The position numbers and the translations under genes were made by a program. From the IMG/VR virus record IMGVR_UViG_3300030433_001707, positions 1 through 39,805 of that record: a stretch of 39,805 nucleotides of DNA. One strand, written 5' to 3'. The notes under the pieces were generated by a model. That model saw nothing but the letters and a program-made list of their open reading frames with translations, was not told the origin of the DNA and searched no databases. The stretch's first letter is position 1. Every line of letters starts with the position of its first letter. The stretch is from a virus. Its lineage: Duplodnaviria > Caudoviricetes. Below, in pieces: positions 1 to 39,805 of this stretch.

Positions 1-88
1 CTTCGTCATGCTCGTCCTCATCGCGGGGAACGATCAGAAGCTCGTACTTCACCATGTCTGCCTTGATCTTCGACAGCTCGAAGTCCCA
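1..88. repeat. Terminal direct repeat (left copy), assembly circularisation overlap
   Basis: Bases 1-88 are identical to 39717-39804. The final base 39805 (g) differs from position 89 (a). Confidence 0.97.
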
Positions 89-514
89 ATCCAGCAGATT
101 CCGGCTGTACTTCTTGTTCAGGCCATATTTGGCAAACTGACGCGCCAATGAGATGTGAGACACCTCAAGCACTTGGACGCGCTCAGCATCCCAGTTGTAA
201 ACAGGCCAGCACAGACATTGAGACGGCTTGCGAACAGCAGTCTTGTCATAATTCATCGACTGAACGTAGTCAGAGCCAAGCTCAAGGTCGATGTCTTCCT
301 GGGAAGGTTGCTCAAGGAAGCGGAAAGGCTTCATTGAATCGTTTTCCTTGGCTACGCCCCAAACCAACCAATACTCAAGCGGGTCTTGCTCAAGCAGGCA
401 GAAGTTTGCAGGCTTGCCTTGGTCCAGCTTCGTGTAACGCAGATAATTATCTGCTGAAGAGGAGCCTTCGTTTTCTTTCTCGATAGTGGCGAGAAATCCG
501 GAGGAAAATTTCAC
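1..514 (-). CDS. Single-stranded DNA-binding protein-like, 5' part (continues across the junction into 39716..39625; 201 aa total)
   Basis: Manual translation from GTG at 514: MKFSSGFLATIEKENEGSSSADNYLRYTKLDQGKPANF...CWPVYNWDAERVQVLEV...LLDWDFELSK...GFDLNRIVTGGDPFSEA*. Aromatic beta-rich core with a DPF tail, divergent from the primase. Absent from the ORF track because it spans the ends. Confidence 0.7.
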   Translation of the reverse strand, partial: MKFSSGFLATIEKENEGSSSADNYLRYTKLDQGKPANFCLLEQDPLEYWLVWGVAKENDSMKPFRFLEQPSQEDIDLELGSDYVQSMNYDKTAVRKPSQCLCWPVYNWDAERVQVLEVSHISLARQFAKYGLNKKYSRNLLDWDFELSKIKADMVKYELLIVPRDEDEHDE

Positions 515-560
515 GGTGGGTTGTCGTGTGGGTTGTCGCGTCTCATTTGGACGCCTTGAT

Positions 561-602
561 ACTGTAATCCGGGATTGACTCACGGTCAACCTCCGGTAGG
601 AT
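561..602. promoter_or_regulatory. Back-to-back sigma70-like promoters for SSB (minus) and primase-helicase (plus)
   Basis: Plus: TTGACT (575-580), 16 bp, TAGGAT (597-602). Minus: TTGACC (589-584), 17 bp, TACAGT (566-561). The two -35 boxes form the palindrome TTGAC-N5-GTCAA. Confidence 0.6.
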
Positions 603-673
603 AAAAAAAGACCCGACCCGTCCCGCAGCTAGAGGACGAATCGGGTTGGTTTTACATTCCGTTCCAATCTTAC

Positions 674-2908
674 ATGAGCTTCGATCAGTTCGTCAAGGCG
701 CTTCCAGAAGGCCTCGTTTACGCCCCAATATATGCAAAGGGCACCCGGATGATCTCCGGCAAGCCAGCCACTGGCAAGAACCCTCTAGAGGCCAGCTACG
801 AACAGAAGTTCGGACCTGCCGATGTGGCTCTCGCGGTCAAGCGCAACCCTGACCTCAAAGCTGTTGGTGTCTTCACCGGCATCCGTGGAAATGGCATCGT
901 CATCCTGGATGTTGACCGGAACCTCTCTAAATACCTGAAGGCTTGGGGTTCCTCGCTCGATGGCGCTCCAATAATTACTTCCACCAAGACCAACGCAGCT
1001 AAGTACCTCTTCCGTGTCCCTGAAGAACTGTGGGCCGACGTAAAGGGTCATGGACTCCGTAAGGAAGACGGTGGAGACTACGAAATCCTCTGGGGCCGCC
1101 AAGGTGTTGTCTTTGGTGCTTACCCCGGCGGCAAGGTGTCTAAGCCTGGTCAATATCTTCTCGACGGCAATCTCGCTGACATCCCTACAGCCCCAGACTG
1201 GTTGCTGGCGGAGATGAAACAACCTCCCCGCACCATCAACAAAAAAGATCTGGACTTCACTGATCGCACTCAAGACGAAATCCAACAGATCATCTTTGAA
1301 TGTCTGTCAGTGATTTCGCCCCAAGGGAAAGGCACTCGTGATCACTGGGTGAAAATCGGGATGGCAATCCATTCCGCTCTGCCCACCGAAATGGGCCTTC
1401 ACCTTTGGGCTTCTTGGTCCTGTGAAGATCCTGATTACGCCTCTGAATGGGAAGACTCCAACCCTTGCGAAGAGGTCTGGTATTCCTTCAAAGGCAATGG
1501 TGTTGGCCTTGGCAGCCTCATCTGGTTGGCAGACCGGGAGGACCCAGAGCGGAAACGATTTTCAGAAGACACTAAAAAGATCGTTCAATCTGCGGAAGCC
1601 AAAGTCGTAACTGAAATCCGGCAGGCCACCCTGGATTTTGATGAAGTCATCCGCCGCGCCAAAAAGATCCTTGAACTCGATAACCCTGCTGAGGTCAACT
1701 ACAAGCTCAATACCCTTGCCCTTCAGGCTGGCTACCGCGATCAAACTGCTCTCGAAAAACTGATCGTTGACCAGCTTTCATTTGAAGAGGCCAAGGACAT
1801 CATGAGCATTCAGGAGTTGATGGAGACTGAAACCGAACGCGAATACCTCATCCCTGATGTTCTGCCTCATCCTTCTGTCGTTCTGATCTACGGCGCTGGT
1901 GGTGACGGTAAATCCATGTCCGCCTGGGCTCTCGCTAAGCACATTGCAACTGGCAAGCCTTTTGTCGTCCGCGGAAATCACGTTCCAGTGCAAAAGGGTC
2001 CTGTTGTTCTCCTGAATGGTGACCAGCCCCTGGTTCAACTCAAGGAGCAGCTGCAAGAGGTTGATTTCCCCATCACCCAAGACAGCATGATCCAGACGGA
2101 CTGGCAGCTCCAACGTTACGCCCAGTTCATCAAGCTGATGAAGAAACACAAGCCAAAGCTGGTCGTCATTGACTCGCTGATTGGCTGCTCTGGTGGTCGA
2201 GCCTTTGATGAAAACAAGTCTGACTTCGCCACTCCGCTGTACTGGCTGACCAAGAACAACGGTGTTCTCTTCCCCAAGGCCACCATCCTCATCGTTCACC
2301 ACGCCAACAAAAATGGTGGCTTCAGGGGCACCTCAGCTATCAGAGACGCCGTAGACGAGACTTGGGCGCTCCGTAAGCCCACTGACGAGGAACGTGGCGT
2401 TGTGGGCGCTCACAGCCGCCTCATCACCATCGAGAAGTCACGCTCCGGTCGGATGGGCACTCAGCTCGTCATGCAGATGCAAGACGACCTCAGCTTCACC
2501 ATCTCTGACTTCACCCCTGAAGTGGACGAGACCAACACCTCTCCCGCTTCCGTCACTGATCGTGTCCTCCAGAAGCTTCGCGTCGTCTACCCCGAGTCAC
2601 GCACCAAAGATGATCTGGTCTGCGACAAGCTGATCGACGGCAAGCCAGCTGCGATCCAAAAATCGCTCCAGAGACTCGAAAAGCGAGGCTTGATCGTCTC
2701 AGACGCTCCAAAAGGATCTCAAGCCAAGAACTGGACAGCAGTTCTCGCACGCGGAGAGTTGAAGGAAGTGTCCACCGTTCCAATAAAACCAGTCCTGGAG
2801 CGGGATCTGCCCCTGGACACCACCCCTGGACAATCAAGAGGTGTCCAGGGTCTGTTTGATGGGGCGGTTGAGATTGAGCTGTCCAACGAAGAGGCTGGAC
2901 ACATCTAA
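674..2908 (+). CDS. Primase-helicase: N-terminal PrimPol domain, PriCT-2, RecA-type (AAA_25) helicase, C-terminal HTH
   Basis: IVILDVD primase motif; RDHWVKIGMAIH (PriCT-2); Walker A GAGGDGKS; Walker B LVVIDS; ILIVHHANK and RGTSAI..AVD motifs; wHTH-like AAIQKSLQRLEKRGLI. Confidence 0.9.
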   Translation: MSFDQFVKALPEGLVYAPIYAKGTRMISGKPATGKNPLEASYEQKFGPADVALAVKRNPDLKAVGVFTGIRGNGIVILDVDRNLSKYLKAWGSSLDGAPIITSTKTNAAKYLFRVPEELWADVKGHGLRKEDGGDYEILWGRQGVVFGAYPGGKVSKPGQYLLDGNLADIPTAPDWLLAEMKQPPRTINKKDLDFTDRTQDEIQQIIFECLSVISPQGKGTRDHWVKIGMAIHSALPTEMGLHLWASWSCEDPDYASEWEDSNPCEEVWYSFKGNGVGLGSLIWLADREDPERKRFSEDTKKIVQSAEAKVVTEIRQATLDFDEVIRRAKKILELDNPAEVNYKLNTLALQAGYRDQTALEKLIVDQLSFEEAKDIMSIQELMETETEREYLIPDVLPHPSVVLIYGAGGDGKSMSAWALAKHIATGKPFVVRGNHVPVQKGPVVLLNGDQPLVQLKEQLQEVDFPITQDSMIQTDWQLQRYAQFIKLMKKHKPKLVVIDSLIGCSGGRAFDENKSDFATPLYWLTKNNGVLFPKATILIVHHANKNGGFRGTSAIRDAVDETWALRKPTDEERGVVGAHSRLITIEKSRSGRMGTQLVMQMQDDLSFTISDFTPEVDETNTSPASVTDRVLQKLRVVYPESRTKDDLVCDKLIDGKPAAIQKSLQRLEKRGLIVSDAPKGSQAKNWTAVLARGELKEVSTVPIKPVLERDLPLDTTPGQSRGVQGLFDGAVEIELSNEEAGHI

Positions 2909-2983
2909 CCTGTCCACCCCCCGTGTCCAGGGTCAAATCCATTGCTATCACTACGTTTTGGAGCGCCCTGGACACCCTGGACA
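2732..2983. repeat. Iteron-like cluster (11 x TGGACA/TGTCCA), putative replication origin
   Basis: Hexamer at 2732, 2769, 2814, 2827, 2842, 2880, 2896, 2911, 2924, 2969 and 2978, in both orientations. Six copies extend to CCCTGGACA or its complement. Confidence 0.75.
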
Positions 2984-3001
2984 TCTATACGCGCGCGAGA
3001 G

Positions 3002-3145
3002 ATGAACTGGACCAAGATTTTGGAGCGGTCAGGCGTCCCAGAACCACCCGGCTATCACGAGACCATCGCTCGCATCCAAGCCAAGCCAGCCAAACCGCGT
3101 GTCAAACCGTCTCGAAAGAGTAAAAAACGCCCCAAGCGTAAGTAA
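3002..3145 (+). CDS. Small basic hypothetical protein (47 aa)
   Basis: ATG 3002: MNWTKILERSGVPEPPGY...KSKKRPKRK. In the operon after the primase. Confidence 0.65.
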   Translation: MNWTKILERSGVPEPPGYHETIARIQAKPAKPRVKPSRKSKKRPKRK

Positions 3146-3154
3146 CATCCACGC

Positions 3155-3418
3155 ATGAAAAAAGTTGAAACCCTCCTTCCAGAAGAGCTGATCGAAAGCC
3201 TTTCTGCTGAAGCCAAACAAAAAGGCATTCACAGGTCAGAATTGATCCGCGAACGCCTCTCCCAACCGCCCAATCACTTCGGACTGACCACCAGTGATTT
3301 TCATAAAGCTGTTACGAAGGTTCGTCGTCGCTCCAGCTATGGTCTGGATAGGCAACAGGCTGAAAGCCTTGTCGCCACAGTCTTCAACGCACTCTTCACC
3401 TCCGAAAATGGGGACTAG
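3155..3418 (+). CDS. Ribbon-helix-helix (CopG-like) DNA-binding protein
   Basis: MKKVETLLPEELIESLSAEAKQKGIHRSELIRERL fits the RHH beta-helix-helix pattern. Confidence 0.7.
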   Translation: MKKVETLLPEELIESLSAEAKQKGIHRSELIRERLSQPPNHFGLTTSDFHKAVTKVRRRSSYGLDRQQAESLVATVFNALFTSENGD

Positions 3419-3665
3419 ATCGGTACATCTTCATTACTGCCAAATTGCTGACGAGCATTGTCCGTTGGCAATAACTCGCTTCACATCATTTGACCTGGAC
3501 AACAAGCCCTTAAGCGTTGAACAAGTCACCTATGAATCCAACATGGATTACATGGAGCGACAAGTTATCAGCGCATTACGTTGCGATGTAGAGGTCAGTA
3601 TCCTCACCTCAACGCCAATCCACGAGTTCAAAAGGCTGCATCACATCTTCAACTGTGACAAATGA
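3408..3665 (+). CDS. Hypothetical protein (85 aa)
   Basis: ATG 3408 overlaps the upstream gene end, which fits operon packing better than the track start at 3294. Confidence 0.65.
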   Translation: MGTRSVHLHYCQIADEHCPLAITRFTSFDLDNKPLSVEQVTYESNMDYMERQVISALRCDVEVSILTSTPIHEFKRLHHIFNCDK

Positions 3666-3758
3666 ACGTACAAATCTTTCGGCACAATGTTGAATGGATT
3701 GTGCTAACCGAGTCTTACGCGCTAACGTTCCACAAAACGCTTTCTGGAGCGATGAGAC

Positions 3759-3968
3759 ATGCCGCAACCGAAATCGGGGCGTCAGATCATCATGGAGCGT
3801 CTCAACAAAGCAATCCAACTAGCAACAACAGCTGATCTCCAAAGGGCTGCAATGTTCCTAGAAGGAGCCAGAGAAGTCAGAAAAGGCTCTCGTCGTCAAC
3901 GCACCAACGCACGTTCCGCTCAGGCAAATGCCTGGAAGAAAAAAGTTGACGACTCGATAACATGGTAA
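3759..3968 (+). CDS. Hypothetical basic protein
   Basis: 69 aa ORF with ATG start in the plus-strand operon; Arg/Lys-rich. Confidence 0.7.
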   Translation: MPQPKSGRQIIMERLNKAIQLATTADLQRAAMFLEGAREVRKGSRRQRTNARSAQANAWKKKVDDSITW

Positions 3969-3992
3969 CATTCGTATAGTATTTTAGAGCCG

Positions 3993-4283
3993 ATGGCTAC
4001 AAAGCACGGCAACCGGGTTTATATCCAAGTACTGCTTGAGCCCTTTCGTGGTGAACTCTTCATGCAAGAGGCCAATGCTCAAGGCATCAAACCATCAGCT
4101 CTAATCCGCCAGCTGGTCTACGACTATCTCGCTGAAAACACGAAAGAAGAAATCTATTGCGAAGCTCTAGTCAACGATAAGCAAAAATGGCAAGACGCCG
4201 TAGACGCCAGGCTTGAAGGCAGGGCAAGGAACCGCCGCTCCAAAACCATTCAGTCAGACCAAGACATCGACTCGTCAAACTGA
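3993..4283 (+). CDS. Probable RHH-type DNA-binding protein
   Basis: RVYIQVLLEP...EANAQGIKPSALIRQLVYDYL resembles an RHH fold. Confidence 0.6.
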   Translation: MATKHGNRVYIQVLLEPFRGELFMQEANAQGIKPSALIRQLVYDYLAENTKEEIYCEALVNDKQKWQDAVDARLEGRARNRRSKTIQSDQDIDSSN

Positions 4284-4465
4284 CCAATGTGACCCACTGC
4301 TTGCTTCAACAGCTTGGCTTGATGCCAGTTGGTCCGCACCAACGACACGCATAACTGCTTCAAGGCATCTTCGTCACCGCAGTTTTTAACGTCCCGAACG
4401 GTCCGCTCCAACTCCAACTCCTCTTCAAGGCTTTGGTTGACGACCATCCAGTCAGCCCAGCCCAT
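4250..4465 (-). CDS. Two-helix small protein, NblA-like candidate (71 aa)
   Basis: ATG 4465: MGWADWMVVNQSLEEELELERTVRDV-loop-DALKQLCVSLVRTNWHQAKLLKQAV. Resembles the NblA SLEQxF helix-loop-helix pattern. Confidence 0.5.
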   Translation of the reverse strand: MGWADWMVVNQSLEEELELERTVRDVKNCGDEDALKQLCVSLVRTNWHQAKLLKQAVGHIGQFDESMSWSD

Positions 4466-4487
4466 AGCCCTGAAGATTCTTATCAAT

Positions 4488-5006
4488 TCATGCCACGGAC
4501 GGCATCACTGTCAAGTGGTTGTTGTAATGACCCGTTTCCCGGTAGCTGCGCATTGGAGCGTTGGACATCGCGTGAAACACCATCTGACCGATCTTTAAGC
4601 CAGGCCAAAGCGGCAAAGCATGATGCAGCCGTTCATTCTTCAACTCAAGCGTCAGCTTGCTTCCGTGCCAGCCTGGATCGCACCAGCCAGCAAGCAGGTG
4701 ATTAAGACCAGATCGTGCGCGGCTTGACTTGAGAACAAATTGGCAGCTGATGTCGTCGGGCAAGTTAAACAGCTCAAGTGTCTCAGCCAAGCAAAACTCG
4801 CCGGACTGAAGCATGAACGGGTCATCCTCTGTCTTGTCAGCGATGTTGATACGCACTAGCTCAGGGCTATAAATGCTCTCCACCATCAAATAGTCACCTA
4901 GCCGCAAGTCCAAGCTGGCTGGATTCAACAGCGATTCATCGAATGGGACGACCATCTGGCCCTTCTCGCAACGAGCCCTGATCTCCCAATCACACAGAAC
5001 TGCCAT
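4488..5006 (-). CDS. dcd: dCTP deaminase (trimeric dUTPase family)
   Basis: LNPASLDLRLG, KSSRARSGL, AGWCDPGWHGSKLTLELKN and GLKIGQMVF motifs. Confidence 0.92.
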   Translation of the reverse strand: MAVLCDWEIRARCEKGQMVVPFDESLLNPASLDLRLGDYLMVESIYSPELVRINIADKTEDDPFMLQSGEFCLAETLELFNLPDDISCQFVLKSSRARSGLNHLLAGWCDPGWHGSKLTLELKNERLHHALPLWPGLKIGQMVFHAMSNAPMRSYRETGHYNNHLTVMPSVA

Positions 5007-5028
5007 CCCTGGGACGTAAAACGCAATC

Positions 5029-5226
5029 CTACTTAGCTTGTTTCAAAATGCTTTTCTCGTTGTGATACGCCCCTTTCTGATACATCTCAGTCACATCTCG
5101 CACCCAGGGCACAAGCCAGTCATTGACCCGTGAGCACTGATCCCAGTTCACAGGCTTGGCACACTGCACAACAACAGTGGTCCAGAAAGCACTGATATAC
5201 GCCCACACCCAGTAGAAGCTACTCAT
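5029..5226 (-). CDS. Small membrane-anchored hypothetical protein
   Basis: Hydrophobic aromatic N-terminus followed by a Cys pair (QCAKPVNWDQC); start overlaps the endolysin 3' end. Confidence 0.65.
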   Translation of the reverse strand: MSSFYWVWAYISAFWTTVVVQCAKPVNWDQCSRVNDWLVPWVRDVTEMYQKGAYHNEKSILKQAK

Positions 5227-5962
5227 TAACGAGAATCACCCAACCAGTCCCAGGGCCTTCAGATTGCCAGCGCTGATAGAACGCAGCTTGCCTCACACGG
5301 ACATTACGTCCCAGATGCGGATTGCTATGGCCGCCCTTCTCCATTTCGGGATAACCCCTTGGATCTTGCATGATCCACTCTGGGTCGTTGCTGTTCTTGC
5401 CTGCGTAACCGCTGATAACGCTCCAATGACCGCAACCCATCCCATTACACATTGGTGGCTCGCCCAGAAGCATGTTTCCTGCGTGCAACCAGCCAACCAG
5501 CACTGGCCTGCCAGCTTCAATCTCTAGCTCCACCATGTCAGCGTCACCGTCCTTGCGGAACTCAGCTTCCAGACCCAAGCTCCTTAACGCTGCCAGCTGA
5601 GCATCTACTGAAGTGGTGTCCCCGAACTTGGCGCGGATCTTGTTGTATTCATCATCCGTCCGAACTTTCTTGTAAAACGCTGCCACCATCGCAGCTGCTG
5701 AGCTGAAACACTCTCGGTATCCCGTTCCAGTCTTATTGTCGAGCTGCTTGAAGTAAGGCATGAAGACCTGCTGGTCATAGCCGCTTTCCTTCCAAGCCTG
5801 AAACCAGTCGGCTTCCTCCGCCAGTAACTCCTCTGGCACTGACTCCTCAAGCTCCTTAATTGCAGCCAGCTGATGGGGCGTACCACGGAAAAACTCGAAG
5901 AATGGCAGAAGAGAAAGGCCCACGCCAAGCAACAGCAAGGTCAACTGGATGATGCCCGACAA
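5219..5962 (-). CDS. Endolysin candidate, peptidase C39-like (papain fold)
   Basis: PYFKQLDN...RECFSSAAAM (catalytic Cys), GHWSVISGY (His), QDPRG (Asp). Next to holin-like genes. Start uncertain (TTG 5962 or a later GTG). Confidence 0.75.
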   Translation of the reverse strand: MSGIIQLTLLLLGVGLSLLPFFEFFRGTPHQLAAIKELEESVPEELLAEEADWFQAWKESGYDQQVFMPYFKQLDNKTGTGYRECFSSAAAMVAAFYKKVRTDDEYNKIRAKFGDTTSVDAQLAALRSLGLEAEFRKDGDADMVELEIEAGRPVLVGWLHAGNMLLGEPPMCNGMGCGHWSVISGYAGKNSNDPEWIMQDPRGYPEMEKGGHSNPHLGRNVRVRQAAFYQRWQSEGPGTGWVILVNE

Positions 5963-5965
5963 ACC

Positions 5966-6139
5966 CTACTTTTCAACTCTTGTGTCAGGCAAAAGCAGCT
6001 CCCGCACATGCTTTACAGCCAAATCGTCCAAGTCGTTGTCTGTCCTGGAAACAATTTTCTCCAGCATCGCCACAATCAATTCTTTGAACGCCCTTGATTT
6101 CCACATGGTCATCAAGATCGGCTTGAGAATCAAAAGCAT
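5966..6139 (-). CDS. Holin-like small protein (57 aa)
   Basis: Not in the track. MLLILKPILMTMWKSRAFKELIVAMLEKIVSRTDNDLDDLAVKHVRELL; the TDNxxDD motif is one I recall from cyanophage lysis-region proteins. Directly upstream of the lysin. Confidence 0.6.
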   Translation of the reverse strand: MLLILKPILMTMWKSRAFKELIVAMLEKIVSRTDNDLDDLAVKHVRELLLPDTRVEK

Positions 6140-6166
6140 GGGACTACCTTGAATAGCACTAATACG

Positions 6167-6418
6167 TTAGTGCCTATCACTGTGTCCTTCCAGTCGTGCC
6201 ACTGCACGCTCCAATTCACTCAATCTGCCAAAGACCTCAACATCTTTGCTCCTGATGTCTTGGTGCAAAATGTCGAGCCTGCTGGACAAATTATCAACAG
6301 CAGTCGTCAGTCGAATCAACGAATCCTGCCCATGGCGTGTCTGGCGATTGATGCCTGAAACGCCTAAACCAGCAACTGTGATTGACGCGCCAGCAACGGC
6401 GGCCCAGACTTCAACCAT
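6167..6418 (-). CDS. N-terminal TM plus coiled-coil protein (holin/XhlA-like)
   Basis: ATG 6418: MVEVWAAVAGASITVAGLGV, then heptads ending RLSELERAVARLEG. Confidence 0.65.
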   Translation of the reverse strand: MVEVWAAVAGASITVAGLGVSGINRQTRHGQDSLIRLTTAVDNLSSRLDILHQDIRSKDVEVFGRLSELERAVARLEGHSDRH

Positions 6419-6442
6419 GACCTGACCGCAACTCGTCTCATC

Positions 6443-6712
6443 ATGGCAGAGCCCAAGGAAACGCAAAGCCAAGAACAAGAGGATGGGAACTCTCGTCTAG
6501 GCGATGTCGTCAAGATCGTTCTGCTCGGCTGGGCTATGGCGATCCTCACTGCCAACTACCTTGGCGTTTTCAAGCAATCACTTGATCCGACTTACCCAGC
6601 CTCGATCCTTTCTGGAACGGCGGCATCGTTCGGTTTGGCGGTTGGCAACAATAGGAAGAAAAAAGAGGACACTACAATTAAGGAACAACCCTCCACCTCC
6701 AAACCAAAATGA
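6443..6712 (+). CDS. Two-TM inner-membrane protein
   Basis: VVKIVLLGWAMAILTANYL and DPTYPASILSGTAASFGLAV hydrophobic segments with a basic C-tail. Confidence 0.75.
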   Translation: MAEPKETQSQEQEDGNSRLGDVVKIVLLGWAMAILTANYLGVFKQSLDPTYPASILSGTAASFGLAVGNNRKKKEDTTIKEQPSTSKPK

Positions 6713-7203
6713 AACGCTCGCTTTTGGTATTGGGAATCACACTGTTAGCCGCTCCAGCTCAGGCTGACATTACGCATAAAATTCAATCCAGCGTTTCCCT
6801 GTCTGTCGATGGAGCCGGATCAGTCGCAACGCGCATCCCGTCTTCAATGGCAGTATCTGGCAATAACGTCACTCTGGACACTACTCCTGCTCTGGGGTCA
6901 TTCACTTCCGGGACTGCTCTTGGGTACACTCCTGGCGCTTTCAGCATTACTACTGCTGGTGACGCATTTTCGTATTCAGAGTCATATCAAGAGGGAGATG
7001 ACGTCCCAACAGTCCTCTCAACCACAGTCACCTCAGGAGTAGTTCCTGCATTGCCGATCTTTGGCAACACAACCACAACTTCTGGTGGAGTTGCTGGCAG
7101 CCTTGCAGGCACAGTCGCAACCGATGGTGCTCTGACGATTACAGCTGGCGGTGCTGGTACTCAAGCTGTCGGACAAGTCATCCAAGAGCTGACAATCAAG
7201 TGA
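6709..7203 (+). CDS. Secreted beta-rich protein (Sec signal peptide)
   Basis: MKRSLLVLGITLLAAPAQA-D signal with AxA cleavage; mature part is T/S/G/V-rich; ATGA overlap with the upstream gene. Confidence 0.8.
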   Translation: MKRSLLVLGITLLAAPAQADITHKIQSSVSLSVDGAGSVATRIPSSMAVSGNNVTLDTTPALGSFTSGTALGYTPGAFSITTAGDAFSYSESYQEGDDVPTVLSTTVTSGVVPALPIFGNTTTTSGGVAGSLAGTVATDGALTITAGGAGTQAVGQVIQELTIK

Positions 7204-7649
7204 TGTGGACTGGAATTTGGGTTGCATACGGCGCTCTTTGCGCCATTGCTCTTGCCGCTCCAGAAGCTAAGGCCATCCCTGTTGTCCCAAACTTTCAACA
7301 GGGCACCCTTCGCTCCACAACAAAAACCAAAACCAAGGTCAATGAGGTCATCAACTCTTACGAGTATCGGACTGGTTACGAATACGCTGCTTCTGGCACG
7401 AATGTATCGACCAACGGTCCTATCGCTCCAATGAGCCTGACCACAACCACTAATTCGCTCAATGGTGTCACTAGCGTTTGGCGCGGTCTTGATCCAGCTC
7501 AAAAGCCTGCCTGGAATATCGTCAATGAAGGCGCTAGCTTCCAGTTCGTTGAAACTCTGTCAGGCCCAGGTTTGGTGAATCACACCGTCATCAAACGGGA
7601 CACCGACATTGAATCACTGACCGAAACGCTGAGCACCTTCACTCAATGA
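7200..7649 (+). CDS. Secreted protein (signal peptide, VPNF motif)
   Basis: Hydrophobic N-terminus ending AKA-IPVVPNFQQG; alternating Thr strands at both termini; coupled overlaps with both neighbours. Confidence 0.8.
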   Translation: MMWTGIWVAYGALCAIALAAPEAKAIPVVPNFQQGTLRSTTKTKTKVNEVINSYEYRTGYEYAASGTNVSTNGPIAPMSLTTTTNSLNGVTSVWRGLDPAQKPAWNIVNEGASFQFVETLSGPGLVNHTVIKRDTDIESLTETLSTFTQ

Positions 7650-8353
7650 AGCGAGTCATAGCAACGCTTTTGCTGCTTTCCGCTCCAGCACAAGCACAGG
7701 TTTCAAGCACCGCCGCTCCAGTGGCAAACAGCTCTGGAAGTGTGACGAATCAGGCTGTGCAAGTGGTGCCAAGCAGGCAATTTACCAATACATACGGTGG
7801 AGGAATCAGCTGCCAAGGAACAACGCTAAACATCAACCCGTTCATAAGCTCTACAACCAGCTGGGCTGATCCGTATGAAGCAAGTTACAACGAGCCGGTT
7901 TATGACACGCTCGATATTGTTGGCGCGTTTGATTCGGAAGGCAATCCCATCCCAGATGGCAGGCCCGATAATCCGGGCAATGTCCTTTTCTATAAACCTA
8001 TTCGTACAGGCCAAAAGACCAACTTCTCCATTAACGGCGGAATCACTGCCACAATCTCGGTGCCGCTAGACCGCAGTCACATCCGTTCGTGCCAGAAAGC
8101 AGCTGAAAAACAAGTTGCCCTGCTCGATGCAGCTTTGGCAGACAAGCGCCTTAACTACGAGCTTGCCAGGCTTAAAAACTGCGCGGAATTGATGCAGAAG
8201 GGCATCATGTTCCACCCAGAATCGCCTTACGCCAAAATCTGCGCTGATGTCACCCTGACCAATCCGCCTGGCGTCATCCCGCCCCACATCCATTCCATCA
8301 CTTCCGCAAAGACCGCTGAAACTTCCGGCGCTGCCAAACAGACTCAACCTTAG
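7646..8353 (+). CDS. Secreted protein with beta-hairpin and long helix, four Cys
   Basis: MKRVIATLLLLSAPAQA-Q signal; GGGISCQG; GITATISVPLD followed by a long helix; ATGA overlap. Confidence 0.8.
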   Translation: MKRVIATLLLLSAPAQAQVSSTAAPVANSSGSVTNQAVQVVPSRQFTNTYGGGISCQGTTLNINPFISSTTSWADPYEASYNEPVYDTLDIVGAFDSEGNPIPDGRPDNPGNVLFYKPIRTGQKTNFSINGGITATISVPLDRSHIRSCQKAAEKQVALLDAALADKRLNYELARLKNCAELMQKGIMFHPESPYAKICADVTLTNPPGVIPPHIHSITSAKTAETSGAAKQTQP

Positions 8354-9059
8354 TTTTCTTCCCCAGCTTCTCCTTGATCTTCTTGATCGCCTTCTTGACC
8401 GTAGGCTTGACTGCTTTGAGCAGAAAATCGCCTAACGGTTTGGCGAAGATGGCAGCCGTCGTCGCCACAGCCGCAATCGTCGCAGTCGTTGTGACAATAG
8501 GCGCACCAGGAAGATAATTCCCGATGATGCTTGGTATTCCAAGCGGCTCATAGATCGCCTCGCACTTACCGTCATCAGTTCTTTCGTAACCAATGATGAC
8601 AGCTGTTTGCGATTTGTTTTTAGCACCTAAAGGAATTGCGTCAGGTGGAGGACATGGCAATTCCGTGACTACCTTTGAGATGTCAGGAACGCCACCTGAT
8701 GCCAAGGGAGACTTCGGCGGCTGGTTGCCAAGGTCAGCCGCTTTTTCTGTGTCTAAATCAAGTGCTGGAACCTTTGCTGCTCCAGGGGGCAAAATCCCAG
8801 GCGTAAAATCAGGCGCATTGAACGAAGGCATCTCCGCTCCACACACAACGATGTTGCCTCGTGGATCATCGGTGTAAGCACTTTCGTTTCCAGGTTGTGC
8901 GTTTCGTGTCTCGACACAACCCGGTATGTTTGCCACCGGAAAGCCAAGATCCAACGTCACTGGCGGAGCTTCCGGAATACTCTGTGGTGGCATTGCACGC
9001 CATGCAGGAATCTCTGGAACGGAGATACCTTGCACCCCAATCTCAGGAATTTCAGGCAT
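8298..9059 (-). CDS. Pro-rich membrane protein with C-terminal TM and basic tail (253 aa)
   Basis: Probable start MPEIPEIG at 9059; two Cys pairs; TM IVTTTATIAAVATTAAIFA; Lys/Arg-rich C-terminus. Confidence 0.75.
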   Translation of the reverse strand: MPEIPEIGVQGISVPEIPAWRAMPPQSIPEAPPVTLDLGFPVANIPGCVETRNAQPGNESAYTDDPRGNIVVCGAEMPSFNAPDFTPGILPPGAAKVPALDLDTEKAADLGNQPPKSPLASGGVPDISKVVTELPCPPPDAIPLGAKNKSQTAVIIGYERTDDGKCEAIYEPLGIPSIIGNYLPGAPIVTTTATIAAVATTAAIFAKPLGDFLLKAVKPTVKKAIKKIKEKLGKKTKVESVWQRRKFQRSLRK

Positions 9060-9378
9060 GAAGTCAGAACGGTTTACAGCAGGCAAAGAGCTTTGGATTG
9101 AGCGCAACCGCAGAAGGGAAGGCCCGCCTGTTGTTTACACCGTAATGTCAGGCAAAACAGCAAGACTGTTCACCGACCCAAAAGCCATCCTCAAATTCGT
9201 TAAGTGGCCAAAGAGCACTCCAACTGGTGACGCTCTACGCGAATGGCTCAAATCCTTTGAGGAAAAACCACAAACACCCGCGCCAGAACTTGATATGGCA
9301 AAAATCAAGGCTGAAGGCTTCGGACCGGAAGCACATGACGATGATGACCCAACTGCCAACACCAAGATGGTGACTTAA
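9058..9378 (+). CDS. Hypothetical protein (106 aa)
   Basis: ATG 9058: MKSERFTAGKELWIER. Fills the gap between two minus-strand genes. Confidence 0.65.
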   Translation: MKSERFTAGKELWIERNRRREGPPVVYTVMSGKTARLFTDPKAILKFVKWPKSTPTGDALREWLKSFEEKPQTPAPELDMAKIKAEGFGPEAHDDDDPTANTKMVT

Positions 9379-9599
9379 GAGCTGAGCTTGTCGATGGCGC
9401 GGTTCAAATACCAAGCAGCCTTCTGCAGATCTTGCATTGTGTTGCCTTTATGCCAAGCCCTCAGCAAATACTTCAACGTCTGGCCAACCAGATAGCCGGT
9501 TACAGCGTCAGGCGCTCCAGCAACAACATCCTCAATCACTTCGATCGCTTCGACGCGACCTTGTTTGTAGTGGGACGGATGATTGACCTGATCGCTCAT
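9375..9599 (-). CDS. DUF3310 protein (T7 gp1.7-like nucleotide kinase family)
   Basis: DQVNHPSHY..G.VEAIEVI...GQTLKYLLRAWHKG...DLQKAAWYL signature. Confidence 0.9.
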   Translation of the reverse strand: MSDQVNHPSHYKQGRVEAIEVIEDVVAGAPDAVTGYLVGQTLKYLLRAWHKGNTMQDLQKAAWYLNRAIDKLSS

Positions 9600-9829
9600 G
9601 GAAGCTTGATTGGCAGAGCCGGGCCGGTAGTAGTTGGCAACTCTGGCATCACCTCGTCAATCTGACCAGGGATCATCTCAGTGATCATTCCAGTCAGCTC
9701 ACCCTTCAGTTCATTGACGTAATGCTTGGTCAATGATGGGATACGCGTGTAAAGCGCCACCGTTCCAAACACCATGCTCGCTGACATCACGAAGGATGCG
9801 GCGGACATCACATTGAAGATCCTTTGCAT
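9596..9829 (-). CDS. N-terminal TM protein with Pro-rich C-terminus
   Basis: MQRIFNVMSAASFVMSASMVFGTVALY TM segment; PELPTTTGPALP end. Confidence 0.75.
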   Translation of the reverse strand: MQRIFNVMSAASFVMSASMVFGTVALYTRIPSLTKHYVNELKGELTGMITEMIPGQIDEVMPELPTTTGPALPIKLP

Positions 9830-9834
9830 AGCAA

Positions 9835-9872
9835 GAAAAAACCCCCTCCTGCTGTGTGAGACCAGGAGAGGG
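9835..9872 (-). terminator. Intrinsic terminator after the outer-membrane protein gene
   Basis: Minus strand CCCTCTCCTG-loop-CAGGAGGGGG followed by TTTTTTC. Confidence 0.7.
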
Positions 9873-9898
9873 CAGTATGGCGTCAGCTACAAATTAGC

Positions 9899-10261
9899 TC
9901 AAAAGCTGTACTTCATGCCAAGTTTGGTTCCAACTGAAAACTCATCGCCAGTGATGCCGCTGAGTTCTCCGTAGACGCTGACGCTATCGGCAACAGCGAC
10001 AGAGCCGCCAAACTTGCCAGCAAATTCGACTTCCTGATCTTCACCGTCAGGCATGACGATTGCAGGACCGCCTTGGATGTAATAGCTGTAGGCGCCAGAG
10101 CCACCTTCATAACCAACATCCAGGTTCAGCGTTCCACCAAGCCAATCGTCGCCATAAGCGCCGCCATTGAACTCAGGGTTCACATAAACGTCTGCGAGAG
10201 CAGGAGATGCCAGCGCAGCTGCTGAAACGGCGACACCACTCGCAATGAGAGTTTTGATCAT
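9899..10261 (-). CDS. Small outer-membrane beta-barrel protein
   Basis: Signal peptide ending PALA-D; amphipathic strands (LNLDVGYEG, YSYYIQGG, VSVYGELSG); C-terminal KYSF BAM signal. Confidence 0.8.
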   Translation of the reverse strand: MIKTLIASGVAVSAAALASPALADVYVNPEFNGGAYGDDWLGGTLNLDVGYEGGSGAYSYYIQGGPAIVMPDGEDQEVEFAGKFGGSVAVADSVSVYGELSGITGDEFSVGTKLGMKYSF

Positions 10262-10272
10262 TGGAAGAAGAA

Positions 10273-10398
10273 TTAACGTTTTCCTTGTCCACGATACTTC
10301 TTGCGTCCATGGGACGGTTTCGAATGTGATCCATCACCTTGACGTGTCTTTTTCGGCTTGCTAGGGACAAAGTTTTGCCCGTTCAATGACTTAGCCAT
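10273..10398 (-). CDS. Small basic protein (41 aa, KKYRGQG motif)
   Basis: Not in the track. MAKSLNGQNFVPSKPKKTRQGDGSHSKPSHGRKKYRGQGKR*; TGATG overlap with the upstream gene. Confidence 0.75.
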   Translation of the reverse strand: MAKSLNGQNFVPSKPKKTRQGDGSHSKPSHGRKKYRGQGKR

Positions 10399-10589
10399 CA
10401 GATCCCGTCAGTTGTATCCAGCAGTGAATACTTGTTGCTCAAACCAGTAAACAAGCCACGCTGAGGATGGGATGCTTGGTCGCGACCATCAAGGAAATAC
10501 AGCTCTTCCAGCCATAGCGTTCGAGCAGCCATTGCCTGCACGTCTTGCGCTCCAGGCTTAGCGGCGATCATCGGGTCAGGGCGTTTCAT
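10398..10589 (-). CDS. Conserved phage hypothetical protein
   Basis: LYFLDGR...HP..GLFTGL motif; coupled overlaps on both sides. Confidence 0.75.
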   Translation of the reverse strand: MKRPDPMIAAKPGAQDVQAMAARTLWLEELYFLDGRDQASHPQRGLFTGLSNKYSLLDTTDGI

Positions 10590-10666
10590 CGTTCAGCAGA
10601 CATAGAAAGAAGCGCCCAGCCCATTACGAGCAGGACGCCAGTTGCGATTCCAGCGAGAAATGTCAC
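10586..10666 (-). CDS. Single-TM microprotein (26 aa)
   Basis: Not in the track. GTG start: MTFLAGIATGVLLVMGWALLSMSAER*; GTGA and ATGA overlaps at its two ends. Confidence 0.6.
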   Translation of the reverse strand: MTFLAGIATGVLLVMGWALLSMSAER

Positions 10667-10980
10667 CAGGGCGTCCCCTTGCCAGTGGTCGGAGTGCGCT
10701 TCTCAGTCAGCTGTGCATCCAAGGCAGCGTGGATCTCTTCCACCTTTGTTGCACCACCAAGCTTTTCTTGCAACCAAGAAATGGCTTGAGCTTCAGTCAC
10801 GGCGTCATAAGCAACCATGTCTTCAGGATCAGGTGCATCGAGACCGATTGAGCCATACGCACCAGCGGAATACACACCGTCTTCAGTTACGGCTGACACC
10901 GTGTAATGGAGCGTGGTGATAACGCCAGTTTCAAGAACTCGATCGCATTGACCGACTTTCCAGGTGTAGGTGTTAGCCAT
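10663..10980 (-). CDS. Tail-fibre-associated protein
   Basis: TYTWKV...GAYGSIGL...YDAVTEAQAISWL...GTPW pattern, immediately downstream of the tail fibre. Confidence 0.75.
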   Translation of the reverse strand: MANTYTWKVGQCDRVLETGVITTLHYTVSAVTEDGVYSAGAYGSIGLDAPDPEDMVAYDAVTEAQAISWLQEKLGGATKVEEIHAALDAQLTEKRTPTTGKGTPW

Positions 10981-11044
10981 GGTGAAAGAAACTCAGGATT
11001 AGTGTAAGCGTGGTTGCCCCGCTGTGACACGGGGCGGTTAGCCG

Positions 11045-14000
11045 TTACTCAGCCTCAAGGGCTGCAACTTTGGTTTCAAGCGTTTCGATCTTGGCAATTG
11101 CTTCTTTAAGTGCGGCTGTCAGCAGTGGCACCAATTTGGCTTGGTCAATGCCTTGATAAACGGGGTTGTCATCATCATCAACTTCGTTGTGCGCACCAGT
11201 AACTGCTTCTGGTACAACAGTTTGCGCCTCATGAGCAAGGAAGCCATCAACAGTTCTATCAGCGTCAACAATGAAGTTGAAACGTTTTGGCGCAAGTTGC
11301 TTGACGCGATCAATAGCGCCAGACAAGTCAACAACGTTTTCTTTTAGGCGGTAGTCAGATGAGGTGTTATACGAAGTTGATGAAGTAGTAACAGCAATAT
11401 TGCCGACCAAAGCTTCAGTGGAGCTGTAAAACACAACAGCAGAAGCACTGCCAGCGTAAGTATTTTTAAGTACCAAACCATTTTGGCTTAAACCGTTATA
11501 CGCCCAAGAAACCTGGCCTGATCCAATAGTTGAGGTGCTGTTAATCGATACATAACCACCTGAGTGAATACGCATCCGCTCCGTACTGCTAGTGCTAAAC
11601 GTAATAGTTTTTGCAGCCGAAGAGTGATTTGCACCATGAATTTGGATGTTTGCTGAACCACTACCACCACCACTTAAGTGCAATGCTGCTGCGTTATATT
11701 GGTTAGCAATAACATTGAATGTTGAAGAGCTTGAGCCCATCAAAAGCTGGCCCGAGCTGTCGATTCGCATCCGCTCGCTTGAATTTACTGTAAAAAGTAA
11801 ATCATGACCCAAGCCGTTGTATCTAATTTCCCCAGGAAAAGTAGAACCATCTTCGCTAAAACGAACTCTTGCGGATTCATTAGTATCACATACAATATCT
11901 AAGAATGTATGCTCACTACCCGAAGCACTATTTTTAATTACTAATGCTGTTGCAGAATCTGCAAATGAAGTTGTATTTATACCAACGCGCCCCGAGCTGT
12001 CGATGCGCATCCGCTCACTGTCGTTGTTTGTGTAAAACTGAATGCTGCCATTTGTACTGGCTGCGTGAATGCCAATATCGTTAATCTCACTGCCGGTAGG
12101 ATTAGAGCTAATCCGTGTATTAGCGGTAGCAGTCGTGCTGTTATACAAAGAAAGAACACCGCCAGTTGTCCCGTTAGTAACGGCTAAAACTTGACGACTT
12201 CCAAAGGCAACTGCATTTGTGGTGCCAATCAGTATGCGCCCAGAGCCGTCGATCCTGAGTCGCTCTGTGCCACCAGTGACAAAGCGCATATAGTCGCCAT
12301 TGTGGCTGTATTCCAAGGAACCTATGTAACTTCCAGCGCCACTTGTTGCGTCACCAAACCACAAAGCACCGCTGCCCGCTGTTCCTGACAGAAGAGTTAT
12401 TTCGGAAGAGTCTGAACCATTACCAATACTTAGTGTTTTGCCAGTCAGAATGTTGTAAGGAGACGAGCTGCCGATGCCAACGCGCCCCGAGCTATCAACA
12501 ACAACGCGCTGCGTGCCGCCAGTTGTAATTGAAACCTCATCAGCTGCACTGAAGTACAGACCAGTGTTCGTATCGGTGCCGCTATAGAAACTTGGAGCGG
12601 ATGCACTGCCAGCAGGGAACTTGACCTTGCCGTCTGCACTGATAACGCCAGCAACGCCCAGCGTTGAATCAAGCGTTGCCGCTCCAGTGACATCCAACGT
12701 CCCAGGGACATCGACATTGCTGGTGAACTCAACGCCCGTTCCAGCAGCATCAGTCTGCAGCAGTTGACGTGCAGTGCCGTTCGCCAGCTTGCTAACTGCA
12801 ATCTCTGCACTGGAGCTGATGTCTGCGTTGGCAATCGTGCCATCGAGAATCATCGTGCTGGTGACTGTTCCCGTATCTCCGGATGAAACAAGGGTTCCCG
12901 AGACATTGGGCAACGACAACGACCGATCAGCCGTTGGGTCAACAACTGTCAGCGTGGTTTCAAAGTCGTTAGAGGTTGCACCCTCAAACGTCATCACGGC
13001 GTCTTCGCCTAGTGCAACCGTGCCGGTAAATGTCGGACTGGCTTTTGGCGCCTTCTCAGTATCAACTTCTTCAATCGCACCTTGGACGTTTGTTGATGCG
13101 ACTCCTCCAGCAGGACTGAATCCAATGTTTGATGCCTGCTGCGCAGTCACCGTGTCTGAAACGTCAATTTCCGTATATGCAGTGCCAGTAGACAGCAGGA
13201 AGTCAGGCGGATTTAAGGCGACTGTTGGTGCAGGTGATGTGCCGGTGCCTGCTTCACTAACAATGACGTAGTGACCCTTGTTTGAAGTAGAAGCTGCAGG
13301 CAGTGCCGCACCAACGGTGTAACCAACAGCAGTACCTTCAGCAGTTACCGTGGCAACAAGGTTGGTACTGGCGTTATACGTTCCAGCAAGAACAATCTCA
13401 CCAACGCTGATGCCGATCGGCTGCCAAACGTTGCCGTCATACAAAAACAGGTCGCGGGTGATGCTGTTTAGATGCAGCTGACCAATGAAGTCGCCAGTGG
13501 TCGGCGTGATCTCGGCAATGGTTGCTGTTGATTTATCGCCTAACTTGTCTGCGGTGACTGCATCGTCAGCAATACGCGCTGTCGGGAAAGTTCCCGTAGT
13601 GACCTTCGCTGTATCAAGGTCCGGGATGTCAGAAGCACTCAGGCTCGTACCAGAAGTGACGTGACCCTGCGCATCAAATGTGATCTTGGTGTTAGTCGCA
13701 CCAGTCACCGCATTGCTGTGATTGATGGCGCCAGCAGAGCCCATGGTTAAGCCACTGCCAGGCTTAACACCACCAATCGCACCAGCTGTTGCTTCAGGCA
13801 GATCTGCAGCCGTAATGTCCCGACCTGCAGTAATCAGACCCTTTGAGTTGAACTGAACAGCCTGATAGGTGCTGCTGTTTGCAGTGACATCATTGGCAAT
13901 CTCAATGGTGTCAAGGTCCATCCGCAGACCTTCACCGTTGACGATCACACCGCCTTTCGTTGAAGTTGTAGGAGTCGGAAGATCCGATCCAACCAATGCG

Positions 14001-14569
14001 CGATAACCAACCGCACCAGCAGCACCAGTAGGACCACCAAGGAATTGCGCAGCTGCAGTGGTGTTATCCAGCGTTGCGCTAATCGTTACGGTGTCACCGC
14101 TGGTAGAAGCAACGATGTTGATCTCACCAGTCGTGCTGCCATTAACGACGTTGATCGAGCCAGCACCTTTGACTGAATCCCAGGCAGACCCATCCCAGAT
14201 ATAGATCTTGTCATCATCTGTATCCAGCGCGATCTGACCCGTAAACGCACCAGATGCAGGCAGCGTTGAAACCAACGTGACGCTGGAGTTATCAGCCAAC
14301 TTGGCTGCCGTCACAGCCGAATCATTGATTTTCGCAGTTTCAACCGCAGACGCCGCTAGTTCTGCAGTGTCAATCGCCCCAGCCGAAAACAGAATCTTTG
14401 CGCTGGGGATGGTTGCGTCAGAAATGATCGTGACGCCATTTGCGATCAGATCACTGACCGTCAGCTTCTTAGTTTCACTGGCGCTGTCGTCAACAACGGC
14501 AACAACGTCTGCTGCGACCAGATCAGCCCCAGCGAGGCTGTTAAGGGCACTGATCTTAAGGTCAGCCAT
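11045..14569 (-). CDS. Tail fibre with C-terminal intramolecular chaperone (peptidase S74)
   Basis: MADLKISAL N-terminus; AVTAAKLA repeats; five ERMRIDSSG-type repeats; SDYRLKEN autocleavage motif; C-terminal coiled coil. Confidence 0.9.
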   Translation of the reverse strand: MADLKISALNSLAGADLVAADVVAVVDDSASETKKLTVSDLIANGVTIISDATIPSAKILFSAGAIDTAELAASAVETAKINDSAVTAAKLADNSSVTLVSTLPASGAFTGQIALDTDDDKIYIWDGSAWDSVKGAGSINVVNGSTTGEINIVASTSGDTVTISATLDNTTAAAQFLGGPTGAAGAVGYRALVGSDLPTPTTSTKGGVIVNGEGLRMDLDTIEIANDVTANSSTYQAVQFNSKGLITAGRDITAADLPEATAGAIGGVKPGSGLTMGSAGAINHSNAVTGATNTKITFDAQGHVTSGTSLSASDIPDLDTAKVTTGTFPTARIADDAVTADKLGDKSTATIAEITPTTGDFIGQLHLNSITRDLFLYDGNVWQPIGISVGEIVLAGTYNASTNLVATVTAEGTAVGYTVGAALPAASTSNKGHYVIVSEAGTGTSPAPTVALNPPDFLLSTGTAYTEIDVSDTVTAQQASNIGFSPAGGVASTNVQGAIEEVDTEKAPKASPTFTGTVALGEDAVMTFEGATSNDFETTLTVVDPTADRSLSLPNVSGTLVSSGDTGTVTSTMILDGTIANADISSSAEIAVSKLANGTARQLLQTDAAGTGVEFTSNVDVPGTLDVTGAATLDSTLGVAGVISADGKVKFPAGSASAPSFYSGTDTNTGLYFSAADEVSITTGGTQRVVVDSSGRVGIGSSSPYNILTGKTLSIGNGSDSSEITLLSGTAGSGALWFGDATSGAGSYIGSLEYSHNGDYMRFVTGGTERLRIDGSGRILIGTTNAVAFGSRQVLAVTNGTTGGVLSLYNSTTATANTRISSNPTGSEINDIGIHAASTNGSIQFYTNNDSERMRIDSSGRVGINTTSFADSATALVIKNSASGSEHTFLDIVCDTNESARVRFSEDGSTFPGEIRYNGLGHDLLFTVNSSERMRIDSSGQLLMGSSSSTFNVIANQYNAAALHLSGGGSGSANIQIHGANHSSAAKTITFSTSSTERMRIHSGGYVSINSTSTIGSGQVSWAYNGLSQNGLVLKNTYAGSASAVVFYSSTEALVGNIAVTTSSTSYNTSSDYRLKENVVDLSGAIDRVKQLAPKRFNFIVDADRTVDGFLAHEAQTVVPEAVTGAHNEVDDDDNPVYQGIDQAKLVPLLTAALKEAIAKIETLETKVAALEAE

Positions 14570-14614
14570 GAAACCCTACGCATGAACCACGATGGGTTCA
14601 TCATAGAGGCGCAA

Positions 14615-15481
14615 TCATTGGTGTTCCAGAGCGATTGCGTCGGCTACGCCCTGCTCTAACAGCAGTTCATCTGTTGTTTCCTGCAGCAGCTTGCCTGGCG
14701 TCTCAAGGTTCATCCGCAACTGGATCGTTCCAGTGCTAATGAAATCTGCTTGGATCTGCACCGTGTTGTCTGGAGCGAACTGAACAGCGCAACCAGTCAA
14801 AACTCCAGTGAACTCATAAAAAACCTCGTCGTTATCGTTAGCAGCTGCTCCACCAGGATTGTGAGTTGTGCGCTTGATATAAAAACGAGCCTTAAATTGA
14901 CTGCCGACCCGAGTGCGTAATGACAACTCGACAAGATAATTTGGCAGCTCTTGGCTGGTGTTACCTGTATATTCCCAGAAACAAGACATCCGGCCTGAAC
15001 CAGACATCAAGGTGCTGATCCTGCTGCGAAACTCCTCAGACAGAGCAGTCGTGTCTACCGTTTCACGTTCTGTGTTCAGCTCAAATCCGTTGACTTGCGC
15101 CAGCACCAAGTAACTAGCATTCTCAACGCGAACTCGAATGGGCAGATCATTTCCAGGCGTAGCAAGCGTAGTGGCGTTTGCCGTTCCACCATTCACTGCA
15201 TTAGCAAAAGAGTCGTAAAGCCTGATGCCGTCTAGCTCGTCAACGTGAATAAACTTCTTGACGCTAGTTTTTGTGTAGCTGTCGATGAAATCAAGCGCCG
15301 TTCCATCGGTGCTCGTAATCTCAATCTGATCGCCACTAATTAGCTGGCCGTGCTCAAAGTCAAAGCTAAAACGCTTGGCTGTGGCATTAACGTCTGACGG
15401 ATTGATCGTAGACCTCAGTTCACCACCATCAAACTGCCGTTGCAGTTCGATCTCTCCAAACGTGCCAAGATAAACACTCAT
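14615..15481 (-). CDS. Tail protein with a tail-tube-like C-terminal domain
   Basis: LAQVNGFELNTERETVDTTAL...SGSG motif shared with the 15478 and 30318 proteins. Confidence 0.7.
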   Translation of the reverse strand: MSVYLGTFGEIELQRQFDGGELRSTINPSDVNATAKRFSFDFEHGQLISGDQIEITSTDGTALDFIDSYTKTSVKKFIHVDELDGIRLYDSFANAVNGGTANATTLATPGNDLPIRVRVENASYLVLAQVNGFELNTERETVDTTALSEEFRSRISTLMSGSGRMSCFWEYTGNTSQELPNYLVELSLRTRVGSQFKARFYIKRTTHNPGGAAANDNDEVFYEFTGVLTGCAVQFAPDNTVQIQADFISTGTIQLRMNLETPGKLLQETTDELLLEQGVADAIALEHQ

Positions 15482-15912
15482 GAGATCGTAACGGTAGACA
15501 GCTCTCCAGTTCCCTGGAACGCAATCTCAGCTCGCACAATATCGCCAGTTGTCGCTCCAATAGACGCACTGGTGATATAAGCCGTCAGCTTGATGTCGTT
15601 GTTATCCGTTCCATCAACCCAACGGAAGGTCAGCTCAACCGTATCCGTGCTGCTAACACCAGTAGAACCAGTCTTGTAGAGCTTGTTCAGCAGGTTGGTT
15701 GTGTTAATGCTGTTGCTGTCATCCTTGTAGTACAGCAACGTGGCACTGCCGCTATAACCAGACACTCCAGGTGTATAGCTGCGAATGTTATCGCTCAGCG
15801 TTGTAACTTCAAGCGTTTCTAAATTTGCCGACAGCTGAAAGTTGACGACCTTGGCAAGGGTCGTCCCAGCAAGCTGCATTACGCCATCTCTGCCGGTGTA
15901 GACCTTTGCCAT
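15478..15912 (-). CDS. Tail-tube-like minor tail protein
   Basis: YTGRDG...LAKVVNFQLSANLETLEVTTL...SGSATLLY. Confidence 0.75.
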   Translation of the reverse strand: MAKVYTGRDGVMQLAGTTLAKVVNFQLSANLETLEVTTLSDNIRSYTPGVSGYSGSATLLYYKDDSNSINTTNLLNKLYKTGSTGVSSTDTVELTFRWVDGTDNNDIKLTAYITSASIGATTGDIVRAEIAFQGTGELSTVTIS

Positions 15913-16286
15913 CAGAGCACACCAATCAGATTGACTGTAACAGTGCTAAGTCCTGGACGCACGCTGGCGATCTGCGGTGGTGACTCGTATCTCCACTCAT
16001 TCGTTCCAGATGCTTGCAGCGCATCAGCCGTTCCAGTCCATCCATCAAGGGCTGCAGTCGGCAGATCAAATGTCGAATAACTGCCCTTCACTTCGTCAAA
16101 GTGATCGAGGAAAAGCTCAGCATTCGCGTCCGTTACGTTCGCAAAGCTAAGGCTCAACTTCATCTTGGTGCGTTGATTCCCGTAAAGGATCCGCACCTCA
16201 GCGCCTGACTGCGCATTGAACGTCTTGATCGGATAGTCGCCAGAGTCAAACTGACGACCGGTTGGAGTGAGTGAAGGGAAAGCCAT
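15912..16286 (-). CDS. Minor tail protein (distal-tail-like)
   Basis: MAFPSLTPTGR...LSLSFANV...WRYESPP; tail-tip gene context. Confidence 0.7.
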   Translation of the reverse strand: MAFPSLTPTGRQFDSGDYPIKTFNAQSGAEVRILYGNQRTKMKLSLSFANVTDANAELFLDHFDEVKGSYSTFDLPTAALDGWTGTADALQASGTNEWRYESPPQIASVRPGLSTVTVNLIGVL

Positions 16287-16288
16287 GA

Positions 16289-19200
16289 TCAACCCTCAGT
16301 TGTGAACGCTGCGTCATCAAGAACATCTAACGCCATCAGGCTATTCAATGCACTGGTGGCAGGGAACTCTGTTGCCACAACGTCAACCATCCCGTCCTCG
16401 CCAAGCGTGAGCTGTTCGACCATATACACGTTACTCGAAGTGGTAGTGCTGATAACCGTGAAAAGCTTGTTATACAGGTCGGTTTCGACTGCTTTGCCTC
16501 CTGCGACAGTCAACGTTTCTTCCGTCACCTCGTCGTCAAACTCGCCATAACAAACAATGGAATACGTTCCATCAGCAAGATCTGTCGCTGAGACGATCGT
16601 GCCATCAGACGAGATCGTGCCATTGCTTGCTGCTTGATAGGGGCTCGACTCAGTTACAACCCGAATGAAGTTGCCTGGTGCCAAAGAAATGCCAAACGGA
16701 CTGGTGCGAAACTTCACCGTGTGCGTGACACGACGCCGCAAGCTCAAGAAATACTTGGCAACCAAAAATGCGTGAGCACGGCTCGTACAGAATTGAGTCA
16801 TATCAAACGACTCAATCGGATAGGCATTGCTGCCAGCCTCGTTGAATCGCACCACCAACGTCTTCTCTTCCGGCAACTGGTTGCGCCGCTCCTGCCGGTA
16901 ACGCATCACAGCTTGGAAGTCCTTGCGCTCTTCGGAGCTGAGATATTCAACGCTGAAAGAATCCTCGATGATGTTGCCTGAAGTGAACAGCTGTTGGATC
17001 GGCAAGGGCTGACCAGTGATATTGCCGTTGACGTCAGTCGGCAAGGCAGGCACCAGGCTGAACTTGCCATCGCTAATCACAAAGTTGCACAGGAAGAACG
17101 GTGCAGTGTCAGAGATGAATTGACGAATGTTCGTCGGCTCAGCAATCGCACCATCAAAGAACAATCTGTTCGACTCCAGGAACTGAGAAGTTGCGGCAAA
17201 GTCTTCCGTGCGAATCATCTCGCTGGAAACTACGTTGCCCGCTCCAGCAACTGTGTCAGTCAACAGGTGATAAACCAGATCGACAAACTTGTTGCTGGGC
17301 CCAATCGTTCCAGCCTCACTAGCGGCGAAACGCTTAACTGAAATACCATCAGCCAACCAGACACGCAGCTGGTCAAGGCTTGCAAAACTACGAGAAGATT
17401 TGAGAGCCAGACCGCATAGAGTCAGATTCTCATAGCGAGGCAATGTCTCGTTAGAAACAGATTCGTTGATGTATGTAATTTCATGCTCTGGTGCTGATTC
17501 ATTCGACTTAGACAACAAATCACCGTACAGACTTAGATCAGTGACTTGACTGTTCGTTTCAAAAATACGCTCGCCAGTAAAGCCAGGCGGCAAGGTAACA
17601 GTCTGAAGAGACAGCACGCGCAATACGATGCCAACAGTTGAGCCAACCTCTCGGAATGGGTTGCCTGCGCTAACAACTGCATTGTTATCCATCAACGCAC
17701 CATTCACCCAAGTGCCGTACGTCTCCGAAGGATCGACAGAATAAACAACGTCCCAAGCCTTAGTCACACCTGGGAATTGCGGTGAAGTTGCAGGTCGTGG
17801 AGTAATCGTTCCAGTTGCAATAATTCTGGCAAATCCCCCTGAGCTGCTATCAACGTCAAAAGTGGCAGTTTTTTGCTCGCCAAACGAATACAGCTCTTGA
17901 TTGCCCAGCAGTTCGTACTCCCAAGCAGCTTCGCGTCCTTTGATTTCAGACTGAGTATCAGTTGAAAGCACAATCAACCGAACGCCGCAGGTTGTCAGGC
18001 CATAAGGCTGCGCCCTTACATTGCCTGAGCTGACAGGAATGCTGACATTAAAAACTTGCTGCGTATTGAAGCCGCCAGTGCTTGACACAACCTCGATACT
18101 GCTAAAGCTCCATTGCTTCCAGTTGGCAAAAAATGGATGATTCGCTGGATATTGATCATCAACAATTCCATTAAATCTAATCGTAATCGAACGGCCATCA
18201 CCGAGATTTACAGTGCGTTGTGCGCTTGCAGTGTTTCCAATAAAGCCCGGCTGCCCAAAAAGCTCATAGTGTGTTGCACCTCTTCTACCGCCCACAACGC
18301 CATCCGGAAGCCAGCTATACCAGCCGACAGTCTTAGCTCTTGCGCCTTCGTTATCTAAATCAGGCAGATGCGTTTCAATTTCAATCGCAGCTGGAATTGT
18401 TGACGACAAACTGCCAGACCTGACGACTGGATTTGTAGCCATCTCAGGGTTGTAAGTAATATCGCCAACAGTGACGTACTCACCAGCGGCACTTACCTGA
18501 AACGGTCCATACGCTGTTTCAAACCTGCCGCCAACTGTCTGATTAGTCTTCGCACTCAAACGAATGAACCGCCTATCTTTTGGCGTGCGTTGTGTAATAT
18601 CAGCACCATTCTTGGGCACAAACCTGTATTCGTACTGACGGCGCTCAGGATGACCGATGCGAATATAGTTGTACTGATCTTGGGGTGTTTCTCCTGTTAC
18701 GCAGAACTGCTCAGTAAGCGGTTGCCAAGGAAACTCATTGCCATTCGCATCTGTTCCAGCAGGCCGCAAAAATATTGTAAAAACGGAAGTCCGTTTCATA
18801 TAAGTATTCATCGTGCCTGTATCAAAACTGATCTTGTCCTTTTCTGCTCTCTTCAGCTCTCTCGGGCTTGGGATAGTCGCGAAGTTGCAAAGACCATTAG
18901 CTCGATTCCAGACTTGCGAACGGATGCCAATTTCCGTTACTTCACATGCCCTGGTGTTTCTTACAATGCCAAAGTTTACGCGCATTAGCGGATAAAATCC
19001 TGCCCCTGCATTCATGTTCAATCCATCTCTTGCATTCGTTTCGCCGTTATCGTCGTTGTAAACACCGCGATATAGCATTCGCTCACTAATTAAACCAATT
19101 TGAGCAGCAAGCCCAGGCTCAAGCCTTTCAACGCACTCCAAAACGATGTCCTGTCGATCACCTTCATTCCACACTGGGAGCGACCTGGACCGCACCACCC

Positions 19201-20512
19201 AAACGGTGAAGCCAATCATTACAGTTTCGCCAAGCTGCAGATAATCATCAGCCGCTCTGCGTGAGGACGAAATCGCAGAGTTGATGTCATCAACAGAGGT
19301 GCTTTCATTGCCCAAGTGATAAAGGTCTTTGGGCAGCTCTCCAGGAGCAATCGAGAAGACTGCGGTGTCTCCTACAGCAACTTCTCTTCTTTCAACAGGT
19401 GTTGTGCCGCTATCGCTTACAGCAACTCCGTTAAGACTCGTAATCCCCATTCGACGGCCATAGTTTCTTCCAACACCTTTTTGACCTTCAGCTCTAACAA
19501 GTTTGTTGAAACCTTCTTCTTTTTTTGAAATGCCATAATCCCCTGCAATCTTGATCCGTTCAGTCGTAAGGCGATTGCCAGGATCATCCTCTTGTCCCTC
19601 TAACTTCGGGACAGAAACAATTTTCCAGTTGACTCGATGATTCGTTCCATTCGGGATTGCACCATAGCAGCCGAACTGTACGTTTGCGCTCTGGCTATGC
19701 GCTGCAGAAAAACCTGCATCAGCAAGGCCATTACCGGTAGGGCAAAGGAAAATATCATCGTTGTTTTCAATATCGCCAGACGATCGAGTGCCTCTTGATC
19801 CATAGGCCCAGTTGGTTGCCTTGATGCGAGTGAACCTATTGCTGTTGCGCTTCCAGTAGAACGCAAACATGTGAGCAAGAGAGCCATCCAACGGGGTGTT
19901 GCCCAAAAAGATGCCATTTAGCTCAGGGCGATCAACTCCATCGCCAAGACCCTGCTCTCCAACAACAAACAGCTGTTTTACGGCTTGCTGCGTTCCAAGC
20001 GAAAACGCACGGGACCAAACCAGCTGAGGAGAAGCAACAACACCACCGGTAGAACCGGTGTATCTGCCGAAAATGATCGGAATCGGGCTTGCGTAATCTG
20101 CAATGTCCGCCTGCGTGTCAAAGCCAACAGTCGGACTAAAACGATCCTGACCGACCCTGCCGCCAAGACTGCGCCTAGTTACACGGTTGTCTGGCCCACT
20201 TAAAGCTTTGGGCTTAGGCGCCAGCAACACTGCAGCAGCTGTTGATAACGCACCAACAACAAGGCTGACAATCAGAGATGTAGTAAATGGCTCGCCATTT
20301 CGCACATCTGGAATGTGGGCATACTCAGCAGGTCGAATTGCACCACGTTTAGCCGCCAAATATGCAAACCGCCTGTATTCCTCTTCGCTCCAGTCAAGGG
20401 TTTCAATTAACTGCCTCTCGAACGGAAGCAGTGGTAGTTCGTAAAGTTTGATGCCGGGGCCCATGTCACAAAACTCAGGTGCCTGTTGGCGTAAAGGATT
20501 CCTGTCTGCCAT
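16289..20512 (-). CDS. Tail tip / host specificity protein (lambda J-like)
   Basis: 1407 aa; PIPIIFG motif, N.FVDLVYHLLTD, LFTSGNIIEDSF and LAPGNFIRV J-like segments. Confidence 0.8.
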   Translation of the reverse strand: MADRNPLRQQAPEFCDMGPGIKLYELPLLPFERQLIETLDWSEEEYRRFAYLAAKRGAIRPAEYAHIPDVRNGEPFTTSLIVSLVVGALSTAAAVLLAPKPKALSGPDNRVTRRSLGGRVGQDRFSPTVGFDTQADIADYASPIPIIFGRYTGSTGGVVASPQLVWSRAFSLGTQQAVKQLFVVGEQGLGDGVDRPELNGIFLGNTPLDGSLAHMFAFYWKRNSNRFTRIKATNWAYGSRGTRSSGDIENNDDIFLCPTGNGLADAGFSAAHSQSANVQFGCYGAIPNGTNHRVNWKIVSVPKLEGQEDDPGNRLTTERIKIAGDYGISKKEEGFNKLVRAEGQKGVGRNYGRRMGITSLNGVAVSDSGTTPVERREVAVGDTAVFSIAPGELPKDLYHLGNESTSVDDINSAISSSRRAADDYLQLGETVMIGFTVWVVRSRSLPVWNEGDRQDIVLECVERLEPGLAAQIGLISERMLYRGVYNDDNGETNARDGLNMNAGAGFYPLMRVNFGIVRNTRACEVTEIGIRSQVWNRANGLCNFATIPSPRELKRAEKDKISFDTGTMNTYMKRTSVFTIFLRPAGTDANGNEFPWQPLTEQFCVTGETPQDQYNYIRIGHPERRQYEYRFVPKNGADITQRTPKDRRFIRLSAKTNQTVGGRFETAYGPFQVSAAGEYVTVGDITYNPEMATNPVVRSGSLSSTIPAAIEIETHLPDLDNEGARAKTVGWYSWLPDGVVGGRRGATHYELFGQPGFIGNTASAQRTVNLGDGRSITIRFNGIVDDQYPANHPFFANWKQWSFSSIEVVSSTGGFNTQQVFNVSIPVSSGNVRAQPYGLTTCGVRLIVLSTDTQSEIKGREAAWEYELLGNQELYSFGEQKTATFDVDSSSGGFARIIATGTITPRPATSPQFPGVTKAWDVVYSVDPSETYGTWVNGALMDNNAVVSAGNPFREVGSTVGIVLRVLSLQTVTLPPGFTGERIFETNSQVTDLSLYGDLLSKSNESAPEHEITYINESVSNETLPRYENLTLCGLALKSSRSFASLDQLRVWLADGISVKRFAASEAGTIGPSNKFVDLVYHLLTDTVAGAGNVVSSEMIRTEDFAATSQFLESNRLFFDGAIAEPTNIRQFISDTAPFFLCNFVISDGKFSLVPALPTDVNGNITGQPLPIQQLFTSGNIIEDSFSVEYLSSEERKDFQAVMRYRQERRNQLPEEKTLVVRFNEAGSNAYPIESFDMTQFCTSRAHAFLVAKYFLSLRRRVTHTVKFRTSPFGISLAPGNFIRVVTESSPYQAASNGTISSDGTIVSATDLADGTYSIVCYGEFDDEVTEETLTVAGGKAVETDLYNKLFTVISTTTSSNVYMVEQLTLGEDGMVDVVATEFPATSALNSLMALDVLDDAAFTTEG

Positions 20513-20775
20513 GTGACCGCAAAAGTCCAGTTATCTTCTTTGAGAAGAAGCACGTCTCCATCATAAGCGGGCTGATCTACTCGGAAACCCCAGCGCAATA
20601 GGTCACGGCAAACCTTGGTTGTGCTGGCTTCGTACCAATCATGGTTAAACGCTGGCGTCGGGATGTCACAACGCCTCAGCACTTCATAGACAAGATGGAT
20701 GCAGTCGATTTCGCCGTTGCTTCCGTCAGCGCCAAGCTTGTAGCGCAACCCGATTAGATCAAGACAGTCGGACAT
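20407..20775 (-). CDS. NlpC/P60-like tail assembly protein (lambda K-like)
   Basis: LIGLRYKLGADG..EIDCIHLV motif; position between L-like and J-like genes; ATG 20775. Confidence 0.75.
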   Translation of the reverse strand: MSDCLDLIGLRYKLGADGSNGEIDCIHLVYEVLRRCDIPTPAFNHDWYEASTTKVCRDLLRWGFRVDQPAYDGDVLLLKEDNWTFAVTWQTGILYANRHLSFVTWAPASNFTNYHCFRSRGS

Positions 20776-21229
20776 TGCTGCTGACAGGGATGTTGCCAAT
20801 CAAGCTCTGCGTCAGACGACGCATTGGAGCGTCAGAACCGACAGCATCCAAGATCGTGTTCAAATCAAGCTGCAAACTGGTTTCGTCCCAGTTGCCAGCA
20901 GCAACCTGACCAAAGTATTGGTGCATCAACGTTCCAGCGGTGCGATCGTCAGGATCAAGGCTCATCACCAGCACGTTCGCAAGCCAACGTTGGTCAACCG
21001 CGTCTACGCCCCAAGCCCTGCTCAACTGATTATTCGGGAACGCCAGGCTCGCAGATGTGTTGTCACCGCTTCGATTAACGCTGACGCCAGAAAATCCAAA
21101 CGGCAAGAAACTCCAGGTGAACCCGTCGTATGTAGCGTTTTGACCGATGTGAAAATTCTGGAAGCGGTAAACGACAGTCTGAGCCTTGTTCGACAGCTTT
21201 AGGTAGTTGCCGACTGCAATCGTGGTCAC
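20759..21229 (-). CDS. Minor tail protein (lambda L-like position)
   Basis: YDGFTWSFLPFGFSG...DAVGSDAPMRRL; directly after the TMP. Confidence 0.7.
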   Translation of the reverse strand: MTTIAVGNYLKLSNKAQTVVYRFQNFHIGQNATYDGFTWSFLPFGFSGVSVNRSGDNTSASLAFPNNQLSRAWGVDAVDQRWLANVLVMSLDPDDRTAGTLMHQYFGQVAAGNWDETSLQLDLNTILDAVGSDAPMRRLTQSLIGNIPVSSNVRLS

Positions 21230-24021
21230 AGGCCAAGCCTCCTACGAGTATTCGGTGATTGCTGCAGACGAGTCAACGCTAGTTGCTGACCGCGTTGTGC
21301 GCCCTGCGATGCAGCCTTCTGCATTCCGAGCTGGAACTCCTCAGCCGTAACGTAATCCACATTGTTGATCCGCTCTACGTTAAAGCGAACGTCGATTGGA
21401 GCGGCAACAGCAGTTCCGCCACCTTCGCCTGACGTTCCAGAACCCCCAGATTCAGGGATAACAGCAGAGCCGCGAGCACCACGCGAGTATCGCGCCATGC
21501 TTTCACGCATTTTTGACTGAGGAATAACGTACTCCGGCTCGCCACCTTCACCGACAAGAGCGCGAGTTGGGCCACCAAAATACCCACCTGCGGAAGCCAT
21601 AGCTGGCGGAGCTATGAATTGATCAACGCCATTGATATTTAACCCAGAACCAGTTTGAACAGATGCGTCAGGAAGCGTTTGAGGAGGTGTTGTACTGCTA
21701 CCACTACTGGCCATGCCCATAGCAAACGCACGAGCAATGCCAATCGCGATATACGTCGAAATCATCTGCGCAGCTTGCTTGAACAACACATCAGCAATGC
21801 TCTGCAGCATGTCCGCAAAAACTTCTTTGACGCTTGACGCTCCAGTGATCAGATTCTGCAGTCCATTAGTGAGGGAGTTGCCGATTGCATTGCCGATACC
21901 TTGAGAGATCTGCACCGCTTGGGTCTCAAGATCATTCAAGCTTTCGATCGACTGCTTGATGAACTTGTTGAGAGGACTGTTTTCAGCAGATATTTGCTCC
22001 ATCAGCTGACCGATCTGAGCAACTCGCGACTCCTTCATTCCGTCATCTCTTAGCTCCTGAAGCTTCTTCTCAATACGAAGACGCTCCCTTTCCGCTTCGC
22101 TTGTGGCCTGGCTAATTGCAAGCTGATACTCAAGATCTGCGACAGTATCGTCAAACAGCTCCTGACGCTTGCGTTGCTCTTCCGTGATCTGACGCTCAGT
22201 TTCACGTTGAGCAGCCAACTTTTCAGTGGCTTTGACGATATTGATAGCTTCTATCTCGCGCTGATCAGTAACGCCGATAAGCGCCGTTTTACGGCTGGCT
22301 TCAATTTCAGCCATCTTCTGCTCGCCTTGCAGGCGAATGACCAGCTGAGTGTCGCCAAGAGCTTCGGCAGCTGCGATTTGATCCTTAAATCGAGAGATCT
22401 CAAGAATCTTTTGACGCTCTTCCTCAAGCTTCGCCAATCGCTTTAACAACCGCTCTTCTTCTTTTGTTCCTTTATCCGACTCTTTGTCTGCAGCTCTAAG
22501 CAGCTCCAGCTGTGTTGGCTCAATAGCAGCGCCTTCCGGAATAAGTGCCGGATACTCTTCTTGAAGTTTTTGAATTACTTCAGGCGTTAGCGCGTTCAAA
22601 CCCATTGCCTTACCAGTTCTTGCGCTTCTCCTGACTCCTCTCAACTCTCTTGAACGCGCGAGAATTTCAGCGCCTCGCTCAGGGCTGCCAGCCTCTGCAA
22701 TCATTTGATCAAGCTGGCTTTGAGCAGTTAGACCCCCAATAGCCCTATTGATGATCTTGATTAAAGGGGTAAGAGCTTGAGCTATAAATGCCTGAACACG
22801 CAACAAAAGCGTTCCAAATATCTTGCCCATCTTGCTGGCTTCAGTGCCAAGATCTTTCAAAGCTTTCAAGCCACTGCCGCCGACCTGCTTAGCCATTTCT
22901 TGGGTCATCAAAGCAGCCGCTTCAGTGACCTTTCCTTCTTCAATTAGCTTTTCAATGCGAAACTGCATTGCATCAGAGCTAAACAAGCTCTTTTCAGCCA
23001 TAAAGTCAGCCGCACCACCAACGCTAGTAAGCGCTTTGCCTGCGTTGACCATGCTTGCGACGAATTGATCGACCTGTTGGCCGATCGCGCTAAATGCAAT
23101 TTGCGCTCCAAAAGATCCTGTTAATCCGCCTGCTGCACCACCAAGCACTGAGCCTGCTCCGCCGCCAAACAACAGTGGGAAGCCAGCACCAAGACCAACT
23201 TGCTCAAGCGTTTTAATACGTTGCTGTCTACGCAAAAACGCAGGAGAACCTGGAATGTTGATAGCTCCACCAACAGGCGACGCCATAAACTGACGAGGAC
23301 CTTGCACAGGAGGAGCTGCTGGCCCAAATTGACCTCTGCCAGCATTAGCACCCGCTAGTCGTCTTTGACGTGCCTTATCAGACGCTTCAAGCTGCCTATC
23401 AAACTTCGCAAGCGCCCTTAAATCAGCCGCTAACAGTTTGTCTATATTGTCTAGCTCTACTTTTTGCCTTCTTTGTATTAATTTTAGTTCCGCAAAATGA
23501 GCATTTTTATCTGCTCGCATTTCTGCCATTTCTAACTTCCTGATGGCCTGCATCTGAGCTGGAGAACCAGCAATGTCTATCCTGCCGCCAATAGGGCTCA
23601 CTCTTTGCCTGCCGGACGCAGCAATCTGGGCTGGAGAGCCCATCATGCTCCTTATGCCACGAATTGGGCTTGCGGGAAAACCTTCTCTTTGCGATCGAAG
23701 AATTCTTAGCTTTGACTGTTCTAGACGAATACTTCTTTCTAGAATTCGATATTCTCTTTGAGCGTTAGCAAGATCTCTGCGACTCTGTTGCTCAGTTGCC
23801 TTGCCCATTTGGGCTCTAAGCTTGGCAACCTTTAGGCCCTTGGCCTCCATCTCGTTGATGCGATTCATCAAACGAGCACGTTTATCTACAATTCTTTCAA
23901 GGCTTTTTTCTTTAGAAGTTGTTGACTTGCCAAGATTTTTTATCTTCCTGTCAATAATGTTAAGGTCAGTCTCAACCTTCTTAGTATTGATCTTGATATT
24001 GACTTCGTACTCAGCAGCCAC
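21226..24021 (-). CDS. Tape measure protein
   Basis: 931 aa, helical; GAGFPLLFGGG hydrophobic segment; C-terminal GG...ALVGEGGEPEYVIP; downstream of the TAC. Confidence 0.88.
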   Translation of the reverse strand: MAAEYEVNIKINTKKVETDLNIIDRKIKNLGKSTTSKEKSLERIVDKRARLMNRINEMEAKGLKVAKLRAQMGKATEQQSRRDLANAQREYRILERSIRLEQSKLRILRSQREGFPASPIRGIRSMMGSPAQIAASGRQRVSPIGGRIDIAGSPAQMQAIRKLEMAEMRADKNAHFAELKLIQRRQKVELDNIDKLLAADLRALAKFDRQLEASDKARQRRLAGANAGRGQFGPAAPPVQGPRQFMASPVGGAINIPGSPAFLRRQQRIKTLEQVGLGAGFPLLFGGGAGSVLGGAAGGLTGSFGAQIAFSAIGQQVDQFVASMVNAGKALTSVGGAADFMAEKSLFSSDAMQFRIEKLIEEGKVTEAAALMTQEMAKQVGGSGLKALKDLGTEASKMGKIFGTLLLRVQAFIAQALTPLIKIINRAIGGLTAQSQLDQMIAEAGSPERGAEILARSRELRGVRRSARTGKAMGLNALTPEVIQKLQEEYPALIPEGAAIEPTQLELLRAADKESDKGTKEEERLLKRLAKLEEERQKILEISRFKDQIAAAEALGDTQLVIRLQGEQKMAEIEASRKTALIGVTDQREIEAINIVKATEKLAAQRETERQITEEQRKRQELFDDTVADLEYQLAISQATSEAERERLRIEKKLQELRDDGMKESRVAQIGQLMEQISAENSPLNKFIKQSIESLNDLETQAVQISQGIGNAIGNSLTNGLQNLITGASSVKEVFADMLQSIADVLFKQAAQMISTYIAIGIARAFAMGMASSGSSTTPPQTLPDASVQTGSGLNINGVDQFIAPPAMASAGGYFGGPTRALVGEGGEPEYVIPQSKMRESMARYSRGARGSAVIPESGGSGTSGEGGGTAVAAPIDVRFNVERINNVDYVTAEEFQLGMQKAASQGAQRGQQLALTRLQQSPNTRRRLGL

Positions 24022-24048
24022 GACTAACCCGAAGACATTGCCTTCAGG

Positions 24049-24250
24049 TTAGCGCACACGGCGATATTGAGCCTGCTGACGACTCCGTTCCATCTCCTTC
24101 TGCTCTCGATCTGACTTGACCGAGCAGTAGGCGCTCCAAGCAACTAGCTCTTCCATTGACATGCTGGCCCGAAGCTGAGCCAACGTCATGCCTAGCTTTT
24201 CAGCAATGAAGAACTGCAGGAACAGATAGTGGTCCTTATCAATCCTCGCT
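24049..24250 (-). CDS. Tail assembly chaperone C-terminal extension (gpT-like, probably reached by frameshift)
   Basis: Frame LKARIDKDHYLFLQFFIAEKLGMTLAQLRASMSMEELVAWSAY overlaps the TAC end; no convincing own start ahead of the conserved segment. Confidence 0.7.
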
Positions 24251-24610
24251 TTTAAGGTCGTCTGCTTCTTCCACCTCATCCGTGCTCTGCATCTTGGACA
24301 TGATGTCCAACACAATGCTCAGAGGTAGACGGTTGCGAATCTTGGCACGGTCGCCGTCCGAAAAGATCCGATTGCCGGCCTCGTCCTCTGCCTTGCGGAT
24401 GACCATTTGGATCGCAAAATCCAGATTGTCCTCAGCCGCACCAATGTTCAATGCTTTCAATGAGTTGTTGATCGCATCACGATCAGCAATCGTCAAAGGC
24501 TTCCAATACAGCTTAAGGATGACTTCTTCGCCACTTTTGATCGTGTAGCTGCTGCGTTGCTCAACGCTAAACGCCTTACACAGCTTGTCGATTGCGCGTG
24601 GTTCAGCCAT
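24239..24610 (-). CDS. Tail assembly chaperone (gpG-like)
   Basis: YWKPLTIADRD...KAEDEAGNRIF motif; upstream of the TMP. Confidence 0.8.
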   Translation of the reverse strand: MAEPRAIDKLCKAFSVEQRSSYTIKSGEEVILKLYWKPLTIADRDAINNSLKALNIGAAEDNLDFAIQMVIRKAEDEAGNRIFSDGDRAKIRNRLPLSIVLDIMSKMQSTDEVEEADDLKSED

Positions 24611-24638
24611 AAAACTCAGTCAACTAGCACAATATAGC

Positions 24639-25127
24639 TTATCCCAGGCGAACGCCCTGAAAAGCTATGTCCAAGTCAAGAAACAAACCTGTATCTCTAC
24701 TTGTCTCTGTATAAATTTTGTACCAGTTTGGTCCTGGCTTGGCTGTACTTCTTTGCGGCGGCCTCGTTTCACCATAAGTCTTAGGCACTCCTTCGTTGTC
24801 TGGAAGCTTGGCTTGTGGATTATTAACGGCGTATCCTGCATAGTCAGCCAAGTTGCCGATATACAAAGGACTGTTGATTGGCACTCTCAAGACGGGACGC
24901 CTTGAAAAGTTTCGAGCAGTAGGCATGTTTGGATCTTGCCAGTCGCGATCAATATCCACTACCGGCTTGACTGGAACAGTATTAAGAGCCCACAATTCGC
25001 CAAAATTTCCAGTCCACCAAGGGCCTTTCATTTGCAAGCTGAAAACAATCTCTGGACCAGCAGCTGCCCGTCCATCCTCAATCAACTTACGAATATCCTT
25101 GGTCAGCTCAGTGATCGGCTTAGCCAT
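24639..25127 (-). CDS. Neck / tail completion protein (HK97 gp10-like)
   Basis: GPWWTGNF..W and LYIGNLADYA motifs. Confidence 0.7.
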   Translation of the reverse strand: MAKPITELTKDIRKLIEDGRAAAGPEIVFSLQMKGPWWTGNFGELWALNTVPVKPVVDIDRDWQDPNMPTARNFSRRPVLRVPINSPLYIGNLADYAGYAVNNPQAKLPDNEGVPKTYGETRPPQRSTAKPGPNWYKIYTETSRDTGLFLDLDIAFQGVRLG

Positions 25128-25552
25128 TAAACCGCAGTAAATCGACAGCTAACCACGCTGACAAAATGACTATCGTTTTCGTTGGCTACTGCAGTCGGAC
25201 CACTAACTTGCCCAACACGAGGTTTTGCTGAATAGGTGTCCGTGTAGCCAGAAGCATTTACAGAGGTCAAGCCATCAATAACTGATTCTGCAATCGCAGC
25301 CGCTGCAGCACTGCCCTTGTTTCTTGGCGTAAAAATGCCACATTGCACCGTTCCAGAGTATTGATCAATAGCAGCACCATGAGGCTGAATCGTTGACTGA
25401 TCAAAGTTGATCGTCACCATCACGTACTTTTTTGTTTTGCCAGGCGTTGTAAATGGCATGTTGTCGAACACCACTGAAACCGTGTCGTCCGCATCCGTTA
25501 CCGCAGTGTTAATTGCAGACTCAAGTGCCGCCCTAGCGTTTACAAGCGTCAT
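25127..25552 (-). CDS. Tail terminator-like protein
   Basis: VVFDNMPF...GTVQCGIFTPRNKG motif; gene order. Confidence 0.72.
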   Translation of the reverse strand: MTLVNARAALESAINTAVTDADDTVSVVFDNMPFTTPGKTKKYVMVTINFDQSTIQPHGAAIDQYSGTVQCGIFTPRNKGSAAAAAIAESVIDGLTSVNASGYTDTYSAKPRVGQVSGPTAVANENDSHFVSVVSCRFTAV

Positions 25553-25935
25553 CAGAACACCACCCGAAGAATATACATGTACTCCTGATCGCCTCTAAAT
25601 GTCCGAATGTCTTGAATCCTGGCTACTCTTGCCGACCCAGCAAACTGCAGTGACACCTCATCCTGCAGTGTCGCCTGATTGTCGCCGATCTGATCAGGCG
25701 TTATGTAAATACGAGCAGTATTTTCCTGAAAACCACTCTCCTCGTCAGACGCGATGAATTCGATTGGAGCGTCAAACGAATAACTTGTGTCAGTCGTCGT
25801 TACAGCACCAGTCGCAAGGTCATAGCTGGCGGAAGCTTTGCGCGTGTAAGTGATTGTCGTGTCTAACGACTTGCCTAGGTCAGCAACGACCTGCTTGGCA
25901 ACGTTCTTGAAAAGCGTGTCGAGTGCGCCTGCCAT
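25552..25935 (-). CDS. Head closure / head-tail protein
   Basis: ITYTRK...YDLATG beta-rich 127 aa protein after the adaptor gene. Confidence 0.7.
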   Translation of the reverse strand: MAGALDTLFKNVAKQVVADLGKSLDTTITYTRKASASYDLATGAVTTTDTSYSFDAPIEFIASDEESGFQENTARIYITPDQIGDNQATLQDEVSLQFAGSARVARIQDIRTFRGDQEYMYILRVVF

Positions 25936-25936
25936 C

Positions 25937-26467
25937 TCAACCCCTCACAACGCGGAGAGAATACGAGCCACTGCCGCCCAGACAATAAGCCCCGAGATAA
26001 GACTGAAGCCAAGGATAAACGTCGAATACGTTGTTAACAGTTCCAGTAGCCTGACTAGAAGTGTTGTACTTGACTTCCATCTCCCCAAGCTTGACGGACT
26101 CGTAAAGTCCCGTATCGCCGGTAGTCCCTGTAATCGAGTCCGTGTCATTAGCCAGTGCGTTGGCTAACTCATAAGTAGCGTATTTAATGTCGTTTGGAAT
26201 GCTGGTGCAAACCAACTCCACACGATCCACGTGATAGTTGTTGCGAGGCCAGCTCAACGCTTGGCTTTCATCGCAACGATCACCATAAAAATTCAACGTG
26301 TCGATCCAGCGCGTTGCAGAGATCAGCGCTCGATTCTTCGCATCATCACTCTTGTTGTCCCACTGCGTGCTGCTTGGGACGGTTTCAAAATATGCGTCGG
26401 CCTCTGCCAGCGTCACATAGCTGTTAGCTGTCTCGCTCTTCAGTGTGGCGGTGATCGTGGCAGCCAT
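25937..26467 (-). CDS. Head-tail adaptor
   Basis: ANSYVTLAEADAYF...ALISATRWID...QALSWPR...IP.DIK.AT.ELA; ATG 26467. Confidence 0.8.
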   Translation of the reverse strand: MAATITATLKSETANSYVTLAEADAYFETVPSSTQWDNKSDDAKNRALISATRWIDTLNFYGDRCDESQALSWPRNNYHVDRVELVCTSIPNDIKYATYELANALANDTDSITGTTGDTGLYESVKLGEMEVKYNTSSQATGTVNNVFDVYPWLQSYLGAYCLGGSGSYSLRVVRG

Positions 26468-26473
26468 AGCGCA

Positions 26474-26505
26474 GAAAGAAGAAGGCCCCACCTAATGGTA
26501 GGGCC
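26474..26505 (-). terminator. Intrinsic terminator after the MCP gene
   Basis: GGCCCTACC-ATTA-GGTGGGGCC followed by TTCTTCTTT. Confidence 0.7.
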
Positions 26506-26521
26506 ATTTGTCTCGTCAGGA

Positions 26522-27604
26522 TCAAGCCTTGAGGCCGTTGTCCAGAGGAGAGTTGACGAAGATCTCAACCGCAGGGATGAGGTCGATGTCGTAGGTAGCT
26601 TCCCAGTTGCTACCAGTACGCAGGTTTGCGTTGGTGGGGTTGTCAGAAGAGGAGGTCCACTTGGTGCCCATGATGTGATAAGCACCGTGGTAGTCCACAG
26701 ACAGGACGTCCTGCTTGGACAGCACGTTACGGTCAGCTTCAATGCGAAGATCCTGCTGCACACCCTCAAGGATGGTGCCGGACTTCACGAGGTAGCAACG
26801 GAACTCTTGGCGGTTGCCAGAAGAGGTCGGGTCGTTGATGTTGCACAGAGAGTCAACAATGACTCGGCAACCAGCAAACTCACCAACCTCGCGAGCGCCG
26901 ATACCAACGCCACCGCCACCCCAAGTCACTGCGCCAGAAGCAGACAGTGCAGAGGTGGAGAAGGTCAGCATTCCCACCTGATACAGGTAGTAAGCGACGG
27001 AGGGGTGGACAATCAGAGTGTCCAGCTCTTCACCACGCTCACCCAGCAAGGAGCGGGCTTCTGCCATCGTAGAAGCAGTCAGGTAGTTGGCTTCAGCGGT
27101 AGAACCGGAGCCACCCAGTTGCTTCTCAAGACGGTGAGAATTGAGAGCGGTGTGGAACAGACCAGTCAGTTGCTCGAACAGACGGGTTGCATTCAGCTTG
27201 TTAATGGCATCAGCCAGCTGGTTGCGGATGTGAAGCATCGGGTCTTCACCGGCAGCCAAAACTGCAACGTCATCCACGGCATACGCGAAACCGCGGTGAA
27301 CGATGGATGCAATCTGGGTTCCGGTGCCAACCTTTTGAGGGGTCAGGTAACCAGCGCCACTGGTGCCCCAAGTTGCGGTGCCGTCGAAGATTTCTTCGGT
27401 CGGTGCAACGGGGTTGAACTCAGGAACTTGAATCCGGGTGCCGCCTTCGCGTGCATCCAGAAGAGCATTACGCACCACAGCGCCGCTCTTCAGCAGCATG
27501 GAACGCTCTTTGATTGCCTCAGACACATAGGTGCTGAGATTATTCCTTTTTACGATGTCCGCCAGAAGGACACCGCCGGAATAATTCTGAAATGGAGCAG
27601 CCAT
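26522..27604 (-). CDS. Major capsid protein
   Basis: 360 aa after the scaffold; strongly biased codons; DVAVLAAGEDPM, LIVHPSVAYYL and FAGCRVIVD motifs; downstream terminator. Confidence 0.88.
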   Translation of the reverse strand: MAAPFQNYSGGVLLADIVKRNNLSTYVSEAIKERSMLLKSGAVVRNALLDAREGGTRIQVPEFNPVAPTEEIFDGTATWGTSGAGYLTPQKVGTGTQIASIVHRGFAYAVDDVAVLAAGEDPMLHIRNQLADAINKLNATRLFEQLTGLFHTALNSHRLEKQLGGSGSTAEANYLTASTMAEARSLLGERGEELDTLIVHPSVAYYLYQVGMLTFSTSALSASGAVTWGGGGVGIGAREVGEFAGCRVIVDSLCNINDPTSSGNRQEFRCYLVKSGTILEGVQQDLRIEADRNVLSKQDVLSVDYHGAYHIMGTKWTSSSDNPTNANLRTGSNWEATYDIDLIPAVEIFVNSPLDNGLKA

Positions 27605-27668
27605 TTCTTATTCGGGATTGAGGTTTGCGGGGTTCAAGTCACAGACTTGAGGTGGTGTCCCACAGGGA

Positions 27669-28373
27669 CTATTTACCGGCCTCTCGCTTGAGCACAGCTG
27701 CAAGGTCAGGGTCGGTAGCTTCCAAGGCCATTTGCCTGGTTAAGTTAATACTACCTTCCAACCAAGGATTAGCGATACCTGCGGCACCAGCAGTTCCAGT
27801 TGTTGGCTTAGCACCCATGCCAGCTTGAGCACTTGGCTTGAAGTGATGCTCATAACCAGAGCCAGGATTTTTTAGCTTGCCGAGATAGACATTGATGTCT
27901 TCTTCGACGCCACCGTTGAGAACTTTGACGCTGCCGTCATCAGCTTTTTTCAGATTGCTCTGGACAAGCTGCAACATTTGCTCAGCGTTGATCGCACCAG
28001 CCTGGCTAATCGCAGACAACGCAGAAGTCTTCATTGCAGCGGTTTCGTTGGAAGCACGAAGATCCGCTAGCTGTCGCTCCAAATCAGCGATCTGTTGATC
28101 TTTGGTTTGAGCCGTTTTGTTGGCCTCTTCCCAAAGGTCCTTCCACTGGCCTTGATCTTCTAGTGTTTTGCGCCGCTGCTCGTCTTGTTTTTTGTAAACG
28201 TCGTCAAGCTTGCCTTTGATGCCTTGGAATTTTTCCTCGGCCTCAGCAGCACGTTGTTGAAGCGCTTGAATTTGCTGCTCGTAAGCAGAAACATCAACAG
28301 CAGGAGTTTCAGTCGCAGCCACAGGCTGTTCAGGTGACGCCACGGGCGTCTCCTGGATGACTTGTTCTTCCAT
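27669..28373 (-). CDS. Capsid scaffolding protein
   Basis: Acidic coiled coil, EDQGQWKDLWE, GMG...NPW C-terminus; between portal and MCP. Confidence 0.8.
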   Translation of the reverse strand: MEEQVIQETPVASPEQPVAATETPAVDVSAYEQQIQALQQRAAEAEEKFQGIKGKLDDVYKKQDEQRRKTLEDQGQWKDLWEEANKTAQTKDQQIADLERQLADLRASNETAAMKTSALSAISQAGAINAEQMLQLVQSNLKKADDGSVKVLNGGVEEDINVYLGKLKNPGSGYEHHFKPSAQAGMGAKPTTGTAGAAGIANPWLEGSINLTRQMALEATDPDLAAVLKREAGK

Positions 28374-28387
28374 TATTAGAAGTGAAT

Positions 28388-28552
28388 TTACTCTTCTACT
28401 TTACTAGCTTTTGTTTTTCTGGTTGCTTTGGGCTTAGCAGCAGGCTTTGCAGGGGTTTCTGCTTTCTTTTCAGAAGCAGGATCCCAAGAATCAACAAGCT
28501 CCCATTTATAGGAACCATCAGCTTGCAATACCTTGTCGAGAGACTTGGCCAT
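28388..28552 (-). CDS. Small Lys/Ala/Pro-rich protein (54 aa)
   Basis: Not in the track. MAKSLDKVLQADGSYKWELV...PAKPAAKPKATRKTKASKVEE*. Confidence 0.65.
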   Translation of the reverse strand: MAKSLDKVLQADGSYKWELVDSWDPASEKKAETPAKPAAKPKATRKTKASKVEE

Positions 28553-28573
28553 GCTGTAAAAAGCGATTTAGCC

Positions 28574-30025
28574 CTACTGTAACTCTGGTGCGGAATCTGG
28601 CGACTCAGCAGCTGTTGGCAGGATTTCACCTTGAACCAGCATGTCGCGGAACTCTTCACGACTGATCACTTGATCTTCGAACAGCTGACCCATCGCTGCA
28701 ATGTCCTGGCCAATCAGACGTTGCAGGTCAAAGTCACGACTGATCTTCACCTCGGGTGGCTTGATACCCAGATAATCAGCGGCCATGTTGTAAGCCTTCT
28801 GCAAGCCAGATTCCAGATCCATCGACACCATTGACAACATCGAGTTGGTGTCAATTCGATCCAGACGGCGTGCATCCGCAGATTCAGCAACAAATTTCTG
28901 TTGGCTCAGCGTGCTGATACCCAACGTCGCCATTTGCTGCTGTAACTCCTGGATTTCCGCCGATTGCGCTTCAAACGCGCTTGCCGCAGGCTCCACGTAA
29001 TAGACCTTGTTACCCGGCTGGGTCGCCATCGCGTAATTAACGCTGATAGCCATGTCTTTCGTTTGGTCGTCCCAGCCCTCAAGGACGAGCATCGGTTGCG
29101 AAGCGATGTGGAGGCTGTGGATAAGGTCCGCTTGACGCTGATAATGGGCCAGATTGAGATGAGCAATGTCCAGTAGCGGTGGCTTACTGGTCATTGTGTC
29201 CGTTTTATTTGCATAGATCGTTACCAACGGAATCTGACCAAGTGAGAAATCGCCAGATTCAACCAGTTCGTACTCCGCTGCAGCGTCGGATTGATCGAAC
29301 GAAGCGGGGTATGGAAACGGCCCTTGCATCTCCGCCTTTTGCTCTTCTTGCCTAAAGACGCGATAACGACCTGGCTCGATGACACGGACTTGGTCATAAA
29401 CTTTTTCGCCAAACTCGCCGTCAGCAACTACGGCTTTTTCCCCAATCCGAACTTGTGTAAGGTTTCCGTAATTGGCTTCGCGGTCCAGTCGCCAACCGTA
29501 GACGTTGGTTGGATCCACCTCAATCCAATAGGGCCGACGATTAAGAGCACGCTCCTCTGCAAGACTTCTCGCGCCCGAAGGCGCAGGAAAATCAACCAGC
29601 GTGTGACAGTGCCCATACGTCAGGGCACAGATCAAGAGTCGTCGAGCGTATTCATCTAAATCCGATCCACATCCATCAACGTCCTTATTAAAGACCTCTG
29701 TCCAATAAGGGTCGCCTTCAATGCTGATTGGTTTGCGAAGAATTAAGCCTGCCGCCGCTCGAAGCAACCGCTGCGTATAAGGCGTAAAAACTGAGCGGTT
29801 GACCCGTGAAAGGTACGCCGAGTAATCCTCACGGGGCTCTAGAGGCAGAAATGTCTCGCAGTTTTCACGCAGATACTCCGTACCGCTTGTAACGGCCTTC
29901 ATGATCTCCCAGCCCTTCATCTGGTCGATCACGGCCCGTGTTCTCACGAACGGACTGTCAACAGTGCCCATGTAGGAACTGCTGACAAGATGCGTTCTAA
30001 CAAGACCGGGAACGGAGTAAGTCAT
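28574..30025 (-). CDS. Portal protein (DUF4055-type)
   Basis: YLSRVNRSVF, ALTYGHCHTLVD, PPLLDIAHLNLAHYQ and AESA motifs; 483 aa. Confidence 0.88.
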   Translation of the reverse strand: MTYSVPGLVRTHLVSSSYMGTVDSPFVRTRAVIDQMKGWEIMKAVTSGTEYLRENCETFLPLEPREDYSAYLSRVNRSVFTPYTQRLLRAAAGLILRKPISIEGDPYWTEVFNKDVDGCGSDLDEYARRLLICALTYGHCHTLVDFPAPSGARSLAEERALNRRPYWIEVDPTNVYGWRLDREANYGNLTQVRIGEKAVVADGEFGEKVYDQVRVIEPGRYRVFRQEEQKAEMQGPFPYPASFDQSDAAAEYELVESGDFSLGQIPLVTIYANKTDTMTSKPPLLDIAHLNLAHYQRQADLIHSLHIASQPMLVLEGWDDQTKDMAISVNYAMATQPGNKVYYVEPAASAFEAQSAEIQELQQQMATLGISTLSQQKFVAESADARRLDRIDTNSMLSMVSMDLESGLQKAYNMAADYLGIKPPEVKISRDFDLQRLIGQDIAAMGQLFEDQVISREEFRDMLVQGEILPTAAESPDSAPELQ

Positions 30026-30045
30026 GACACCTCAGAGTTGAGTTA

Positions 30046-30306
30046 CTAACAGCCCCATCGACGACGAGCCGCTTTACCCCGTTCGCCTGTCCAATTACGG
30101 CTTCGAGCGCAGAAAGAACGCTTACGGGCAGCTTCTTCCTTTGTCTTTGGCTTGCCTGTGACCGGCGGTTTCAAATTAGAACCCGTCTCCCGGTTGTATT
30201 TAGCCCGACCTTTAGCGGTCAGGCCAGCACCTTTACTAGCAGGCAGCTTCTCGCCACGGCCAACACTAAGGTTGGGACCACGCTTACGCTTTTTGCGCTC
30301 TGCCAT
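30046..30306 (-). CDS. Small highly basic protein (DUF6321-like)
   Basis: GLTAKGRAKYNRETGSNLK...RKRSFCAR...RRWGC. Confidence 0.75.
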   Translation of the reverse strand: MAERKKRKRGPNLSVGRGEKLPASKGAGLTAKGRAKYNRETGSNLKPPVTGKPKTKEEAARKRSFCARSRNWTGERGKAARRRWGC

Positions 30307-30317
30307 CGTCCTAACCC

Positions 30318-30740
30318 TTATTGAAGGTTAGAGGTGATAGCGCCGCTGGTGACGAAGTTGCAAGTGGCAACAACCAGATCACCCACGGTGGAGCTGATGT
30401 CCATGCTGGTGATGATGCCTGCAAAGCTCACGCTGTCAGAACCAGAAGTCGTGCCGGTTGTAAACAGCTCAAACGTGGCGTCTGCAGTGTCCGAAGCCGT
30501 AATTACGTCTTCAATAAAAGCTGCTTGACCCGTTGCGTCTGGATCGTAAACCAGCTCAACTGTGCCAGAACCTGAAATCAGGCTGCCGACAAATGCACGA
30601 GTGGTGTCACCGTGGTCGGTAACATCCAGCGTGTCTTTGGTGATGTTCAGCGTCCAGCTGCGAGTACCAACGATGGTTGCGTTGGAAGAACCAGCAGCAT
30701 CAAACTGAACGGCACCCTGCTCTCCGCGAAGGATGGCCAT
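30318..30740 (-). CDS. Major tail tube protein (probable)
   Basis: RSWTLNITKDTLDVTD...SGSGTVEL...FAGIITS...FVTSG tube-protein pattern; codon bias like the MCP gene. Confidence 0.75.
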   Translation of the reverse strand: MAILRGEQGAVQFDAAGSSNATIVGTRSWTLNITKDTLDVTDHGDTTRAFVGSLISGSGTVELVYDPDATGQAAFIEDVITASDTADATFELFTTGTTSGSDSVSFAGIITSMDISSTVGDLVVATCNFVTSGAITSNLQ

Positions 30741-30780
30741 GATTAGACATAGGAAGGGTCTATAACTCGATTCTAACTCG

Positions 30781-31179
30781 TCAACCCTGATAAACCACGC
30801 CTATCTTGCACAGCACGCTCGGTGTTCCAGAAGCAATCGAGTGAATTCGCACTCGAATATGGTTCGAGACCACGTTTGCAAACGTGTATTCATATTCGCC
30901 AGCGGCGTTAATTTGAATGTTTTCAGGAGTGCCGTTATCATCATCATCATCGTCGCAACAGCGAAAAACCCCGTTTTCGTTAGGGTTTAGTTTTTTCCAT
31001 ACCGTCCCAGTAAAACTGGTTTCTAGGCAAACCTTGAAATCAGCGGCGTTTTGCGATTTGACCGCAAAAAGGAAGTGACCGGAACCTGCATGGATGGCAA
31101 AAGTATCATCAACTGCAGTCAACGTGGTTGATTGACGGTGCTCAACAATGTTGGTGTAACGATGGATTGTATGAGCCAT
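30781..31179 (-). CDS. Beta-sandwich virion-associated hypothetical protein with a CC-poly-Asp loop
   Basis: VCLETSFTG.VW and HIRVRI strands; insert RCCDDDDDDNG. Confidence 0.6.
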   Translation of the reverse strand: MAHTIHRYTNIVEHRQSTTLTAVDDTFAIHAGSGHFLFAVKSQNAADFKVCLETSFTGTVWKKLNPNENGVFRCCDDDDDDNGTPENIQINAAGEYEYTFANVVSNHIRVRIHSIASGTPSVLCKIGVVYQG

Positions 31180-31484
31180 TATTTTTTACCTTTAGGCTTA
31201 CGACGTTTATGCTGATAGCTTATCTTCTTCGAACCCGTTTTTTCACGTTTAAATCGCGCTTTTTCCGAAGGGCTCATCTCACCAGTCGTTTTGGGCGTCT
31301 TGGATGACACCCGTTTTGACGGTCGGCACGCTGGATAGTCCCGCTTTTCGCCTTTAGAGCGCCCACAAGGCTTCCCGGTCTTTATATCGACCCATTTCTC
31401 GTCAAACCATCTGCCCAGGCCGCCACGGCCCTTACTTGGCTTTTTTGGTTTTGCGGGTTTTCGTGGTTTTTTTCGTTCCGCCAC
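31179..31484 (-). CDS. Basic protein, DUF5872-like C-terminal half
   Basis: GTG 31484; GLGRWFDEKWVD...CGRS...YPACRPSKRVSSKTP. Confidence 0.7.
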   Translation of the reverse strand: MAERKKPRKPAKPKKPSKGRGGLGRWFDEKWVDIKTGKPCGRSKGEKRDYPACRPSKRVSSKTPKTTGEMSPSEKARFKREKTGSKKISYQHKRRKPKGKK

Positions 31485-31638
31485 TGGTTGCTTTCCGATA
31501 AGTGCCACCACGCTTCTTATATTCGCGCACCAGCCACGCATTTGCATACGCGCTCGGATAAACCGCGAATTTGCGCTTGGCTTCAGCCTTTACGCGAGCA
31601 TAAAGCGCTTTGTTTACTGGGACGTTTTCACTTGCCAC
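31432..31638 (-). CDS. Basic protein, DUF5872-like N-terminal half
   Basis: ALYARVKAEAKRKF.VYPSAYANAWLVREYKKRGG.Y. Confidence 0.75.
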   Translation of the reverse strand: MASENVPVNKALYARVKAEAKRKFAVYPSAYANAWLVREYKKRGGTYRKATSGGTKKTTKTRKTKKAK

Positions 31639-31729
31639 AGCTGCACCGCATCTTCTTGCTGCCCTTCTTCATACCTTTCTTCTTGCCAGCAGGCTTTTTC
31701 TTGCCACCAGCTCCGTAATGACCAGGCAT
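31628..31729 (-). CDS. Lys-rich microprotein (33 aa)
   Basis: Not in the track. MPGHYGAGGKKKPAGKKKGMKKGSKKMRCSCGK*. Confidence 0.65.
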   Translation of the reverse strand: MPGHYGAGGKKKPAGKKKGMKKGSKKMRCSCGK

Positions 31730-31868
31730 GACGCAAATTGCGACGACAAACCTAGTCTAACGACTCAAATGATTGCGGACTAGGACCGGCTCACGCACCT
31801 GCATCCCTCGCTCCTGATCCGCTGCAAGAGACTTGTCCTTCGCCTTTTGGCAAAGTTACCTGGCCATC

Positions 31869-33122
31869 CTAGTAAAGCCGGTAACTGGTTGGCCCTAAAG
31901 TTTCAGGCTTTGCAAGGTTAAATTGTTGCAGCACCAAATATCCGAAAGCGTCAAAGGCGTGGTCCACTCCTAAATTTTTGTTCGGCAAACCCGTTCCTGG
32001 CGCGTAAGTCAACGTCCGCAACGACTTGATCAACTCCTTACACCTTGGATGGATCTTCACCCGACGCGCTCCAGAAGCATCCATTAGGCCAGTGTTGACT
32101 GCTGTGATCTTGTCGCGGATCTTCCACGGTGATCGCGGTGATTGAACCGTAAAGCCATTACGCCTGAGGATTGCGTGGTCCGTTACGCCAACACCACTAG
32201 TCTTCCTGGCGCCGCCTGTAGGGTCAGGACACGCGATAACTCTGCGATCCACGCCATATCGACGGGTAACTTCCTCCGCAAAATCCCAAGTGGTCGCTCC
32301 ACCCGTCATCATGATTTCATCGAACACATAAAGCGTCTCGCCGTCCTTTACTGCGCAGATGCCACTCATCGGATCCACGTTGAAGTCGACGCCCAGCAGC
32401 AGCGGTTGAATCGAAATATCCTTCGCATCCGTTGAAATGTTGTCGTCCGAAAAGCTGATGGCTACCAAACCAGTCAGGTTCTCGAAGGACGCTTCGAATT
32501 CCTGGCGGAACGTGCGCGAATCAAGTTGAGCGCGGGCTGCTTCGACCTCATGCTTGCTGACGTTTCCTCCTTCAATCGTCGTATAGCACCATCGTTGCCA
32601 ATCTCCGGTTTCGTCCTCTGGGACATAGCACCACAAGTCATAAAACCAACTAGCTGTACCGTCTGGCGTCGAAATAAACAACGCCCAACCCTCCTTATCC
32701 GCTAACGCAGGCCTGATCACCTCAAACCAGACCTCTGAATCCATAAATGCCGCCTCATCTAGCACTACGCCCGACAAACTTCGGCCTCTCAACGCCATTG
32801 CGTTCTCAGTGCCCTTCAGTTCGATCGTTGAACCGTTAATTAGCTCGATCCTGAGGTCTGTTTCGTTTTTAGTCTTGATCCAGACCTTTGGAACTAGCTT
32901 TTTTAACGCCCTCCACGCAATATCTTTGGCCATCCGATACGTCGGAGCACAATAAAAAAACGTTTCACCAGGACGGTTGAGCGCTCCACGAAGCAATTCA
33001 ACGCAGGACAAGTACGATTTGCCGAATCGTCGACCTGCAACCAAGACTCGGAAGCGCTTGTCACTTGAAAAAACTTGGCCCTGTGCCCATCTCAGGCTTA
33101 CGGGCTCTGCTTTTGTGCTCAT
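31869..33122 (-). CDS. terL: Terminase large subunit
   Basis: AGRRFGKS Walker A, VVLDEAA Walker B, FISTP coupling motif, GVDFN nuclease motif, DHAFDAFGY. Likely start ATG 33122. Confidence 0.95.
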   Translation of the reverse strand: MSTKAEPVSLRWAQGQVFSSDKRFRVLVAGRRFGKSYLSCVELLRGALNRPGETFFYCAPTYRMAKDIAWRALKKLVPKVWIKTKNETDLRIELINGSTIELKGTENAMALRGRSLSGVVLDEAAFMDSEVWFEVIRPALADKEGWALFISTPDGTASWFYDLWCYVPEDETGDWQRWCYTTIEGGNVSKHEVEAARAQLDSRTFRQEFEASFENLTGLVAISFSDDNISTDAKDISIQPLLLGVDFNVDPMSGICAVKDGETLYVFDEIMMTGGATTWDFAEEVTRRYGVDRRVIACPDPTGGARKTSGVGVTDHAILRRNGFTVQSPRSPWKIRDKITAVNTGLMDASGARRVKIHPRCKELIKSLRTLTYAPGTGLPNKNLGVDHAFDAFGYLVLQQFNLAKPETLGPTSYRLY

Positions 33123-33221
33123 GCCTATTACATTACACAGGTTTTCAACCCCTACCCCCCCTTTCCGCCGTGCCACAACGCAATGTGGGAGGTTATTATC
33201 TGAAAAAAGGTCGATAGGTTG

Positions 33222-33608
33222 ATGCCTGAGCCTCTAACGGATCGCACCACACAAGCAAAAGAAGATCGCATCAGGCGGCTCTATCGACGACAGCTCGACG
33301 GATTGTCGGCTCGTGCGCTTGTCTACGAACACAAGGAGAAAGAACAGATCTCAATCAATACTGCTTGGCGCGACTGGGCAGAAGTTAAAAAGCTCGTTGA
33401 CGAAGACTGGCAAGCTGACCGCGAAAACATGCTGGCGCGGCTTCAACACATGCGCACCAAGCTGTTCCATCAAGCCCTGAAGAAGGGGCAGCTGCAAACC
33501 GCAAGCCAGGTGCTCGATTCCATCGGACGCGTCATCGGTGAATCCGTTGAGACAGTCAACATCCAAGCACCTGAACTAAAAATCTCGATCGAAGACAAGG
33601 GCGACTGA
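33222..33608 (+). CDS. Terminase small subunit-like HTH protein
   Basis: HTH ISINTAWRDW, helical oligomerisation region ASQVLDSIGRVIG and C-terminal strands; adjacent to terL but divergent. Confidence 0.6.
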   Translation: MPEPLTDRTTQAKEDRIRRLYRRQLDGLSARALVYEHKEKEQISINTAWRDWAEVKKLVDEDWQADRENMLARLQHMRTKLFHQALKKGQLQTASQVLDSIGRVIGESVETVNIQAPELKISIEDKGD

Positions 33609-33635
33609 TCCCCACGCTCACAACTTCAGACCCCT

Positions 33636-33658
33636 GCCCCCACCTAGGGGGCTTTTTT
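33636..33658 (+). terminator. Intrinsic terminator after the TerS-like gene
   Basis: GCCCCC-ACCTA-GGGGGC-TTTTTT. Confidence 0.85.
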
Positions 33659-33753
33659 ATTACACGAATGCTGTTGTACGGATATATGTGTAAGTAGTGG
33701 GTGATGCGATAGCAGTCAGAAAATTTGCAACACCGCCCCCCGCCTTGTAGCCC

Positions 33754-33783
33754 AAAAAAAAAGGACCGAGTGTCAGTCGGTCC
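33754..33783 (-). terminator. Intrinsic terminator of the AT-rich 46-aa gene
   Basis: Minus strand GGACCGA-CTGACAC-TCGGTCC-T9. Confidence 0.85.
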
Positions 33784-33913
33784 AGCGGCTCCAGTTTTCT
33801 AACCATTCTTCTGTTTCTTCTTCTTTAGATTTTTTGTTCAAGATTTGTTGACAAATTTCTAAAGAAGATTCAACTTGAAGAAATTGCTCTTTAAGTTGTT
33901 CGGATAGTTTCAT
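33773..33913 (-). CDS. AT-rich acidic microprotein (46 aa)
   Basis: Not in the track. MKLSEQLKEQFLQVESSLEICQQILNKKSKEEETEEWLENWSRWTD*; has its own promoter and terminator. Confidence 0.7.
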   Translation of the reverse strand: MKLSEQLKEQFLQVESSLEICQQILNKKSKEEETEEWLENWSRWTD

Positions 33914-33941
33914 TTGGTAGTGTAGTTTTATCTACTCTTAT

Positions 33942-33970
33942 AATATAGCACAGGAGCAATTACTTGTCAA
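33942..33970 (-). promoter_or_regulatory. Near-consensus sigma70 promoter
   Basis: TTGACA (33970-33965), 17 bp ending TGC (extended -10), TATATT (33947-33942). Confidence 0.8.
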
Positions 33971-34081
33971 GTAGTAATTGATTAGCATTGCTAATATTAC
34001 TACTGTGTAACATGAGTAATGTTACTGTTTCGTATTGTGTCAGATTCTACTGATGACAATCTAATGTCTTACAATATGGGA

Positions 34082-34116
34082 GTCGACCTAGTCGACGCAC
34101 CTTGAAAACTGCATAG
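34082..34116 (+). promoter_or_regulatory. Hairpin plus cyanobacterial rRNA-type boxA (antitermination site candidate)
   Basis: GTCGAC-CTA-GTCGAC then GCACCTTGAAAA-CTGCATAG, matching the cyanobacterial rrn ITS boxA (GAACCTTGAAAA) and the following D4 (CTGCATA). A TACAAT -10 lies at 34070-34075. Confidence 0.65.
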
Positions 34117-34245
34117 GGAGCAAACCGCACCAAACGGCACAGCCTCCGGGCGACTGTCACAAGGTGTAGAGCGATGTTTCGCATTTTTGCGCCTCGCAAG
34201 GAGCGCTCCCAACAAGACCAACGAACCAACCCACTACTGGAACAA

Positions 34246-34371
34246 ATGAACTCATTTCTACAGTTTGTCGCGGCAATGGTCGCGGCAGGTTCTTTCGGCG
34301 TTGCTGTGGTTCACACTGCGACGTTCCAGAGCCACTCAGGCACTCAAGAATTCGTTCGAGTGGTGCGCTGA
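34246..34371 (+). CDS. Small membrane protein (41 aa), first early gene
   Basis: ATG 34246 after an A/C-rich leader: MNSFLQFVAAMVAAGSFGVAVVHTATFQSHSGTQEFVRVVR. Confidence 0.65.
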   Translation: MNSFLQFVAAMVAAGSFGVAVVHTATFQSHSGTQEFVRVVR

Positions 34372-34372
34372 G

Positions 34373-34693
34373 ATGGCTCTGATGTCTGACTGTCCGCTTC
34401 GGACGGCTTTGGCGTTTCGCTTTACGGATGAGTCGGAAGTCCGGGATGTGGCCAGCTATGGCTGCATCTCCGGCGTCTCCGGTTTCATTTACTATCGCGA
34501 GACGATTGCGTTCTTCGATGAACATCAAACGGATATTGAGAATTGGTTATTTAATGACCATGAATTAACGCTCCAAGAACTCTGCAGAAATGTAGAGGAT
34601 GTTGACGAATTGAAGAACGCGATGGTCTGGGCTGCTGTTGACCTTTACTGTCAAGAGCGCACCATCTACAGAGAAACCATGGAGCCCGCTTAA
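34373..34693 (+). CDS. Acidic early protein (GCxSGVSGFIYYxET family)
   Basis: ATG 34373; 106 aa; 21 D/E versus 8 K/R. Confidence 0.75.
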   Translation: MALMSDCPLRTALAFRFTDESEVRDVASYGCISGVSGFIYYRETIAFFDEHQTDIENWLFNDHELTLQELCRNVEDVDELKNAMVWAAVDLYCQERTIYRETMEPA

Positions 34694-34707
34694 TCGCGGG
34701 CTTTTTT
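34684..34707 (+). terminator. Intrinsic terminator
   Basis: GCCCGC-TTAATC-GCGGGC-TTTTTT. Confidence 0.85.
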
Positions 34708-34710
34708 CTT

Positions 34711-34950
34711 ATGTACTTTGACCGATTCGACATCTGCGAAGCTCACTACATGTTCGCCATGCTTTGGCATGACGGAATGTGGGGGGAGATCTACAGCAAG
34801 TTCGGGCAGTTGGAGCGGATGCAGTTCCGCCCCAGTCCTTGTCTGAGTGAGCCTAAAGATCTGACCATGAATGGCCGCGAAATCTACCGTCAACTGGTGG
34901 TGAATCTATGCGGCATCAAATCCACCGCTCCAATGAATGGCCGCCGCTGA
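34711..34950 (+). CDS. Conserved phage hypothetical protein
   Basis: MYFDRFDICEAHY...F.PSP motif. Confidence 0.75.
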   Translation: MYFDRFDICEAHYMFAMLWHDGMWGEIYSKFGQLERMQFRPSPCLSEPKDLTMNGREIYRQLVVNLCGIKSTAPMNGRR

Positions 34951-34962
34951 GCGGCCTTTTTT
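34939..34962 (+). terminator. Intrinsic terminator
   Basis: GGCCGC-CGCTGA-GCGGCC-TTTTTT. Confidence 0.85.
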
Positions 34963-35146
34963 ATGCGCTGAGCTTGATCAAGCAATTTTCACCGTGACAT
35001 TCCACGAGCTTGGATCGGATCCAGTTGATACGACCGGCAACCCTTCGACCATCGTTTGTGTCCTTGTAACAGTGGAGAGCTTCGAGCAGGAGCATCCATT
35101 CATCCGGGCAGAAGTGAATGGTCTTTGTAGGCGCCGGATCAGTCAT
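34961..35146 (-). CDS. Hypothetical protein (61 aa), inverted within the early region
   Basis: ATG 35146: MTDPAPTKTIHFCPDEWMLLLEALHCY. Confidence 0.6.
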   Translation of the reverse strand: MTDPAPTKTIHFCPDEWMLLLEALHCYKDTNDGRRVAGRINWIRSKLVECHGENCLIKLSA

Positions 35147-35156
35147 GAATGGCCGC

Positions 35157-35185
35157 TTGCAGTTTCCTTGAATGGTCTGTATTGT
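35157..35185 (+). promoter_or_regulatory. sigma70-like promoter for the second early operon
   Basis: TTGCAG, 17 bp, TATTGT; followed by hairpin CAAGGG-GATAA-CCCTTG and an A/C-rich leader. Confidence 0.55.
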
Positions 35186-35241
35186 AGTACAAGAGTCAAG
35201 GGGATAACCCTTGCTCCGCTCCAACAACAACAAACCTACCA

Positions 35242-35478
35242 ATGAAAAGAACCAACCTTGTCAGCTACACAGTTGAAGACGTGTCACAGGTCTGCATCAC
35301 CTACGGGCTTTTTACGGCTCAAGAAACCTCAGGCAATCAAATTCACGTTTACGTGGGCAGCGAAGCCATGAATGACGCTGTTGCTTTGTATCTGACTCAC
35401 TGCGACCGTGAACAGCAAGAACGTTTTATGCAGGCCCTCACCGATCACATCCGCAAAGCGGACAGCGTCGAGGCATGA
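35242..35478 (+). CDS. Hypothetical protein
   Basis: 78 aa, ATG after an A/C-rich leader, ATGA coupling to the next gene. Confidence 0.75.
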   Translation: MKRTNLVSYTVEDVSQVCITYGLFTAQETSGNQIHVYVGSEAMNDAVALYLTHCDREQQERFMQALTDHIRKADSVEA

Positions 35479-35828
35479 AGCGGACCGCAGAAGTAAAGGA
35501 GGTCCACCAGGAGCACGCTAAAAAGCTCCTGGACATGGGCCTCCAGAAAGCCGATGTGGCTGCAACGCTCCAACGTAAATACGGTCTGTCTCGTGCCACT
35601 GCTTACCGCGACGTGGATGAGGCAGACCAAATGCGTGAAGTCGAAGACCACACCATCGAAGCGACTCCCGTTCCAATGATCAGTTTTGAGGATCGGGACG
35701 CTTTGATGCGGATGACCCGGCAACTCCTGATCGACGCCTATACCGATGGCAACGTTCAGGATTATGCCCGTCTTGTCCGTGAGTACGAAAGGCTCGCCCG
35801 CATGGGTGGCCTGTCTCAAAAGTTCTGA
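35475..35828 (+). CDS. HTH protein, similar to the TerS-like 33222 protein
   Basis: LQRKYGLSRATAYRDV helix-turn-helix. Confidence 0.75.
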   Translation: MKRTAEVKEVHQEHAKKLLDMGLQKADVAATLQRKYGLSRATAYRDVDEADQMREVEDHTIEATPVPMISFEDRDALMRMTRQLLIDAYTDGNVQDYARLVREYERLARMGGLSQKF

Positions 35829-35866
35829 GACGTTTGTCTCACACCGCTCCAATCATCATCAAACCA

Positions 35867-36307
35867 ATGGCACTTGACTATTACAACTGGCTTCAGGAAC
35901 AACCTGAACGCAAGAAGCTCGAACAGACCCGTGACAAGCATCGCGAGGCGTTCCAACAATTCACCCGTGATGCTGACGCCATGATGCGGAAGGCTTTTGC
36001 CTTCTACTGTTGTGCTCAAAAAATTGAAGACTGCCGAAGCGAGTGGCAAGTCTGCACAGAGGGCGAAGACTCTTCCATGGAGAAGATCTATGGCATTCAT
36101 CCTGAGCTGATGGTTGATTCTCAGATGGAAGTGGCCAACATGCTCAAGCAGCTGGCGTTCCAGAAAGCAGAAGCAGCCGCCACCATCAACACGTCTGCAG
36201 GCATCTCCAAAGAATCCTTTGATCAGGCTGTAGATGCCATTGGCACTCAATACGACGAACTCAAGTCCAAGTGGGAAGAACTCAACTCCAAGGAGGAAAC
36301 CAAATGA
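35867..36307 (+). CDS. Helical hypothetical protein
   Basis: ATG 35867 (MALDYYNW); coiled-coil character. Confidence 0.75.
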   Translation: MALDYYNWLQEQPERKKLEQTRDKHREAFQQFTRDADAMMRKAFAFYCCAQKIEDCRSEWQVCTEGEDSSMEKIYGIHPELMVDSQMEVANMLKQLAFQKAEAAATINTSAGISKESFDQAVDAIGTQYDELKSKWEELNSKEETK

Positions 36308-36471
36308 CCATCCGCTACGACAACATCGACGATCTGCTGCCGTCCGAATATCAAGAGCCTTGGCCGCCCTTGTCAGACGAAGAGATCGAAGAACGAGAAC
36401 GTCAGGCCGAGTTCCAGGATTACCTGGACTCGATCCCTGACGCTGCTGAACGCAACCGCAACCTCAAATGA
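36304..36471 (+). CDS. Small acidic hypothetical protein (55 aa)
   Basis: ATGA overlaps at both ends; MTIRYDNIDDLLP. Confidence 0.7.
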   Translation: MTIRYDNIDDLLPSEYQEPWPPLSDEEIEERERQAEFQDYLDSIPDAAERNRNLK

Positions 36472-36740
36472 TTTCCCGCCAAGACTGCACCCGCTCCATC
36501 AATCAACTGCTCTGTCTCATCCTCGGTGGGCAGAAGTCCAGAGCGTCAAGCCACCTCAGCTACAACCCCGAAGAGCGTATTGAGCTTTGCTTCAAGCTCG
36601 TTCAGCAAGAGATGGAGCAGGTTGTTCGTACCGCTGATCCTGAGGCCTTACAGAAGGGTCTCAGCGACGGTCAACGCCAGCTCTCCAGCCTTCAATCCCT
36701 TAAAACACTCAACCAACTCATCAACGAAGTCGAATGGTAA
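36468..36740 (+). CDS. Hypothetical protein
   Basis: 90 aa, coupled within the operon. Confidence 0.72.
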   Translation: MISRQDCTRSINQLLCLILGGQKSRASSHLSYNPEERIELCFKLVQQEMEQVVRTADPEALQKGLSDGQRQLSSLQSLKTLNQLINEVEW

Positions 36741-36997
36741 ACGAACACGCTGAAATTGAACTCATCGTTCAAGACCTCAAAGCCATCATTGACCGCGAAG
36801 ACAAACGCCATCTGATGGATCAACATCTCACCTCCTCTATGCGACACCTTCTCGAAGACTTGATCATTCCTAACCTTGAAAATGAACTTGACTTTGACCC
36901 AACGCCCCAACACCTTTGGGATAACTCCGGTGGCGAGCCTCCCGTCACCTTGGATGAAATGCACACTGACGCCTACAACCAGAAGTACAACTCATGA
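36734..36997 (+). CDS. Acidic hypothetical protein
   Basis: DFDPTP...GGEPPVTLDEMH motif; coupled within the operon. Confidence 0.75.
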   Translation: MVNEHAEIELIVQDLKAIIDREDKRHLMDQHLTSSMRHLLEDLIIPNLENELDFDPTPQHLWDNSGGEPPVTLDEMHTDAYNQKYNS

Positions 36998-37197
36998 GCA
37001 GTATCCTCAATGGCAACAAGTATTCCCCTGAAGGTTCCCGCGTTCCAACAGATCTTCTGCCTAACGCCATCCGCTATGAGGCGGCTAGGGCAGTCATCTT
37101 TGAAGAGCAGGGTGACTTCGTCCGCGCCAATGATTGCCTACGGCTAAAGCGTTATTACGAACGCCGTGCAATGGAGGAGTGTATTGATGCCCCGTAA
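36994..37197 (+). CDS. Hypothetical protein
   Basis: 67 aa, ATGA overlap. Confidence 0.7.
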   Translation: MSSILNGNKYSPEGSRVPTDLLPNAIRYEAARAVIFEEQGDFVRANDCLRLKRYYERRAMEECIDAP

Positions 37198-37372
37198 AAA
37201 GAAGCAAGACTGGAAACCAGCCACCGAATACAAGGTGACTAAACTTCCCAGAAATGGCCCCAAGCCTGGACAATCTGTCTCAAGCTGGGAAAAAGGAAAG
37301 GCTCAAGAGGCTCGACGTTTCATCAAACGACGAGACACGATGAACCCCAAAGACGTTTTCCCAGATCTCTAA
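37187..37372 (+). CDS. Small basic hypothetical protein (61 aa)
   Basis: ATG 37187: MPRKKKQDWKPATEYKVTKLP. Confidence 0.68.
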   Translation: MPRKKKQDWKPATEYKVTKLPRNGPKPGQSVSSWEKGKAQEARRFIKRRDTMNPKDVFPDL

Positions 37373-37411
37373 TTGGTCAATCAACCAACTAACTGATCAT
37401 CACTTCAAACG

Positions 37412-38164
37412 ATGTTTGAATCAAAAACAATCACACGCAACGAGCAAACTCTCGTTATCGATGATGCTGAAATGATTGGCATCATGCCCACTGGTGGAGA
37501 AGACAGCTCTTACGTTGTCAACTTCAAAATGGATCGTGATGGCGTAGAAACGCACCTTCATGTCCACCTCCATCGCTCTCATATCGAAGCGATTAAAAGC
37601 GCACAGGTTCTCACCGTTCCACAACTTCGCGCTGTTCACGCTAAGGCTGCTCAGGCAGAGGAGGTCTCGAAAGAGTCCCCAAAGCCTCAGACGGAGGTCG
37701 TTGAGATCCCCAAAAACACTCCGTTGACAATCGAAGGCAAGATCACAGTCCTTGAACCCGGTCCTGCTGAAGACATCAACTGGAAAGACCCCAAGCTCAA
37801 ATCACCGCCAAAACGTCAGCAGGATTCTCGTCGCCTCTCATTCAAAGAGGTTGACGAGTTAATGCACCAGGTGTTTCGGTGGTATCCACGCTGGCGTCAA
37901 AATAATCGTAAGGAAAAAGGTCGCAACCCAAATTACTTATCGTTAGAGCGTTTTTTACACGTCACACTTCCCACTCAGTTTGGTATTACTACTGAGGTTG
38001 CAAAAAGTATTTATCTGGCAGATAGATACAGAAGCGTTACTGGTGAATTTCGCAATCAGTGGGGGATCCTGATTCGTAACCTTAAAAAGAACAACATGGA
38101 GCATCAAATGCCCATGTATCTACGAAAAAAATATGACTCACATAATCAGTCATATAAAGGCTAA
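37412..38164 (+). CDS. Two-domain hypothetical protein
   Basis: 250 aa; beta-rich N-domain, Pro/Glu linker, basic helical C-domain encoded by AT-richer DNA. Confidence 0.75.
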   Translation: MFESKTITRNEQTLVIDDAEMIGIMPTGGEDSSYVVNFKMDRDGVETHLHVHLHRSHIEAIKSAQVLTVPQLRAVHAKAAQAEEVSKESPKPQTEVVEIPKNTPLTIEGKITVLEPGPAEDINWKDPKLKSPPKRQQDSRRLSFKEVDELMHQVFRWYPRWRQNNRKEKGRNPNYLSLERFLHVTLPTQFGITTEVAKSIYLADRYRSVTGEFRNQWGILIRNLKKNNMEHQMPMYLRKKYDSHNQSYKG

Positions 38165-38337
38165 GCCCAGGGCCATCCTAACTCAACGTCTCCGCGCCAA
38201 ACATCCTCATCGATAGGGCGCTGGACGGCATAATCCCGAAACAGGCGTTTCAGCTCTTCAGTTGAGACGCCTATCTCTTTTGCTTTCACAGCTACGTTGC
38301 ATTGACCCCGATATATAAGCTCTAACGCTTCCTCCAC
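38161..38337 (-). CDS. Small HTH-like protein (58 aa)
   Basis: Not in the track. GTG overlaps the exonuclease stop: MEEALELIYRGQCNVAVKAKEIGVSTEELKRLF...WPWA*. Confidence 0.6.
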   Translation of the reverse strand: MEEALELIYRGQCNVAVKAKEIGVSTEELKRLFRDYAVQRPIDEDVWRGDVELGWPWA

Positions 38338-39152
38338 TACATAACCTCTCCGCTCAACAACATCTCCTTATACAAGTTGTTCCGCTCCGTCCATCGAGCC
38401 TCACAACCTCTCATCTCCAATTCCGACAGCATCCTCAGCTGGACATTGCCGTTTGGCTTCGCAATCACTACCGCTCCAGCACTAACTCGGATCCCAGCTC
38501 GTTCTCGTAACGCCAGGCTGTAAGCGCCAAGTTGATCCTGATGATCTTTCAGCCATGCCTCTGGCTTGTCAGTCTCTCGGCTGGTCGTCTTGAAATCACA
38601 GATCGTCAGACCCAATGGCGTGTCGATTAAGGCGTCTGCCGTTCCAGCAAACCCTTCGTCACTGCTGACACTGAACTCCGACGCATGAATGGCCGTTACG
38701 CTTCCACTCACCAACCAGTCGGATAAACCTCTGGCGTACTCACGGGCTGGCCACGGTACTTTCGGTGATCCCTCTTCCGCTTTCTTGAGTGCCCAGTTGG
38801 TAACTGCCTTTGGAGGGCGAGCCAATCCATCATCCCAGACCTTCCATGAACCCTTCTTGTTAGCGCTCTGTCGAGCCAGCTTGGCTGCGGTCTTGAGTAC
38901 ATACTCGCAATGCTCATGAGCAACGGTGCCACGGTCACAAGCAAGGTCACGCTCCAAACCACTGCCAGCACGTTGTGACCAGCGCTCCAGAGCATCCTTC
39001 TGTGATTGAGGGGCTGTGTTCTTCAGAATATGGGTGACAGAGTGATAAATCTGCCCATGTTGATCCCTGTAAACACGGAATCGGCCTGAGTTGTCTTGCT
39101 CCAACTGCCATTGGCGCAGTGAAGCTAAGGCGTCTTGTGGATCAATCGTCAT
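38337..39152 (-). CDS. PD-(D/E)XK exonuclease (RecB/Cas4-like superfamily)
   Basis: YHSVTHIL, RGT.AH, EF, FAGTADAL, ICDFKT and QLGAYSLAL motifs. Confidence 0.88.
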   Translation of the reverse strand: MTIDPQDALASLRQWQLEQDNSGRFRVYRDQHGQIYHSVTHILKNTAPQSQKDALERWSQRAGSGLERDLACDRGTVAHEHCEYVLKTAAKLARQSANKKGSWKVWDDGLARPPKAVTNWALKKAEEGSPKVPWPAREYARGLSDWLVSGSVTAIHASEFSVSSDEGFAGTADALIDTPLGLTICDFKTTSRETDKPEAWLKDHQDQLGAYSLALRERAGIRVSAGAVVIAKPNGNVQLRMLSELEMRGCEARWTERNNLYKEMLLSGEVM

Positions 39153-39303
39153 TGATGGCGTTTTCCTGCAGCCAACGTTGACGCAGTTGATTTTCCTTGG
39201 GCTCTACAAGGTGGGCGCTAGAAACCACCCCAGTCAGATGACCAACAGTCACGGAGACGCACCCATCCTCCATGAATGTTGTAACTGTCTTGGGTGGTTC
39301 CAT
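39142..39303 (-). CDS. Small hypothetical protein (53 aa)
   Basis: Not in the track. MEPPKTVTTFMEDGCVSVTVGHLTGVVSSAHLVEPKENQLRQRWL; overlaps the exonuclease start. Confidence 0.65.
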   Translation of the reverse strand: MEPPKTVTTFMEDGCVSVTVGHLTGVVSSAHLVEPKENQLRQRWLQENAINDD

Positions 39304-39334
39304 AGACGCATCTACCCGAGACTAATTTACATGC

Positions 39335-39358
39335 AAAGAAAGGGGGCGCAAGGCCCCC
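39335..39358 (-). terminator. Intrinsic terminator of the SSB operon
   Basis: Minus strand GGGGGC-CTTGC-GCCCCC-TTTCTTT. Confidence 0.75.
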
Positions 39359-39367
39359 GCTCCAAGG

Positions 39368-39622
39368 TCACGCAAGTCGCCTTTTTATGGCGGCTCGGGC
39401 CTGTTCCGTTTCTTTGTCGTCAGGCTGGGGTGGCAGGTTGCTCATAAATGTTTCACCCGGAGAAGAATGACGCCACTTGGCAATCTTCTTTTTCCACGCA
39501 AGATCTTGCAAAGTGTCATCGTCAAGGCCGAGCATGATCAAGGTTTCATAAATGCCTTGATCAAACCCGCGACGATAACCTCTGTCTTGCTCCCTGCCAA
39601 AAGGGATGGAAAAGTCTGACAC
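39368..39622 (-). CDS. Hypothetical protein (84 aa)
   Basis: GTG two bases after the SSB stop; DRGYRRGFDQG motif. Confidence 0.65.
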   Translation of the reverse strand: MSDFSIPFGREQDRGYRRGFDQGIYETLIMLGLDDDTLQDLAWKKKIAKWRHSSPGETFMSNLPPQPDDKETEQARAAIKRRLA

Positions 39623-39624
39623 GA

Positions 39625-39805
39625 TTAAGCCTCGCTGAACGGATCACCACCAGTCACGATCCGGTTCAGATCGAAACCAGCCTTCTCCACAGCTTTCCAG
39701 GCTTTCTCCATCGCAGCTTCGTCATGCTCGTCCTCATCGCGGGGAACGATCAGAAGCTCGTACTTCACCATGTCTGCCTTGATCTTCGACAGCTCGAAGT
39801 CCCAG
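39625..39805 (-). CDS. SSB-like protein, 3' part
   Basis: In frame with 1..514 across the junction; ends GGDPFSEA* with TAA at 39627-39625. Confidence 0.7.
   Translation of the reverse strand, partial: WDFELSKIKADMVKYELLIVPRDEDEHDEAAMEKAWKAVEKAGFDLNRIVTGGDPFSEA
39717..39804. repeat. Terminal direct repeat (right copy)
   Basis: Identical to 1-88. Confidence 0.97.

Follow-up and report, generated by a model that had tools for sequence, protein, structure and literature searches.

A conserved group of envelope-protein genes, common to T4-like, T7-like and long-tailed viruses that infect picocyanobacteria of oceans and lakes, is related, judging by sequence comparison, to a patchily distributed chromosomal operon of cyanobacteria. 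The reading preferred here, with slightly less than even confidence, is that the phage module is a host-derived export system for a surface fibre or tube in which one protein, D, would form a ring in the outer membrane. A broader form of this reading, held a shade more tentatively, is that the module may represent a new secretion-and-assembly class that makes surface fibres or tubes, is native to cyanobacteria and, after a single capture by picocyanobacterial phages, spread among myo-, podo- and siphoviruses; most ocean cyanophages may then cover the infected cell with an appendage that the phage encodes.

Seven ORFs of the putative trans-envelope cluster were confirmed at 6443..10261 of the window, the whole 39,805-nucleotide stretch of viral DNA that was analysed. 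The plus-strand run comprises A (6443..6712), B (6709..7203), C (7200..7649) and D (7646..8353), with overlapping stop and start codons; the overlaps at 6709 and 7646 are ATGA, and the likely start of C is the ATG at 7203, which overlaps the upstream TGA and is the form found in the ESM Atlas entry. E (8298..9107), F (9596..9829) and G (9899..10261) are minus-strand genes that converge on this operon, the ends of E and D overlapping by 56 nt. The probable start of E is near 9059 (MPEIPEI), and a DUF3310 gene (9375-9599) lies between E and F. A is a small inner-membrane protein of the module core, of holin-like size and shape (DUF6450, phrog_721). B is an exported Ser/Thr/Gly-rich beta protein (phrog_564, Syn9 gp167, T4-GC237), carried as 'OMP1' in some GenBank notes. 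C, an exported beta protein (DUF6322, phrog_650, Syn9 gp166), is a likely fibre or tube subunit, and the exported protein D (phrog_848/1755, Syn9 gp165) a likely outer-membrane ring subunit. E is Pro-rich with a C-terminal TM segment and a basic tail, and is likely an inner-membrane anchored spacer (phrog_570, Syn9 gp164), while F is a small accessory protein with an N-terminal TM helix and a Pro-rich tail (phrog_568). G is a cyanophage half-barrel OMP of a known family (PF24653, phrog_417) and an optional neighbour. Adjacent and divergent, on the minus strand and outside the module, is a probable lysis cassette (5029..6478) recognized by Pfam/PHROG matches, consisting of a TM plus coiled-coil protein (6167-6478), a small protein H (5966-6139), a C39-like peptidase/PHROG endolysin (5219-5962) and a further small protein (5029-5226).

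A, C, D and E co-occurred in nearly all well-flanked sipho-, myo- and podovirus-type relatives, far above chance, with their order reshuffled among six phage groups. At loci with 3 kb flanks, A was present in 23 of 23, 27 of 30, 23 of 23, 25 of 28, 18 of 18 and 12 of 12 cases in the six groups and E in 100 % (iterated profile; phrog_570 itself missed the short podovirus form). All four were missing from three of the five records tested (S-PM2, Syn5 and S-CRM01), so that, for these four genes, the co-occurrence across genomes on which the earlier note had staked its proposal was found both as linkage and as joint absence. B was absent from podovirus loci (0/18 and 0/12) and F was seen in sipho- and myovirus loci only. 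A tblastn search with D returned 439 cultured or curated phage records (the first word being Synechococcus in 309, Cyanophage in 80, Prochlorococcus in 37, Marine in 10 and uncultured in 3). This indicates that D follows the host and not the virion type. The outer-membrane beta-barrel proposed for 9899 was upheld, since G is a full-length member of PF24653 Phage_OMP (E 3.6e-34; 118 bits against a cut-off of 27), the cyanophage OMP-like half barrel (IPR056410/DUF680) predicted to dimerise into a 12-strand barrel (10.64898/2026.10.24.761521). As a fixed part of the module G fell away, being found, within the stretches examined, in 0 of 18 and 1 of 12 podovirus loci and in 1 to 11 of 23 to 30 myovirus loci, and the core excludes it; in myoviruses the module often has the half-barrel OMP and pstS in its vicinity (cf. 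10.64898/2026.10.24.761521). T4-type late promoters preceded B in 14 of 67, 21 of 65 and 9 of 55 myovirus loci and A in 16 of 59, 7 of 66 and 4 of 59, against about 0.015 expected. T4-GC234-237 correspond to E, D, C and B and are missing from the virion proteins in the part consulted of Table S8 of PMC3037559, which concerns S-SM1 and Syn9, phages other than the source of the window. Together with the linkage, this supports the description of an undescribed, conserved, non-virion envelope module and argues against the proteins being ordinary virion components. No paper describing the module was found in a literature search that took in few subscription journals and no bioRxiv supplements, the module genes go unmentioned in the portion consulted of PMC9381782, and no NCBIfam match was obtained.

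Signal peptides were called by a loose heuristic without a negative control (a hydrophobic 9-mer and an AxA-like site ahead of the conserved mature motif), with positive calls for 244 of 246 B, 429 of 442 C and 434 of 457 D homologs; homologs without the anchor motif (33 B, 19 C and 13 D) were left unscored. A has one clear TM helix at 25-43, and its second, Gly/Ala/Ser-rich segment was below the hydropathy threshold. Of the translationally coupled operon described earlier, with a two-TM protein at 6443 and three Sec-signal proteins, the overlaps and the signal-like leaders stand, but the second TM segment was not borne out at that threshold. The claimed TM protein at 9596 was confirmed by its N-terminal helix. 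E has the single TM segment (204-222) and basic tail attributed to it, and the Cys pairs, also part of that description, were present in sipho and marine-myo versions but absent from the podovirus and freshwater-myo versions inspected. Its casting as a TonB-like periplasm-spanning anchor was rejected: TonB has an N-terminal anchor, a Pro-rich linker and a C-terminal TonB domain, whereas E is anchored at its C-terminus and matched neither that domain nor any other Pfam family. The lipobox pattern was matched at none of the 1391 start codons of the window (and in 2 of 457 D leaders) and the module had no PHROG spanin match, in agreement with the earlier statement that no lipobox-bearing Rz/Rz1 pair had been found.

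B and C are paralogous (hhalign probability 93 %, E 3e-7), and the C-terminal motif [ST]xFxQ was found in 492 of 494 copies of C. The predicted C monomer (pLDDT 85, pTM 0.47) is a long pair of N- and C-terminal strands, each of 24-25 residues, with a small cap and no helix of at least 4 residues. Its long strands are mostly polar, and those of D alternate cleanly. Fold matches of C were weak (best Z 4.2) and fell on paired long strands in tubes and pore stems, including the collar tubes of phi29, P68 and Andhra (best E 0.007, TM 0.17-0.32), and no match was significant for the monomer model of C or D. Profiles of C and D had no match below E 0.16 among PDB sequences, and the ESM Atlas returned nothing named for C and unnamed viral clusters only for D. 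The proposal that 6709 is a beta-rich polymer-type subunit is supported, together with 7200. CsgF carries an NPNF pore-binding motif, to which the VVPNF of C (7200) had been compared; this likeness was discarded, since P and F alone are conserved across homologs, podoviruses read PQF and C had no Pfam match to CsgF.

The predicted D monomer (AF2, pTM 0.35) has an amphipathic beta-hairpin and a long helix, with a conserved N-terminal segment left unfolded. As had been read from the translation, the strand carrying GITATISVPLD (E109-123) is followed by a long helix, here of 42 residues (H126-167, mature-chain numbering). D has four invariant Cys and is a single unit with a mature range of 150-235 aa (matches up to 473 aa among representatives); on this model it is likely a hairpin-plus-helix outer-membrane subunit. 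The suggested TolC-type half repeat was reduced to a local motif by the sequence comparisons. D shares with TolC (PF02321) an amphipathic strand ending P-L-D-G-G and then a long helix, including the PxxxGG feature, but TolC has two tandem repeats in about 430-500 aa and adaptor/transporter partners, whereas D is a short single unit with four Cys and no such partners nearby. PF02321 was not matched by 7646 at E 0.01; in 25 of 125 D homologs it ranked first among the Pfam families below threshold (best E 0.015). The hhalign score of D against the TolC family was 25 (at most 19.6 in 25 block-shuffled controls), with a probability of 12.5 % over 46 aligned columns, and membership was not supported. 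Fold searches with D gave no Foldseek match under E 0.27 and a best Z of 4.0 on the helix alone. TolC, CsgG and the CT pilin were absent from the fold matches of C and D, a result for predicted monomers of low pTM that by itself leaves them in play.

Profile comparison places chromosomal homologs of D, reported here for the first time, in about 10 of 401 genomes of the cyanobacterial phylum. The phage profile detected 4 of 400 genomes beyond the sample's centre genome, and cellular profiles detected 9 and then 11 of 401; the weakest match (L619) was judged spurious. Phage and cellular D aligned with an hhalign probability of 98.7 % (E 2.6e-16) and the four Cys kept. The cellular loci sit among housekeeping genes, with hardly any that look phage-like, and profile searches found no endolysin and no homolog of A, E or F in them. 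By eye, one to five adjacent Ser/Thr-rich proteins with signal peptides were seen at eight of ten loci, the other two being cut by contig ends. Among the 221 ORFs of nine cellular stretches, six carried the [ST]xFxQ C-terminal motif, every one a neighbour of D, against a background of 2 in 4788 ORFs. One neighbour matched the C profile at E 3e-5. When 20 neighbours were aligned to B and C with hhalign, L589:6454-6924 alone (20.9) was clearly above 60 control ORFs (at most 15.3); most thus had no measurable homology to B or C, and neighbours of the Nostoc type end instead in HETxAGxR. A LuxR-type gene, identified by eye, adjoins the operon at L606. A GTDB pattern scan, which missed the true cellular homologs, gave 27 loci resembling phage contigs in bins or infected single cells (other ORFs matched viral loci in 24; the other three were under 3.5 kb). 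In the proteobacterial sample, the two D matches in 401 genomes were a phage contig in the centre genome and a weak match judged spurious.

In the proposed fibre or tube system, B, C and D would be exported by Sec and lose their signal peptides, and D would be disulfide-stapled in the periplasm. Many D copies would each contribute one amphipathic hairpin, side by side, to a putative ring: a beta-barrel in the outer membrane with a helical collar below it in the periplasm. C, with B where present, would be passed to this ring or dock on it and then polymerise, its long polar terminal strands pairing with those of neighbours, while the phage-specific membrane proteins A, E and F may tie the structure to the inner membrane. 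The fibre or tube would be built on the infected-cell surface late in infection, and its likely benefit would be an altered virocell surface that shields the cell from grazers or rival phages, slows its sinking or tethers it to hosts nearby. Counted for this reading are the linkage and joint absence of A, C, D and E, the chromosomal D homologs with their exported neighbours, the largely polar C strands, unlike those of a membrane pore, beside the alternating D strands, the weak matches of C to tube and pore-stem strand pairs, and the absence of T4-GC234-237 from the consulted virion list. Counted against it are the many cellular neighbours without measurable homology to B or C, the HETxAGxR ending, the endolysin neighbours, the P-SSP7 position and holin-sized A discussed below, the low monomer pTM (0.47 and 0.35) without a significant fold match, and the little time that a large surface structure built late would have to pay off.

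Two known systems offer comparisons. Curli, the type VIII secretion system, comprise the CsgG lipoprotein pore, CsgF, CsgA/B subunits and the LuxR-type CsgD. Shared with the module are Sec-exported small subunits with paralogs, an oligomeric outer-membrane ring (here conjectural) and the LuxR-type gene at L606. However, D is no lipoprotein, the subunits have a long terminal strand pair and no curlin repeats, the phage module adds inner-membrane proteins, and no Pfam or NCBIfam match to any Csg protein was found. The earlier suggestion of a curli-analogous secretion or fibre role gains from the chromosomal homologs and loses its CsgF motif. In the Microcystis cyanobacterial tubular (CT) pilus, as described in the part consulted of PMC12397347, an exported Ser/Thr-bearing small subunit forms a tube of long antiparallel strands, with roles in colony formation and slower sinking that provide a model for the purpose of the module. 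That pilin has a pair of long hairpins with a helix-turn-helix at its C-terminus, whereas the C model has no helix of 4 residues or longer; the two are set apart by description, and the PDB search with the first C profile gave nothing below E 0.16.

The main rival to the fibre or tube, though the less likely of the two, is a spanin-free lysis device, perhaps a repurposed host operon, in which A would be the holin and, once the endolysin has acted, D rings with B/C stems and E/F anchors would breach or fuse the thick cyanobacterial outer membrane. The window has no lipobox gene, pore stems are among the weak fold matches of C, and late promoters precede B and A. An endolysin adjoins the module in all 23 sipho-type loci and in 15 of 23 and 13 of 28 freshwater-myo-type loci, but in none of the Syn9-type (0/30) or podovirus (0/18, 0/12) loci. 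T7 lysis genes sit between tail fibre and terminase, and so does the P-SSP7 module (between gp17 and gp19). Yet the three phages without A, C, D and E (S-PM2, Syn5 and S-CRM01) include two, S-PM2 and Syn5, that lyse marine Synechococcus; the window has its separate divergent cassette, and Syn5 keeps a similar pair, gp47/gp48, the latter an H homolog (E 1e-15), without the module. The chromosomal homologs in non-prophage settings without lysis genes and C strands too polar for a membrane pore also speak against it. Two-component spanins (lambda Rz/Rz1, T7 gp18.5/18.7) are likewise late, envelope-located, near lysis genes and equipped with a Pro-rich periplasmic part, but they combine a lipoprotein with an N-terminally anchored coiled coil, whereas the module has no lipoprotein and E is anchored at its C-terminus. 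If true, this reading would supply the missing outer-membrane step for cyanophages without spanins.

More doubtful still is a closed trans-envelope conduit or plug, with the D ring and a short C/B barrel joined to A and E, serving solute flow or blocking adsorption or DNA entry by rival phages. Parts for all three envelope layers are present, and myovirus loci often have the half-barrel OMP and pstS close by, but the linkage of G is inconsistent. Genes for exclusion and uptake usually belong to the early or middle class, in contrast to the late promoters found here, and the cellular operons have several subunit-like paralogs but no detectable inner-membrane partners. That these are ordinary minor virion proteins or a chance late-gene cluster is highly improbable: the weak matches of C to phage collar tubes stand against conserved signal-peptide-like leaders, three tail types carrying the module, its joint gain and loss, chromosomal homologs and the absence of these genes from the consulted part of the virion lists (Table S8, PMC3037559).

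The module genes, close to core in the most abundant marine phages, have stood as hypotheticals lacking an explanation ever since cyanophage genomes first became available. The chromosomal operons provide a phage-free route to studying the machine and engineered T7-like cyanophages exist (PMC8776855, part consulted), which makes the question directly testable. If the fibre or tube reading is true, the phage-encoded appendage would be a new viral way to change the grazing, sinking and host encounter of infected cells.

The window, a near-complete virus record of 39.8 kb, encodes siphovirus-type head and tail genes and contains all seven ORFs (A to G) claimed by the earlier note. On the plus strand lie A (6443..6712; phrog_721, Pfam DUF6450), B (6709..7203; phrog_564), C (7200..7649; phrog_650, Pfam DUF6322) and D (7646..8353; phrog_848/1755), and on the minus strand E (8298..9107; phrog_570), F (9596..9829; phrog_568, with a putative 'plasmid stability' label) and G (9899..10261; phrog_417). 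These PHROG families are all large and, the label of F aside, of unknown function; the proposed outer-membrane beta-barrel nature of G was supported by a match to the cyanophage OMP family PF24653. Searches of family and structure databases and of the literature did not link the module to any named family or solved structure, nor to a published description; the accessible portion of 10.64898/2026.10.24.761521 covers only the family of G. A DUF3310 gene (9375-9599, minus strand), found in 17 of 80 sipho-type loci, lies between E and F, where a phrog_37139 ORF (about 9057-9378, plus strand) is also inserted. Three separate genes (14615-15912 and, on the minus strand, 30318-30740) match the major tail protein families phrog_10528/1407, one of them distant from the tail region.

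D matched 439 phage records, all named as Synechococcus, Prochlorococcus, cyanophage, marine or uncultured phages and including T4-like Syn9, in which gp167-164 are B, C, D and E respectively, and T7-like P-SSP7 and KBS-P-1A. About 475 viral loci were gathered with six different D queries (best 80 per query), and genes were counted where D was flanked by 3 kb or more on each side. With groups labelled by the D query used rather than by a check of each virus (sipho-type, Syn9-type marine myovirus, two freshwater myovirus and two podovirus sets, in that order), C and E were both present in 23/23, 30/30, 23/23, 28/28, 18/18 and 12/12 loci, A in 23/23, 27/30, 23/23, 25/28, 18/18 and 12/12, and G in 23/23, 11/30, 4/23, 1/28, 0/18 and 1/12. 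B was present in every sipho- and myo-type locus and in no podo-type locus, and F in the majority of sipho and myo loci. The co-occurrence on which the proposed module depended was thus seen for A, C, D and E in nearly all well-flanked loci of the six groups. Gene order varied (A-B-C-D/E-F, B-C-D/E-F-A or E-A-C-D), with C always upstream of D. The short podovirus E, missed by the phrog_570 profile, was tied to the E family by an iterated profile. Whole-genome searches of five chosen records detected none of A, C, D or E in S-PM2, Syn5 or S-CRM01, and recovered A, C and D in both positive controls. Syn5 is a fast, virulent clade A phage, and P-SSP7 belongs to clade B. T4-GC234-237 correspond to E, D, C and B, and are not among the virion proteomics table entries in the available part of PMC3037559, which also describes nine near-core genes absent from S-PM2 alone. 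Between E and F, myoviruses have an additional membrane protein (Syn9 gp163, L001:9367-10002, T4-GC219), which contains a TM helix and ends in a Gly/Ala-zipper-like region; it has no Pfam match and may be a further part of the module. In a Nonlabens isolate assembly, a contig of 188 kb bears the module together with 18 further ORFs that match viral loci; this contig is probably a co-assembled cyanomyovirus.

Signal-peptide-like leaders, scored by a loose heuristic without a negative control, were seen in most B, C and D homologs, in agreement with their description as Sec-signal proteins; a lipobox was almost never found. The single TM helix near the C-terminus of E and its basic tail were confirmed, F has an N-terminal TM segment, and of the two TM segments attributed to A one is clear and the other weak. 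B and C are paralogs (hhalign probability 93 %, E 3e-7, with profile cross-matches). The C model (pLDDT 85, pTM 0.47) has terminal strands of 24 and 25 residues, chiefly Thr/Ser with sparse hydrophobic positions, and a small beta cap; its fold matches were weak, all being long strand pairs from tubes, pore stems or rings. For D, the model (pLDDT 72, pTM 0.35) shows an N-terminal segment that is disordered yet highly conserved, a variable insertion flanked by strands 43-57 and 109-123, and a helix of 42 residues; four Cys are invariant, and strand 109-123 alternates almost perfectly between hydrophobic and polar residues. These features would suit a subunit donating one hairpin to an outer-membrane barrel. 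The suggested TolC-type half repeat in D stood as a local likeness and not as family membership. Among Pfam families scoring below threshold in D homologs, OEP came up most often (25/125, best E 0.015), and it outscored shuffled controls in hhalign (25 versus at most 19.6), but with a probability of 12.5 % across 46 columns, and the D fold search gave no match backing it. The oligomers, contacts and function proposed for the module are putative.

D also has homologs in cyanobacterial chromosomes. At E 1e-8 to 1e-11, the phage D profile detected four further genomes among 401 of the cyanobacterial phylum, and cellular D profiles detected nine and then 11, one of them spurious; a proteobacterial sample of 401 genomes gave no credible cellular match. 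The protein database held 238 relatives, with source names including Calothrix, Nostoc, Fischerella, Chlorogloeopsis, Merismopedia, Rivularia and Pleurocapsa. Phage and cellular profiles aligned with a probability of 98.7 % (E 2.6e-16), the Cys being conserved. Several cellular loci are on multi-megabase contigs, where the neighbours by eye are of housekeeping type and no more than one ORF per locus matched viral sequences. Eight of ten cellular D genes have between one and five Ser/Thr-rich, exported-looking proteins as direct neighbours, which are often mutual paralogs; the other two loci are truncated by contig ends. The operons span L589:5275-9926, L591:8081-9119, L592:8069-9597, L602:6642-8324, L603:6744-8460, L605:6676-11195, L606:4818-8219 and L618:563-2037. 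In some, a small Cys-rich exported protein follows, and some have LuxR- or HTH-type genes upstream. No Pfam family was found in the operon proteins scanned, and the genes next to cellular D included no recognisable homolog of A, E or F. An [ST]xFxQ ending, present in 492 of 494 phage C proteins versus 2 of 4788 background ORFs, was shared by six neighbours across three loci from 2.4-2.7 Mb genomes; Nostoc-type neighbours end differently. The C profile matched one neighbour (E 3e-5), the remainder showing no C likeness above controls. In a tree of 66 D rows, the 35 phage rows fell together on one side of a long branch (support 97/99), with sipho-type rows grouping with marine myovirus rows, and the 31 cellular-type rows split into deep lineages. 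Transfer of D from host to phage is likely, and is put no higher because the tree is unrooted, long branches come together in it and, for 22 of the 31 cellular-type rows, which are database proteins, the genomic context was unseen. The cellular operons are hitherto undescribed and deserve separate study.

The T4 late promoter motif, [CT]ATAAATA, occurred about 30 nt upstream of B in 14/67, 21/65 and 9/55 myovirus-type loci and of A in 16/59, 7/66 and 4/59 (about 0.015 expected), with counts of 0 to 2 upstream of C, D or E. Late timing in the window phage can only be inferred, because the motif is missing from sipho-type loci.

The module is tentatively favoured as a phage-encoded surface fibre or tube, because the layout of the cellular operons, with a ring-type exported protein, paralogous long-stranded subunits and no lysis genes, fits fibre export and assembly, and because cyanobacteria make strand-built tubes. 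D would be the ring-type exported protein, and several exported, paralogous, long-stranded proteins would be the subunits. Curli operons likewise combine a ring-type exported protein with exported subunits, and the cellular D operons appear alike in layout. The Microcystis CT pilus, in the portion of PMC12397347 available, is a tube built from long antiparallel strands, although its pilin is unlike C.

A lysis role is the less probable reading, albeit one with several observations behind it. The window lacks a spanin, the earlier note having found no lipobox-bearing Rz/Rz1 pair, late promoters precede myovirus module genes, A is the size of a holin, the podovirus module occupies the T7 lysis position, and endolysins adjoin the module in 23/23 sipho-type and in 15/23 and 13/28 freshwater myo-type loci. 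However, no endolysin is adjacent in Syn9-type or podovirus loci, and three cyanophages do without the module. One of these, Syn5, keeps a TM-coiled-coil gene (gp47) adjoining a homolog (gp48) of the small protein gene H, resembling the divergent, probable lysis cassette of the window (5029-6478, minus strand), which comprises a TM-coiled-coil protein, H (5966-6139), a C39-like peptidase whose N-terminus is hydrophobic when the longest ORF is taken, and a small Cys-paired protein. That the module forms a closed conduit or acts in exclusion is unlikely, and a place in the virion very improbable, both ranking below fibre and lysis. The fibre and lysis readings can merge, if phages turned a host export ring to lysis.
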